64,000 nt of DNA, from contig CAWJTV010000001.1 of the NCBI GenBank assembly GCA_963845755.1, positions 64,001-128,000 on the forward strand. Reading direction: 5' to 3'. Source of the stretch: an uncultured Planctomycetota bacterium (lineage in GTDB: Bacteria > Planctomycetota > Planctomycetia > Isosphaerales > Isosphaeraceae). Under the pieces are notes generated by a model. That model saw only the letters and a program-made list of their open reading frames with translations. It did no database searches and had not been told where the DNA came from. Shown in pieces: positions 1 through 64,000 of the stretch. Position 1 is the stretch's first letter. Each line of letters opens with the position of its first letter. A program made the position numbers and the translations under genes.

Positions 1-411
1 GAACGACGCGCCTTTCCCGCCATACTGCGGGTCGATGAGCAGCCCCCAGTATCCGACGGAGCCCAGGTCGTTGAGCACCGCCTCGGTCACCTTCCCGTCA
101 GGGCCGAGGAGCGTTCCGGCCTCGCGATGACGGCGTGCGACGTCGAGCGAGTCGCGCATCGTCCGCTCCGCGGCCGGCGATGGTTGGGGCGGCTGGGGCG
201 AGAACAAGTTGACCGGGACCTGGTGTTCCCAGACCGCCTGATGGATCGGGCTGTTGACCGTCTGGTAGCGCGCGGCGAACAGGGCTTCCACCTGATCATC
301 GGCCCGGTCGATCGAGCCGGTCTTCCGCGCCTCCTCCTCGCTCTTCCCGCCCAGCTTCAGTGCGGTCTCGACGAACGTCTGGGCCTCGGGCTCCCGCAGT
401 TGGGTATCCAT
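1..411 (-). CDS. acyl-CoA dehydrogenase family protein (5' part; runs off window)
   Basis: Manual translation from ATG at 411: MDTQLREPEAQTFVETALKLGG...VLNDLGSVGYWGLLIDPQYGGKGASF; the G-Y-W-G-L-x-I-x-x-x-Y-G-G motif is typical of the ACAD N-terminal domain. Confidence 0.8.
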   Translation of the reverse strand, partial: MDTQLREPEAQTFVETALKLGGKSEEEARKTGSIDRADDQVEALFAARYQTVNSPIHQAVWEHQVPVNLFSPQPPQPSPAAERTMRDSLDVARRHREAGTLLGPDGKVTEAVLNDLGSVGYWGLLIDPQYGGKGASF

Positions 412-422
412 GAGCTTCGCTC

Positions 423-501
423 CAGTGTTCGGTGTTCAGTGTTCGGTCAACCGATAGCTTACACGCTGGACACCGAACGAGAACACTGAACACTGAACAC
501 T
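423..501. repeat. inverted heptamer tandem repeat (CAGTGTT / AACACTG) hairpin
   Basis: cagtgttcggtgttcagtgttcggt followed by accgaacgagaacactgaacactgaacact in the intergenic gap. Confidence 0.7.
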
Positions 502-503
502 CT

Positions 504-1813
504 TCAGAACTCCGACTGGGCCAGCAGCCAGTCCTCCAGGATCAGATGGTTCACGAACGGGCGCGGAAGAGCACGGCATTGAGCGGGAGCTTGCGGGCCA
601 GCCAGTGATTTCGGCTGATACTCGGCAGCACCCGCCGCCCCAGCCGATCCAGGTGCCGGCTCTTGAGCTGCTTCATGATCTTGCCGCTGAGCCGCTCGAA
701 GGCCGTGGGGATCAGCTTCGGTTCGGGACCGACGTGAACGATCAGCTCTGCGCCCGCGGCGAGCGTGTTCTCCAGGACATCCCAGAGGCGCTGGGGATGG
801 TCGGTCCATTCGGTCAGGATCTCGCGGCTATTCCACTCGTCATAGTTCGCCCGGCCGGTCGTGCAGGAGACGACCGTCGGCTTCGGCTTCGCGTGGCCGC
901 CATCGGTGTGATACAGCGCCACCGCGGCGCGGTTCGGCACGCTCCGCTCCCAGACCAGCGGGGTATGCAGGGGAGGCCACTTGTTGGACCTGCGCCGCAA
1001 CGTCACGGCCGCGGGGAGATACTGCCGCATTTCCGCTTCGAGCAGGTCCAGCGTGTCTCCTTGACCCAGGAGCAGCACCTGGTAGGGGGACAGATAAGTC
1101 GAGGGGCCGACCAACCCGTGTCCACGGCTGCTGATCGACGAACACAGCCGCTGGACGTGCTCCGCATCCAGGATCCCGCTCGGGCTCGAGAGGATCCCCA
1201 TGGTGGTATCGGCAGTCAGACCGGCGCAGTCATGGGCCAGCGCCAGCGGGATGGGCAGGAGCTGCTCCATCTCGTAGACGCCGCCCATCACCAGCGCCGA
1301 GAGCTCGCCGATGCTGTGGCCGAAGCTCAAACCCGCCTCGTGCACCGGCACGCCGAAGACCTGTTCCAGGATCTGGACCTGGGCTAGCTCCATGGCCACG
1401 ATCGTCGCCGTATCCTCCACGAAGGTCTCCAACGTGGCGGCTTCGTGTGCTTGCACCCGCGCCGCCAGGTCCACCTTCGCCTTCAACACGTCGCCGGCGA
1501 CCACCGACGCCCGATCCAGCATGGTCCGCATGTGCGGCCCATAGACCGGATGCTCCAGAAGCTCCGGCCCTCGGCCCAGATTGCTCGCATCGTAGCCCCG
1601 GAACGCAAAGGCCACCGTCGCGATCTGTTTCTTCAGATCATCGCGCGTCACTTCATGTTGACCAGGAGCTACGCGCAACGCGACAGGATGTACCGTATTC
1701 ACGAGTGGCGGGCGCTCCGGTACGGCGACGGGCGACGTCCGATACGGGGTCAGCCACCCGGTGGTCCAGGTGCGCCATCGGTCGTGTCGAACTCTTAGTT
1801 TGGTTTCTCGCAT
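504..1813 (-). CDS. ACP S-malonyltransferase (FabD)-like acyltransferase; frameshift near 565
   Basis: GHSIGE nucleophile motif and PLHTP His motif; the C-terminus (PFVNHLILEDWLLAQSEF*) is in the adjacent frame ending at 504; start uncertain. Confidence 0.8.
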
Positions 1814-2000
1814 GGCTTTCTCAGCCTTCGCACGCAACGCGGTTGGTGTCGTCGGTGCGTCACACGCCGCGAATCGACTTATGCATACTACGTACCGATC
1901 CACGGTAAGGATCGTGACATGTGACCGAAGCGGGCGATCCGCTTCGGGGTTGATGAGTTGCGGGACTCGAAGGGCGTACCAGAAGCCTCGAACGCGGTGG

Positions 2001-2065
2001 GTAGGGTGCTCTGTGAGCACCGAGGAGCCAGCGCCGCCCGTCCCGGTGCTCACAGAGCACCGTAC
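2001..2065. repeat. REP doublet (REPIN-like), GTAG family
   Basis: GTAGGGTGCTCTGTGAGCACCG (2001-2022) and inverted copy CGGTGCTCACAGAGCACCGTAC (2044-2065); each is an internal palindrome. Confidence 0.75.
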
Positions 2066-2682
2066 CAGGTTCCCAGGTTCGGCTTCGCGTACACCCTCTC
2101 AGCACGACCCGATCGCGACGAAGTGGAGCACCGATCTTCATCGACAGTCCCCCATTCGAGGGATCACCGCAAGAAGTGGGTGACTTGCTGGAATTATAGG
2201 ACACCTGGCAATCAGGGAAAGTGCAAACGATTGTAGGATTCCACGTCGGATCGCGGATCGCGGCCGGGTGAGGGTAAATTCCTGCCCACGGACCGCTTCC
2301 CGGTCCAGCCACGAGCGACCTTGGGCTGTCCCGACGGCCGGTCCCACCGAGACGGTTGACAAAGCGGATGTCTCCGACCTTCAAGGGATTGCGTCGAATC
2401 GTCAGCCAGCGGAACACGGCCCCGCGGCCTGCGGAGCCACCCGCTAAATTCGGCATTCTCGGCGATAACCCGATGATTGCTTCAATGATCAGTGCGAGGG
2501 GCGATTCGGAACGCAATGTGTCGGTTTGGTGAAACATCGATTCCGACCGCTCAGGGGCGGGATCGATTCCATGCGGCAAGGCACAGCCGGCGCGGTGAAA
2601 CGGTGAGGGGTCAGAACGCTCGGATTCCTCCTTCCGTTGTACGCGGCTGGCCGGAAGAGGTCGGCCGACTTAGAATGGTTGC

Positions 2683-4116
2683 TTGGGATTCCCAGCGTTG
2701 GCCCAGCCAAACTTGACCGTTCCGGAGAGGCCGATCCACCAGAGGTGTCTACGGATGTGCAACGAAGCTTGGCAATCCGCGATCGGAAACGGCGTCAATC
2801 GGTTTCAACGACTCCTGGCCATCGTGGTGGTGGGTCTGCCGTCCTTCACCGCGACAGCGGGGGACCAGCCGGCGAGCTCGCGCTCCCAGCCGGTGCTGCA
2901 CCTGGCCAATGGCGAGTCGTCGGCTGGTGAGATCCGGCCTTCGAGCCAGCCGGGAATTCTGAACTGGAAGGCCGCGTCGGCCGACGTGCCGCCCGAAATC
3001 GACTGGAAGAAGGTGAAGTCGATCGATTGGCCGCCGCCGGCCACCCGGCTCGAACCTACCGGCGATTTCTGCTTCGAGCTGACCGCCGGGGACGTGCTGT
3101 TCGGCTCGCTGCGGGCCCTCGACGACCAGAAGGCCGAGCTGGACGTTCCGCGCCTCGGTCGCATCCACGTTCAACGATCCAGCCTCCTTCGCGTCGATCG
3201 ATGGCACGAAGGCGCCGGTGTGATCTACCAGGGTCCGAACGGCCTGGCCGGCTGGCACGAGCCGCCAGGCCAGCAGAACTGGCGCGACGACTCGGGCGGG
3301 CTGATGACAAATCGCGAAGGCGTGTCGATCTGGGGCAACTTCGGACTCCCCGATCGCGCCAGCATCGAGTTCGATATCTCCTGGAAACTCAAGCCGGACT
3401 TTGTCTTCGCCCTGGGCGTGGATGACAAGGCCGATTCGGTCAAGCGGGCCTACCGGTTCGAGATGTGGGGCGGCGACTTTGTCGTCCAGCGCGAGCTCCC
3501 TATTGAGGCGGACCTGGCGGTCGTGCAGGAGGTCGCACCGGGGCCCGGCCGGACCCATCTCCAGGCGTACCTCGACCAGGAAAAGGGGCGGCTGCTGGTC
3601 TTCTCGCTCGCCGGCAGGCAACTGGCCGACCTCAGGGTTGCCGGCGGCCAACCCACCGCGCTGCCGGGGCTGTACCTGGCCAACGCCCGGGGCGACATGC
3701 GCCTGGACCGGCTGCGGATCAGCCGTTGGAACGGCGAGATTCCTCGCGAGGTGCGAGCCGATCAGGCGCGGATCCACCGCGACGACGGCTCGGTCCTCTA
3801 TGGCCAACTGACCGGGCTGAACGCCGCCTCGAAGGAGTTCGTCTTCAAAACCGAGAAGGGCGAGTCGCGAATCCCCGAGAATCAGGTCTCCAGCGTGTTC
3901 CTGCCGGTTACCCCGGATCAGACGCCACGGAAGTTCCGGACCATCTTCCAGGACGGCTCGCGCGTCAGTGGTGAGCTGGTCAAAGTGGAGGACGGCGAGC
4001 TGGTCATGACGGTGCCTGGAATCCAGCAACCGTTGCGTCTCCCATTGACGGGCCTTCAATCCCTGGTCGTCCTCCGCCACGAGAATCCGGGCGCACGAGC
4101 CACCACGGGCCAGTGA
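2683..4116 (+). CDS. secreted hypothetical protein, possibly 3'-truncated
   Basis: 477-aa ORF with protein-like composition, a signal-peptide-like segment (LLAIVVVGLPSFTATA) and repeated L-x-x-G-D/S-x-x-x-G-x-L beta motifs; start uncertain. Confidence 0.7.
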   Translation: MGFPALAQPNLTVPERPIHQRCLRMCNEAWQSAIGNGVNRFQRLLAIVVVGLPSFTATAGDQPASSRSQPVLHLANGESSAGEIRPSSQPGILNWKAASADVPPEIDWKKVKSIDWPPPATRLEPTGDFCFELTAGDVLFGSLRALDDQKAELDVPRLGRIHVQRSSLLRVDRWHEGAGVIYQGPNGLAGWHEPPGQQNWRDDSGGLMTNREGVSIWGNFGLPDRASIEFDISWKLKPDFVFALGVDDKADSVKRAYRFEMWGGDFVVQRELPIEADLAVVQEVAPGPGRTHLQAYLDQEKGRLLVFSLAGRQLADLRVAGGQPTALPGLYLANARGDMRLDRLRISRWNGEIPREVRADQARIHRDDGSVLYGQLTGLNAASKEFVFKTEKGESRIPENQVSSVFLPVTPDQTPRKFRTIFQDGSRVSGELVKVEDGELVMTVPGIQQPLRLPLTGLQSLVVLRHENPGARATTGQ

Positions 4117-4147
4117 TCGGGACTGGTTATTAAAGCCTCCTTGTGGC

Positions 4148-4923
4148 TTAATGATAAATCCGCGCCTTCGGAAGCGCTTTTTGAAGCCGATCGACTCCGG
4201 CATCGGTCACGGGCGTGTTCTGCAAGCCGACGATCTCCAGATGGGTCATTCCTGCCAGGAGCCTCAATCCTTCGTCGGTCACCTTGGTCGTGTTGAGCAG
4301 CAGGAATTCAAGGCTATCGATCGCCTTGAGGTGGACAAGGCCGGCGTCGGTGATCGGATTGTAGTCGAGGAACAACCATTCCAGCCGAGATAGTCCCTTC
4401 AGGTGCACGAGCCCGGCATCGGTGATCTTCGTCCCCACGAGAGACAAGGTCTCCAGGTGCTTCAGGCCCTTCAGATAGGCGAGGCCGGCGTCGCTGACAT
4501 CGGTGTGGTTGAGCGTCACCTTTCGGAGATTGAGGAGGCCCTTCAGATGGGCGAGCCCGATGTCGCCGATGGTTGTCTCATCCAGGTCGAGGTCGTTCAG
4601 GTTTGTGAGTTTCTCCAGATGGACAAGTCCCGCGTCGGTCACCCGGGTCTCGTCGAGGGAGAGAAACTGGAGGTGAGGGAAGACCTCGAGATAGGCCAGA
4701 TCGTCGTCGGTGGCCTGGGTTTCGTCGAGGTCAACGCCGATCACGGGCTTGTCGGCGCGAGCCCGTCCTGGAAGACCTTTCCACCCAGCTTCTCAAGAGC
4801 TGCGATGGCCTTCTCCTTGGCGGCATCGCCGGCCTGACTTCCGGACCCGAGGCTGACCGTCCCGCAGGTCAGCAGCAGTGCGAACGCGAGCACCGTCCAC
4901 GGCCGCGGCCGTCGGAATCGCAT
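4148..4923 (-). CDS. leucine-rich repeat protein with signal peptide; frameshift near 4755
   Basis: 24-aa repeats LxxLxLxxTxITDAGLxHLxxL; the N-terminus (MRFRRPRPWTVLAFALLL...AIAALEKLGGKV) is in the adjacent frame. Confidence 0.85.
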
Positions 4924-5087
4924 CTCGTCCCAGGCCGCAACCCCCGTCGGTCGTCGCATCGTCGGTCCTTTCCCTGAGTTGGTGAGCCGGTTCTGGCCTT
5001 CCATGGTAGCAGGTGTCGCCCGCGAGTCAACGCCGTAGAGGTTGATTGACCCGAGTGGATCGATGAAGATCATGGTGAGGGTTCGAC

Positions 5088-6545
5088 GTGGAAGCAGTTC
5101 CCCTGGCTGGAGGTTTCTTCGTGGCGGCGCACGTGCGGGATGATGTCATCCAGCAGGTTCTCGACGTGCCCGCCGACCGGCTGGCTGCGGTGATCGGTTC
5201 ATGGCACGAACCGGCCCTGCTGGAGAGCGCCACCGGTTTCGGCGAGGCCGGCCGCTGGAGCATCCTGACGGCCATGCCCGGGATCGTCTTCGAGGCGACA
5301 GATCACCGGTGGTGGTTGGGCGATCACGGCACTGCCGAAGCGGGCGAGAACCACGTACTGGCGAAGCTCGGCTGGCTGACCCGCAAACTCGGATTGGCCG
5401 AGCTAGCCGAGGCGCCCGATCCCGATCTGCCGCCGTTTCAGGGTGGTCTCATCGGCTACATCGGCTATGACTTCGCCCCCCAGCTCGAACGCCTCCCGCG
5501 CCGGCTGTCCCGCGATTCGCGGATGCCCGACATCCGGCTGGCGTACTATAGCACCGCGGTGACGATCGACCACCAAACGGGCGTTGTGCAGCTCTGGGCC
5601 TGGATCGTCCCCGGCAGCGATCACCGAGGTGCGGAGCGCCGGTTCTCTTACTGGAAGGACCGGATCCATCGCGAACTCGAATCGCCCCAGCTGGTAGCAA
5701 TCCGCCCTCCGGAATCGGTCCGGCCAATCAGCTCGTTCGACCGCGAGACGTACCTGGCGACCGTCCTCCGGGTGCAAGACTACATCGCGGCCGGGGACAT
5801 CTTCCAGGCGAACCTGTCGCAACGCTTCTCGGCGGTCGGATCGTTCGATCCGTTGGGCCTTTACCTGCAACTGAAGCGCCGTAGCCCCGCTCCATTCGCC
5901 GCGTTCCTGCGCTGGGCGGACCTCGCCATCGTCTCGGCCAGCCCCGAGTGGTTCTATCAAACCCGCGGCGATCTCATCGTGACCCGGCCGATCAAGGGGA
6001 CGAGGCCCCGGGGCAAGACCACTGAAGAAGACGCGCGGCTCGCCGCGGAATTGCTCGCCTCCCCCAAGGACCGCGCCGAGTTGACCATGATCGTGGACCT
6101 CGAACGCAACGATCTGGGCCGCGTCAGCCGATATGGCACGGTCGTCGTGCGCGACGCCCTGAGCATCGAGTCCTTCGCCCAGGTGCACCACCTGGTCGCC
6201 ACGGTGGAAGGCCGGCTCCGGCCAGGCGCCGGACCGGACGACATCATCCGCGCCGTGTTCCCCGGCGGCTCGATCACCGGCGCGCCGAAGATCCGCGCCA
6301 TGCAGATCATCGACGAGCTGGAGCACAACCGGCGCGGCGTGTATACCGGCGCGATCGGCTATCTGAGCCGGGGCGGGTCGAGCGGGTTCAACATCGCGAT
6401 CCGGACCATCCTGGTCGAGGGGGATCGGGCCAGCTATCAGGTCGGCGGCGGCATCGTGGCGGACTCCGACCCCGAGGCCGAATACGAGGAAACGCTCGCC
6501 AAGGGCCGGGGGATGCAACACGTTCTCGAGGGGCAGGAGGACTGA
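5088..6545 (+). CDS. pabB: aminodeoxychorismate synthase component I
   Basis: SPEWF, RPIKGTRPRG, ELTMIVDLERNDLGRV, FPGGSITGAPKIRAM and NIAIRT motifs. Confidence 0.9.
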   Translation: MEAVPLAGGFFVAAHVRDDVIQQVLDVPADRLAAVIGSWHEPALLESATGFGEAGRWSILTAMPGIVFEATDHRWWLGDHGTAEAGENHVLAKLGWLTRKLGLAELAEAPDPDLPPFQGGLIGYIGYDFAPQLERLPRRLSRDSRMPDIRLAYYSTAVTIDHQTGVVQLWAWIVPGSDHRGAERRFSYWKDRIHRELESPQLVAIRPPESVRPISSFDRETYLATVLRVQDYIAAGDIFQANLSQRFSAVGSFDPLGLYLQLKRRSPAPFAAFLRWADLAIVSASPEWFYQTRGDLIVTRPIKGTRPRGKTTEEDARLAAELLASPKDRAELTMIVDLERNDLGRVSRYGTVVVRDALSIESFAQVHHLVATVEGRLRPGAGPDDIIRAVFPGGSITGAPKIRAMQIIDELEHNRRGVYTGAIGYLSRGGSSGFNIAIRTILVEGDRASYQVGGGIVADSDPEAEYEETLAKGRGMQHVLEGQED

Positions 6546-6548
6546 TCG

Positions 6549-7400
6549 ATGATCTGGACCGACGGGAAGCTCATCCCTCCCGAAGAGCTTCGCATCGACA
6601 TCCGGGACGAGACCTTCCAGCATGGCCTGGGACTCTTCGAGACGTTCCGTACGTGGAGGGGCAATCCGACACTGTTCCCACGGCACTTGGAGCGATTGGT
6701 CCGCTCGGCTCGTGAGCTGGAATTGGAGATCCAACCCCACCAGTTGCCGGACCGTCGGGCCGTCCTCGATCTCATCGAGGCGAACCGAACGGCCGGGTCG
6801 GGTCGGATCGAGGATGTCCGGATCCGCATCACCATGACCGGAGGCGCACCTGCGTCCAAGCCATACCGCAGACACTCGACGCTCTGGATGACCGCGGAAG
6901 CGCCAATGTCGATGGCCCCCGAGCAGGTCGCGGTGATCGAGAGGACCATGGAAGTCACGGTCGATGATCCGCTCACCCGCCATAAGACGCTCAACTACTG
7001 GCGCAAGCGGATCGCGCATCGCGAGGCCCTGAGGGAGGGAAGCCAGGAAGTCCTGTGCATCACGCCCGACGGGATGGTCTGCGAAGGGACGCGGACCAAC
7101 ATCTTCCTCGTGCAAGGCGGCGGGCTGATCACTCCGAGCACAGACGGGCCACTCTTGCCCGGCATCCTGCGCCGGGTCGTCCTGGACCATGCACATCGTC
7201 TGGAAGTGCCGGTCGTGGAAAGCCCGGTGCCGCTGGAAATGCTGGAGACGGTCAATGAAGCATTCCTGACCAACTCGGTTCGGGGTATGCTACCGATCTC
7301 CCGGTTCTTCGACCGAGACCTGCCGGCTCCGGGGCCCGTGACGGAACGACTCTGGAGAGAGATCCTGCCCTGGCTCGAATCGGGAGGGACAACGCGATGA
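6549..7400 (+). CDS. pabC: aminotransferase class IV / 4-amino-4-deoxychorismate lyase
   Basis: GLFETFR, HLERL, HKTLNY, EGTRTNIF, LPGILR and EAFLTNS motifs; directly follows pabB. Confidence 0.8.
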   Translation: MIWTDGKLIPPEELRIDIRDETFQHGLGLFETFRTWRGNPTLFPRHLERLVRSARELELEIQPHQLPDRRAVLDLIEANRTAGSGRIEDVRIRITMTGGAPASKPYRRHSTLWMTAEAPMSMAPEQVAVIERTMEVTVDDPLTRHKTLNYWRKRIAHREALREGSQEVLCITPDGMVCEGTRTNIFLVQGGGLITPSTDGPLLPGILRRVVLDHAHRLEVPVVESPVPLEMLETVNEAFLTNSVRGMLPISRFFDRDLPAPGPVTERLWREILPWLESGGTTR

Positions 7401-8597
7401 CCACCGTTTCGGATCTGGCTGGCTGGTTGGAACAATTCGCCCCCGCACACCTGGCCGAGCCATGGGACAACGTGGGCTTGCTGTGGGGCGACCCGGCTGC
7501 ACCAGTTCAGCGGTTGATGACCTGCCTGACCGTCACTCCGGGGACCGCCGCCGAAGCGATCCAGGAGCAGGCGTCGCTGATCGTCAGCCACCACCCCGTG
7601 CTATTCCGCGAAGTGAAGCGGGTCCGCGCCGACCTCGCGGACACCAGTCACCTCTGGAAGCTGGCCCGCGCCGGGATCGCGATCGCCAGCCCGCACACGG
7701 CGTTCGACAACACCCCGAATGGGATCAACGACCTCCTCTGCCGTCGGCTCGGTCTGATGGACATCTCGCCGTTGCGGCCGATCGCCTCGGGCCGCCATCC
7801 GGCGGCCGGATCGGCGGGACCGCGATCGTTCAAGGTGGTCGTCTTCACGCCGGAATCCGATCGCGAGGCGGTGATGTCCGGCGCAGTTCGAGGCCGGTGC
7901 GGGCCAGATCGGCGCCTATCGGGAATGCTCGTTCGCGATCCCCGGCCAGGGGACCTTCTTCGGGACCGAAACGACCGACCCAGCCATTGGCCAGCGGGGT
8001 CGCCGCGAGACGGTCGCCGAGCTGCGGCTGGAGGTTGTGTGCCCCGCGGAGAACCTATCCGCCGTGTTATCGTCGATCCGCGCGGGTCATTCCTATGAAG
8101 AGCCCGCGATCGACGTCTATCCGCTCCACGAAACCGAGGCGGCACGGGGCGAACCGGTGGCACCCGGCTCCGGCCGCATCGGCCGGTTTGTCGAGCCGCG
8201 CACCCTGGGCGAATTCGCCGCATTCGCCGGCCGCGTCCTGGGGCGGGTCTCCGTCCAGATGGTGGGCGATCCGCAACGCCCCGTGTTGCGGGTGGCCGTC
8301 GCCTGCGGCGCCGGCGACGATTTCCTCACCGATGCCGCGCATGCCGGGGCCGACGTCCTACTCACCGGCGAGGCGCGATTCCACCGCGGGGTCGAGGCCG
8401 AGGCGCTCGACATCGGCCTGGTCACCGCCGGCCACTATGCCACCGAGCGACTCGGTGTCGAGGACCTGGCCCAGCGCCTGGCCATCGCCTTCCCCGCGCT
8501 GACCGTCTGGCCCAGCCGATCCGAGCGCGATCCCTTCCGGATCATCGCGGCCGGACCCCCCGAACGTCCCGCCGCCGGGGCAAAGTTCCCGGTCTAG
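7397..8597 (+). CDS. Nif3/YbgI (DUF34) dinuclear metal protein with PII-like insert; frameshift near 7886
   Basis: WDNVGLL, SHHPVLF, HTAFD, HSYEEPAIDVYP and GHYATE motifs spread over two frames. Confidence 0.9.
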
Positions 8598-9017
8598 AGC
8601 TCGCCATTCCGACTCGTAGAATAAGTCCTCGATCTCCGGAGTGATACACACCACTCGCTTCGCGGCCACGCGCTGGATCGCCTCCGCGGCTCCGATGTGC
8701 AGGGACCAGGCGAGGAGACCGGCAACCACGACGACGGAGCGGCTCCGGCCGGCGTGGCAGTGGACCAGCACTGGCGAGTGCGATCGCAGGAGGTCTTCCA
8801 ACGCTTCCACGGCCCGCCGTAACATCGCCGAGTCGTTGCCGGGCCCATCGATGACGTCGAACCCCGCGATGGCACCGACGCCCAAGTTGTCGGCGTCTTC
8901 CGCGGTGAGGGTGCCATCGAGGCTCAGCACAGACTGGAAGCCATGTTGATGCAGCAACTCCGCATCATGTGCCTCCGAACAGTTGCCGATCGCAATGTGA
9001 TCGGTGATCCAGTCCAC
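8358..9017 (-). CDS. dual-specificity protein phosphatase family protein (cassette gene)
   Basis: VLVHCHAGRSRS CX5R motif; GTG start at 9017 with GGAGG RBS; the folded domain ends near 8600 and the ORF then reads antisense into Nif3 until 8358 (an out-of-frame TAG lies at 8594). Confidence 0.85.
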   Translation of the reverse strand: MDWITDHIAIGNCSEAHDAELLHQHGFQSVLSLDGTLTAEDADNLGVGAIAGFDVIDGPGNDSAMLRRAVEALEDLLRSHSPVLVHCHAGRSRSVVVVAGLLAWSLHIGAAEAIQRVAAKRVVCITPEIEDLFYESEWRALDRELCPGGGTFGGSGRDDPEGIALGSAGPDGQRGEGDGQALGQVLDTESLGGIVAGGDQADVERLGLDPAVESRLAGE

Positions 9018-9030
9018 GACTCGTCCTCCC

Positions 9031-9130
9031 GCCTCACACAAGACTCAGCGACCTGCCCCGTCGAGAGTTGCCTTCGATTCGACCACGAAGCGCCCCTGCA
9101 GGCTGGGTCCGCTGCAATCGCGGGTGAGGC
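9031..9130 (-). other. attC-like integron cassette recombination site (100 bp)
   Basis: Minus strand GCCTCAC-ccgcga-TTGCAGCGGACC...GGTCGCTGAG-tcttgt-GTGAGGC: R''/L''/L'/R' layout with extrahelical bases, between a stop codon and the next RBS and start. Confidence 0.8.
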
Positions 9131-9150
9131 TCGGTCGATGGGACAAGACC

Positions 9151-9642
9151 TTACGCGCCCGCGGTGGATATCATCTCCAACCAGAGAGCCGGACGCCAGG
9201 CATTTGAGGCGCGAACTTGTCGGAAGTGGAGCATCATCCCGATAAAGCCGAGGGCCAAGACGATGAGGGCCTCGGCGAGGAGATTCCCTCTCACGAAGGC
9301 TCGGATCGGCGGGACGATCGATCCGATCGCATCGAGGGTGACGAAGAGGAAGAGGAACCAGAACGCATGGACGTGCCAGGGGTGCATTGGCGGCTGATTC
9401 GACCCGCAGACCAGATCCACACGAGCACCCGGTTCGAGGCAGACCAGAAACGGCCCCGCAGGGTAACTCGCGAGAGCCACGGCGACAACATGCTCGCCCG
9501 CGGGGACCAGGAACTCGCCCCTCCGATTTCGGCGCAGCTTCCCGGCGAGTCGGCCGTCGATGAACACCCGCAGGGGCAACAGGGCGCACAGATGCCCTGT
9601 GGCTCGCTCGATCGTGATCGTGGCCGCTCGATCCTCCGGCAT
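9151..9642 (-). CDS. hypothetical membrane protein (cassette gene)
   Basis: 163 aa; N-terminal beta domain (LRVFIDGRLAGKL...VPAGEHVV) and two C-terminal hydrophobic helices; bounded by attC-like sites. Confidence 0.75.
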   Translation of the reverse strand: MPEDRAATITIERATGHLCALLPLRVFIDGRLAGKLRRNRRGEFLVPAGEHVVAVALASYPAGPFLVCLEPGARVDLVCGSNQPPMHPWHVHAFWFLFLFVTLDAIGSIVPPIRAFVRGNLLAEALIVLALGFIGMMLHFRQVRASNAWRPALWLEMISTAGA

Positions 9643-9664
9643 GCTGCCTCGCCCGCCAGGTTAG

Positions 9665-9925
9665 CCCAACTTCCGCACCCTACCTCGTAGAACCCCTCGT
9701 TTTCTAGGGTCTGCGATGTTTTTCAGTCACTATGTCCGGGCTGGGTTGGTCGTAGGTCCATCCTCACCATGCTACCGCAAGATCCTGGCCAATCCAGATG
9801 GATACGCTGGGATTTCGTCACTACAATGACCAAAAACAGGGGACACAACGCAGAAAACAAGGTCTTTTCGAGCGCGAACGCCCCCGAAATTGGCTATCTC
9901 TTAATTCCTTCCTGCGGAAGTCGGG
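9665..9925. mobile_element. 261-bp MITE / non-autonomous IS remnant
   Basis: Terminal inverted repeats CCCAACTTCCGCA / TGCGGAAGTCGGG (12/13 match) flanked by a direct TTAG duplication (9661-9664 and 9926-9929); no transposase ORF. Confidence 0.7.
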
Positions 9926-9950
9926 TTAGCTCGCAGTGGATGGGGAGTGG

Positions 9951-10009
9951 GCCTTACGCCACGGTTCAGCGGCCCGCGCAGCGAGGTCCGCTGCAACCGC
10001 TGGATAGGA
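9951..10009 (-). other. attC-like site (59 bp)
   Basis: Minus strand TCCTATC-cagcgg-TTGCAGCGGACC-tcgctgcgc-GGGCCGCTGAA-ccgtggc-GTAAGGC; L boxes nearly identical to the 9031-9130 site. Confidence 0.8.
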
Positions 10010-10078
10010 CAAGAAATATAAAAAATCTCGATTCAATGGGCTGAGATTGCGACTTGCCACCTCGAATGGAGAAGCAGT

Positions 10079-10693
10079 TCACGTCGCCGGCCAGGTCCGA
10101 TCCAACGAAGATTCGGTGATGAATTCGTCGTCCAGGCAGCGGAGATACTCTTCGAGGACCGTTGTCGCTTCGTACTGGATGTGCAGTCCGGCGGCCTCAT
10201 CGGTCAGGTCGGTCTGCGGCTCATCGAACCTGAACACGTACTCGATGCGGGTCGAGCCGTCGCCGATGATGCGAGGCCGACCCTCGCGTACGATCATGCC
10301 CCGACAGTCTGCCTTCCAATCGGCATGCTTGAGCATCAGAACCCGCTCACCCACTCTTAGCTTCGGCGCGAGGCCAGTGATCGGCTTGAGCCCGGCGAGC
10401 CACTCGGCATGCTCGACTCGACGGACCCACTCCTCAAAACTCCCGAATACCATCGTCATTGGCAGCGGCGGCTCCATCGGCATGCGCCTCCACGGGAGGA
10501 CGACCTCCGCGACTTGGGCTGAGCCGTCCCCGAAGGCGAAGAGCACGAAGATGTTGTCCCAACGGCGGCCGATGGCACGGAGAGGGTGGCCGAAGAGGGG
10601 ATGTCCCGGGGCGAGCTCTGTACGAAGCTCATCCTGGAATGCTGCAGCCTCGGAGTGATGATCGATCGGCACCCACCGCTCGGGCCAGAGCAT
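10079..10693 (-). CDS. two-domain hypothetical protein (cassette gene)
   Basis: ATG at 10693 with GGGAG upstream; domain 1 ELRTELAPGHPLFG...RRWDNIFVLF; domain 2 is SH3-like, LRVGERVLML...YVFRFDEPQTD. Confidence 0.75.
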   Translation of the reverse strand: MLWPERWVPIDHHSEAAAFQDELRTELAPGHPLFGHPLRAIGRRWDNIFVLFAFGDGSAQVAEVVLPWRRMPMEPPLPMTMVFGSFEEWVRRVEHAEWLAGLKPITGLAPKLRVGERVLMLKHADWKADCRGMIVREGRPRIIGDGSTRIEYVFRFDEPQTDLTDEAAGLHIQYEATTVLEEYLRCLDDEFITESSLDRTWPAT

Positions 10694-10708
10694 CGATACG
10701 CTACTCCC

Positions 10709-10802
10709 GCCTGACCAGTGATCATGCGACCGCGAGACCGCATCGTGCGCCGTCCCGTATAGGCTGCGGCTCGTAGCGAGGTCGCATCGCGAGCCTATCG
10801 GC
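10709..10802 (-). other. degenerate attC-like hairpin
   Basis: ATGCGACC (10724-10731) pairs with GGTCGCAT (10780-10787); ends in minus-strand GTCAGGC followed by GGGAG and an ATG, the same arrangement as at 9031. Confidence 0.45.
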
Positions 10803-11956
10803 CCACTGATGCGATTGCAAGAAGCCGCCGGCGGAAGAACTCGGTTTCCGCCGGCGCGAACGACGACGCTTCCACGCCGCCTCACGACCCTGTTCGGCGA
10901 ACCGGAACGCCCGACAGTGCCGTCCGAATAACCGGAACGTGACGGCCACGCTCTGTGGTCGCCGCGACGCCGGGGTAGACGTTAGGTGATGGCCAGCAGC
11001 CGCTCGTACTTAATTATGCGGCCCAATTCCCGAACGACACCAGGCCGCCAGGCCCATCCGCCGCCAGGCCACGATACCCCGAGCTCGAGCACTGGCCCAA
11101 ACCGCCCGACTCGCTCGAAGTGAGGGACGGGTGCCATGGGTCAACTCGAGCAGCTTCCAGTGCCGGCCTGGACATGGGTCTTTACGGACACCTCACCCGG
11201 CGCAGTCACGCCGTGAAGGCCCAGGAACGTAGCGACCCGGACGAGGTCGCCCAAACCTGGCGCGCCGTGCTCGTCGAATGCTCCAGCGACCACGAGGACC
11301 GCGCCGCGGTCGAGCGGTTTCCGCCTGTCGTCAATAAGCAATACCCAACCCGCGCCTGAGAAAACACCTGCGCGAAATCCCGAAAGCCGCTGACACCGCC
11401 AGTCCCGAGCCATCAAAGCCTGGTTCAAACCTGGGTAAACGTGGCGGAACAAAGCCCGCGGGTCTCTCGCCGTAAAATCTTGCTCAGAAACGACTTGTAG
11501 CGCGTAAATCCGGCCGCACTTCGCAAAAAGTGTTACCCTGGATCTGAGCGATCTGAATCAGGCCGCAATCAACAGGGCAAAAAACTTCGTGAAATTTTTA
11601 TCTCTCATTGACTTCAAAAGTTGCGCCGAGAGAATGGACAAATCTCACTATAGGTGCATTATCGAAATTCAAAAGTCCGGGCATCCTAATTAAGTAGAGG
11701 CCAGCGGTCCATGGTCAGGGAATGCTGGGATCAGAGCCTGCGCAGTCATAATCGAGTCCACTCAGGCATGACCATGCAACCAAACATGTTATCATGGATT
11801 TACTTTCCAGCAATCCATGATTGCTATCCTCAACATTCAACGAGCCTCACCACACGAGACGATGCCCATACCCAGGAGAATGACAGCGTTAAGCATGCAT
11901 GATCTCGAGGGTCCATCCTTTTTTCAAATCGCGCAAGAAACGATGAGACCAGGATC

Positions 11957-12082
11957 CGAATTCCGCAAATCGAACCCAACCGGCCGCGAGACGCGGCCCG
12001 AAATCCGCAAATCGAACCCAACTGACCGCGCACCGTGGCCTGAAATCCGCAAAACGAACCCAACTGATCGCGCACACCGCCC
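11957..12082. repeat. three tandem 42-bp repeats with core GAAATCCGCAAAWCGAACCCAAC
   Basis: Units start at 11957, 11999 and 12041; partial copies near 12112 and 12150. Confidence 0.85.
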
Positions 12083-12500
12083 GACTGACCGTCGAATCTT
12101 TGCCAATCGGCAATAAACGCCCAACCGACTAAAAACCCTTGATTACTTCAATCCGCAAACTCGTCTCGAGCGGGAGAACTTGCGCGACGGAGTTTTCCGG
12201 GACGACATGGCCCGCTCCGCGTCACCAGATTGCCGAGGATCACGCTGTCGCAAAGTGGATGAATTCTCGATTGCATGGATATCATCGAGGGCGACCCGTG
12301 GGTGGAAACTCACTCCAACCCGCGCGGCGAGGAGAACGACGCGACCCGACCGATGTACCTGCCCGGAGGATCGGGGGCAACGCACCGAAGTCGCCCCAGC
12401 CGCCATCTCATGAGGCGCATGAGGCGAGAGTGGCCTTGGCTCCATGCTGCGTCAGGGAATTCCTGTCGGTCGCCTTATTCTTCCGGAGACCCGCGAAACG

Positions 12501-12525
12501 AAAAACCCCGGGGAAGTCCCCGGGG
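12501..12525 (-). terminator. intrinsic terminator
   Basis: Minus strand CCCCGGGG-actt-CCCCGGGG-TTTTT, about 105 bp downstream of the 12632-12973 gene. Confidence 0.7.
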
Positions 12526-12631
12526 AAATCGAGCGCGGCCAATCAGTTGACTCGGGTCTCAGGGTTGCCGTCCCGCTCCTCGGATGCCATCCATCGCCGA
12601 TCGCGACCCGAAGCGATTTGTCCCGAGTCCC

Positions 12632-12973
12632 TTATGGCTTCTTCTTCACCTTCACCGGTACGGCAGGGGCCGGCTCTTCTTCCTCGACAGCCTCAGTCGC
12701 CTCACCCGGGCCGCCCTTCCCGCTCCGAGCCGTTGGCAGGGCCAGATACATCTGGTGTTCCCATTGTCCCGACCAGAACTGGCCCGTCCAGCGCTGCAAC
12801 GAAATCGCGCGGACTGTGGGGCGATCCTCGTCACGGATCACCTCACCCCAGGCCCCGGTGTACGCGGCGCGGACCTGGGAAGAACTTTCGCCTACGCAAA
12901 GCAACCGCTCGCCGCTGGGTGCCAGGCATGCTACGGCCCGCCAATCCTGAGCACCACCCGTTCCATTACTCAT
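12632..12973 (-). CDS. small hypothetical protein
   Basis: 113-aa ORF with a compact globular-looking core (WRAVACL...LLCVGESSSQVRAAY...ISLQRW), a low-complexity tail and a downstream terminator. Confidence 0.65.
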   Translation of the reverse strand: MSNGTGGAQDWRAVACLAPSGERLLCVGESSSQVRAAYTGAWGEVIRDEDRPTVRAISLQRWTGQFWSGQWEHQMYLALPTARSGKGGPGEATEAVEEEEPAPAVPVKVKKKP

Positions 12974-13409
12974 CGTTGGTTTATCCCCGGTATGTTTCCA
13001 TCAGACTCACACAGTATTCGACCGTCGCGAGAATCAGGCCAACGCGAAACGCAGCCTGCCCTCGGTGGAAAACACTCCCTGGACCCAACACTCACGGAAT
13101 CATGCGCGCAGATTTCAGCCCGACCTGGAAACGGTGTGGATTCGTCGCAACTACCAGAAGCGCACGATGTTACGAGAGGGAGGGGAGTGTAACAAGGAAG
13201 GATGGAACCCCTCATCCACTGGTGAGGACTCGACCAATCCGTTTTCCGAATCGTCACAATAATAGAATTGTAACGGGCTCGTTGCCGGACGGCGAATGAA
13301 ATCTAGAAAAAAGCCAGTTTCTGTGGTTTTTCCCGATCCTCATGGACGGAGTATGCTGCCGACATGCAACCAATTCGTTGGCACCACATCGCAGGTGCTA
13401 CCCAGGGAA

Positions 13410-14417
13410 TCAATGATCAGCCCCATGACTGAGCTGGAGCAAGATCTTACCCTGCCGGGCGACGGCCTCCGCCTGCACAACCGCTTTACCGATCTGGTTC
13501 ATCGGATAGGTGCCGCCGATCTCGGAGTTGAGAACTCCCTGGCGGATCAGAGCGGCGATCTCCCGAAAGAGGCGAAGTGACGAAGGAATGGAACGTGTCC
13601 GCATCCAGTGCCCAAGCCAGAATCCTTCGACGATCCGCCGGCCCGCGATCATCAGGCGGGGGTCGATTTGGACTGGCTCTCCCGAGAGTGTCCCGTAGAG
13701 TAATAGCCGGCCGTCCGCGGCGAGCGAGCGGAAGACGGCCGTCCCGGTATCACCACCCACGGGGTCAATCGCATGTCGCACGCCATCGCCGCCAACAATC
13801 CGGCGCACCTGTTCGTCGATCGGCCCGTCCTCGCTGGAGATCACGGCGTCGCCACCCAGTGCTTTCAACTCGTCGATCGCCGCGCGGCGGCGGACTACGT
13901 TGAGAGTCCTGAAGCCGTCGTGACGACCCAATTTGATCATCATCCGTCCGAGTGTCGAGCCGGCCGCCGATTGGAGCAGCCACTCCCCGCGCCGAACTTT
14001 CAGGACATGACGGACCATCGCCAGGACGGTCGCCGGGTTCACGAAAAAGGTCGCCGCCTGGTCGTCGGGGATGTCCGCGGGGATCGGCCGAGCCTGCCGC
14101 GCCGGGATCACCGCATACTCCGCCCAGTTCCCCCCCTGGCCGTTGATCGCGGTGACTCGCTTCCCCCGGACCAGCCGCCCGAGCAAACCCGGCCCGACTT
14201 CGTCCACCACGCCGACCCCTTCGAAGCCCGGTATCGATGGCAGAGTCGGAAGGACCCCGTATCGTCCCTGGACCACGAGCAAGTCGGACGGATTGACCGG
14301 GCTGGCGATCATCCGGACGCGGACCTCGCCGGGCCCGGGATGGGGTTCGGGTACGTCGCGGATCCGCAGGACGTCAGCGGGCGTGCCAAATGATTCGAAG
14401 ACTGCGGCTTTCATCAT
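13410..14417 (-). CDS. MDR-family NAD(P)H oxidoreductase (enoyl-reductase/quinone-reductase type)
   Basis: SPVNPSD, PGFEGVG, VNPAT and LLQSAAGSTLG motifs; no zinc-binding cysteines. Confidence 0.9.
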   Translation of the reverse strand: MMKAAVFESFGTPADVLRIRDVPEPHPGPGEVRVRMIASPVNPSDLLVVQGRYGVLPTLPSIPGFEGVGVVDEVGPGLLGRLVRGKRVTAINGQGGNWAEYAVIPARQARPIPADIPDDQAATFFVNPATVLAMVRHVLKVRRGEWLLQSAAGSTLGRMMIKLGRHDGFRTLNVVRRRAAIDELKALGGDAVISSEDGPIDEQVRRIVGGDGVRHAIDPVGGDTGTAVFRSLAADGRLLLYGTLSGEPVQIDPRLMIAGRRIVEGFWLGHWMRTRSIPSSLRLFREIAALIRQGVLNSEIGGTYPMNQIGKAVVQAEAVARQGKILLQLSHGADH

Positions 14418-14628
14418 CGGTAAGCAGTAGGCAGTAGGCAGTAGGCCGTAAGAGATGGTACGTAGTAATCCATAGGAGCATGAGACGTCAATGGGGCAGG
14501 CGTTCCAAGAAATTGGCGTCTCCTCATCGTCCCCAGCGACTTGGTGGAAGGGATTTGAACGGTTGCCGATCTCATGACTGCCTCCGACCTACTGCCCACT
14601 ACCCACTGCCCACTACCTACTGAAACGA

Positions 14629-15495
14629 ATGGCCCACGAACAACTCGTCACGACTGACTGGCTGGCGGACCATCTGGGCGATCCGGACGTCCGGATCGCC
14701 GACATCCGGGGTTACGTGGTCGCGCGGCCGATCGAGCCGGGCGTCGAGGAGGCCGACTACCGGGGCGCCCACAGCGAGTACCTCGCCGAGCACATTCCCG
14801 GAGCGGTGTACCTCGATTGGACGCGTGACATCATCGACCCCGACGATCCGGTGCCGGTCCAGATCGCCCCGCCGGAACGATTCGCCGAAGCGATGGCGGC
14901 TCGGGGGATCGGCGACACGACCCACGTGATCGCCGTCGACCATGCGGGCGGGCAGTTCGCGACGCGATTGTGGTGGGCCTTGAATTATTACGGCCATGGT
15001 CGGGTGAGCGTGCTGGACGGTGGTTGGAACCGTTGGCGGGACGAAGGAAGGCCGATCGAACTGGGCGAGGTCTCCGTACCCCGCGCCACCTTCACGCCGC
15101 GGCCGCATCCGGAGCTGAGGGTCACCGCCGAGCAACTGGTGACCAAGCTGGAAACCGCGGGACAAACCTGGCAGCTCATCGATGCTCGCGACCCCGGGCA
15201 ATACACGGGTGCGCGGCGTCGTGGTCTGCGAGGCGGCCACATTCCCGGCGCGATCAACGTTCCTCGCGAGCTTTTCTTTGCGCCCGGTGGAGGCTTCCTG
15301 CCTCTGGAGGAGATCGGGCGGCGCGTCGAACATCATGGTCTGCGGCCGGTGCCGACGGTGGCCTATTGCAACGGTGGCGTCGCGGCCACGGTCGTCCTGT
15401 TCCACCTCGTGAGGCTGGGTTACGCCACCGTGGCCAACTACGATGGCTCGTGGAACGAGTGGGGGAACCGCGCCGACCTGCCGGTGAAATCGTGA
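14629..15495 (+). CDS. sulfurtransferase (tandem rhodanese)
   Basis: HIPGA twice, LDGG, YCNGGVAA active-site loop and YDGSWNEW. Confidence 0.92.
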   Translation: MAHEQLVTTDWLADHLGDPDVRIADIRGYVVARPIEPGVEEADYRGAHSEYLAEHIPGAVYLDWTRDIIDPDDPVPVQIAPPERFAEAMAARGIGDTTHVIAVDHAGGQFATRLWWALNYYGHGRVSVLDGGWNRWRDEGRPIELGEVSVPRATFTPRPHPELRVTAEQLVTKLETAGQTWQLIDARDPGQYTGARRRGLRGGHIPGAINVPRELFFAPGGGFLPLEEIGRRVEHHGLRPVPTVAYCNGGVAATVVLFHLVRLGYATVANYDGSWNEWGNRADLPVKS

Positions 15496-15559
15496 GCCGG
15501 CTGGGTTCACCGAGCCTCGTCTCGATTCCTGCGAGAACCCGCCCTACGGGAGGACTTTC

Positions 15560-16295
15560 TTGATCCACGTCCAGGATTACCACAAAGCATATCGCGAGAC
15601 GATCGCCGTCGATGGCCTGAGCTTCGATGTGCCCGCGGGCGCGGTCCTCGGCCTGGTGGGACCCAACGGCGCCGGCAAGACAACCACGCTCCGGGCGCTG
15701 GCGGGCATCATCCGGCCGACCCGCGGCCGGCTGATCGTCGCCGGTCACGACGTGGTCAACGATCCGACGGCTGCGAAGCGCGAGCTGGCCTATGTCCCCG
15801 ACGATCCCAAGCTGTTCGACGCCTTGACGGTCCGCGAGCACCTCGAATTCATCGCCGCGACGTATCGTGTGGCCGATTCCTTACCCAAGGCCGAGGCGCT
15901 CTACAAGCAGTTCGAGCTGGTGGAGAAGCGCGACACGATGGCCCAGGAACTGTCCCGCGGGATGCGGCAGAAAGTGGCGATCTGCTGCGCCGTATCTTCA
16001 CGATCCCAAGGCGATCCTCTTCGATGAGCCTCTGACGGGCCTCGACCCGTACGCGATCCGCACCCTCAAAGCGTCGATCGCCCAGCGGGCCGCCGCGGGC
16101 GCCGCGGTCATCGTCAGCTCGCACCTGCTCTCGCTGGTCGAAGACCTGTGTACGCACCTCCTGATCCTTAACAAGGGCCGTTGCCTGTTCTCCGGGACCC
16201 TCGATGCGGCCCGGACGCATTACGCCGACTTGCAGGGCGATGTCTCGCTCGAAGAGGTCTTCTTTCGGGCGACGGAAGCCTCGCGCGCCGTGTGA
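15560..16295 (+). CDS. ABC transporter ATP-binding protein; frameshift near 15991
   Basis: GPNGAGKT, LSRGMRQK, then LFDEPLTGLD and SSH in the adjacent frame. Confidence 0.92.
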
Positions 16296-16360
16296 ATCCC
16301 CCGGAGATGAGTCGTGTACTCGGGAGCGAGCCACCACGTTTCCCAACTCGAGCGGACCCC

Positions 16361-18020
16361 ATGCATCCGGCCCTCTTCCTATTGATTCGACTCGGATACA
16401 AGGCAGCGGTCCGCCGTGCGCTTCGGGGCGCAGGCACGGTGCGCGGCGCGCTGTTCCTCCTGTTCACGTTCGGATTCATCGCGATGACGATCGTGCCGCA
16501 GATCGTCATCGCGATCACGTTGAACTCGCAACGTCAGGCTCTGCCATTCGCCGGCACGGCCGAGTCGTTCGCACCTCTCGGGCTCTTCGCGATCGCGCTC
16601 CTGTCGATCTTCAGCTCGGCCGGCGAGACGGCGCTTTACTTCACTCCGGCCGAGGTCGATCTGCTGTTCCCTGCGCCGTTCGCTCGGCGCGATCTGTTGA
16701 TCTACAAGCTCGGGAGGACGGCGATCGGCCTGGTCTTGATGCCACTGTTCTTCTCGGCCTGCATGCTGAATTTCTTCCGATCGTGGCCCTGCGCCTTCAT
16801 CGGCCTGATCCTGACCTTGGCGATGCTCCAGCTTTTCGCCATGGCGACGGCCCTGGTAAGCCAGATCGTCTCCGAATCAATCTACACGCGGGCGCGCAAG
16901 ATCGCCCTGGTGGTCGTGTTGATCGTGCTGTTCGTGGGATTTGGCCAGGTCGCCCGTCACGTCCAGGGCCAGGGGATCCGCGAGCTGGTGGCGGGATTGC
17001 GCGAGTCCTCGGCGCTGCGGGTGCTGACGGCGCCGTTCGCGGTCTTCACTCACGCGATCTTCGCCAAGGCGCGTATTCCCGGACCTGCTGGCCTGGGGCG
17101 CCGGGGCGCTGGCGATCGATCTGGGCTTGCTGGTCCTGATCCTCAAGCTGGATGGCAACTACCTCGAGCAGGCCGCCGCGATCAGCCAGAAGGTCTACGA
17201 ACGCGTCCGCCGCGCCCGAGTGGGCGGCGGCGTGGCGATGCCGGCCGGCGCCCGCGCCGGACGGTTTCGGCTGCCCCAGCCGCCCCGGCTCGCCGGCGCG
17301 GGGCCGCTCGCGTGGCGTCAGATGCTCCTGGCGATCCGGACATCCCGGCACTTCCTGATCATGATTCTCATCCTGGGTGCGTTCGTCCTTGCCGGTGGTT
17401 GGTTCGTTCCGGCCGGAACGATCGGCCCCGGAGCCGTCGTCGTGCCGATGATGGGCGTCGGCATGACGATGTACATGACCCTGGTCTTCACCCTCCAGCT
17501 CCCTTGGGCGTTCCGCGGCGACGTCGATCACATCGACTTCCTCAAGACACTCCCCATTCATCCCATGATCCTGACGGTCGGCGAGCTGGCGGGCGGGGTC
17601 CTGCTGCTCACCTTGGTTCATGTCTTACTGTTCGCGGTGTTCACGGCCGCGGCGCCGGCGGGTGCGCCGATCACCCTGGTCACCGCGGCCTTCCTCCCGC
17701 CGTTCAACGCGATGCTCCTCTCGCTGACCAACCTCATGTTCTTGATCTACCCGGTGCGCGCACCGGTCGCCGGAAGCTTCGACTTCCAGACCATGGGGAA
17801 ATGGATGTTCTTTTTCTTCCTTCAACTGCTGGCGATCTTCTTGCTTCTGGTCATCCCGACGGTCCTGGGCGGCGTCGCCTACCTGGTCTCGGGTTACTCC
17901 CTGGCGGCCTTCGGCGTCACGACGTGGCTTCTGCTGGCGGCCGAGCTGCCACCGCTGGTGATGCTCGTCGCCTGGGCCTTCCAGCGGTTCGATCCGAGTA
18001 CGGAAACGCCTGCGGCATAG
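16361..18020 (+). CDS. putative ABC exporter permease; frameshift near 17075
   Basis: About 12 hydrophobic segments across two frames; EVDLLFPAPF and DFLKTLPI motifs; follows the ABC ATPase. Confidence 0.85.
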
Positions 18021-18285
18021 TCTCCCACTTGGATGGAAGGATGAAGGCTGAAGGATGACCGATGGATGAAGACCGGTCCGGTCCTGACTCTTCCTTTAGC
18101 CTTCAACCGTCAGCCTTTCCGAAGGCCAACCCCTTGCTGCCAGAGTCGGGCGCGACGTAGTGTATTGGTTTTGATCGACTCTCATCGCTATCCGGTCGAG
18201 ACCCGCGAGGGAAACGCGTCGGCGACGATGGGGGAGAATCGGTGTTGTGAACGATCGAGACGAACGGAAACAGGAGATTCGCTCG

Positions 18286-18918
18286 ATGACAGAACAGAAG
18301 CCCAAGCAAACCGGCGGACATGGCGGTCACAGCCGGCGCGACTTCTTGCGGGGCTCGGGCGTGGCGGCAGCCACAACCGTGCTGACCGGCCAGGCGATCC
18401 TGGCGCTCGATGAGGCCCAGGCCGCTCAGGACGAGCCGAAGGTCCTCTCCGGCACCATCGAGATCGCGCTGAAAGTCAACGGACAGGATCGCTCGTGCTC
18501 GGTCGAACCGCGCAGCACGCTGCTCGACACGCTCCGCCACCGGCTGGACGTCACCGGCCCCAAGCGGGTCTGCGACCGGGGCAGTTGCGGTGCCTGTACG
18601 GCGATCGTCAACGGGGATCCGATCTATTCTTGCACGACGCTGGCCGTCTCGTGTCAGGGCAAGACGATCGAGACGCTGGAGAATTTCGATACCGGCGAGC
18701 GCGGCGTGCCCCACGCGTTCCACCAGAATGACGCGCTGATGTGCGGCTACTGCACGCCAGGCTTCGTCACGGCTTGCAAGGCGTTCCTAGACAAGCATCC
18801 GAACGCGACGGAAGACGAGATCCGCAAGGGGCTCGATGGCAACATCTGTCGCTGCGGCACCTATATCGGCGTCCTGGCGGCGGCACAAGCCGCGGCCAAA
18901 GCCATGAAAGGAGCCTGA
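18286..18918 (+). CDS. Tat-exported 2x[2Fe-2S] subunit of a xanthine dehydrogenase-family enzyme (PaoA/YagT-like)
   Basis: SRRDFL twin-arginine signal; CDRGSCGAC, CGYCTPG and CRC motifs; AGGAG RBS. Confidence 0.92.
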   Translation: MTEQKPKQTGGHGGHSRRDFLRGSGVAAATTVLTGQAILALDEAQAAQDEPKVLSGTIEIALKVNGQDRSCSVEPRSTLLDTLRHRLDVTGPKRVCDRGSCGACTAIVNGDPIYSCTTLAVSCQGKTIETLENFDTGERGVPHAFHQNDALMCGYCTPGFVTACKAFLDKHPNATEDEIRKGLDGNICRCGTYIGVLAAAQAAAKAMKGA

Positions 18919-18920
18919 CC

Positions 18921-21102
18921 ATGGCGGAATGGCCCAAAGCACCGACCCTGATCGGTACTCGGATCCCACGGCTCGATGGCCTGCACAAGGCATCGGGCAA
19001 AGCCAAGTATCCTTCCGACGTGCGGCCGGAGGGGACGCTCTTCGGCGTGATGCTCTACAGCCCGTATGCCCATGCCAAGGTCAAGTCGATCGACATCTCG
19101 GCCGCCGAGAAGATGCCCGGCGTCAAGGCCGCAATTGTGATCGCCGAGGCCGGCGCGCGCCTCCGCTATCATGGCGATGATATCGCCGCCCTCGCGGCCG
19201 AGACCGAGGAACAGGCCCACGACGCCATCCGCGCCGTCAAGGTCGAATACGAGATGCTGCCCCACGTGGCCAGCGAGGCGCTGGCCATGGCCGAAGGCGC
19301 CGCCCGAGGCCTTCGAGGGGGGCAATGTGCGCAAGGGGCAAGCCCTGTCCAGGGGAAAGCCCGATGAGGCCATGGCCAAGGCGGAGGTGGTGGTGGAGGG
19401 AACCTATTCGGTCCCACTGATCACTCACGTCTGCCTCGAGTCTCACGGGATGACCGTGATGTGGGAGGGCGAGAAGAAGATGGTCGCCTGGGCGAGCACC
19501 CAGAACGTCTACGGCATCGCGGGCGACCTGGCGGGTGCGATCAAGGAGCTCGGTCTCAGGTCGACGGACGTGACCGTCCATACGGACTACATGGGCGGCG
19601 GCTTCGGCTCGAAGTTCAATGCCGACGTCTGGGGCCTGACCGCGGCCCGGCTCTCGAAGAAGGCCGGAGGCCGGCCGGTCAAGATGTTCCTGGACCGCGT
19701 GCAGGAGCACCTGGCGGCGGGGAATCGTCCCAGCGCCACGGCCCACATCAAGCTGGGCGCCAACCGCGACGGAACAATCGTCGCCATGATTGCCGATGCG
19801 CATGGCACGGGAGGCTACAACGGCAGCGGGAGACTGACCCTGCCGTACGTCTACGGCAGCAGTCTCAACCCCAGGAAGCCCGTTCCCGAAACGCGGGTGA
19901 CTCAGGCCACCGTGTTCACCAATTTCGGGGGCCAGCGTGCCATGCGGGCCCCGGGCCATCCTCAGAGCTGCGCGCTGACCGAGGCGGCGATGGACGACCT
20001 GGCCGACAAGCTGGGCATGGACCCAATCGAGTTCCGGCTCAAGAACCTCGACCCCAACGACTTCCACACGCCCATCTATGAGGCCGAAATCGCGATGGGC
20101 GCCGAGTTGATCGGGTGGCGGCAGAAGTACAAGCCGCGCGGCCAGAATGGCAATGGGCCGATTCGCCACGGCCTGGGTGTGGCCCTGCACCAGTGGGGCG
20201 GTGGCGGCCGGGCAGGCAGTAAGGTCGCTTGCACGATCAACCCGGATGGCTCGGTCGAACTCAAGTCGGCCACCCAGGATCTCGGCACCGGGATCCGCAC
20301 GATCCTGGCGATCATCGCCGCCGAGATCCTCGGCCTCCAGCCGACCGATATCGTGAGCAACATCGGTAACTCCACGTTCCCGCCCGGCGCGGCCTCGGGC
20401 GGCTCCGTGACGAGCCCGTCGATGTCCCCGCCTTGCTACGATGCTGTCACCCGGGCGCGCGACGCGCTATTCCAGAAGATCGCGCCGGCGCTCAACAATG
20501 CCAAGCCCGAGGATCTTTCGCTCAAGCAGGGTCAGGTCTGGCTCGCCGGCGAGCCGGTGACGACCTGGAAAGACGCCTGCCGCAAGCTGGGCGTCTCGCC
20601 AGTCTCCGAAACCGGCTCGTTCGTCGATAAGCTTTCCAGTACCGGCGTCGGCGGCTGCCAGTTCGCCGAGGTCACGGTAGACGTCGAGACCGGCATGGTC
20701 AAGCTCAAGAAGATCGTCGCCATCCAGGACTCGGGCCTGATCCTGGACAAGCTGACCTGGGAAAGCCAGGTCTATGGCGGCGTGATCATGGGATTGAATT
20801 ACGGCCTGTTCGAGGAACGGGTCGTCGACCCAACGTCCGGCCGGATGCTGAACCCCGACATGGAGTGGTACAAGCTGGCCGGTGCCTCCGATATCCCCGA
20901 GATCATCGTCCGGGCGTACGAGCCCGACGAGATCAAGGCCCGCGGCGTCATCGGCGTCGGCGAGCCGCCGACGATCTCCACCGCCGCGGCGATCGGCAAC
21001 GCGGTGGCCAACGCTATCGGCGTGCGGGTGCCCGAGTGGCCGATGAGCCCCCGCAACATCCTGAATGCCCTGGCCACGGCCTCCAGAGAAGGGAGAGCGT
21101 GA
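18921..21102 (+). CDS. xanthine dehydrogenase-family molybdopterin-binding subunit; frameshift near 19300
   Basis: GGGFGSK, MRAPG, QDLGTG and GVGEPP motifs. Confidence 0.92.
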
Positions 21103-21106
21103 TCTC

Positions 21107-22102
21107 ATGAAAGCCTTCGAATACGCGGCCCCAGCCACCGTCGCGGACGCCGTCAAGCTACTCGGCGGCTCCAATGCGGTGGCCCTCTCCGGCGGCACCG
21201 ACCTGATCGGCCGGATGAAAGACTACGTGACGTCCCCCGACCGCGTGGTCTACCTCAAGAACATCAAGGACCTCGCGGGGATCTCGGGCGACGCGAAGGC
21301 CAGTGGTCTGACCATCGGCGCCGGGACTCGGCTCTCGGACATCGTCGCCCACGCTGGCATCCGCGAACACTACCCGGCACTCTGGCAGGCGACCGTCGAG
21401 GTCGCCTCCGTCCAGATCCGCAACATGAGCACGGTCGGCGGCAACCTGCTCCAGAGGCCTCGATGCTGGTACTACCGCGCCGGCTTCGGGCTCCTGGGCA
21501 TGAAGGACGGGCAGAGCCTCGTCCGCGCCGGTGACAACCGGTACCACGCGATCTTCATGACCAACGGCAACGCGCTGTTCGTCAGCCCGTCCAGCCTCGC
21601 AGTGGCCCTGACCGCACTCGACGGCCAGGCGAAGATCGTCGGGCCCAGGGGCGAGCGTACCGTCAAGGTGGCCGAAATCTACCAGGTGCCGAAACGCGAG
21701 ACCGACAGCGAGCTGACCATCCAGCCCGGTGAAGTCCTTTCCCAGGTGACCCTCCCGGCTGCCAAGGGAAAGAGCGCCTCTTATGAAGCCCGTCACAAGC
21801 AGGCCCAGGACTGGCCGCTGGTCCTCGCCTCGGTCAACCTGGCCATGGACGGCGACACCGTCTCCGACGCCAGGATCGTCGTCTATGGCGTGGCGCCCAT
21901 CCCCTGGCGCAGCGAAACGGCTGAGAAAGCGATCACCGGCAAACACGTCACGCTCGAGACTGCGGCGGCCGCGGGTGAAGCCGCCATCGTGGGGGCGACA
22001 CCGCTCTCGATGAACGCCTACAAGGTTCCCCTGACCCGGACCGTGGTCAAGCGCGCCTTGCTACGGGCCGTCAACGGGAAGGGATACTGGGAGGAGGCCT
22101 GA
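21107..22102 (+). CDS. xanthine dehydrogenase-family FAD-binding subunit
   Basis: SGGTDL, QIRNMSTVGGNLLQRPRC and GVAPIPWR motifs. Confidence 0.92.
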   Translation: MKAFEYAAPATVADAVKLLGGSNAVALSGGTDLIGRMKDYVTSPDRVVYLKNIKDLAGISGDAKASGLTIGAGTRLSDIVAHAGIREHYPALWQATVEVASVQIRNMSTVGGNLLQRPRCWYYRAGFGLLGMKDGQSLVRAGDNRYHAIFMTNGNALFVSPSSLAVALTALDGQAKIVGPRGERTVKVAEIYQVPKRETDSELTIQPGEVLSQVTLPAAKGKSASYEARHKQAQDWPLVLASVNLAMDGDTVSDARIVVYGVAPIPWRSETAEKAITGKHVTLETAAAAGEAAIVGATPLSMNAYKVPLTRTVVKRALLRAVNGKGYWEEA

Positions 22103-22203
22103 CGGAGTGACTGCGTTGCCAGTGGCCAGTTGCCAGTTGAGGACCGGCTTGGGCCTAGCTGGGAACTGGCAACTGGCACTGACAACTCCATGCCTGGATT
22201 CCA

Positions 22204-22431
22204 ATGGCTGACACCGAACCGGACAATCCCCCGCTCGCCCCGTCGATCGCGTCGCGATGCCGCCACCTCCGCTCGAACGGGATGTATCTCTTCGACGATG
22301 CCGGCAACGACGAGTACAGCTCATCATGCTGCTGGTGTTTCGAGACCATGAAATCCTTCGGGCCCGACGATCGCATGGTCGGGCATCGCGAGTGCCGTGA
22401 CTCGACGCGGTCGTGCTACGAACGACTCTGA
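22204..22431 (+). CDS. small cysteine-rich protein
   Basis: 75 aa with six Cys (CRHLRS...CCWC...GPDD...C...RSCY); co-oriented behind the molybdoenzyme operon; high-GC codon usage. Confidence 0.7.
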   Translation: MADTEPDNPPLAPSIASRCRHLRSNGMYLFDDAGNDEYSSSCCWCFETMKSFGPDDRMVGHRECRDSTRSCYERL

Positions 22432-22926
22432 TCGGAACCCAGACCATGGGTTCTCGACGAGTGGCGAGGCGTCGCGGTCGTACCTGCGGACGGATCGACC
22501 GCGACGCCCACATCCGATCGTTTCCTGAATCCGCCAACGCCTCGGAGCCGTGAACGCGGCGGCGAGGCGTTGTCTTTTCTTCAGGCGCTCGCACCTCCGG
22601 TAGGGACGGCCGCGGCGAGGATCACCGCGTATGCCGCATCCCGAGGCGTGAGGAGCGAGTCGACATCGATACGACCGTCAAGATCGACATGTCCACCCAG
22701 CGTGACTCGATTCCATGAGAACGTAACGGAATACCAAATTTCTTCAAAATCTCTCTTGAAGATTACGAATCTTCTTGGCATTCTGTGAATTGTCGTTCTT
22801 CTTCGCGGAGAGACGGCACTCTCACCCGACGTTCGGGTAGGGGGTGGATTGAAACCGAAACGAGAGACGACAGGCTCATTTCCAAGTCTTGACAACTCGG
22901 TCCACTTTCACGAGGAGAATCGAGCA

Positions 22927-23061
22927 ATGGGTGACGCACGCGACACCGCCAAGAAGAAGAAAGCCGTCGAGAAGAAGTCCGCCAAGCCCGCGAAGGCCGC
23001 CGCGAAGGCCCCGGCTCCGGCCCCTGCCGCCAAGAGCGCGGCGAAAGCCACGAAGAAGTAA
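22927..23061 (+). CDS. 44-aa Lys/Ala-rich basic peptide
   Basis: GAGGAG RBS; MGDARDTAKKKKAVEKKSAKPAKAAAKAPAPAPAAKSAAKATKK with strongly biased AAG/GCC codons. Confidence 0.75.
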   Translation: MGDARDTAKKKKAVEKKSAKPAKAAAKAPAPAPAAKSAAKATKK

Positions 23062-23199
23062 TTGCGATCACAGCCTCGGTGCTACATCTAACGGACCCGG
23101 TCTGGCGGTGCTCGAACGAGAGCCGCGATGCCGGGTCCGGCTCGTTTCCAATCCCGCGTGGGAAGGGAGCACCTGACCAATTGTCGCGCGGCCGAGGTG

Positions 23200-24492
23200 T
23201 CAAGGGTGAGACGGCCAATGATCGTGTGGCCGGGGATCTTCGGAGGTTCGCAGCCTGACCTGGGCCGCCTCGAGGCTCCGCGTCGAGAGCGCCACGGTGA
23301 AGGGATGAGACGGTACCTCGTATTGCTCATCCGAGAGCTGGCACGCCAGGGCGAACGCCGATCGTGCGAGGTCCGTCCGGCCCGAGCCCTGCCAGACCCA
23401 GGCCATCCAGAAGAGCATCCGCCGGTACAATTCGAGGCGGTGGATGAGCAGGTGTTCGAACAGGAAGCGGTAGGCACCGGAATCACGAATGGGATCGGGG
23501 ACCGAGAGACCCTCGCGCAACGTGATCTCCTCGGCCAGGTCGAAGGTCAAAGCGGAGCGGTCGAGCCAGGTGGGGCACGCGTCGAGCACCTTGTGTGCTC
23601 GAGCGGCGAGTTCCTGGTCGGGGATCGCTGCCTCCTCCATGCCGGGGACGTTGCCCGGTAATCCCGAGGGCTGGAAGCTGGTTCCAACGGTCCCATCGAG
23701 CCAGTCGCGGACCGGGCCGGGGACCGTCGACCCGCAGAGCAATAGGCTTCCCCCGAGCAGTCGCACCGCCACCCATGGCGCGTCGCAGACACGATCATTC
23801 CCGGTCTGCTCGACCCATTCGTCGAGCAGTCGGCCTGCCGACGGCGTATCCGCCTCAACTTCGCCCACGACATCCAGGATTCCCTGCCGGACGTCGCACC
23901 AGAATGCGGCGGTCCGGCGCTGGCTGGACTGACAGATGGAGACCACGATGGTGCTACGCCCTTGCCCGTCAACCGGCGTGACCAGAGAACCAACGATCGG
24001 CATGCCCAGGTGATCGAGAAGCGAGTTGTCGCCCTTCGAGGCAACCTCGAGTGTAAGGCTCACTCGTTGAGCCGGAGGGAAAGCGGGGAACTGTCCGGTG
24101 CCACCGGCCTCGCTGGGCCCGACTCCAAGCGGCCGCGCGATGGCGATCGGCTTGCTGTCCCGCTCCGGGAGGGCCATCCGGGCCACCGAGCGCGTACTCG
24201 GATCGCGCGCGGAGCCCAGGAGTCGGAGCAAAGTCCGGACACCGGACCTCGAGCTGTAGCTCGAAAGCTCCGCGATGATCGCCCGACGCAGTGCCGGATC
24301 GAGGGCGGCGAGACTCTCCATCGCCGGCCAGCATTCCGCCGGGTCGGCCTCCAATTGCTCGACGATTTCCTCGAGCCACGCCGTCTGGATGTCGTATCCA
24401 CAATGTCCTGGCCCAGAGGCGGGAGGTCGATCGCAGAAGGAATCCTCACTCCGGGCCGGGGGGTCGTCTTGCTCGCGATCTGACAAATCCAT
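23200..24492 (-). CDS. hypothetical protein (helical, HEAT-like N-terminus)
   Basis: About 430-aa ORF with protein-like composition; no motif recognised. Confidence 0.7.
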   Translation of the reverse strand: MDLSDREQDDPPARSEDSFCDRPPASGPGHCGYDIQTAWLEEIVEQLEADPAECWPAMESLAALDPALRRAIIAELSSYSSRSGVRTLLRLLGSARDPSTRSVARMALPERDSKPIAIARPLGVGPSEAGGTGQFPAFPPAQRVSLTLEVASKGDNSLLDHLGMPIVGSLVTPVDGQGRSTIVVSICQSSQRRTAAFWCDVRQGILDVVGEVEADTPSAGRLLDEWVEQTGNDRVCDAPWVAVRLLGGSLLLCGSTVPGPVRDWLDGTVGTSFQPSGLPGNVPGMEEAAIPDQELAARAHKVLDACPTWLDRSALTFDLAEEITLREGLSVPDPIRDSGAYRFLFEHLLIHRLELYRRMLFWMAWVWQGSGRTDLARSAFALACQLSDEQYEVPSHPFTVALSTRSLEAAQVRLRTSEDPRPHDHWPSHP

Positions 24493-24610
24493 CACGGTTT
24501 TTCCTGACGAGGCCACAGGTCGCAATCGGCAGTAAGCAGTAAAGCCTCGGGATACCGGGGATTGATGGCGGTTCTTTCCACTGCCGACTGCCGACTACGT
24601 AACCAACCCA

Positions 24611-26606
24611 TCAGGGCCGCAGGCGTCCTGGGTTTCGCCAGACGCGCCCGAGCACCCTGACGCCCGAGGTCGGCCGGTTTCCCGTGCCGGGTGTCTGGAC
24701 CGAGTAAGCATGCCCTCCGTTTTCCAGGGAGTACTCATACAAGCGGACCGTGTTCGCATCGGGTCGCGCCTGGTCATCGGGCAGAATATAGAAGCATGGC
24801 TCCGGTTCGGTCCCATCGGCCGGACGGACGGTGCTGCCGACACGTAGCGTCTGTCGTCCCGCGGAATCTCCATGTTCATAGACCGGCAGATACGCGATCC
24901 CTGGCCGGTCCGGCGCGAAAAAGGCCAGTCGTCGGGGCGCGGTCGCGAGCGACGGGGATAGCCGAATCTTCGAGACCAGGCGTGTCACACCGTGTTCGGC
25001 CGGTAACTCGTAGATCGCCACGGGGAGTGCCAGCCGCCGATTCGACAGGTCGAGCCGATACATGACCTGATTGTAATCGTAGCGCGGGGTCGGGTTGTCA
25101 TTGCCGGAGAACGTCGTTGTGTACGTTCCCTCGAAATAGATGATCCGCCCTTTCTCCTTGTCGAACATGGGATGCTGCTTGGGATTGTAGAAGCTGTATT
25201 TGTTGTGGGTCACGACCTTGCGGGCGTAGACCCAAGGGCCGAGCGGGGTATCGGCCTCGGCGTACCAGACTTCGCCGAGGAATGAGGTGCTGCCGAAGGA
25301 CTCCACGGCGATCATCACCCAACGGTCGCGATAGGCATTCCAGTAGACCGAGCCCCCGTGCGCCAGCACCGTTTGGCCGGTCTCCACATCCCGCAGGTTA
25401 AGCAGGGCTTCGCGAGTCTTGATGCGGCCGGAGGAGATCATGGTGTTCTGCATTTCCTGGGGGAGGACCTGCGTGTTCCGCTTCCAGGCGTAGTGGAGCG
25501 AACCTTCCGGGCTTCGGTCGAGCAACCGCTGCGCAGCGCGTTGTGCCGGGCCTGAGACAGGTGAACGCCTCGAATGATTGAGGATCCCCGAGCCGCTCCG
25601 GATCCGCCGGGACTCGGATGAGCGGATACGGGCTGGCGTAGTAGATATACTCGACCCCGTGGTCACGAAACAGGAAGGGATGACCGGTGGGATAGTCCCC
25701 GGTATGAGGGGCCCCGTCGGGGAACTGGACGACCTTCTCGAACCGATGGGACTCCGGGTGGAATTCGACCAGACCCTGCTGGTAGACCTGAAGCCCATTA
25801 CGCACTTTCACGTAGCTCGCAAACATCCGCTCCCGGTTCTCGCGGTCGTTCAGCACGATCAGGCCCGAGATCCAGGTCGGCCCATCGCCAGGTATCGGGG
25901 CGGTCGGTCGAGCAAAGCCCCGATCGTCGAGAGAATAGGTCAGATTGACGCCGACATCCGGGTCCAGACCACCGTGACCGGGCAAGTCCGACGTCGCGCC
26001 CGGCACGTGGAAGTTGCCCAGGGGATAGTCGGGGCGATTGGTGTCGCCCCAGAACCAGTGGATCTTCCCGTCGTAGACGGTGTTGACGACGCTGTCCTGT
26101 CCGAACACCAGGCCATTGAGCAAGGGCTCTTGGATCGGGATGCGATCGCCGGTCAGGACGCTGTCCCGGTAAATCCCGGATCCGGTGACCCGGTAGAGCC
26201 GTTCCGCGATGTTCAGCCGCTGGATCGCGATCCGCGCCGAGCCCCCCTCTGTGATCTCCAGTGCCTGGCCCTGATAGCCGAAATTGTCCTTGGCGGCCTC
26301 GTAGCCGTGACTGGTCACGAAGAAGAAAACCTTGCGGCCGAAGAGACCGGGCTCGTCGAAAGCGGCCACGCCGTTGCTGTCCGTAATGTACCGGATCTGG
26401 TTGACCGTCCTGAGCTCGACCAGGGGAACGCCACGACCGGTCTCCTTGTCCACGACCTGAATCCGGAAGACGCGAGGGCGTGGCGCCGGTTGCGGGTGTT
26501 CCGGTGCCTGCTGAGGAGCGTCGAGCGGAGCGGCCTTCCCGACGCCGGAAAGCGTCACCAGCGCGACAATTCCCAGCAGCACCGGCCAGCGGCAACGAAC
26601 CGGCAT
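24611..26606 (-). CDS. secreted hypothetical protein (Ig-like N-terminus, probable beta-propeller); frameshift near 25540
   Basis: AAGGAGG RBS and signal peptide; VVDKETGRGVPLVEL, WFWGDT, WNAYRDRWVMI and FYNPKQHP segments across two frames. Confidence 0.8.
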
Positions 26607-26661
26607 GACGAGTCCTCCTTTCATTCGGGTCGTTCCTTCCCTGGTCCTCGATAGGCCCTCG

Positions 26662-28704
26662 TCAGCCGTTCCGACGGCTCGCGAAGCTCGACCAGGTGTC
26701 GCCCCATCGCTCATTCGAGTCCGACTCGATCTCGCCACGTTCGAGCAGTGACTCGTCAACCTCGTTGAGGAACCGGCTGGGCGTGGTGAAGACCGTGGGG
26801 CCACGACCGCCGCGGGGGATGCACAAGGGGTAAGTCAAGGTCAGCTCGTTCATGGCGCGGGTGATGGCGACGTAGAAGATCCGCCGCTCTTCCTCTTCGC
26901 CTCCGGGTTCATCCAGGGACCGTCGATGGGGAAAGCTCTCCTCGATCAGACGAAGCACGAACACGTAGGACCACTCCAGGCCCTTGGCCTGGTGAACCGT
27001 ACTGAGCACCACGACCTCGCCCGGCTCGTCGGCCGCCATGGAATCCATGCCGTAGACGTCTCCGGCCAGGATCAAGTCGGCGATTAAACGTTCCAGGCTC
27101 TCGTATTTGGCGGCCAGGAGGGCGAACTGATCGATGTCGGCGAGACGATTATCCGGGCGCTCGTACTTGAGACGGACGGTGTCGGGATACCCCCCTTTGA
27201 GGACCGCGCCGATGGCCGCGGCCGGATGGCGCTCGGGGTCCGTGGCCCGAAGCTGACGGAGGTCGTTCACGAATCCAGCGAAGAATCCCTTACTTTTGGC
27301 AGGCAACATCGCCATCGCCTCGGCCGACTCGAGAGCTTCGGGCGGATCGCCGCTCCGGGAGAGGAACGCGAAGACCGCCGCGGCCTTGGCTGGCCCGACG
27401 CCCGGCAAGAGCAGGAGCAATCGTCGCCAGGAGGCCTCGTCGCGCGGGTTGATCACGATGCGGAGGTAAGCCAGAACATCCTTGATGTGGGCCTGCTCGA
27501 AGAAGCGGAGCCCGCTCCGGATCGTGTAGGGAATCCCGCGCGCCAGCAGCTCCCCCTGGAGCAGGATGCTGTCGTGATGGTTGCGATAAAGCACTGCGAT
27601 CTGGCCCAGGGCCACGCCTTTCTCGCGTTCTTCGAGGATCTGCTGGCAGATCAACGCGGCTTCCTCATACGCGTCCTCAGTGGCGACGACCAGCGGCAGC
27701 GTGCCGTGGGGTCGCGCGGCGACCAGTTCCTTGGGGAAGCCGGTCTGGTTGTGGGCGATCGAGGCCCGGGTGAATGCCACGATCTGAGGCGTGGAGCGGT
27801 AATTGACGTCTAACTGGAAGATCTTCGCGCCGGGGTGCCGATCGGGGAACTTGAGGATGTTGTCGTAGTCGGCGCCGCGGAACCGGTAGATCGACTGGGC
27901 GTCGTCGCCGACGGCCGTGAGATTGCCGGATCCCGCCGCCGCGATCGCCTCGACCAGGTCAATTTGCATGGCATTGGTATCCTGCATCTCGTCGATGAGG
28001 ATGTGCCGGAACATTTTCCCATGAAGTTCGCGCTGCTCGGGGAACTCGCGGATGAGTCGGCCCCACTGAAGGAGCAGATCGTCGTAATCCATGCTGTTGG
28101 ACGCCTGCTTGCGAGCCGTGTAGGCCGCCGCGGCCGCCTCGAGCTGCGACTGCCATTCGATCAGCTCGGGATTGCGCTCGGCGGCGACCGCGGCCAGCGG
28201 CCGGTTCACATTCGCGCTGAAGCTGATCAGGTGCTGCACGGTCGCCGGTTTGGGGGCCAGCTTACCGGTGCCGGTGAATCCGGCATCGTCCATGGCCAGT
28301 CGCATCAGGTCGAGCTGGTCTTCGCTGTCGAGGATGGTGAAATTCGGTTGATAGCCCAGCAGCGGAGCCGTGCGGCGGAGCAGGCGATTGCCGATGTGGT
28401 GAAAGGTCCCGGCCCAGACCTGGCTCCCCTGTTCGCCGATCAACGATTGCAGCCGGCGGACCATCTCCCGCGACGCGCGGCGGGTGAAGGTGACCAGCAT
28501 GATCGAGCCGGCCGGCACGCCCGTGGCGATCAGGTAGGCCACGCGGTAGGTGATGACGCGCGTCTTGCCCGATCCCGGCCCGGCCAGGATCAGGTTGTAG
28601 CCATCGGGCGCGGTCGCGGCGGCGTGCTGAGAGTCGTTCAGGTCGCACCGGAACTGCTCGGACAACCGGGTGCTCAAGCTCGATTTGAGGCGAATCTTCC
28701 GCAT
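26662..28704 (-). CDS. ATP-dependent SF1 helicase, UvrD/PcrA/Rep family
   Basis: AGPGSGKT, DEMQD, VGDDAQSIYRFRGA, NYRS, STVHQAKGLEW and EERRIFYVAITRA motifs. Confidence 0.95.
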   Translation of the reverse strand: MRKIRLKSSLSTRLSEQFRCDLNDSQHAAATAPDGYNLILAGPGSGKTRVITYRVAYLIATGVPAGSIMLVTFTRRASREMVRRLQSLIGEQGSQVWAGTFHHIGNRLLRRTAPLLGYQPNFTILDSEDQLDLMRLAMDDAGFTGTGKLAPKPATVQHLISFSANVNRPLAAVAAERNPELIEWQSQLEAAAAAYTARKQASNSMDYDDLLLQWGRLIREFPEQRELHGKMFRHILIDEMQDTNAMQIDLVEAIAAAGSGNLTAVGDDAQSIYRFRGADYDNILKFPDRHPGAKIFQLDVNYRSTPQIVAFTRASIAHNQTGFPKELVAARPHGTLPLVVATEDAYEEAALICQQILEEREKGVALGQIAVLYRNHHDSILLQGELLARGIPYTIRSGLRFFEQAHIKDVLAYLRIVINPRDEASWRRLLLLLPGVGPAKAAAVFAFLSRSGDPPEALESAEAMAMLPAKSKGFFAGFVNDLRQLRATDPERHPAAAIGAVLKGGYPDTVRLKYERPDNRLADIDQFALLAAKYESLERLIADLILAGDVYGMDSMAADEPGEVVVLSTVHQAKGLEWSYVFVLRLIEESFPHRRSLDEPGGEEEERRIFYVAITRAMNELTLTYPLCIPRGGRGPTVFTTPSRFLNEVDESLLERGEIESDSNERWGDTWSSFASRRNG

Positions 28705-29074
28705 GCCAACGCTCGAGTGCAAAAAGGCGGCTGTCAACGTTACGCCCTTCGGCGAAAAGGGCATTATAACAAGAAGATTCGCAGTTTGCCGACCCGTGTG
28801 GAAGGGACAACCACGACAGGGGCACCGCCGGGGCCTTGTCGGCCGATGAGTCGATCGGCGTTATTGAACTCGTGAGCACCAGCGATGTGTCGTGCTTCAC
28901 TTTGGTGGGCCTCGCCTCGATGACCCGAGACTCATGAACGATGGAGAGGGATGAGACCCGATCGTAAGCGCCTGGGACAGAAGGGATCGCGCGATTCGCG
29001 CGAGGAGCTCCGTCAGCCCCCATTATGATAACGGGCGCGCGGAGAATCCATGCGCGTCGCAGGTCAGTCTCCCT

Positions 29075-29896
29075 TCACGACGCCTGCGACATCACCGGCG
29101 AAGGGGCGTCGGCGTGCCAGTCGAAGGGGATGCGTTCGTCGCGGGTCTGGAGCCGGATGGTGAGCCCGTGGGTGCGGAACGTCTCGCGGAGGGCGAGGAT
29201 AGCATCCTGGGCCGTGAGGACGTCCGGATAGCTGAGCCAGCCGACGAACCGGCCGTCCTCGATGCGCGACCGGGCCGCGAGGACCGCCTTGTGACTTCGG
29301 AGGCGATCGAAGAGGTCGATGAGCGTGCGGAGTGTCTCGGCCGCAGCGGGGAACTCGGCCGTGCGGGCGACCAGCTCTTCGGGAGGCCAGGCGATCACCA
29401 TGCAGACGCTTAATGTCCCGTCGTCCGCCTCAGAGTCTGAAGGCAGGGGCGAGAACGATGGGCCGTCCTTCTCGAACCGCGTCCAGATCAACTCGACTCC
29501 CACAGTCCGGATCCGGCCCGGATCTACGCCCGGAGCCGAACTCGACCGATCGGCGTCATCCGGCTGCCCCGGCGCATCGGCTTCATTCGCATGGTCCGCG
29601 GCTGAGTCATCCGGCTGGTTGGTCCGCGTGCCCGCGGTCCAGGCCCAGCCGTTCGATCGATCCGCGGTTGCGCCGTTGGCCGCGCGACTTGTCCACGGCT
29701 GGGCCACCGGCGCCGCCGTCGTCGTCAAGACTTCATAGGCCCGCGCCACCATTCGGAACGCCCACTCGTCACCCCCCATGTCGGGATGATGCTTCTTCGA
29801 TTTCATCCGGTAGGCTTCGTGGACCTCCTCCATCGAGGCGTCCGGCCCGACTCCCAAGACCGTTCGCGGATCCAGCGAAAAGGCATGAAAACCCAT
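29075..29896 (-). CDS. J-domain (DnaJ-like) protein
   Basis: LDPRTVLGV...KKHHPDMGG...ARAYEVL with an unknown C-terminal domain. Confidence 0.85.
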   Translation of the reverse strand: MGFHAFSLDPRTVLGVGPDASMEEVHEAYRMKSKKHHPDMGGDEWAFRMVARAYEVLTTTAAPVAQPWTSRAANGATADRSNGWAWTAGTRTNQPDDSAADHANEADAPGQPDDADRSSSAPGVDPGRIRTVGVELIWTRFEKDGPSFSPLPSDSEADDGTLSVCMVIAWPPEELVARTAEFPAAAETLRTLIDLFDRLRSHKAVLAARSRIEDGRFVGWLSYPDVLTAQDAILALRETFRTHGLTIRLQTRDERIPFDWHADAPSPVMSQAS

Positions 29897-30141
29897 GAGA
29901 GCACACAAATCCTTTAAAATGGCGTCGAGCTGGCAAGTGGCTAACAAAGAGAAACGCTTTTCTCCTCTTGCCGCCACATTTAGTATTAGAGCAAATCCCT
30001 TGCCAATCGGTTCTACGCCGTTCGGCTCCCGCAACTCCTCTTGCAAATGCCGGGAGCGAGCGCCTATTCTCCAAGAATCGTTAAACATTTTTGCCCTCCG
30101 AGGCAAGAGCTTAGCGATAGCCACCCCAGGACCAAAGACTG

Positions 30142-31579
30142 ATGACGAATAACCAGGACATGAGCCGTCGGCACCTGTTTCGCATCGGCGGCCTTGGCGC
30201 GCTGGGCCTGACGCTGCCGAGGCTGTTGAAGGCCGAGGCCGAGAGGCCCACGGCGCCGGGACGAACCGGCATGGCACCGATCCGCTCGTGTATTCTGGTG
30301 TTCTTCTATGGAGGTCCCAGCCACATCGACACGGTCAACATGAAGCCGAAGGCCCCGGCGGAGGTACGCGGGCAATTTGGCTCGATCGCGACGAGTATGC
30401 CGGGGATGAGGGTCTGCGAGCACTTGCCGCACACGGCACGGGTGATGGACCGGCTGGCGATCGTCCGGAGCATGCATCACCCGATGACCAACCACAATGC
30501 GGCGGCGTTCACGACGCTCTGCGGCCGCAACCCGCTCAAGGGGGACCTTGAGCTGTTGGGCAACGACCGCAACGACCCGCCGTGCTACGGTGCGGTCTTG
30601 AGCCGCGACTCTGCCGGAGCGTCGAGGGCTGCCGACGTCGGTGGCATTGCCGCACGTCATGTACAACGTCGTGCAACTCCCCGGCCAGGTCGCGGGTTTC
30701 CTCGGCTCGGCGCACGACCCGTTTCAGGTCAGCGCCGATCCCAGCACGCCCGACTTCCGGCTGGGCGAGTTGGAGCTGCCCGGTGACATCTCGATCGATC
30801 GGCTCGATGACCGGGCCGCCTTGTTACGCCGGCTGGACGACCGTCGCCGGCTCATCGAGGCGCGGGTCGAGGCCGAGTCCAGAGCAGGGGGGGGCAATGC
30901 CGCCTGGACTGACGGCAAGAGCGATTCCAGCATCGCACGGCGGATCGATCCGTGCGACGTCTACACGGAGAAAGCCTTCCGCCTGCTGCACTCGCCGGCT
31001 GTGCGGCAGGCGTTCGACCTGGCCGCGGAAGACCCGAGGCTCCGCGACCGTTACGGCCGCACCAAGCTCGGCCAGAGCGCTCTGCTCGCCCGTCGGGTCG
31101 TCGAGGCCGGCGTCCGGTTCGTCACGGTCTACAACGGTCAGTATAACGGTCAGGATGCCAACTGGGACGCGCATCAGAGCGTCTTCCCCCGACTCAAGGA
31201 CTACCTGCTCCCTCCGGCGGACCAGGCCTTCGCCGCGCTGATCGACGACCTGGACAGCCGCGGCCTGCTGGAGGAGACCCTGGTCATCGGCATGGGCGAG
31301 TTCGGCCGCACGCCCAAGATCAACGGCACCGCCGGGCGCGATCACTGGCCTTTCTGCTACAGCGTCATGCTGGCCGGCGGAGGAATCCGGGGTGGGATGA
31401 CGTATGGATCGAGCGACAAGCTGGGCGCCTATCCCGACACCGACGCCGTCACCCCGGGCGACCTCGCCGCCACGCTGTTCTGGCGATTGGGCCTCGACCC
31501 CACGAGAGAGATGATCGACCTGACCGGCCGGCCCTACAAGCTCGCGGACGGCCAGCCGATCCGGGCGATCTTCGGGTGA
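30142..31579 (+). CDS. DUF1501 domain protein; frameshift near 30605
   Basis: Tat-like SRRHLF; GGPSHIDT, WDAH, GEFGRTPKIN and GRDHW motifs. Confidence 0.92.
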
Positions 31580-31651
31580 TGGCCAGGGCTCGCCTCCGCC
31601 CAGGCCATTCTTGATAATTTGCGAATCGACCCGAGCAGCTAAGGTGGAAAG

Positions 31652-32062
31652 ATGGCCATCCAAACCCTGACGGTTCAGCTTCCCGATTGGCTCTATACAC
31701 AACTTCGACCAGCGCACCCAACAAGCCAATCGCACAGTGGAAGCCGAGCGAGTCGATCTGTTGGCGGCGGCCATGTCGGAAGACCGGGAACTCCCTGACG
31801 AGCTCAACCTGAACCTCGCGGGCTTGGAGCATCTCGACGACCAAACCTTGTGGCAAGCCGGCGGAGCCGTCTGGCGGCGCGGGTGGCTCGGCACACCGAG
31901 AAACTGCATCGCAAGCAGCAGCGTGAAGGGCTCACCGAGGCAGAAACCCGGGATCTTGCTGAAGTGATGCGGCAATATGAACGGGCCATGCTCATCCGCT
32001 CCCAGGCCGCTGTCTCGTTGAAACAGCGTGGCCATGATGTCTCGGAATTGGTCGGTGCCTGA
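31652..32062 (+). CDS. antitoxin-like protein (RHH-like N-terminus); two frameshifts
   Basis: Reconstructed MAIQTLTVQLPDWLYTQLR...LDDQTLWQAA...EGLTEAETRDLAE...RSQAAVSLKQRG; stop overlaps the HNH start (TGATG). Confidence 0.65.
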
Positions 32063-32302
32063 TGAGCGGCTCGTACATCTCCAAGACCCTGCGAGCCCAG
32101 GTCAGTGCTCAAGCACGCTATCGTTGCGGTTATTGCCTGAGCCAGGAGGCTCTCGTGGGCACGCCCATGGAGCTTGATCACCTCATCCCGGAAGCTCGCG
32201 GCGCCCAAACTGTGGAAGATTGCCCTCAACCTGAACCGCCTCAGTCTGGTGCGGGCACGGCAGGCTTGGGTCGTGGTCGGATGGCATCCCCCAGCGGATT
32301 GA
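32062..32302 (+). pseudogene. HNH endonuclease with internal deletion
   Basis: RCGYC...ELDHLIPEARG then jumps out of frame to the C-terminal ALNLNR...RQAWVVVGWHPP*; the second CxxC/Asn segment is missing. Confidence 0.75.
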
Positions 32303-34774
32303 TCGACCCGGGATCTCGTCCGCCAGCCCGGTCCCCTTTCTTGTCCGATCGGGTACAGTAAAGAGGCATCGATCCCTCGACCCTGACAGGAGGCGCGGCG
32401 ATGAACGCCGACCCGTCCGGTCCCAGCCTCGAATCGATTTTCGCCCAGGCCCTGGAAACGACCGATCCGGCCGAACGCAGGGCCTACCTCGATCGCGCGT
32501 GCGGCACGGATGCTGATATCCGCCAGCGGGTCGAGCGGCTGCTTCAGGTCCACGACAAGGGCGGCCGCCTTCTCAAGTCGCCCGACGACATCGACCCCGA
32601 TGCCACCGCTGGCACACCGATCGAACCCTCCGGTCCCACGCCCAAGGCTCGGCCCTCGAGTGAAGGTCCCGGCACTCGTAATCGGGCCGTACAAACTGCT
32701 GCAGGAGATCGGCCAGGGGGGCATGGGTGTCGTCTACATGGCCGAGCAGGAGAAGCCGGTCCGGCGGCGGGTGGCGCTGAAGATCATCAAGCAGGGGATG
32801 GACACCCGCCAGGTCGTCGCGCGGTTCGAGGCAGAGCGCCAGGCCCTGGCGCCTGATGGACCACCCCAACATTGCCAAGGTGCTCGATGCCGGCACCACC
32901 GACTCGGGACGCCCCTACTTCGTCATGGACCTGGTCAAAGGCATCCCGATGACCCAGTATTGCGACGAGGCCAAGCTTAACACTCGCGAGCGCCTGGAGC
33001 TGTTCATCCCGGTCTGCCGGGCCATCCAGCATGCCCATCAAAAAGGGTATCATTCATCGTGACATCAAGCCGACGAACGTAATGGTCACGCTCCACGACG
33101 GCTACCCGTGCCCCGGGTGATCGACTTCGGCGTGGCCAAGGCGATCGACCAGCGGCTTCACGGAAAGGACGATGTTCACTCAGTACGGGGCCGATCGTCG
33201 GGACGCTCGAATACATGAGCCCCGAGCAGGCCGAGATGAGCGGCACTGGACGTCGACACCCGCAGCGACATCTACTCCCTCGGCGTGCTGCTCTACGAGC
33301 TCCTGACCGGCACGACGCCGCTGGAACGGGCCAAGGCTGCGCGAGGCCGGCTTATGCCGAGATCCTCCGTCGCATCAAGCGAGGAAGAGCCGCCCAGGCC
33401 CATCGACGCGGCTGAGCCACTCGGGCGACCGGCTGGCCTCGCTCTCGGCGCAACGGAGGACCGAGCCGGCCCGGCTGACGAAACTAATCCGCGGCGAGCT
33501 CGACTGGATCGTGATGAAGTCCCTGGAAAAAGACCGGACCCGCCGCTACGAGACCGCCAGCGGCCTCGCCCGCGACATCGAGCACTACCTGGCGGGCGAC
33601 CCGGTCGAGGCCGGCCCGCCGTCGGCGGCTTACCGGCTGCGGAAGCTGGCGCGAAAGTATCGGGGCGCCCTGACAACGGCGGCCGTGGTTGCCATCGTGC
33701 TGGCCTCGGCGATGGTCGTGAGCACCTGGCAGGCCATCCGCGCGACCCGGGCCGAGCGCCGCGCGGTGGACGAAGCCGGACGCGCCCTGGCGGCCGAAAC
33801 ACAGGCCCGCACCGAACGCGATCACGCCCTCAATGCCGAGGCCGAAGCCATTTCCCAGCGCAACGCGGCGGTCGAATCGAAGAAGGAAGCCGACAAGCAG
33901 GCCGCCATCGCCAGGACCGTCAACGACTTCCTCCAGAACGACCTTCTGGCCGAGGCATCTCCCGAGAAGAACGCCTGCGCCGAGAAAGTGACGGTCGAGG
34001 AGCTAGTCAAGCGAGCGGGGGCCAAGATCAGCGGGAAGTTCGAAAAGCAGCCGGAGATTGAGGCCGCGATCCGGCTGACGATTGGTGTCGCTTTGATTTC
34101 GTTGGGCCTCTATTCCGAGGCACAGCCACATCTGGAACGCGCGGTCGAGATCCGCCGCCGCGTGCTCGGATCCGAGTACCGCGACACGATCATCGCTCAG
34201 TATAGGCTGGCGGAGGCTCAGATCGAACAGAGGAAACTGGTTGAAGCCGAGAGAGTCCTCCGCCAAACTCTGGACGTCGCGCGTCGCGTGCTCGGGCGGG
34301 AGGATCGCGACACGCTTGAGGTGTGGTACCGCCTGAGCGAAGTGGCCTTCTACCAGGGCAAGTACGTCGAGTGCGAAAACCTGTCCCGGCAGTTGCTGGA
34401 TATCGCGCTTCGAGCCTATGGTCCCGATCACCCTCGGACGCTTGATTTCCAGGGGAGCCTGGCGGTCGCCATTAAAATGCAGGGGAAGTTCGCCGAAGCC
34501 GAAGCCCTCTACCACAAATCGCTGGAATCGCAACGGCGCGTTCTTGGTTCCGAGCACCCCATCACACTCACCACCCAATCCAATCTGGCCCAGTTGTGCA
34601 AGGACGAGGGGAAGCTCGCCGAGGCCGAGCTACTCCTGCCAGACGCTCGAAAGCAGAATGCGAGTGCTCGGTGCTGACCACCCGAACACCTTCGCCTCTC
34701 AGCAGAAAATGGCGTGGCTGTTCTTCCAACAGGGAAAACTAACCGAGGCCGAATCCCTCTTCCAAGAAAACCTA

Positions 34775-35685
34775 AGGCGCTCGGAAAAAATGAGTTCACT
34801 GGCCCAGGAGCCTCAAACAGATCAAGGAACATGCTAACTTGAGGAACGCGTCTTGAATCTCGGTGAGCCGATCCAAACGGCGGCGCAGCCGGCCGAAGGA
34901 GTGCAGCCACGCGATGGTCCGCTCTACGTACCAGCGGGACTTGCCCAAACCGCTGCCGTGCTCCGTATTGCGGGCCGCCAGCACCGGCGTGGTCCCCCGG
35001 CCGCGCAAACCCTGCCGCACCGGTTCCGAGTCGTAGCCCCGATCCCCCTGCAAGCGGTCGGGCTTCTGCCGCTTCGGCCCCGGCTTGCCGCCCACCGGCG
35101 GCATGTCGTCGAGCGTCGTGAAGACCTGGGTGATCTCGGGGACGTTGGCGGCGGTCACCGTCGCCGCCAGCGGCACGCCTTGGGCGTCGGTCATCACGTG
35201 GTGCTTGCTGCCGGATTTGCTCCGGTCCGTCGGATTCGGGCCGGTATCCTCGCCCCCTTCCGGGGCCTTGGCGAAGGAGGCGTCGATCAGCGCCCGCTCC
35301 CAGTCGATCGCGTCGGCGCCGTTGAGCTCGGCCAGCAAGACGGCGTGCAACTGGCGCCAGACACCGGCCTGCTGCCACGCCTGCAGGTAGGACCGGCAGG
35401 TCTTGCCGCAGCCGCAGCCGAGGTCGGCGGGCAAGTCGTCCCAGGCGATGCCGGTCTTGAGCACGAACAAGATGCCGGTGAGGATCTTGCGGTAGTCCAG
35501 GGGTTTGCGTCCCGGGAAGCGGAAGCGGCGCGGAGGCGGGGGTGGCAGCAAGGGCTCCAGGCAGCTTCCACAGCGCCATCGGAGACAAGGGGTTTCATGG
35601 TGGTCCTCCTTCGGTTCGGGAGATCACTCTCCGAAGGACTCAAGAGCAGACAGCGTGCCAGTGGATTCATTATTTCCGAGCACTT
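34775..35685 (-). mobile_element. IS5-family insertion sequence (911 bp, IS427-like)
   Basis: 29-bp imperfect terminal inverted repeats (24/29) and TA target duplication (34773-34774, 35686-35687); removal restores the kinase frame (ENLKAKRRALGSEHP). Confidence 0.92.
34796..35598 (-). CDS. IS5-family DDE transposase; frameshift near 35565
   Basis: GILFVLKTGIAWDDLP, IDAS, GDRGYD and RWYVERTIAWL motifs; AAGGAGG RBS before ATG at 35598. Confidence 0.93.
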
Positions 35686-36533
35686 TAAAGGCAAAGCGTC
35701 GTGCACTCGGTTCCGAACATCCCTTGACCTTCGGTACTCAGCATTATTTGGCCTTTGTGTACGTCACACAAGGAAGGCTGGCCGAGGCCGAATCGCTTTA
35801 CGAAAAAACCCTGGAGATGTCCCGACGCGTGCTAGGCGTGGAGCACCCCGACACTCTCGCTGCTCAGCACGAGTTGGCCCGGGTGTACTTCCTACAAGAA
35901 AGGTTGACCGAGGCTGAATCTCTCTTCCAATAAACCCTGGAGGCGAATCGACGGGTACACGGCCCTGAACACCTCGAATCCCTTGTGACCCAGCACATGC
36001 TGGCCACATTGTACCGTGAAGACGGCAAGCTCGCCGAGGCCGAGAAACTCTTCCGCTAGACGCTGGTCGCGCGACGCAAGGGCTTGCCAGCGGATGATAC
36101 GAATCTCGCGGCCACTCTCGCGGCTCTTGGCCTCACCTTGATCAAGCTCGACCGGCCAGCCGAGGCCGAGCCACTGGTGCGCGAAGCCTTGGAGATCGAG
36201 GGAAAGAAGGCTCCTGACAAGTGGGACACGTTCGAGACGCGCAACTGGCTCGGCGCCGCCTGCTCGGCCAGAAGAAATACGCCGAGGCCGAGCCGCTGCT
36301 CGTGCAAGGTTACGAGGGAATGAAGGCCCGCGAAGCCAAGATCCCACCGCAGTCCAAGAAACGCCTGACCGAGGCCGCCGAGCGGATCGTCCAGCTCTAC
36401 GACGCCTGGGGCAAGCCGGACCAGGCCGCCGAATGGCGGAAACGCCTCCCAGTGCATCAAACGGCCGTGCCCGCCGAGAAGCACTGACGGAGAATCCGCG
36501 AGATGATAGACTGAGCCAAGGGAGACGAATTCC

Positions 36534-36725
36534 GTGCCCTTGACGGTCCGCGAAGCGATTCGCTTCATCGAGAAAGACGGATGGGTCCTGGTCCGGCAGA
36601 GAGGAAGCCACCGCCAGTTCCACCATCCGACGAAGCCCGGGACCGTGACCATCGCGGGTAAGCCATCCCTCGAACTGGATACCAAGACCGAGAAGAGCAT
36701 CATGCGTCAAGCGGGCTTGCCCTGA
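36534..36725 (+). CDS. hicA: HicA family toxin
   Basis: 63 aa; DGWVLVRQRGSHRQFHHP...GTVTIAG...SIMRQAGL. Confidence 0.92.
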   Translation: MPLTVREAIRFIEKDGWVLVRQRGSHRQFHHPTKPGTVTIAGKPSLELDTKTEKSIMRQAGLP

Positions 36726-36735
36726 AGGACGTCCC

Positions 36736-36970
36736 ATGCGATACGCCATTCTCCTGGAACCGACCAAGACCGGATTCAGTGCCCACGTCCCCGACCTGCC
36801 GGGTTGTGTCGCGGCCGGTGAAACCCGGGAAGAGACCGTGGAACCTCATGCGCGAGGCCATCGAGTTTCATCTCGAAGGCATGCAGCTTCACGGCGAGCC
36901 GATCCCCGAGCCAACCTCGGCTTGCGAGTACGTTGAAGTCATTCCACCTCAAGAGGTCTCGTCGAGCTGA
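36736..36970 (+). CDS. hicB: HicB family antitoxin; frameshift near 36840
   Basis: FSAHVPDLPGCVAAGETREE then MREAIEFHLEGM...GEPIPEP. Confidence 0.9.
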
Positions 36971-36974
36971 TCTG

Positions 36975-37184
36975 CTGAACATTCGAAGCTTTCGGGAACT
37001 CGAGAACACGCGAAAGAAGCTCCAGTTTCTGGAAGATCGGCTTGCCGAGCTGAACACCGAGCCGGTCGCGAATCCGCAAACGCGGGAATTGACCCGGGGA
37101 TCGCTTAAGAAGCTCGCCAATCAGCTCAAGGAAGAGATCGCGCGGTTCGAATACTGCGCCGCGACACGCTCAGAGGGGACCTGA
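36975..37184 (+). CDS. small coiled-coil hypothetical protein
   Basis: RELENTRKKLQFLEDRL...RELTRGSLKKLANQLKEEIARFE; start codon uncertain. Confidence 0.6.
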   Translation: MNIRSFRELENTRKKLQFLEDRLAELNTEPVANPQTRELTRGSLKKLANQLKEEIARFEYCAATRSEGT

Positions 37185-37309
37185 GACCATTGCCTCGCCT
37201 GGATTGTCGTGCCTCATGGAGATGGGATCTGAGGATAAAGGCAGAGTTGTCACTCTGGCGTACATTGTCACTCTTGGCGGAAACGCGTGATCGAGAGGGA
37301 GATCAGGCC

Positions 37310-37616
37310 GTGACCGAAGATCAGGCGAAGCGGATCGCCTTCGATTTTGTGGCGAGGTCGAAACTCGATCCCTGTGAATTCAACTCGATCCAGCGGTTTT
37401 CCAAGTCATCTCTGGGCGTTCCGAATTCGACAGGCGTTGAGTGGGTTGTCCGGTTTCACTTTTGGATTGCCGGAGGATGTGACCCGCTCGTCGGAGATGG
37501 CGATCGTCCTGGTCGATGACACAACCGGTGAGCCGCGGCTGCTGCGAGAACCTCTGAAACCCATCGAGCGCCGTAGCCCTGAGTTAGCCTTGTCTTTTTC
37601 CGATCGCCGGGTATAG
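37310..37616 (+). CDS. small hypothetical protein; frameshift near 37460
   Basis: GGAG RBS and GTG start; MTEDQAKRIAFDFV...EWVVRF...AIVLVDDTTGE; the true end may be near 37557. Confidence 0.55.
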
Positions 37617-37700
37617 TGCTCGCTCGACCGGGTTGGATCCCACGCTCCCGGTGCGCATATCTTCGGTCCATTCGACCTCGATGCCGACGGAGTCCCGACA

Positions 37701-39327
37701 ATGAAGTCGTTCTCGGTTGCGCACGCCATGAAGGCCCAACGCCGCAGCCGTCGCGCCGGCTCGATCGCCCCGAAACGGGCGTTCTCGCCCGCGACGCGGC
37801 CGGTCGAGGACCTGGAGGCGCGTTGGGTACTCAGCGCGACCGCAACCGCGGCGCCGGCCATCCAGATGATCTCGGCGACGACCGTAGACTCCAAGAGCGT
37901 GACGATCACGTATCAGGTTAACCAGCCCATCGATGCCGCGACGCCTCTCCAGTTCGGCGTGTATCGTTCGAGCGACAATCAATTCGACTCCAGCGACGCC
38001 CTGGTCTTCACGGATAACATCATTCCGCCCGGCGCATCCTCGGGCCAGGCCGCAACGCTCGACCAGGCCGGCCAGCCAGCCACTGGCATCGGCACTCACA
38101 CGCTCACCATCCCTCTAGCCCAGGGCCTGCCACCCGATCCGTCGAAGCCCTATGTCCTGATCGTCGCCAACCCTGGCTCGGCTTCCGCGACGACTGCAAC
38201 TCAGCAGACCGCGTCGTTCCGGGTTTACACCATCGGGATCGTGACCCACGGCGGCATCCAGAACACGAGCTGGACGCACGGACCGATGTGGCAGCTTCAG
38301 ATTGCCTACATGATGAAGCAAGAGGGCTTCGACTCCGTCATTCACTATAACTGGGTGAATCAGAGCGGGACGCCTGGCGCGGCGATTCAGCAATCGCCGA
38401 GGCTGGCGCGGATGATCCTCGGCACGGCCAGCCGGTTCCCGGCGAATGCACCGGTTGACCTCGAATTCATCGGCCACAGCGAGGGGACGGTGGTCAACAC
38501 CTATGCCATCGTCAAGCTTCAGGGCGAGATGACCCCGCAGCTCACGTCCGGCTTCATCGAGGACACCCTGCTCGATCCCCACGCGGCGAACAACGGCCTC
38601 GCCACTGGGCAGCAGGTCAGCTATGCCGGCGCGCTCGCCGGGCTGGCCGAGATGATCGTCCCGCATTACCAGGCCGAGGCCAAGGACCCTCCCGCTTATT
38701 TCCCCTCGATCGTCGACGAGGCCCAGGTGTTCTTCCAGCACACCACGGCCACGGCTGGCGGGATCTATAACCTCTGGGGCCAGGTCCCCGTCCAGAGCGA
38801 CGGGCCGCTGGTCCATTACTACAACTTGACCAATATGGGCGTGACCCATTCGGGGAACACGGGCGTGCCCGAGTGGTACCGGAACTTCATCGTCCCCACC
38901 TTGGGCAACCAGGCGCCCCTAGTCCAGCAACTCCAGCTCAACGGCCAGATCGATGCCGCTCAATCACCAGCGACGCCATCGAGTGGACGGGACAGTGTGC
39001 GCCAGGCGCGCGTGGACCACGCTTACGGGCCGGAGCAGGTCGTCTCGACCAACCAGCCCGAGTTCTCCGGCACGGCCACGCCCGGTTCGGTCGTGCGGCT
39101 CTACGTCGGACCCGCGGCGAAGCCCTCCGAGATCCCGCTGGCCGGCTGGACCAAGGCTGACAGTAGCGGGAACTGGTCGCTGACCACCCGGCACGCCGCT
39201 CCACGATGGACAATACCGCACAGTCGTCACATCGTTCTCCCGCGCCCTGGCCACCCGGCCGGGATTGCGAATCGTTCCCACCCAGCCGCTGGGACGTCTC
39301 GTCGTGGAGGCACAACCGGGCTCGTGA
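37701..39327 (+). CDS. secreted protein with alpha/beta-hydrolase-like and Ig-like domains; frameshift near 39195
   Basis: EDLEARWVLS N-terminal motif; THGG, GHSEG and LLDPH motifs; C-terminal PEFSGTATPGSVVRLY...ADSSGNWSLT. Confidence 0.75.
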
Positions 39328-39416
39328 GTAGGAATACACATCGAGCGAGATCGATTAAAGGCATGTCAATCCGAAGAGAAACCGGGACCCGGGAGAAACG
39401 GATCGGGGCCGGGCCA

Positions 39417-42203
39417 CTACTCCGGCTCGGCCGCCGATTCCTTTTCGAGCGTCTTGATGAGTTCTCGAAAATCGGCTCGCTCGCGGAGCGGGTCGAGGTC
39501 GGCATCGGACTGGAGGATCTCCAGGTCGACGAATCCGCCCTTGACAGCGCGGCGCAAGAGGTCCACGGCGCGGTCGCCGTACAACTTGCGACGGAACCGG
39601 TCGGCCTTGGTCAAGGCCGCGAGATCGTTGACGCCCTTCGATCCCGGCTTGGCGCCGATCAGGGGAATGCACAGCGCGACGTGGCAAGCCAGGCTGTAGC
39701 TGTTGCGCGGATCTAATTGGGGCAGGCTCTCATACGAGTCGACGGTGCGCTGGAAAGATCGCAGGGCCTCGACCGGATCGCCCGTCTGCTGGAGACTCCG
39801 GCCGATGTTGGTTTGGGCCTTGGCAAGGTCAATGCGGGAGTCGATGTCCTCGGGGTGCTCGGCGACCACACGCTCGAGCAAAGTCCGAGCCTTCTGGGCG
39901 ATTGCCAGCGACTCCACCGGTTCGCGGCGGCGTTGGTGCAGCTCGCTCTGCATGTTATAAGTGCTGGCCAGCCCGCCCTGGTATTCGAGGACGCCGGGAT
40001 GTTGCCGATCCAGGCGCTCGAGAATCTCCACCGCCCTGTGGACGCTCTTCAGCGCGGAGTCCAGCTTGCCGGCCACCTGCTGGACGACGTTCAAATCGCC
40101 CAGGTCCATCGCCAGCCGATAGGATGGTTCGGCCAGATCGGGACGGTCGCGCACGACCGCCTCTAGGACCTCGACGGCCTTCTGACACGACTCAATCGCT
40201 GGCTGCGATCCGTCGGGCTGGTCCAACAGAACCTGACCCAGAAGGCTATGAGCCTTGGCCATGGAGATCCGCGTGTCGACCGACTCCGGGTCGTCGTCTG
40301 CCAGTTGCGACTCGATCGCCAGCGAGCGTTCGAGACTCTGGATCGCCTCCTCGGGTTCACCTTCGGTGGCTTGGATCGGGGCGATGTTCTGGAGGATCCG
40401 ACTCAGCTCGCGGCGTCGCCGGACCGACCGCGGCTCGGCAGCGATCATGGGCTCGAGCAGGTCCTTGGCACGTCGAAAGGCGGCGGAGGGCCTCGTCGCG
40501 CCGGCCTTCCTGGCGCACGAGCATCGCACCCAGACCGCTGAGGGTGCCGGCCAGTTCCTCCCGGTAGGCCAGATCGCCGGGCCGGGCCGCAACCAGGCTT
40601 TCCCAGAGCGCAGCGGCCTGCTCGAACCGGGGAATGGCCTGGACCGGCGAGCTGACCGCTCCGGTGATCCTGGCGATGCGGGAACTGCGCCGCGGCCAGC
40701 TCGGCGCGGAGCGCGGGCTCGCTGTTGTGCTCCTCGAGAAACTCCTCGTAGAACCGCTGCGCGTCCTCGAGCAGCGTCTTGCGGAGCGGATGGAACCGCG
40801 GCTCGTTCAGCACCTGGTCTTCGCTGAACCGGGTGAAGAATTGATCGACCGCCTCGCGGGCCTGTCGCGAGGACTCCGCGGCGCGATCGCGCTCGCGGCG
40901 AGCCAGGACCAGCTTCCAGGTCGTGCCGGCGATGCCCGCTGCCAGCGCGAGGATCAGGGCCAGTCCGGCGGCCACGACCGCCGCGTTCCGCCGCACGAAC
41001 CTGGCCGCGCAATAACCCAGGGAGTCGCGTCGCGCCCGCACCGTCTGGCTCCGAAGGTAGCGACTCACGTCGTCGGCAAGCTGTTCGGCCGAAGCGTATC
41101 TCGCCTCCGGCTCCTTGCGCAACGCCATCATCGCGATCGCATCGAGATCGCCTCGGAGAATCCCCCGGAGCCGGGAGGGTGTCGTGCGGCGAGCCGCGGC
41201 GATCTCCTCGGGGGTGGGAGCCGTCAAGGATGGGGGCGATGGGGCCGGCACCGGCTCAGTTGGCGTCCCGGATGTCGGCGACGCGGCAGCCGGCGGGACC
41301 GGCCGGCGGACGACCGCCGCGCCGGGCCGCTCCGGCAACTGCTCGCAGATGGCCTGCAAGACTTCCGACGTCGAGTGGTCCTCGAGTCGGTAGGGCGAAC
41401 GGCCCGACAGGAGCCGATAGAGCACCACTCCCAGCGAATAAACGTCGCTGCCCGTCGTGATCGGCTCTCCCTTTACCTGCTCAGGGCTGGCGTACTCCGG
41501 CGTCAGGACCGGCTCGGGATGGATCAGCCCGGCGATCCCGAAACCGATGAGCTTCGGCACTCCGTCGGCCGTCGATCAGGATGTGCCCCGGCTTCAGGTC
41601 GCGATGGATCATCATGTGCCGGTGAGCGAAATGGACCGCATCGCAGACCTTGCGGAAGACCCTCAACCGGCCGGGGATATCCAGTCGGCGGTCGTCGCAG
41701 AATTCATCGATCCGACGGCCGTCGACGTACTCCGTCACGACGTACGGCCGGCCGTCTTCGGTCGTACCTGCGTCGAGGAGTCCCGCGATGTGGGGATGCT
41801 TGCCGAGTGCGGCCTGGGCGCGGCCCTCGGCCTGGAACCGCCGCACGATCGTGTCGCTGTCCCTTCCGCGCCGGATCAGCGTGACGGCGACCTCCTGCCG
41901 GAAGTCCTCGACCCGGGTGGCGCGGTAGACGGTCCCCATGCTCCCGCCGCCGATCCGCGCCGTGAGTTCGTAAGGTCCGACCCGCTGCCCGATCATCGGG
42001 TCGTCCCCATCCGCTTCGGTCGGCTCGGGGTCCGAAGGGGATTGTTCCACACATCCGGCGGTCGCGGTCCGGACGTCAGCCGGGATCGGGATCGACGACG
42101 CGAGGGCTTCCATCGCCATCGACTCGACCACATCCAAGCCCGGCGCTGAGCCGGCCACCGTCGGGTCGTCGTCCAGATTGCTCCGGATCGGATCGAGATT
42201 CAT
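39417..42203 (-). CDS. kinase-fold (probable pseudokinase) protein with a TM segment and TPR repeats; frameshifts near 41570, 40680 and 40485
   Basis: VGPYEL...HPHIAGLLDAG, HRDLKP, TPEYASPEQ, SDVYSLGVVLY; hydrophobic helix; helical repeats. Confidence 0.85.
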
Positions 42204-42427
42204 GGTTGACTCGGGCCCCCTCCGCACCGCGCCGAGATCCCGAGGAGGCGGGCCTCGATCGACCGACGGCGCCCCGCGCCTTCCCGCGTCGCGAACTCAC
42301 TGCGCGATTCCGCATTATACGGGCATCGGTCGCCAGTTACCCAGAGACCTGAGCCACGAAAGGACCGAAGTCGAGACGTGTACCCGAGGATCACATCAAT
42401 CGACGGATTCTCTTGCGGGCCTCAGCC

Positions 42428-43423
42428 TCAACTTGCGGGCGGTTTCGGCCCGCCCGCGAATTTCTCCTGAAGCTTCTTGAGGGTATAGGCGTTGCCCTTG
42501 TCGAAGAAGTTCCGGAGCTTCCGCGAGTCTTCATCGTCTCCATAGCCGACTCCCACGATGCTCACCCGGCTACGGGACGGTCCCGCGTCCTCGAAGCGGA
42601 TGACGGTCCACATCTTCTGGATCGCGTCTTTGAAGGGAAAGTTCGCCGGTGGGTTCTTCACCTGGATCGCGAGCAGCCGATTCGGCTCGAAGCAGAGGAT
42701 GGTGTTCTCGATGGTGTGGGGATCGCCGATCTTCCCCTTGGGATCATAGTGGGTTCGCATCAAGCCGCCGACCTTCAAGTCGATCTCGGCCTGGGCAACG
42801 TTCCACGACTCCTGTCCCTCGTTGGTGGTGAAGGCCGCCCATACGGCCCCGACGGGGGCCTCGATGACCCCCTCGGTGACGACCTGATCGGGCCGGACTT
42901 CCGCGTGCTTACGCTTCGACGTCTGCTTGACGATGGGGACCCACTTCGATTCTCTCTCGCCGAAGATGGTGAATTGCATCGTGTCCTTGTCGGTAAAGCT
43001 CAAGACCTCGCGCCATTTGGCCGGCGAGCCGATGATCGTCGCGAACTCGAACACGAGGTCGTCGCCATCCTGCTTGACGGTCCCCTTGAAGACCTGGTTC
43101 CCTCCATGGCAGTCCAGGTAGTACACGGTCTTGTTGACCGGATCCGAACCGATGATCGCTTCACCCTGCTGCTCGTGCGGACCGCCCTTGCCGATGACGC
43201 CGATCCCTCGGATGGCCGTCTTGCCGAAAGCCCATTCGTAGCGGAATTCGACCACGAACTTGGGGTCCACGCTTACCCAGGTGCCGCCGACCAGTTGCGA
43301 CAGCTTGGCCAGCGTCTTGTCGGCGTCGGCCTTAACGCCCGGATCCTCTTCCGCGGTCGCCGGCAATCCGACGCCGCAAGTGACCACGAACACGGCCAGA
43401 ACCATTCTTTTGAGAATTCTCAT
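42428..43423 (-). CDS. secreted two-domain protein with C-terminal SRPBCC/AHSA1 domain
   Basis: Signal peptide; IEAPVGAVWAAFTT...IDLKVGG...FEPNRLL. Confidence 0.85.
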   Translation of the reverse strand: MRILKRMVLAVFVVTCGVGLPATAEEDPGVKADADKTLAKLSQLVGGTWVSVDPKFVVEFRYEWAFGKTAIRGIGVIGKGGPHEQQGEAIIGSDPVNKTVYYLDCHGGNQVFKGTVKQDGDDLVFEFATIIGSPAKWREVLSFTDKDTMQFTIFGERESKWVPIVKQTSKRKHAEVRPDQVVTEGVIEAPVGAVWAAFTTNEGQESWNVAQAEIDLKVGGLMRTHYDPKGKIGDPHTIENTILCFEPNRLLAIQVKNPPANFPFKDAIQKMWTVIRFEDAGPSRSRVSIVGVGYGDDEDSRKLRNFFDKGNAYTLKKLQEKFAGGPKPPAS

Positions 43424-44115
43424 GAGGACCTCTCTTCTAGCTCGATGAGCCGGGTTTGGATCGGGATCGAGATCGGGACTTGGGCTTGGGTCGGGCCTGC
43501 GCCTGGGGACCGGGGTTTGGACCAGTCGGTCCCGTCGCGGAGCAAGCGGTCGAAGTAGTCGCGAAGCTGGGTGACGGCCGCGTCGTAGGGATCGATGCTC
43601 TGATAGGAGCGGACCAGCATCACCGCGCCTTCCATCGTGGTGAGCACGAACAGCGCGAGCTGCGAGCGGTCGAGCGATTCGGGCAGTCGCCCGGCGGCCT
43701 CGGCGAGACACTGTTCCATGACTTTTCGCCAGCCGGTGAAGTTGACCGCCAGGAGCTGACGCGCCGACGGGTGGCTGTCGGCGAGCTCCAGCGCGAGATT
43801 GCCGATGGGACAGCCGTGCTGGAAGTTCGTCGCCAGGAGCCCCTGCCGATAGCCGTCGAGGACGCCGAAGATCCGCTCGATCGGATCGCTCACCCGGTCG
43901 AAGACCGGCTGGACCACCGCAGGCCAGAGATTCTCCCGGTACCATTCCAGCACGGCCAGGAGCAGGTCCTCCTTGGTCGGGAAGAAATAGTAGAGGCTGC
44001 CGCTGTTGGCGCCGGCCGCCTTGAGGATCTGGGCGATGCCCGTGCTGGCATAACCGTGCTGCCAGAAGAGCGTCCGCGCGGCTTCCACCAGCCGGTCACG
44101 AGTCGGATTCTTCAT
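43420..44115 (-). CDS. TetR/AcrR family transcriptional regulator
   Basis: LFWQHGYASTGIAQI...GSLYYFFPTKEDL and GCPIGNLALE motifs. Confidence 0.93.
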   Translation of the reverse strand: MKNPTRDRLVEAARTLFWQHGYASTGIAQILKAAGANSGSLYYFFPTKEDLLLAVLEWYRENLWPAVVQPVFDRVSDPIERIFGVLDGYRQGLLATNFQHGCPIGNLALELADSHPSARQLLAVNFTGWRKVMEQCLAEAAGRLPESLDRSQLALFVLTTMEGAVMLVRSYQSIDPYDAAVTQLRDYFDRLLRDGTDWSKPRSPGAGPTQAQVPISIPIQTRLIELEERSS

Positions 44116-44266
44116 GACGGCCTCGTCTTGATTGATCGTTCAACTAAGATGACACACTGGGTGTCCCCCGTCAAGTGGATTCCAGATGCATTGTCCCGTC
44201 GGCCGCGTGGGCGCCATTGGCAAACCCGGCAGGAGCTTGTACGCTCGTCGTGACAAGGAGACTCCG

Positions 44267-45007
44267 ATGGCCGCGGAATATGACGATATCGTCCGTCAGT
44301 ACCGGCGCTCCAAGGAGATGCCCTACCGCATCTTCAGCGAGATCCCCGATCATCTCGAGCTGCTGGGCGAGCTGCGCGGCCGTTCGGTCCTGGACCTGGC
44401 CTGCGGCGAAGGCTTCTACACCCGCTTGATCAAGAAAGCGGGCGCCGATCGGGTGGTCGGTGTTGACCTGTCGGGTCAGATGATCGCGATGGCGCGCGAG
44501 CAGGAAGCCGACCAACCCCTGGGGATCCTGTATCACGCCGAGCCCGCGGAAGCGATGGAACCCATGGAACCGTTCGACGTCGTCTCGGCGGCATTCTTGC
44601 TGAGCTGCGCCCCGACGCGATCGAGCCAGGGCGCCATGGCCCGCACGATCTTCGCGAACCTCGTTCCCGGCGGCCGTCTGGTCGCGACCATCAGCAATAT
44701 CTGGCGATGGCCGGGCGTGGATTACACACCCTACGCGCTCGCCTGCGACGCGACCCGGCCCCTCGACGACGGCGAGCCCTACCACGTCACCTTCTTGCTC
44801 GGCGACGACTCCTTCACGATCGAAGACTTCGCCTATTCTCATGCGACCCACGCAGCCGCGCTCGGCGCGGCCGGCCTGACGAACATCCAATGGCATCCGC
44901 CTCGGGTGACCGACGAAGGACTCGCCGCGTTCGGGCCGGAGTTCTGGCACGTCTACCTGAGCTATCCCCCGATCCTGCGACTCTCGGCCGAACGACCGGT
45001 GGGGTGA
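44267..45007 (+). CDS. class I SAM-dependent methyltransferase
   Basis: VLDLACGEG, VGVDLS, FDVV and LVPGG motifs; AAGGAG RBS. Confidence 0.9.
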   Translation: MAAEYDDIVRQYRRSKEMPYRIFSEIPDHLELLGELRGRSVLDLACGEGFYTRLIKKAGADRVVGVDLSGQMIAMAREQEADQPLGILYHAEPAEAMEPMEPFDVVSAAFLLSCAPTRSSQGAMARTIFANLVPGGRLVATISNIWRWPGVDYTPYALACDATRPLDDGEPYHVTFLLGDDSFTIEDFAYSHATHAAALGAAGLTNIQWHPPRVTDEGLAAFGPEFWHVYLSYPPILRLSAERPVG

Positions 45008-45173
45008 TCGACTGCGCAGCGGCTGTGCAACGCGTGGGTGTCAAACGTCTTCCCTCTGGGAGGCAAGTTCTTGCTCGATCTCGGTCTCAACCTCTTCGGA
45101 ATGGCGCACGAGGGATGGGCGGGTACAATGGTCCTGGTAGTGATGCGTGAGGGACCGTGCCCGGGAGGAAACG

Positions 45174-45497
45174 ATGATGAATACGATCCCCGACAACAAG
45201 ACGCTTACAGGAACCTGGAAGGACGGCCAGGTTATCCTTGACGGTCCGGCCGACTGGCCCGAGGGGAGCAAGCTGCAAGTGGCCGCGATCGCTCAGCCGA
45301 CGGAACTCATCGGCATTCCGGATGACCAGTGGCCCAGGGATCCCCAGGGAATCGCCGAACTCTTGGAGCGAATGGATCAAATCGAGCCGTTTGTGATGAC
45401 ACCCGAAGAAGAGGCGGACTGGCTCGCCTGGAGACAGAAGGTTAAAGAGCACGAGCTGGCCCAGTTTGACAAGCGAATCGAAGGGCTCTTCGAATGA
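45174..45497 (+). CDS. putative antitoxin
   Basis: TGTWKDGQVILDGPADWPEGSKL N-terminus and acidic tail; ATGA overlap with the PIN gene. Confidence 0.7.
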   Translation: MMNTIPDNKTLTGTWKDGQVILDGPADWPEGSKLQVAAIAQPTELIGIPDDQWPRDPQGIAELLERMDQIEPFVMTPEEEADWLAWRQKVKEHELAQFDKRIEGLFE

Positions 45498-45905
45498 GCC
45501 GCTATTTGTTCGACACCGGCATCGCCAGCGATTACATCAATCGCCGCAAGGGGGTCTTCGAGCGAGCACGCGAGGCGGTGGCGCGCGGCCATCAGATCGG
45601 AATCGGCACGCCCGTATTGGGTGAGTTGTGCGATGGCGTCGAAGCCAGTGCGACCCGAGAGCGAAACCGCCATTCGCTCAAACGGGCGGTGTCGACCTGG
45701 ACCATCTGGCCATTCGATCACGTGGCGGCTGAGGAGTATGGCCGCATCGCCGCCACGCTGCGCCGAATCGGTCGTCCGATGCAATCCGTTGAACATCCAG
45801 ATCGCCGCCATCGCTCTCTGTCTGGGCAACTGTACCGTGGTCAGCAAGGACGGCGACCTGTCGGCCGTGCCTGGTCTGAACGTCGAGAACTGGGCGACAC
45901 CCTGA
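45494..45905 (+). CDS. vapC: PIN-domain (VapC family) toxin; frameshift near 45790
   Basis: YLFDT, PVLGEL, PFD...AEEYGRI, IQIAAIAL, VSKDGDL and VENW motifs. Confidence 0.85.
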
Positions 45906-45927
45906 GTCGAGGTTTCATCGACCAAGC

Positions 45928-48720
45928 CTACCGTCTTTGTGGAATCACCTTCAGATCGCCCAGGTCTTTGACTTCGCCGGGCGCGACGGTCACGCCGCGG
46001 AATAGCTCGCCCTGCTCCATCCGATTTGAGGCGGACGCCCCATACTCGAGTCCGGGCACCAGCCGCTCGACGCGGAACCGGCCGTCGCCGCCGACCCACA
46101 CGTCATCCGGCAGGATGCCCATCACGTCGCTCCCATCAATACTGTTGATTTCCAGGCCCTTGCGCGGCTGCCCCTCGTCATCGACCACGCGACCAGTGAT
46201 CGTGCCCCAGGGCTGGAGTCGGAGGGTCAAAGGTCCGGCCTCGTTTCCCTTGAGATAAACCGTGCCGATGAGCCTCCGGCCGGCGTGAGTGACGATCACG
46301 CGCCGGGGCTTCGACGGGTCGAGGGCGTGGATCGCGATCGTGGGCGATTCCTGCTCGTATTCGAGGAAATTCGAATGCAGGTCGGTGACGCCCTTCACTC
46401 TTGTGCCGCCGATCGGCCGGCCTTCGGGATCGACGACGTTGACCGTGAGCGATCGACCGGGGTCGAGCTGAAGGTCCAGCGTCGCCGACTCAGCCTTGGA
46501 ATCGATGTCGATCTCGGCCAGGACGTGGTAGTACTGCGGATCAAATCCTGGGATCTTCTCCCCTGGGATCTTCTCGCCACCGACGGCCTCCCGATAGCGG
46601 CGCATCTCGGACCGGCAGGCGATGAGGTTGCGGCCCGTCAAGCCGACGACCTCAAACCGGCCATCATCCTTGATGTAGGCTTCGGTGCCGCTGTAGCCGG
46701 GAAAATCCGCGATCGCGGGATTGTCGCGGAAGGTGAAGGCCTCGATGTAGCCCGGCGCCGGTTGACCGGTCGCCTTGTCGGTGACCCGGCCACGGATCAC
46801 AACGCCTCGCTTCAACGCAATGTCGAACGTGACCGGCTCGAGCATGGGCGAACGGGCCGGGACGCCGAAGGAAACCTTGGGGTAGAGCTTCCCCTCAGCC
46901 TGTTCGATATTCAATCGATAGGCGGAAGCCTGGGGTAGTCCGATCAGGCGATACCGGCCCTGGGCATCGGTCGTCGCCCCGATGTCCTGGAAGAGGGAGG
47001 CTCCCTCTCTCGTCGGGACCGCCGCGTGGAGTCTCAACCCGGCAATGGGCTGGCCGGTGTCCTTGTCACGGACGACCCCCTCGACGGGTTTTGTCGGCGC
47101 CGCGGAGTATTCGAAGCGACGGGAGTGGATGACCTGCGGCAATGAATTGGAATTGCCCATCGCCGGGCTGGCAATCCGGACATCAGCTCCGTCGCGGTTC
47201 ATGGCAAAGACCGCGGTCGTGGCGATCGTCGGGCCCGAGATGGAGAGCCAGGCGATCCGCTCGTGGCCGAGCCCGGTCAGTTGGAACCGGCCGTCGGGGC
47301 CGGTCTTCGTGGAAGTGGTGGCTTTTCGCTTCAAGTAGTACGCGTGGTGGAACAATAGGCTCGATCTCCCACGCTCCTTGATCTGCATGAGCCAAGCGGT
47401 CAGGTCGCTTCTTTCGGAGAAGAAGAGAGCCACGACCTTGACCTGGGCGCCCGCAACGGGTCGTCCTTCCAGGTCGACGATCCGCCCCTCGATCGGCGGG
47501 CCATCCTCAGCCAGCCGAATCGTCAGCTCGCCCGAGGTGGCGGCTTTGAAGGCATTCCGAACGAAGCCCGGTCCGAACCCCGGCGCCGTGGCGACGATCT
47601 CCACGAGCCGGTCCTCGCCGTTGAGCAGACGAGTCCAGGACCACTGGGGAATTTGCATGAGGAATCGGCCGTCCGGCCCGCTGGTTGCGACTCCATCCGG
47701 ATAGAGGTACGCCGTTCGCACGTCCGCGCCCGGGACGGGCTTACCGTCGGGTGCGACGATGCGGCCCCGCAACTCGACGATCCCAGTCCAGGCGACGGCC
47801 TTGTCGTTGGCTGCGGTCTGCGGCTGTTGAGCGGCGACCGGCGCGTTCAAGGTGAGTTCCGGTTCATCGGGTCGGCCCGCTCCGATCGCCAACACCCCGG
47901 CCGAGGCGATTCCGACCGCCGCGATCGCGGCGGTCGCGGCGATCTTCCGCTTGGTCACGAGCATGCTTCGGATGATGGCCTGAGCGAGCGCACCAGCCGC
48001 CATCGAGCTAGCTCCGTCCGTCGCCGCTGCGACCGCCACCTTCGCCCACGCCACCGGGACCGATGCCCTGACTTCGGTCGCAGCCATCGCAACGCCCAGT
48101 GCTGCACCGGTCAGGCCGCGGCGAGTCAGACGATCGCGCAGCCGCTGCCGAGCCTTCGCCAGTTGACAGCGGAGGGCCGGCACAGTCCATCGCAGCCGTC
48201 CGGCGGCCTGCTCGTAGGTCAGGCCCTCCAGGTCGCAGAGCACCACTGGCAGACGTTGACGATCCGGCAGCCGGTCGATCTCCTCGTGCACGATCGCACG
48301 GACGTCGGGTTCGAGCCCGAAGTCCATGCGGGACGGGATCGTCATCGCCATCGCCAGGGCTCCCGATTCGCGCCGGTGTCTCTGGATCGCCGTGGCGCTC
48401 GCCTCCATCGCAACACGATACGCCACCCGGTGCAGCCAACCGCCCAGGGCCTCACCGGCGCGGACCGATGTTGCTTTGCCGGCCAGGACGAGGAAGGTGG
48501 CCTGGAACGCGTCCTCGACGTCATGCTCGTGCCGCAGGATGGCCCGGCAGGTGGAAAGGACCATCGGGCCGTGCCGCGCCACCAATGCGGCGAAAGCAGG
48601 TCCGTCGTTCGAAGCCGCGTAGCGGGCCAGGAGCTGGGCATCGCTCAGGCCGACGGCAGTCCCGTCGCAGAAGAGTTCGGCGAGGTCGCGCAGGGCCGCC
48701 CCCATTGTGCCGATTGCCAT
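45928..48720 (-). CDS. ECF sigma-70 factor with TM helix and carboxypeptidase-regulatory-like repeats (copy 1)
   Basis: LVARHGPMV, EDAFQATFLVL, WLHRVA and LCDLEGLTYEQAA motifs; repeated GRVVDxEGxPVAGA / TDxxGRF units. Confidence 0.92.
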   Translation of the reverse strand: MAIGTMGAALRDLAELFCDGTAVGLSDAQLLARYAASNDGPAFAALVARHGPMVLSTCRAILRHEHDVEDAFQATFLVLAGKATSVRAGEALGGWLHRVAYRVAMEASATAIQRHRRESGALAMAMTIPSRMDFGLEPDVRAIVHEEIDRLPDRQRLPVVLCDLEGLTYEQAAGRLRWTVPALRCQLAKARQRLRDRLTRRGLTGAALGVAMAATEVRASVPVAWAKVAVAAATDGASSMAAGALAQAIIRSMLVTKRKIAATAAIAAVGIASAGVLAIGAGRPDEPELTLNAPVAAQQPQTAANDKAVAWTGIVELRGRIVAPDGKPVPGADVRTAYLYPDGVATSGPDGRFLMQIPQWSWTRLLNGEDRLVEIVATAPGFGPGFVRNAFKAATSGELTIRLAEDGPPIEGRIVDLEGRPVAGAQVKVVALFFSERSDLTAWLMQIKERGRSSLLFHHAYYLKRKATTSTKTGPDGRFQLTGLGHERIAWLSISGPTIATTAVFAMNRDGADVRIASPAMGNSNSLPQVIHSRRFEYSAAPTKPVEGVVRDKDTGQPIAGLRLHAAVPTREGASLFQDIGATTDAQGRYRLIGLPQASAYRLNIEQAEGKLYPKVSFGVPARSPMLEPVTFDIALKRGVVIRGRVTDKATGQPAPGYIEAFTFRDNPAIADFPGYSGTEAYIKDDGRFEVVGLTGRNLIACRSEMRRYREAVGGEKIPGEKIPGFDPQYYHVLAEIDIDSKAESATLDLQLDPGRSLTVNVVDPEGRPIGGTRVKGVTDLHSNFLEYEQESPTIAIHALDPSKPRRVIVTHAGRRLIGTVYLKGNEAGPLTLRLQPWGTITGRVVDDEGQPRKGLEINSIDGSDVMGILPDDVWVGGDGRFRVERLVPGLEYGASASNRMEQGELFRGVTVAPGEVKDLGDLKVIPQRR

Positions 48721-48764
48721 GATTCCACCGCTCCTAAGAGTACCCGGTCACAGCCTCTATAGAT

Positions 48765-48793
48765 TAAGAGGGACCGGCTTGTCGCGGTATCTC
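48765..48793 (-). promoter_or_regulatory. putative ECF promoter GAGATA-N17-CTCTTA
   Basis: Same spacing and position upstream of all three ECF genes. Confidence 0.65.
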
Positions 48794-48852
48794 TATCTTT
48801 CTGAAGAAGCGAATGGTTCCAGGGTCAGCGGCATTGGGTGTGCGGTCGAGTC

Positions 48853-51730
48853 TTACAGCTCACCATCCCGCTTGAGCGGGATGACCTTGAGGTCGCCCAG
48901 GTCCTTCATCTCGCCAGGTGCGACGGTTACGTCCTGGAACAGCTCGCCGATCTGCGTGATGACCCCGTCCATGACGGATGCCCCATACTTGAGGCCGGGA
49001 ACCAAACCCGTGAACCGGAACCGGCCGTCCGGTCCGATCCAGTCGCCTTCACCCCGGTTTCCGCCCGGCAAGATACCGCGCTCGCGCGCACGGCTCCCGT
49101 CCATCGGCGCTCCAGAGCCCGATGCGGCTGCGCGGCCGGCCCTCGTCGTCGATGACGCGGCCGGTGATCGTGCCCCAGGGCTGGAGCCGGACGGTCAAGG
49201 GACCGGTCTCGTCCCCCTTGACGTAAACCGAGCCGACGAGCTTCCGTGCGGCATGGGTGATCGTCACGCGCCGGGGCTTCGACGGGTCGAGGGCGTGAAT
49301 CTCGATGGTAGGCGATTCCTGGGCGTACTCGGTCGCCGACAGCAACTCGGCGATACCCGCCACCGTTGTCCCGCCGATCGGCTTCCCTTCGGGGTCGACG
49401 GCGGTCAGTGTCAGCGAGCGGCCGGGGTCGACCTGAAGATCCACGGTCGCCGATTCCCTCCTGGGATCAAGGTTGACCGCGCCGAGAACGTGGTAGTTGC
49501 CGACGTGGCACGAATCTGGCCGCGTTTCGAATCGAGCGCGCTGGGGGTCGTACCCCGGAATCGTCAACGCGCCGATGCCGGTCCGATAACGAACGACGTC
49601 CGAGCGACAGGCGATGATCCCACGGCCGGGCGGAGTGACGATTTCGTATCGGCCGTCGTCGTTGAGATAGACGTAGAGTGGCGAGCTCTCCGCGTAGCCG
49701 GGAAAGTCACGGACGTGGGAATTGTCTCGGAAGGTGTAGGCATTCACGAAACCCGACACGGGCCGGCCGGTCCCCTTGTCCGTCACCCGGCCCCGGACCA
49801 CGACGCCGCGCTTCAGGGCGATATCGAAGGTCACGGGCTCCAGCCCGGGCGAACTGGCGGATGCAAGGAGGGTCGCCTTGAGGTAAGGCAGGCCCTCGCC
49901 GGGTTCGACGTACACGCGATAGGTGGAACCCTTGGTCAGGCCGGCCAATCGGTATCGGCCCTGGGTATCGGTCGTCGCCTCGACACCTCGCGCGGGGCGG
50001 TTGACTCCGCTGTCCTTGTTATAAACCGTGGCGCGGAGGTTCATACCAGCGATGGGTTGACCGGTATCCTTGTCGCGTACGACGCCCACGATGGGCTTGA
50101 CCGGCGCGGCGGCGTACTCGAACCGGTGGGCGTGGAAGACGACCGGCGTGGGCTCGGGCCAGCGATCGATGCAATTGGCTTCCGGCCCGTTCCGGCTCAT
50201 CGCATAAAGCACCGTGGTGGCGATCGCCGGCCCCGAGACGAGGAACTCGGCGACCCGCTCGCGGCCGATCCCCGTCAGATGAAACCGGCCGTCGGCATCC
50301 GTCGTGGTGGCGATCGTTGTCGGCAACCGGGTCAGGCCGTCCCAGATGCCCCGGACGGTGCCCTCCTGGTTCTTCTTGATGTGAGTGGACAGGTCGTCGC
50401 TCTCGGCAAACCAGAGACGCTCGACCTCGACCCGAGCACCGGCGACGGGCCGGCCCTCCAGGTCGATGATCCGGCCATCGATCGGCGGGCCGTCCTCCAC
50501 CAGGTGGATCGTCAGTTCGTCCGACGCGCCGGGTTTGTACGGGGCCCTGGCAAGGCCGGGTCCGAACCCCGTTGCGGAAGCCTCGACCCAGGGGGACGCC
50601 GCGCTGCTTTCGGTAAGCAAGCTGGCGAGTCTCGGACTCGGCCGCGCGATTGGCAGCAAGAACCGGCCGTCCGGCCCGCTGGTCACCTGCGATGTAGGGT
50701 GGTTGTCCCACACGGGCTGGAAAGCCCGCACGATTGCTCCCGAGACCGCCTGGCCATCAGGACCGACGACGCGACCGCGCACCTCGATGGTCCCGGCCGG
50801 CTCGGGGGCCTTATCCCTGTCTTCGACCGGCGGTTTCTGGGCCACGGCCGGCGGTTTCATCTCGGGCTTCGGGTCATCCGGCCGCGCCGCGCCGATCACG
50901 ACGACCCCGAGCGTGGTGATTCCGACCATCACCATCGCGGCGGCGGTGACCAACTTCAGCCTGGCTATGAACATTTCCCGGATGATCGCCTGGGCGAGCA
51001 CACCCACTGCCATCGAGCTGGCTCCGCCGGTCGCCGCCGCGACCACCGACTCCTCCAATGCCGTGGGAACCGCCGCGGACGCTCTCGACGACGCGATGGC
51101 AACGCCCAGCGCCGCGCCGGTCACGCCGCGACGGCTGAGGCGATGGCGCAGCCGTTGCCGCGCCCTGACCAGCCGGTGGCGCAGAGTCGGCTCGGTCCAG
51201 TGTAGCCGGCCCGCGGCCTGCTCGTAGGTGAGGCCCTCCAGGTCGCAGAGCACGACCGGCAGCCGCAGGCTCTCCGGCAGCCGGTCGACTTCCTCGTGCA
51301 CGATGGAACTCAGGTCAAGCTCGGGCCCGGGACGGACCGAGTCCGGGATGGTCATCGCCATGTCCGGCATCTCCGACTCGTACCGGCGCCTCCTCCTGGA
51401 CTCGATGTTCGCCTGCACGGCGACGCGATACGCCACCCTGTGTAGCCAGCCGCCCAGCGCATCGCCGGCGCGGATCGAAAAGGCTTTTCTTGCCAGGACG
51501 AGGAAGACGGCCTGGAACGCGTCCTCGACGTCGTGCTCGTGTCGCAGGACGGCCCGGCAGGTGGCCACGACCATCGGACCGTGCCGCGCCACCAGGGCGG
51601 CGAAGGCGGATCCGTCGTTCGAGGTCGCGTACCGGGCCAGGAGCTGGCCGTCGGTCAGGCCGACGGAGCTCCCGCTGCGAAATAGATCGCTCAGTTCCCG
51701 CACGGCCACTCCCATTGCGCCACTCGACAT
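48853..51730 (-). CDS. ECF sigma-70 factor with C-terminal extension (copy 2); frameshift near 49110
   Basis: Paralogous to copy 1 along its full length. Confidence 0.92.
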
Positions 51731-51777
51731 AATTCGACAACTCCCCGGATGCGCCTGGTCGATCCTCTCTACCAGAT

Positions 51778-51806
51778 TAAGAGAGGTCCGATGGTCGGAG
51801 TATCCC
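51778..51806 (-). promoter_or_regulatory. putative ECF promoter GGGATA-N17-CTCTTA
   Basis: Shared upstream motif. Confidence 0.65.
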
Positions 51807-51901
51807 GACTTTTTGGAAAATGTCGGCGGCGGGCGCGGATCGGCGATCGGGCTCATGGGAAGCGTGATAGAAATGCTTACCCTCCGAGAAGCTCGTATGG
51901 A

Positions 51902-54791
51902 TCACTCCTGGCCATTGGGCTTGGGCCGGACCACCTTGAGGTCGCCCAGCTCCTTCATCTCGCCGGGCGCGACGGTCACGTCGAGGAACACATCGCCTTT
52001 GAACATGATCCCTTCCGAGGCGCTCGCGCCATATTTGAGGCCCGGGACGAGGCCCTCGATGCGGAACCGGCCATCGCCGCCTATTTGCGCGTCTGGCAGA
52101 ATGCCGTTCTTGTCGAGACGAACCGGGAGGACGCTGCCGGTGCTGAAGAACCCAAGGCCGTTGAGATCCAAGGTCTTGCGCGGTTTGCCCTCATCGTCGA
52201 GGATCCGGCCGGTGATCGTCCCCCAGAGTTGGAGCCGGACGGTCAAAGGCCCGGTCTCGTCCCCTTTAAGGTAAATCGAGCCCGCGAGCTTTCGCCCGGC
52301 ATGGGTGATCGTCACACGGCGCGGTTTCGACGGATCGAGGGCATGGATTTCGATCGTGGAAGAGTCCTGAGGAGACTCATTCGAATCGAAGCCGTCGCCG
52401 ATGCCCGACGCTTTCGTGCCGTCGATCGGCTTGCCCGCGGGATCGACGACCGTCAGGGACAGCGATCGGCCGGGATCGACCTGGAGATCCAAGGTCGCCG
52501 ACTCAGCCTCGGGGTCGAGGTCGACCGCGGCCACGGCATGGCAGTTGAGGCTGGAGAAATGATGCGGCAGGGTGTCGAAGCCCATGTCGATGCGGTCGTA
52601 TCCCTTGATGCCCTCCGCACCGACACCGATCCGGTATCGGAACCTGTCGGATTGGCAGGCAATGAGGCCACGGCCCGGAAGGGCAACGATCTCATATCGG
52701 CCGTCGTCCTTGATGCGGACGTGGGGCGGGGAGCTCGAGCCATAGCCGGGGAACTCGCCGACCTGGGGATTGTCGCGGAAGGTATAGGCGTTGACGTAGC
52801 CCGGCACCGGCCGGCCCGTCGCCTTGTCGGTCACCCGGCCGCGGACCAGGATGCCCCGCTTCAGCGCGATATCGAATGGGACCGGCTCCAGGCCGGGCGA
52901 GTCGGCCGGGACGCGGAGGGTCGCGTTGAGGTAAGGCTTCCCCTCGCCCGGGCTGACGAAGATGCGGTAGGCCGGCGCCTTGGGCAGGCCGGTGAGTCGA
53001 TAGCGTCCCTGGGCGTCGGTCGTCGTTTCGACGCCAGGTGCCGGGCCGAGGCCGCGTTCGTCGAAGGCCGCAGCTTTGAGTCTCAACCCGGTGAGGGGCC
53101 GGCCCGTGTCCTGGTCGCGAACGACCCCCGCGATCGGCCGGGTCGGCTTGGTGGCGAACTCGAATCGGGGGGCGTGGACGACGAGGGGCACGAGCGTGAG
53201 CCCCCTCCGGTCGTTGAACCGGACCTCGGCCCCATCGCGGCTCATCGCATAGACCTGGGTCGTGGCGATCGTCGGAGCCGCGATGAGGATCTCGGCGACC
53301 CGCTCGCGGCCGATACCGGTCAGGCGGAACCGGCCATCGCGGTCGGTCGTAGCGGTCGAGATCATTGCTGGCAACTGACCCAGGCCATCCCAGTTATTGA
53401 GAAGGGTGCCACGATCCTGGACCGTCGCGATCCAGGCGGACAGGTCGCCGGTCTCGGCGTACGGGTCGCGATCGGTCCTGGCGTACCGGAGACGTTCGAT
53501 CTTGACCCGGGCGCCGGCAACCGGCCGACCCTCCAGATCGACGATCCGGCCCTCGATCGGCGGACCGTCCTCCACGAGCCGGATCGTGAGCTCGCCTGCT
53601 GCGCCGGCCTTGAGAGCGCTCGGAACCCAGCCAGGGCCGAACCCCGGGGCCAAGGCGACCACCCAGGGGAACGCATCGATGCGGGTGCTCCGGGGTGGTC
53701 GCGGGACCCGCATGAGGAACCGGCCGTCCGATGCACTGGTCGCCTCGGGAACGGTGGCGCTCTCCGGATCGAGGTAGGCCGTTCGCACGGCCGCGCCCGG
53801 GACGGGCTTCCCGTCTGGGCCGACGACGCGGCCTCGCACCTCGATCATCTCGCCGGGCGCGACGGCCTTGGACTTGTCCTTGTCGCCGGCTGGCGCCCCG
53901 GGAACGGCGGCCAAGGCGGGCGTCATGCGTTTCTTCGGACCATCGGACCGAGCCGCTCCGATGGCGGCGATCCCGGCCGAGGCGATTCCCACCGCCGTGA
54001 GCGCAGCTACCGCGGCGAACTTCAGCTTGGTCATGAGCATGCCCCTGAGGATCGTCTGAGAGATCGCGACCGCCGCCAACGAACTGGCCCCGCCCGTCGC
54101 TGCCACGACGGCTGACTCCGCCCACGCCGCCGGGACCGCCGCCCTGGCACTGGAAGGCGCGAAGACGACGCCCAGCGCTGCCCCGGTCACGCCGCGACGC
54201 GTCAAGCGATCCCGCAGCCGAAGCCGCGCCTTCGACAGCCGGCAGCGAAGCGCCGGCACGGTCCAATCGAGCCGTGCGGCCGCTTGATCGTAGGACAGCC
54301 CCTCCAGGTCGCAGAGGACGACCGGCAATCGGTGACGATCCGGCAGCCGGTCGATCTCTTCGTGCACGATCGAATCCAGATCGACATCAAGCCCGGGACG
54401 AGTCGTATCCGGGATCTCCATCGCCGAGACCTCCACCTCACGCCGGCGCCTCTGCCGCACCGCGATGTTCGCCTGGACCGCGACGCGATAAGCGACCCGG
54501 TGCAGCCAGCCGCCGAGAGCGTCACCAACGCGCACGGAATTGGCCCTGCGCAAGCACCAGGAAGGTGGCCTGGAAGGCGTCCTCGACGTCGTGATCGTGC
54601 CGCAAGATGGCGCGGCAGGTCGCCAGCACCATCGCGCCATGCCGCGCCACCAGCGCGGCGAAGGCCGGCCCATCTTTTGAGGCCGCATAGCGGGCCAGGA
54701 GCTGGCCGTCAGTCAGGCCGACGGCCGTTCCGCCATTGAAGAGGTCGCGCAGGTGTCGCAAGGCTGTCCCCGATGTCAAGACACTCGCCAT
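51902..54791 (-). CDS. ECF sigma-70 factor with C-terminal extension (copy 3); frameshift near 54550
   Basis: Paralogous to copies 1 and 2; N-terminus is in ORF 54522-54821. Confidence 0.92.
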
Positions 54792-54864
54792 GATTCGCCA
54801 GCTCCACCGGATGGAACGCACGGATCCTTGCCGGGCCAGAGTCCCACGACTCTCCCCAACAGGC

Positions 54865-54893
54865 TATGAGAGGCCAGGCGGCTATTGCATCTC
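54865..54893 (-). promoter_or_regulatory. putative ECF promoter GAGATG-N17-CTCATA
   Basis: Shared upstream motif. Confidence 0.6.
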
Positions 54894-54984
54894 GATTTTT
54901 TCAGGAATTCCCTCCTTCGCGATATCCTTGGCCAGCGCGGGTGACTGGCGGGAGGAAAACCGCGAAGTTCTCCTGGCATTGGTT

Positions 54985-55989
54985 ATGGCGAAACGGAAAC
55001 ATCAACGAAGAACGGCTGACCGTGGTCGGGCGCGACAGGGACCCGCGGCCGACTATGATAGTCGCTGGAAGGAGGCATTGGATCGATACTTCGAGCAGTG
55101 CCTGGCCTTCTACTTCCCGCAGGCTCATGTCGAGATCGACTGGGACCGCGGGTATGAGATGCTGGACAAGGAGCTGCAACCGATCGTCCCTCAGTCGAAA
55201 CAGGGCCGGCGCTACGTTGACAAGCTGGTCAAGGTCTGGCTCAAGAGCGGGGAGGAACGTTGGCTTCTGATCCACATGGAAGTGCAGACCAGGAAGGAGG
55301 GCGACTTTCCCAAGCGGATGTATGTCTACAATCACCGGATCTTCGACCGCTACGATCGCCAGGTGATCAGCCTGGCGATCCTGACCGACGACAATCCCGA
55401 CTGGCGGCCGAGCCAGTACGAGTACGGCCGCTGGGGCTTCCACACCGGCACGACGTTTCCGATGGTCAAGCTCTTGGACTACGCGACGAACGACCAGGCG
55501 CTAGAGGCCCACCCGAACGCGTTCGCCCTGGTGGTGCTGGCCCACCTGAAGACTCTGGAGACGCGGCGTTCGCCGGCCGACCGGCAGGCCTGGAAACTAC
55601 GGCTGGTCAAGAAGCTGTACGAACGCGGGATGGATCGAGGGGATGTACGTCAGTTGTTCCGGTTCATCGACTGGATCATGGAGCTGCCGGAGGAACGGGA
55701 CCGGCTTTTCTGGGAAGCGATCACCACGTACCAGCAGGAGAAGCATATGCCGTTCGTCACGATTGCAGAACGAGTCGGCATGGAGAAGGGCCTACTCAAA
55801 AGTATCGAGGTATCCCTGGAGGTGAAGTTCGGCGCCGAGGGCTTGAAGCTGATGCCGGAGCTCCGTGAGATTCAAGACCACGTCTTGCTGGATAAGGTTC
55901 TTCATGCGATTCGGACAGCGGCCAGCCCGGACGAGCTGCGTCGAGTGTGGTCTCGCAAACGCCGGTCGAAGAAAACGAAGCCAGAGTGA
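54985..55989 (+). CDS. Rpn-like PD-(D/E)XK nuclease / putative transposase family protein
   Basis: DYDSRWKEAL, YVDKLVKV, LIHMEVQ, RMYVYNHRIFDRY, NAFALVVLAHL and FRFIDWIMELP segments. Confidence 0.8.
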   Translation: MAKRKHQRRTADRGRARQGPAADYDSRWKEALDRYFEQCLAFYFPQAHVEIDWDRGYEMLDKELQPIVPQSKQGRRYVDKLVKVWLKSGEERWLLIHMEVQTRKEGDFPKRMYVYNHRIFDRYDRQVISLAILTDDNPDWRPSQYEYGRWGFHTGTTFPMVKLLDYATNDQALEAHPNAFALVVLAHLKTLETRRSPADRQAWKLRLVKKLYERGMDRGDVRQLFRFIDWIMELPEERDRLFWEAITTYQQEKHMPFVTIAERVGMEKGLLKSIEVSLEVKFGAEGLKLMPELREIQDHVLLDKVLHAIRTAASPDELRRVWSRKRRSKKTKPE

Positions 55990-56019
55990 TCGTCGCGAGG
56001 ACACCACAACGGTCAAGGA

Positions 56020-58437
56020 CTATTCCCGCGCCTCGCCGATCAGGTCGGCGATGGTGCTCAAGAATGTTTGGTCGTGGAAGCTACTCTTGGTCAAATACGA
56101 GTTGGCACCGGCGTCGAGTCCCTTGATTCGGTCCTCCTCGCGGTCCTTGTACGAGACGACGACGACCGGGATCGATTGAAGCCGGGCATCTTCCTTGATG
56201 TGACGGACCAGTGCGATGCCGTCCATGCGGGGCATATCGATGTCGCTGACGACCAGGTCGTAATGGGTGGAGCGCACGGCGTTCCAGCCGTCGACGCCGT
56301 TGACAGCGACATCCACGGTATAGCCCCGGCTCTCGAGCAACTGCCGCTCCAGCTCGCGGACCGTGATCGAGTCATCGACGACGAGGATCCGCTTGACGGT
56401 GCGGGCGCGGTGCTCGGCCGCCACCTCCGCGGAGAGCTTGCCGAGCCGCCGACCGGAGAGGAGGTTGTCGACCGAGCGGACCAGATCCTCGACGTCAACG
56501 ATCAGGACCGGCCAGCCGTCTTCGAGCACCGAAGAGCTGTTGATGTTTGGTACCTTGCCGAGCCGGGCGTCCAGCGGCGAGACGCGCAAGTCGCGCTCGC
56601 CCAGGAACCGGTCGACCACGACGCCGAAGCGATGGCTGCGGTCGCTGGCGACCACCACGGGCAACGAGTCGGCGGCACGGTCGCCGATATCGTCGTCGAG
56701 CTCGAGGACACGGGTCGCGTTGACCAAGCCGACGAGCTGATCGTCCAGCAGGACGTGAGGTTTTCCCTCGAGGTCTCGGACATCCGCGCGATCGACTCTG
56801 AGGATGCGGTCGATCCGGCTGAGGGGGAAGGCATAGGGCTCGCCGGCAATCTCGACCAGCAGGGCTCGGATGACCGAGAACGTGATCGGCAACTGGAGGA
56901 TGAACCGCGCCCCCTTGCCGGGCTGGATGGTCACGCGGACCGAGCCGCGTGCCGAGTGCACCATGCTCTGCACGACGTCGAGACCCACGCCGCGGCCGGA
57001 GACCTCCGTGACCTGCTCTTTCGTGGTGAAGCCCGGCAGGAAGAGGAAATCGAGCAGCTCGGCCTCGCTGAGCTGCCGGGCCATTGTGGCGCTGGTCAAC
57101 CCGCGCTCGACGACCTTGGCGCGGAGTCGTTCGAGATCGACGCCGCGCCCGTCGTCGCTGAGGACGATCTGGAGCATCCCCGCGCGGTGGCGTGCCTCCA
57201 GTCGAATTGTCGCCACCGGAGGCTTGCCGGCGGCCCGCCGGTCTTCGGGCGGTTCGACACCGTGGTCGAGCGCATTGCGGATCAAGTGGTTGAGCGGCGC
57301 CTCGAGGCGGTCGAGTACGTCGCGATCGACACCGGTGGCCTCGCCGTAGACCTCGAACCGCGCCTGCTTGCCCAGCTCCCGGGCCATGTCGCGGACCAGG
57401 CGCGGAAAGCCGCGAATTCCGTCGGCCAGCGGCCGCATCCGGCTGGCCAGCACCTCATGGTGCAGACGGCTGGAGAGATCCTCGCTGGCATGGGCGAACG
57501 CCTCGACCGCCTCGACCGTATCGCCCAAACTCTGCAAGTCCTCGGCGGCGCGAGACCGGGCCTTCGCCAGCAGCTCCTGCCCGGCGGCAGACAGCCGCGG
57601 CCGCAGATCGCCCGCTCCCATAACGGTGCCGGCGAACCGGTCCTCCAGGTTCTGCAAGGACTCCAGCAGGCCGATCTGCCGCTTCCTTAGCTGCCAGAGC
57701 GCGTCTACCAGCGGCCGGAGCCGGTGGCTCTGCACCAGGGATTCGCCCGCCAAGCCCATCAGCCGGGTCAGGCTCTCGGCGGTGACGCGCACAACGCCTC
57801 CGCTGGGGACTGGAGATTGGGGAGTAGGGGATGGGGAGTCAGGGGTGGGGGGTAAAGAGCGATCGGGCTCCTCCAGAGGCCGCGTCGCCGCGGGGGGGGG
57901 CGGCTCCGTTCGATCGGGCTCGAGGCTGTGTTCTGCGAGACCTTCGGTCGGCGGATGGGCGGCGTCGGGAGAACCGCGCCCATCACGAGTCCCCTCTCCC
58001 CGCTCCCCCCTCTGCACGCCCGAAGGTCCCCGGCCTTCCTTGACAGCGGTCAAGTCGGCCACCAAGGCGTCGATCTCGGCGGCGTGATCGGCTTGCCAGG
58101 ACTCCAGCTCCGGCTCGGCGAGCTGCGAGATCTGGACCAGCATGTCGACTCCGCGCAGCAGGATGTCAACATGTTCCGGTTCGAGGGTGAGCTGTCCTTT
58201 CTGGGCCGCGACGAACGCGTCTTCCATCGCGTGCGCGACCCGGACGGCGGCGTCGAGCCCGACGATCCGCGCCGCCCCCTTGAGCGAGTGGGCCGCGCGC
58301 ATCAAGGGTTCGATCACCTCGGGCGAGGCCGACACGCCTTCCAGCGCGACCAGTCCCGATGACAGCGTGGCCGTGTGGCTCTCCGCCTCCATGCGAAACA
58401 GTTCCAGCAGGGAGAAGCCGCTCAGGTCGTCGCTCAC
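56020..58437 (-). CDS. wspE: hybrid CheA-like kinase/response regulator (WspE-like)
   Basis: MRAAHSLKGAA (Hpt), HLIRNALDHG, SGRGVGLDVV, CheW domain and C-terminal REC (LVVDDS, DIDMPRMDG); GTG start overlaps the wspD stop. Confidence 0.9.
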   Translation of the reverse strand: MSDDLSGFSLLELFRMEAESHTATLSSGLVALEGVSASPEVIEPLMRAAHSLKGAARIVGLDAAVRVAHAMEDAFVAAQKGQLTLEPEHVDILLRGVDMLVQISQLAEPELESWQADHAAEIDALVADLTAVKEGRGPSGVQRGERGEGTRDGRGSPDAAHPPTEGLAEHSLEPDRTEPPPPAATRPLEEPDRSLPPTPDSPSPTPQSPVPSGGVVRVTAESLTRLMGLAGESLVQSHRLRPLVDALWQLRKRQIGLLESLQNLEDRFAGTVMGAGDLRPRLSAAGQELLAKARSRAAEDLQSLGDTVEAVEAFAHASEDLSSRLHHEVLASRMRPLADGIRGFPRLVRDMARELGKQARFEVYGEATGVDRDVLDRLEAPLNHLIRNALDHGVEPPEDRRAAGKPPVATIRLEARHRAGMLQIVLSDDGRGVDLERLRAKVVERGLTSATMARQLSEAELLDFLFLPGFTTKEQVTEVSGRGVGLDVVQSMVHSARGSVRVTIQPGKGARFILQLPITFSVIRALLVEIAGEPYAFPLSRIDRILRVDRADVRDLEGKPHVLLDDQLVGLVNATRVLELDDDIGDRAADSLPVVVASDRSHRFGVVVDRFLGERDLRVSPLDARLGKVPNINSSSVLEDGWPVLIVDVEDLVRSVDNLLSGRRLGKLSAEVAAEHRARTVKRILVVDDSITVRELERQLLESRGYTVDVAVNGVDGWNAVRSTHYDLVVSDIDMPRMDGIALVRHIKEDARLQSIPVVVVSYKDREEDRIKGLDAGANSYLTKSSFHDQTFLSTIADLIGEARE

Positions 58438-59199
58438 GGCTGGAGGCTCCGAAAGGCGGCAAAGACCCGCTGCTCGTCGAGCAGGCCGATGCTCCGCCCG
58501 TTCCAGGACAGGACCGCCTGGCTGAACGCCACGGCCGGATTGATCAGGGTCGAAGGAACGGTGCGCCGACTGGCTGCGAGGCAAGCGATGGACGCCCAGG
58601 ACCTCGTCCGCCGCGAACGTCCAGGTCTCGGCCCGGCCACGATCCCGGAGCACGACCAGCCGCCCGGACGAAGGAGACACGGATGCGTCCACGCCCAGCA
58701 ACCCATGCAGCGAGATGCAAAGCTCGGCCCGTCCTTGCAAATTGACGAGTCCGGCGAAGGTCCGGTTCGAGCGATGGGGGACCCGGTGCACCGGCCGGGG
58801 CGTGGTCACCTCGGCGACCGTGCGGGTGCGGAAGGCCAGCCATTCGGTACCCAGCCGGAAGATCAGGATGCTGACGCCCTCTCGTTGAGCGAGGGTGCCG
58901 CCGTCCTCCGCGACCTCATCGCCATCCGCTTCCATCCCTCTGGACGGCCCCAGGCCGTCGGTGTCGGCGAGCCACCGGGTCCACTCCGCCAGGTATCCCT
59001 CGGGGGCGGGCCTGTCGAAGAAGCCGCGCGCAGCGGCCGTGAATACCGGACAGTTCCTGCAGTGGACAAATGAAGTAAGCTCCGGGCAACTCCGATCCCC
59101 AGCCACGCCGATGCGATGCCAACATCCGTCCTCGGCGACTGGCTGCCGCAGCGGACCAGCCTCCGAGGTGTGAACCGTTGTCGATGCGCCGACCGTCAT
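58434..59199 (-). CDS. wspD: CheW-like adaptor (WspD-like); frameshift near 58565
   Basis: CWHRIGVAGDRSCPEL...HCRNCPV N-terminus and CheW domain; true C-terminus is in ORF 58434-58706. Confidence 0.88.
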
Positions 59200-60525
59200 C
59201 GTCGTTCACCTCCTTCGGGCCTCGTGTTGGCCGACGTCCGCGAGGCACGACGGCGGAATCCGGCCGCCGCGCCACGATCGCCGCGCCGCTCTGCCAGCAG
59301 CGCCAGGGCCAGCAGCGCCTCATCATGCTTCGGGTCGAGGTAGACCGTCTTGTGAAAACACTCCTCGGCCCGACGTCGGTCGCCGGCCGACTGGCAGATC
59401 ATCCCCATCAGATAATACACCGAGGAGCCGGGGCCCTTCTGCCGAAGGTGCCTCTCACACATCGCGATCGCCTCCGAATGCCGGCCCTGGTTGGCCAGCT
59501 TCTCAGCCTGTTCCAGGATCCCGGGAGGCATCTTGGAAGGATGAAGGATGAAGGATGAAGGATGAGTCGGGGCGGATGGATTCGGGCTTGATGCCTCAGC
59601 CTTGAGCCTCTCCTGATTCGGCTGAGCCAGAGCCGGATGGAGGGCCGCTTCCGGGGAACGCTCGGCCGGCGGACGGGCGGGGTCAAGAGACCCAGACCCA
59701 ACCCCGGAAAGGCGAGTTGGCTTACTCGCAGCCTTGCGATAGACAAAGCACCCCGGCTCGCCGGCCGGTGCGAAGCGCGACGGCTCGCCGGCGAGATCGA
59801 GCCGGTCGGCGTGACCGATGAAGAGCACTCCGTCGGCCGCGAGCAGGCGGTCGAGCAGCGCCAAGACGCGGGCGCGGGCCGGGACGTCGAGATAGATCAA
59901 CAGGTTGCGGCAGAACACCACGTCATAGGGAGACGACCCTTCGAGCAGGTTCGGTTCGAGCGCGCTGGCCTGGAAGAACCGGACCGTCGATCGGATGGTG
60001 GGGTCCATCTCGTAACCCTCGGCATGGGCGCGGAAGTACTGCGCCCGGCTGCCGAGGTCGGAGCCCCGGAAAGCATTAGCCGAATAAACGCCGCGCCGGG
60101 CGACGGCCAGCCGCCGGGCGCTGACGTCCATCGCGTCGAGTTGGAACCGACGTGCCGGCAGGCCCACGTCCCTCATCGTCATCGCGATCGAGTACGGCTC
60201 CTCACCTCCGGCACAGGCCAAGCTCAGGATCCGCAGTGGCCGACGCGCTGGATCGCCCACCCACCGCTCGCGGACATAATCCGATAGCCAGCAGAACGGG
60301 CGATCGTCCCGGAAGAACCAGCTCTCCGGGACCACAACCTCCTCGATCAGCTCGTGCAGTTCCTCCTCCGATTGGACCACTCGCGACGCATAGACACTCA
60401 GGTCGCCCAGACCGAGCGCCGCCATCCGCCGCCGCGCCGCGCAGGATCAGGTGAGGACCCAGCGTGACCGGATCCAGCCCGATCCGCCGTGCCAGCAACC
60501 GCTCGATGGCCTTTTGGTCCGTCAT
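59196..60525 (-). CDS. wspC: CheR methyltransferase with TPR (WspC-like); frameshift near 60440
   Basis: VVVPESWFFRD, CAGGEEPYSIAM and FCRNLLIY motifs; C-terminal TPR. Confidence 0.9.
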
Positions 60526-60820
60526 TGGTCCTTGAGTCCTTGGGTTTCTCGAGCGACGATTCCACCCGGTTCGCCGGGAATCGAGTTGCTGACCTGCTGA
60601 CCGACATCCCCGCACCGACCGCCGGGAACCGGGACTCCGACGAATGGCGGCAAAGGCCGAAGATCGAGGACCCAGGGTGCTTCACCAACGAGTTGCGCCC
60701 GCCACCGCCCCCGAGGGCCGCGAACCTGAGAACAGGTGGAAGAACAGGTGCGGCACCCGGCCCTCGATTCACCAGCTCCCCCGTAACAAATAAAATATTA
60801 TTTTATTTATATAAAAATAA

Positions 60821-61360
60821 TTAATGCATCCTATCTGTTTCCGGGCCGCTCCAGAGACCTGGGGATCTCAGGCCCAAGGACAATCGGGAAACTCCGACCA
60901 ACGGCACGAACTCCCGGTCGGTCCGGGCGATCATCTCGAGGTAGGGCGCTTGGGGCAGGGACACCGGTGCGGGGACCACCTGTTCCGGCTGGACCCGAGT
61001 CAGGTCGCCGACATGCTCGGCGATCAGCCCGATGAGGCCCCGGTCCGGATTCGCGTCCCGCGGAGGCAGCCCGGGTTCCCCGGCCGGTCCGGGCCGATCG
61101 CCCTCCGATTGATTGTGATCGTACGGCTCGGCTTTGACCAGGATGATCCGGGTGCTGAGCCGATCCGGACAGGGGCTCGTGCCCAGGAGCAAGCCCAGGT
61201 CGATCACGGGCACGACCTGACCTCGATATCCCAGGAACCCGGCCAGGAAGCCCGGCGCGTGCGGGATGAGTCGGAGCTCGACCCGGGGCACCAGCTCGAC
61301 GACCTGCGCCACGTCGACCCCGTAACGATTCCCGGCGGCTGTAAAGGTCAGGATGAGCAT
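60821..61360 (-). CDS. wspB: CheW-like adaptor (WspB-like)
   Basis: VVELVP, YRGQVVPVIDL, LSTRIILV and GLIAEHV motifs. Confidence 0.88.
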   Translation of the reverse strand: MLILTFTAAGNRYGVDVAQVVELVPRVELRLIPHAPGFLAGFLGYRGQVVPVIDLGLLLGTSPCPDRLSTRIILVKAEPYDHNQSEGDRPGPAGEPGLPPRDANPDRGLIGLIAEHVGDLTRVQPEQVVPAPVSLPQAPYLEMIARTDREFVPLVGVSRLSLGLRSPGLWSGPETDRMH

Positions 61361-61369
61361 CAGTCAAAC

Positions 61370-61510
61370 TCCCTCCCCTGGTCGGGGAGGTGGCCGCAGG
61401 CCGGGGGGGTTCTCCGCACCACTCCAAACCACCCCTATCCCATCAAGGCGAGGGGAGGTTCCCGCCCCACCGTCAATCCCTCCCCCACCGGGGGGGAGGG
61501 AGATGAGGGA
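61370..61510. repeat. REP-like GC-rich palindromes at the wspA 3' end
   Basis: CCCTCCCC-tggtc-GGGGAGG and CCCTCCCCC-acc-GGGGGGAGGG hairpins. Confidence 0.55.
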
Positions 61511-63538
61511 CCAAGATTGAATCGCGAGACTTCCTCCTTGACGCTGTCGACGGCCTCGCGGAGCCGTTCGGTGGCCTTGTTGAACTCGCGGAGGGAGCCG
61601 GAGGTCTGGCTGGCGGCCTCGCTCAGGCGGGTCATGGCCTCGCGGATCTGGTCGGCCCCTTGCGACTGGACTGCGCATGCCCTCGGTGACCTGGTCGAAG
61701 CGATCGCCCAGACCCTGAACTCCGCTGATGATCTGGCCGAGCTGTCCGCCAATCTGGCCAACGTCGCCGACGACCGTGCGGACCTGCTCGCTGAACTTGT
61801 CCATCTCCATGACGCCGGCCGAGACGCTGTACTGCATCTCCTTGACCATGCGCTCGATATCGAGGGTGGCGACGGCGGTCTGGTCGGCCAGCCGGCGGAT
61901 CTCGCGGGCGACGACCAGGAAGCCCAATCCATATTCGCCGGCTTTCTCGGCCTCGATCGCCGCGTTGATCGAGAGCAGGTTGGTCTGGTCGGCGACCTTG
62001 GTGATGGTGGTCACGACGACATTGATGTTGGCGGCACGTTCGCTGATGACCGAGAGCTTCGAACCGATCGATTCGGTCGACTCGGCGAGCTGGCGCATGG
62101 TGTGGTCCATGCTGGTGAGGCCCTGCTGTCCCGTGGAGGCCATCCGGGCCGTCTGGTTGGCGACCTGGTTCACCTCGCTCATGGTCTTGAGCAGCTCCTG
62201 GCTGGTCGCCGAGATCTCGTTGACGGCGGCAGCGGCCTCGTTGGTCGAGGCGCTGTACTCGTAGATGGACTGCTCCTGCTGCCGGCTGGCGGCGGAGATC
62301 TCGGTGGCCGTCGACAACAGCGTGATGCTCGAGCGCTGGATCTTGGCGATCAACGAGCGGAGGTCCTGGACCATCTTGCGGATCGCCTGGAGGAGCGTGC
62401 CGGTCTCGCCCGGTGCCCGGCCTTCGCAGGCGGCCGTGAGGTCGCCGGAGGCGACGCGTTCGGCGGCCAGGGCGGCCTCGCGGACCGGCCTCGTGATCGT
62501 CCGCGCCAGCCAGAGGGCCACCGCCGTCACGATCAATACCGTCGTCGAGAGGAGCAAGGCGACCACCCACCGCTGCTGGTCGATCAGCGCGAACGCCTCA
62601 TCGACATCTTGTTTGACCACCATCCCCCAGCGATAGGAAGGGAGGTACGACCAGACGGCAAGGACATTCTTACCGCGGTAGTCGGTCGTCTCGCCGTAGC
62701 CGCGCTGGCCCTGGACGCCCCGCTCCATGGCGATGGCTTTCCCGCTACCGATCTGCACACGCCGGTTGACCAACGCCTTCGGTTGATCGCGCGACGGGGC
62801 GACGAACCACATCTCGGCCCCGTTGCGGCTGGCCACCACGGTCTCGCCCGTCTCGCCCAGTCCACTGTAGTCCTTGAAGACCCGGAACACTTGCTGGTTG
62901 CCCAGCTCCAGGGCCACGAAGCCGATGATCCGCCCCTGCGTGTTAAAGACCGGACTGGCAATGAACGCCGCCGGCTCGTTCCGGTTCGCGTACAACTGGT
63001 AATCCGAGACTTCGATCTGCAAGAGCGTGCGAACCCGATCGAACACCTCGGCCAGCTCGCTGTCCTTGAGCGGACCGTTCAAAAGGTTCGCGCCCAGGTC
63101 GAGATCCGCCTTGAGCCGGAACAGCACCGTCCCATCCGTGTCGAACAGGTAGGCATTGGCATAGCCGAACGCATCGACGAAATTCGACATGACCGGGCGC
63201 AACGAGCGATCCACCTCGAGATAGGCCGGTGAATCGAGAGACTCCTTCCGCAGGACCTCCTTCACCTTGGGGATCATGTTCACGAGGGCCGGGTAGCGGC
63301 TCGCCACGTTCAGGTCGCCGCGGCGCTCGCGGATGTAGGTCTCGAGCTGGGTGGTCTTGGCGTCGGAGATCGCCAGCAATCCCTGGCGCACCGTCTTCTT
63401 CAAGGACTGATTAGAGACGAACGAGGTCACGATCGTGAGCACGGCGCACGGGATCAGCGAGAACGCCAGGAACCAGGCCAGCAACCGGGTGCTGATGCTC
63501 ATCCGGGAGAATCCGAAGGAATCCCATCGCGAGGTCAT
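61435..63538 (-). CDS. wspA: methyl-accepting chemotaxis protein (WspA-like, Cache-type sensor); frameshift near 61670
   Basis: Two TM helices, HAMP domain, [37 protein letters not shown]. Confidence 0.9.
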
Positions 63539-63717
63539 GGCCGGTGGCACCTGGACGAATGGAAGGCAGGATCGGGCACGTTCGATCCGACGGAAACGGA
63601 CCGAGAGCCCGCGAAAAAAACGACCCAAAATAACGCAACTATCAAACTAACCTTAAATAAATATTCTAACGTAATTGAATCTTGAATCTTGATTATTTGG
63701 ATTACTTTCCGATCCTT

Positions 63718-64000
63718 TTACGAACTCACAGCCGATCTCGCCCCGGTGGCCAGGTGGTCCGTTGCCCGCTTCCCCGCGGGTGACGAACCGGACGTGCCCT
63801 CGGCGCGGCGCGAACCCGCGGGGGGGACCGGGTTGGCCCAGCCGCCCCAGGTCCGGTACAAGTTGTCGAGGAACGACTCCCATTCCGAATGCGACCGCGA
63901 GCTGGGATACGGGATCGGCCGCACCGGCTTCTCCGAGTTCCAGACCAGGTCGAACTGGCCGTCGGCCCGAATCTTGCCGATGTACACCGGCCGCCAGGTG
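63718..64000 (-). CDS. UrtA/AmiC-type (urea/amide) substrate-binding protein, 3' end
   Basis: HLWRPVYIGKIRADGQFDLVWNSEKPVRPIPYP resembles the C-terminus of UrtA-family binding proteins. Confidence 0.7.
   Translation of the reverse strand, partial: TWRPVYIGKIRADGQFDLVWNSEKPVRPIPYPSSRSHSEWESFLDNLYRTWGGWANPVPPAGSRRAEGTSGSSPAGKRATDHLATGARSAVSS

Follow-up and report, generated by a model that had tools for sequence, protein, structure and literature searches.

A probable decaying CALIN beside a NIF3 gene in an Isosphaeraceae-like genome

The window – the whole 64,000-nucleotide stretch of DNA that was analysed – contains a small attC array with no integrase nearby, and so falls within the published definition of a CALIN (Cury et al. 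2016, PMC4889954). It is best explained as an ordinary CALIN decaying after a NIF3 gene, in which the changes at the third base of the R' boxes (T3) are drift at a soft position, not a new specificity; this reading is given a probability of roughly 60%. The CALIN would derive from the large chromosomal integron system of this Isosphaeraceae-like genome, and would comprise three promoterless minus-strand cassettes, with two genuine attC sites (A and B) between them and two remnants (C and D) ahead. Decay would account for the loss of R''/R' pairing in site B, the loss of R'' in site C, the barely recognisable state of site D, the last cassette without an attC and the MITE-like element in one cassette leader. 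The T3 changes would have arisen after insertion, by drift at the soft position, and the cassettes are probably effectively immobile now.

The attC sites and their cores

The boxes of an attC site are inverted heptamers, R'' (RYYYAAC) and R' (GTTRRRY), that are able to pair. A motif search of the array region found four minus-strand GT[ACG]AGGC heptamers, starting at 9037 (GTGAGGC), 9957 (GTAAGGC), 10715 (GTCAGGC) and 10885 (GTGAGGC), and no GTTAGGC, which bears out the claim of the initial annotation that all four cores read GTNAGGC. The altered third bases are at 9035, 9955, 10713 and 10883. The AAC/GTT triplet conserved in attC sites is lacking throughout, with GTT in none of the window sites. 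Outside T3, 0 of 24 positions in the four R' boxes are altered, in contrast to the extensive changes seen in R'' of sites B, C and D. The minus strand of the window contains 17 GT[ACG]AGGC heptamers and the genome-wide rate is 0.18 per kb per strand, so two extra copies in 2.4 kb would by themselves be near chance.

Sites were scored with R1, a covariance model for which 42 attC sites from the integron arrays of this genome were used. The R1 seeds were chosen for CTAAC/GTTAG, and the model therefore under-detects variants. Two sites annotated initially as having textbook attC architecture were matched at exactly the same coordinates, both on the minus strand: site A (9031–9130, of the long class of about 100 nt) at 29.2 bits over model positions 1–58 (E=1.8e-4 in a 298 kb search), and site B (9951–10009, of the short class of about 58 nt) at 49.1 bits, with a genome-wide nhmmer E of 2.2e-9. 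When the R1 filters were switched off, just part of site A was matched, at 10.1 bits. The two sites align over all 58 R1 positions, including two unpaired L-stem positions and the unpaired spacers, and their central parts measure 3 nt in B and about 55 nt in A. Extrahelical bases in L''/L', an unpaired spacer and a variable centre are present in A and B and in part in C and D.

Site A has the boxes R'' GCCTCAC, L'' TTGCAGCGGACC, L' GGTCGCTGA and R' GTGAGGC. Its R stem pairs at 7 of 7 positions – the complementary change reported for its inverse core is real – and forms in the DNA fold (z -0.88), with the L/central stem weakened. It aligns with 14 other sites of 92–105 nt in this genome (G000) and in a genome of the same genus (G001), with a central motif in common. 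A 100-nt site with the same GCCTCAC/GTGAGGC boxes, G001:C4:249921, was considered as a close homologue and set aside, as it has no extended similarity with the window and its likeness to site A is limited to the family resemblance of the long class. The 12-mer TTGCAGCGGACC is present in both A and B, in agreement with the shared stem sequence first noticed, and has 27 copies in the genome versus about 1.7 that a random sequence of 28.5 Mb would be expected to contain. In site B the L stem is intact, but R'' (TCCTATC) has two central mismatches to R' (GTAAGGC); the degraded R'' breaks the R stem, and the R boxes are unpaired in the fold (z -2.97).

The remaining two sites, also on the minus strand, are much weaker. 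Site C (10709–10802), initially annotated as a weaker third site, has remnants of attC that were recognised by eye (an L''-like GCGATGC-GACC, an L'-like GGTCGCaTGATC and, 16 nt ahead of the cassette 1 ATG, R' GTCAGGC), but R'' is missing when the sequence is read against the consensus A1. Of the hairpins annotated initially, A and B were scored by the lineage model; site C was unscored by R1 in every search made, and it folds no better than shuffled sequences (z -0.41). Site D (10879–10980, 102 nt) is a weak, decayed, attC-like sequence of the long class. It scored 14.4 bits with R1, at an E of 0.0032 that is valid for a 601-nt search only; such a score would fail window-wide, and the window-wide R1 searches did not report the site. 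Its R'' (GTCTACC) has two mismatches to R' (GTGAGGC). One of the four sites, site A, is still able to pair its R boxes.

Two other hairpins were seen. A strong GC hairpin that is not attC-like (10821–10856) occupies part of the 76 nt that separate site D from site C, and none of 200 shuffles folded as well as the region 10803–10900 (z -3.36). A 20-bit match at 7777–7830 on the minus strand was not counted as a site; it is within ORFs of the NIF3 region and resembles a GC hairpin.

It is extremely improbable that the four sites are terminators, generic repeats or errors of assembly or polishing. No window match reached the gathering score of an Rfam family, and Rfam gave no attC family match, which would suit such an origin. 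However, sites A and B are hits of a model that takes structure into account and represents about 100 sites beside intI genes, and no terminator-like sites were called; on these two results the window hairpins were rejected as terminators or REP elements. The T is replaced by three different bases at four places, with one replacement compensated in the partner box, a pattern that systematic error would not give.

Public sequence containing the region was found only as contigs from a single soil-metagenome study, in four runs of low depth. Those contigs span none of 9031–9037, 9124–9130, 10709–10715 and 10879–10885, and two that begin at 9951 are other attC copies.

Cassettes and flanking DNA

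The segment is specific to this lineage. Homology to G001 ends at 8597, which is the stop codon of the NIF3/DUF34 gene (3' part, 8037–8597, plus strand; Pfam PF01784, E=8.4e-27), and synteny restarts at 11162 (matching G001:C2:1664828). The 2.56 kb between these points (8598–11161), with the NIF3 gene on one side and dispersed repeats on the other, are missing from G001, where other DNA of about 25.8 kb occupies the same locus; no attC was found there. The dispersed short repeats (11162–11700) have multiple copies of 70–87% identity in both genomes. On the minus strand, a sigma-70-like site precedes the array (11927–11899), as a consensus match only.

Within the segment, short, co-oriented, promoterless ORFs alternate with attC sites on the minus strand. 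Cassette 1 (10079–10693) encodes a protein of 204 amino acids with no Pfam match and no assigned family. Its residues 22–90 share 50% identity with a cassette ORF in an array on another contig (tblastn, C18:79559–79768), which is flanked by attC sites at 79415–79473 and 79805–79862. A longer ORF of 268 amino acids, from 10885, runs through site C; the gene is likely the shorter ORF from the ATG at 10693 to 10079.

Cassette 2 (9151–9642) encodes a small membrane protein of 163 amino acids, assigned to no family, with two hydrophobic segments (approximately residues 91–113 and 115–143, hydropathy windows >1.6), no Pfam matches and no paralogue in the genome. Its leader contains a 273-bp MITE-like insertion (9661–9933, inverted repeat I20) with 13-nt terminal inverted repeats and TTAG at each end, and a copy with 99% identity is found at C34:774038–774310. 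Cassette 3 (8358–9017) encodes a dual-specificity phosphatase (Pfam DSPc PF00782, 38.7 bits, cut-off 33.5) with an HCHAGRSRS motif and a GTG start at 9017, and no attC follows it. The phosphatase frame does not end near 8594, the limit of the array as first annotated – there is no stop codon there, and the frame continues as far as 8358 on the strand opposite the NIF3 gene.

The integrase and the arrays elsewhere in the genome

The array was correctly described as integrase-less and co-oriented: the contig that carries it (C1, 309,861 bp) has no tyrosine recombinase match at E<=0.001, and none of the 38 TIGR02249 matches is on it. An intact intI gene, which the initial annotation had proposed to look for in the genome, is present on another contig (C3:161203–162192; TIGR02249, 484.9 bits, cut-off 265). 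The encoded IntI can be aligned over its whole length with VchIntIA (PDB 2a3v, E=4.9e-103), and its cleavage-site contacts, counted from the alignment, are the same (T22, Y26, K160, G161). Its nearest named relatives are integron integrases of Isosphaeraceae, Tautonia and Planctomycetota, with about 70–74% identity. An attC array diverges from this intI, and 410 nt separate the start of intI from the first site. A complete integron (intI, attI and array), absent in the window, is present at C3:152.7–162.2 kb.

The R1 search found 103 attC sites in the genome; 88 have T at R' base 3, and the others have C (8), G (4) or A (3). Among the 83 that belong to integrase-linked arrays, 78 have GTT. The initial annotation had offered an IntI variant with relaxed GTN specificity, and had named canonical attC sites genome-wide as a result that would speak against its interpretation; canonical sites were indeed found, and the intact IntI with conserved contacts and the GTT of the integrase-linked sites leave that variant unsupported. 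The other option offered initially, cassettes locked by the same substitution, may hold; the cassettes are probably immobile, but other defects in sites B, C and D would lock them in any case. Overall, the sequence observation from which this work started is partly confirmed, and its interpretation, though supported in part, mostly fails.

A related explanation, that the IntI of this lineage accepts any R' base 3 provided R'' pairs and that the sites are functional and mobilised in trans from C3, is very unlikely. In its favour, site A retains a perfect 7-bp R stem by a compensating change, and CAC/GTG and GAC/GTC sites with such compensation are also found elsewhere: at G001:C4:231009 and 249921, on C34 (twice) and C29 of this genome, and at G010:C9:279495 and G008:C16:213776. 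T3 variants also occur within integrase-linked arrays (5 of 83), and a T3 mutation in one partner was tolerated by IntI1 in the assays of Frumerie et al. 2010 (PMC2811028). However, excision requires two competent sites and the correct fold is possible for site A alone, the cleavage-site residues of IntI are unchanged, and T3 is retained in 94% of integrase-linked sites. None of the 17 variant pairs among 180 sites in 11 further genomes was compensated, and the MITE-like insertion and the absent terminal attC suggest neglect.

Variation of the R' box in related sites

Among 121 genomes of the family, 59 have attC sites of this kind. Non-consensus bases at R' positions 1–5 number 3, 3, 5, 2 and 3 in the 83 integrase-linked sites of this genome and 6, 1, 10, 7 and 4 in its 20 integrase-distant sites (6, 1, 8, 7 and 4 of 18 without those of the window). 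Half of the distant sites thus lack T3, and other bases have been lost too. In 373 non-window sites from 18 related genomes, the changes at positions 1–5 number 21, 14, 38, 45 and 19. Bases 3 and 4 are the least constrained of the conserved R' positions in this attC family.

Double variants, in which both R' base 3 and R'' base 5 are changed, are enriched (10 observed, 9 complementary; Fisher p=7e-5, 368 sites with both boxes complete). The R'' base matches the R' of the same site in 9 of these 10. If the crossover is at the canonical G|TT, each R' belongs to a cassette with an R'' of its own, and this R'' compensates in 0 of 27 variant pairs among adjacent sites of G000 and G001, which fits changes after insertion. 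The same-site matching may point to correction templated by the hairpin, or to a T3 that moves together with the upstream attC. Base 4 goes with the downstream cassette in three clean cases, base 3 pairs with the same site only, and base 6 pairs more often with its own cassette (77 of 129) than with the same site (57 of 129, p=0.018). A shifted crossover (GTT|A) was considered and not adopted, since the effect is gone in the 180 sites of the 11 further genomes and the 17 variant pairs there are all uncompensated.

Several features do not sit easily with drift. Decay has reached R'' in B, C and D but has left the R' boxes intact outside T3, and neutral decay should strike both. T2 is kept far better than T3 in the distant sites (1 of 20 changed versus 10 of 20), the change in site A is compensated (C-G), double variants are enriched overall, and the run of T3-only variants exceeds the base rate of 6.7% (25 of the 373 sites outside the window). 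The naive probability that A and B are both T3-only is about 0.0045, falling to 3e-4 and 2e-5 with the addition of C and D, though these values are post hoc and sites C and D were located via their cores.

An alternative is that, in a genome with an active IntI, cassettes persist outside an integron only when both flanking sites are dead for excision, so that the T3 run is a footprint of selection or survivorship and not of drift. The loss of T3 in each consecutive R' would block attC x attC cleavage and leave the leader intact. This is rather unlikely, although two to four adjacent T3-only variants above the base rate fit the survival of excision-dead cassettes, two of the sites being secure and two weak. 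The decay of R'' with the remaining R' positions unchanged also fits, as does the intact IntI gene of the genome; in the published IntI1 assays, recombination is 17-fold (GTA) or 150-fold (GTC) lower with T3 mutated in both partners (PMC2811028); and a second run of consecutive distal variants is found at locus L071 of genome G051 (GTAAGGC, GTCAGGC, G-TAGGC). On the other hand, adjacent pairs of T3 variants are not clearly enriched (5 of 311 versus 3.2 expected). Any inactivating change would serve, and changes of G1, though more harmful with IntI1, are less frequent in these sites. The loss of R'' has already killed sites B, C and D, the published figures are for attC x attI1 with IntI1 – another integrase, and not excision – and the pattern was chosen post hoc. 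It is likewise unlikely that, in a genome whose integrase is active, T3-only R' runs mark cassettes that have permanently escaped from an integron, each flanking site having lost the T needed for attC x attC cleavage and kept the rest of R' because it doubles as the cassette leader.

Comparison with known systems

An ordinary decaying CALIN, the preferred reading, shares several features with those of Cury et al. 2016 (PMC4889954), as described there: at least two co-oriented attC sites within 4 kb (A and B share a strand and are separated by 820 nt), a neighbourhood free of intI and intI pseudogenes, an IntI elsewhere in the genome, as in about half of the published CALINs, and adjoining dispersed repeats or mobile elements. 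It differs in that its sites were called by a lineage-specific model and not by that of IntegronFinder, that T3 is gone in every recognisable R', and that one of four sites pairs its R boxes.

Integrons of Planctomycetes are noted in the same study (PMC4889954), and an attC model for them is given by Ghaly et al. 2021 (PMC8352920). The window cluster shares its attC family with the arrays of its genome, whose IntI has relatives in Isosphaeraceae and Tautonia, and in this resembles sedentary chromosomal integrons of Planctomycetes; unlike them, it is degraded and detached from intI/attI.

The nearest experimental counterparts are the attCaadA7 and attCVCRd mutants that Frumerie et al. 2010 assayed with IntI1 (PMC2811028), which include GTA and GTC at T3 and complementary R'' changes like that of site A. 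In the results reported there, GTA or GTC attC sites recombined with wild-type attI1 at near wild-type frequency, and cleavage of a GTC attC was undetectable in vitro; these mutants predict that one mutated partner still recombines and two do so poorly (PMC2811028). They are laboratory-made class 1 and Vibrio sites, assayed mainly as attC x attI (PMC2811028), whereas the window variants are natural, from a distant lineage and mostly without a compensating R''.

Implications

As it stands, the window array is a routine CALIN, and it is the genome's multi-array integron, with >100 cassettes, that is unusually large. The census, of about 375 sites in 18 Isosphaeraceae-like genomes, is a natural counterpart to the mutagenesis of GTT with IntI1: G1 and T2 are well kept, and T3 and A4 are soft. 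If the T3-only run were a footprint of survivorship, it would be a sequence mark separating domesticated from mobile cassettes, and would also open a way to study gene loss and fixation in sedentary arrays.

The cassette array and its attC sites

The cassette array is read on the minus strand from 11161 down to 8598 and carries genes for a 204-aa protein, a membrane protein and a phosphatase, beside a NIF3 gene. The initial annotation had reported four attC-like cores of the form GTNAGGC, and these four heptamers are the only ones of that form on the minus strand in 8594–10990; none of the four has GTT. The observation holds for two of them. Site A (9130 to 9031, minus strand) reads GCCTCAC-CCGCGA-TTGCAGCGGACC ... 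GGTCGCTGA-GTCTTGT-GTGAGGC, and site B (10009 to 9951, minus strand) reads TCCTATC-CAGCGG-TTGCAGCGGACC-TCGCTGCGC-GGGCCGCTGA-ACCGTGGC-GTAAGGC. It is weaker for sites C (10709–10802) and D (10879–10980): the minus strand of the window has 17 copies of GTNAGGC with N other than T, and the genome-wide density is 0.18 per kb per strand, so two cores without a clear hairpin are weak evidence alone. By eye, site C retains GCGATGC-GACC and GGTCGCaTGATC, correctly spaced ahead of GTCAGGC. The gene for the 204-aa protein starts 16 nt past this core, and the N-terminal part of the protein has a paralogue at 50% identity, a cassette ORF of the array on contig C18.

The L'' decamer common to sites A and B recurs throughout the genome within sites laid out as yCTAAC-8 nt-GCAGCGGACC-stem-GGCCGCTGA-7 to 9 nt-GTTAGnC, which form arrays on contigs C3 (beside intI), C18, C39, C41, C47 and C34. 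A covariance model (R1) was made from 45 sites of the genome (44 unique), of which two short ones were dropped and 42 aligned, with the structure set by hand. R1 had 118 matches in the genome, counting opposite-strand echoes, and 171 in 298 kb consisting of the fetched arrays and the window. In the 298-kb search, site B scored 49.1 bits and site A 29.2 bits over the full model, with exactly the ends first assigned to it; without filters, the match to site A was only partial, at 10.1 bits. Site A belongs to a second length class of about 100 nt with a conserved central motif, and 14 other sites of 92–105 nt from this genome and a same-genus genome (G001) align with it. Site D (R'' GTCTACC, R' GTGAGGC) is a single match over 10879–10980 of 14.4 bits, with an E-value of 0.0032 that is valid only for a small search of 10600–11200 alone. 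Site C was left unscored by R1 in every search run. The window hairpins are members of the attC family of the C3 integron.

In the arrays examined (the source genome, G001 and 16 other genomes), attC sites are of two length classes, ca. 57–63 nt and ca. 97–105 nt. Members of both are interleaved within the same arrays, and a conserved central motif, TTTGTGGTAGAATCGA-like, is peculiar to the long ones. The attC model also has a 20-bit match at 7777–7830 (minus strand), inside ORFs of the NIF3 region; this is a GC-rich hairpin without L-box sequence and most likely a false positive.

The integron and integrase of the genome

CALINs are defined as clusters containing two or more attC sites with no intI nearby; according to the same source, for half of them the genome encodes IntI at another place, and insertion sequences adjoin many of them (PMC4889954). 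Integrons and a taxon-specific attC model have been described for Planctomycetes (PMC4889954, PMC8352920). The window cluster is a CALIN of this already known type of integron. Contig C1, which contains the window at 64001–128000, has no match to the NCBIfam integron-integrase model, and the whole genome (14.27 Mb in 49 contigs) has one full integrase gene, C3:161245–162186, at 484.9 bits (cut-off 265).

The encoded IntI of 330 aa aligns with VchIntIA (PDB 2a3v) over residues 16–327 (E=4.9e-103), including the integron-specific insertion, and the named proteins closest to it, at ca. 70–74% identity, are integron integrases of Isosphaeraceae, Tautonia and Planctomycetota. By our own count in this alignment it keeps T22, Y26, K160 and G161, residues for which contacts at the cleavage site are named in PMC2811028. 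In IntI1, K171 touches base 3 of the GTT triplet (T3, base 3 of R'); VchIntIA K160 is taken to be its counterpart because the same source pairs the neighbouring Gly172 with Gly161. The proposal of an integrase with relaxed GTN specificity is not supported – the genome has a canonical integron.

Pieces of intI adjoin the starts of four large arrays (C18:75908–76096, C47:23641–23829, C41:42494–42691 and C39:443994–444658). Three of these are fragments covering only model positions 1–63 or 1–66, and one copy has an internal TGA. The genome thus has several arrays, with over 100 cassettes in total, and apparently one working integrase.

Variation in the R' core

With opposite-strand echoes removed from the best 150 matches to R1, the genome has 103 sites: 88 carry T at R' base 3, 8 carry C, 4 carry G and 3 carry A. 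Of the 83 sites in arrays linked to intI or an intI fragment, 3, 3, 5, 2 and 3 are non-consensus at R' positions 1–5; in the 20 integrase-distant sites the counts are 6, 1, 10, 7 and 4, and with the window removed 6, 1, 8, 7 and 4 of 18. The alignment of R1 matches holds the best 150 of the 171; the 21 lowest, two of which are forward long sites (L013:13096–13195 and L021:5585–5685), were excluded. Further sites were added from G001 (52), five other genera (42) and 11 more genomes (180, from arrays picked for their best-scoring matches, which biases this set toward well-kept sites).

Outside the window, 373 sites have a complete R', and 267 of these retain GTTAG unchanged. Changes at positions 1–5 number 21, 14, 38, 45 and 19, so T3 and A4 are the soft positions of this attC family. 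T3 is the sole change in 25 sites (6.7%), and variants are if anything under-counted, as R1 was seeded on GTT sites.

With IntI1, attC sites carrying GTA or GTC and a complementary R'' recombined with wild-type attI1 at or near the wild-type frequency; when both partners were mutated, recombination fell 17-fold (GTA) or 150-fold (GTC), and no cleavage of a GTC attC was detected in vitro (PMC2811028). By analogy with these IntI1 results, a minority of natural sites would be expected to have GTN cores, and excision of a cassette flanked by two such cores should be poor.

R'' base 5 and R' base 3 of one site belong to different cassettes under the canonical crossover. Sites variant at both are enriched (Fisher p=7e-5, 368 sites), and 9 of 10 are Watson-Crick complementary. 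R' base 6 is canonical, pairing within its own cassette in 77/129 cases versus 57/129 within the same site (p=0.018). Compensated sites came only from the source genome, G001 and two other family genomes (G008 and G010); none of 17 variant pairs was compensated in the 180-site sample from 11 further genomes. Hairpin-templated correction is the simplest idea to explain the complementarity. An integrase-distant array of nine sites at a contig end (C34:795651–800229) has R' xTCAxGC in four sites and R'' CTGAC in three, with two sites compensated GAC/GTC; the same compensated pair is found at G010:C9:279495 and G008:C16:213776.

Signs of site decay and the flanking DNA

In single-stranded DNA folding, the 7-bp R stem of site A forms, but over its whole length the site (z −0.88) does no better than shuffles. 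In site B the L stem forms (z −2.97) and the R boxes are unpaired; site C has a z of −0.41. Two canonical comparison sites gave −2.65 and −2.38. No attC follows the phosphatase cassette, whose reading frame passes the cassette end without a stop and runs ca. 80 codons antisense to NIF3 (8358–8597). The sequence CTAG at 8594–8597 is common to this frame and the NIF3 gene.

A 273-bp non-coding element (9661–9933) lies in a cassette leader, with site B on one side and the gene for the membrane protein on the other. It has 13-nt terminal inverted repeats (CCCAACTTCCGCA / TGCGGAAGTCGGG) with TTAG at each end, and is probably a recently mobile MITE, since a second copy (C34:774038–774310) is 99% identical.

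Homology to G001 is limited to the flanks, ending at 8597 and restarting at 11162; the counterpart interval there holds ca. 25.8 kb of different DNA, in which no R1 matches were found. The stretches 11162–11700 and 11957–12070 hold short dispersed repeats, of which both genomes have many copies at 70–87% identity, some of them adjoining the broken intI on C39 (442985–443503). Three tandem units of ca. 47 nt (GAAATCCGCAAATCGAACCCAAC...) lie at 11950–12070, and an 18-nt inverted repeat at 11007–11024 and 11679–11696.

History of the cluster

Cassettes outside an integron might persist only if both flanking sites are uncleavable, so that the altered cores would have been selected by survival; we put the probability of this at roughly one in five. 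At the family base rate, the naive probability that both secure sites have T3 as their sole change is 0.0045, and much lower still with sites C and D, though the run was chosen post hoc and related genomes in the census are non-independent samples. All four R' boxes are otherwise unchanged, whereas the R'' boxes are badly worn, and T2 is retained far better than T3. Erosion after insertion does not explain these probabilities, the otherwise unchanged R' beside worn R'', or the retention of T2 over T3, all of which fit the survival reading. Three consecutive sites of another family genome (G051, locus L071, C4:1920000–1932000; sites 4250, 3679 and 956) read GTAAGGC, GTCAGGC and G-TAGGC; this run, found in a different genus at an array's distal end, resembles that of the window. 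Overall, however, pairs of neighbouring T3 variants show no clear enrichment (5/311 versus 3.2 expected).

Erosion remains the preferred reading. The cassettes would formerly have been moved by IntI, then left or inserted beside NIF3, where erosion would be ongoing. Of 27 variant pairs in adjacent sites, none shows compensation in the R'' of the cassette to which the R' belongs under the canonical G|TT crossover, which fits changes arising after insertion. Most simply, the T3 changes would be post-insertion drift at the core position under least constraint. Each excision would require two competent sites, and site A alone may still fold properly; the cluster would thus be effectively fixed.
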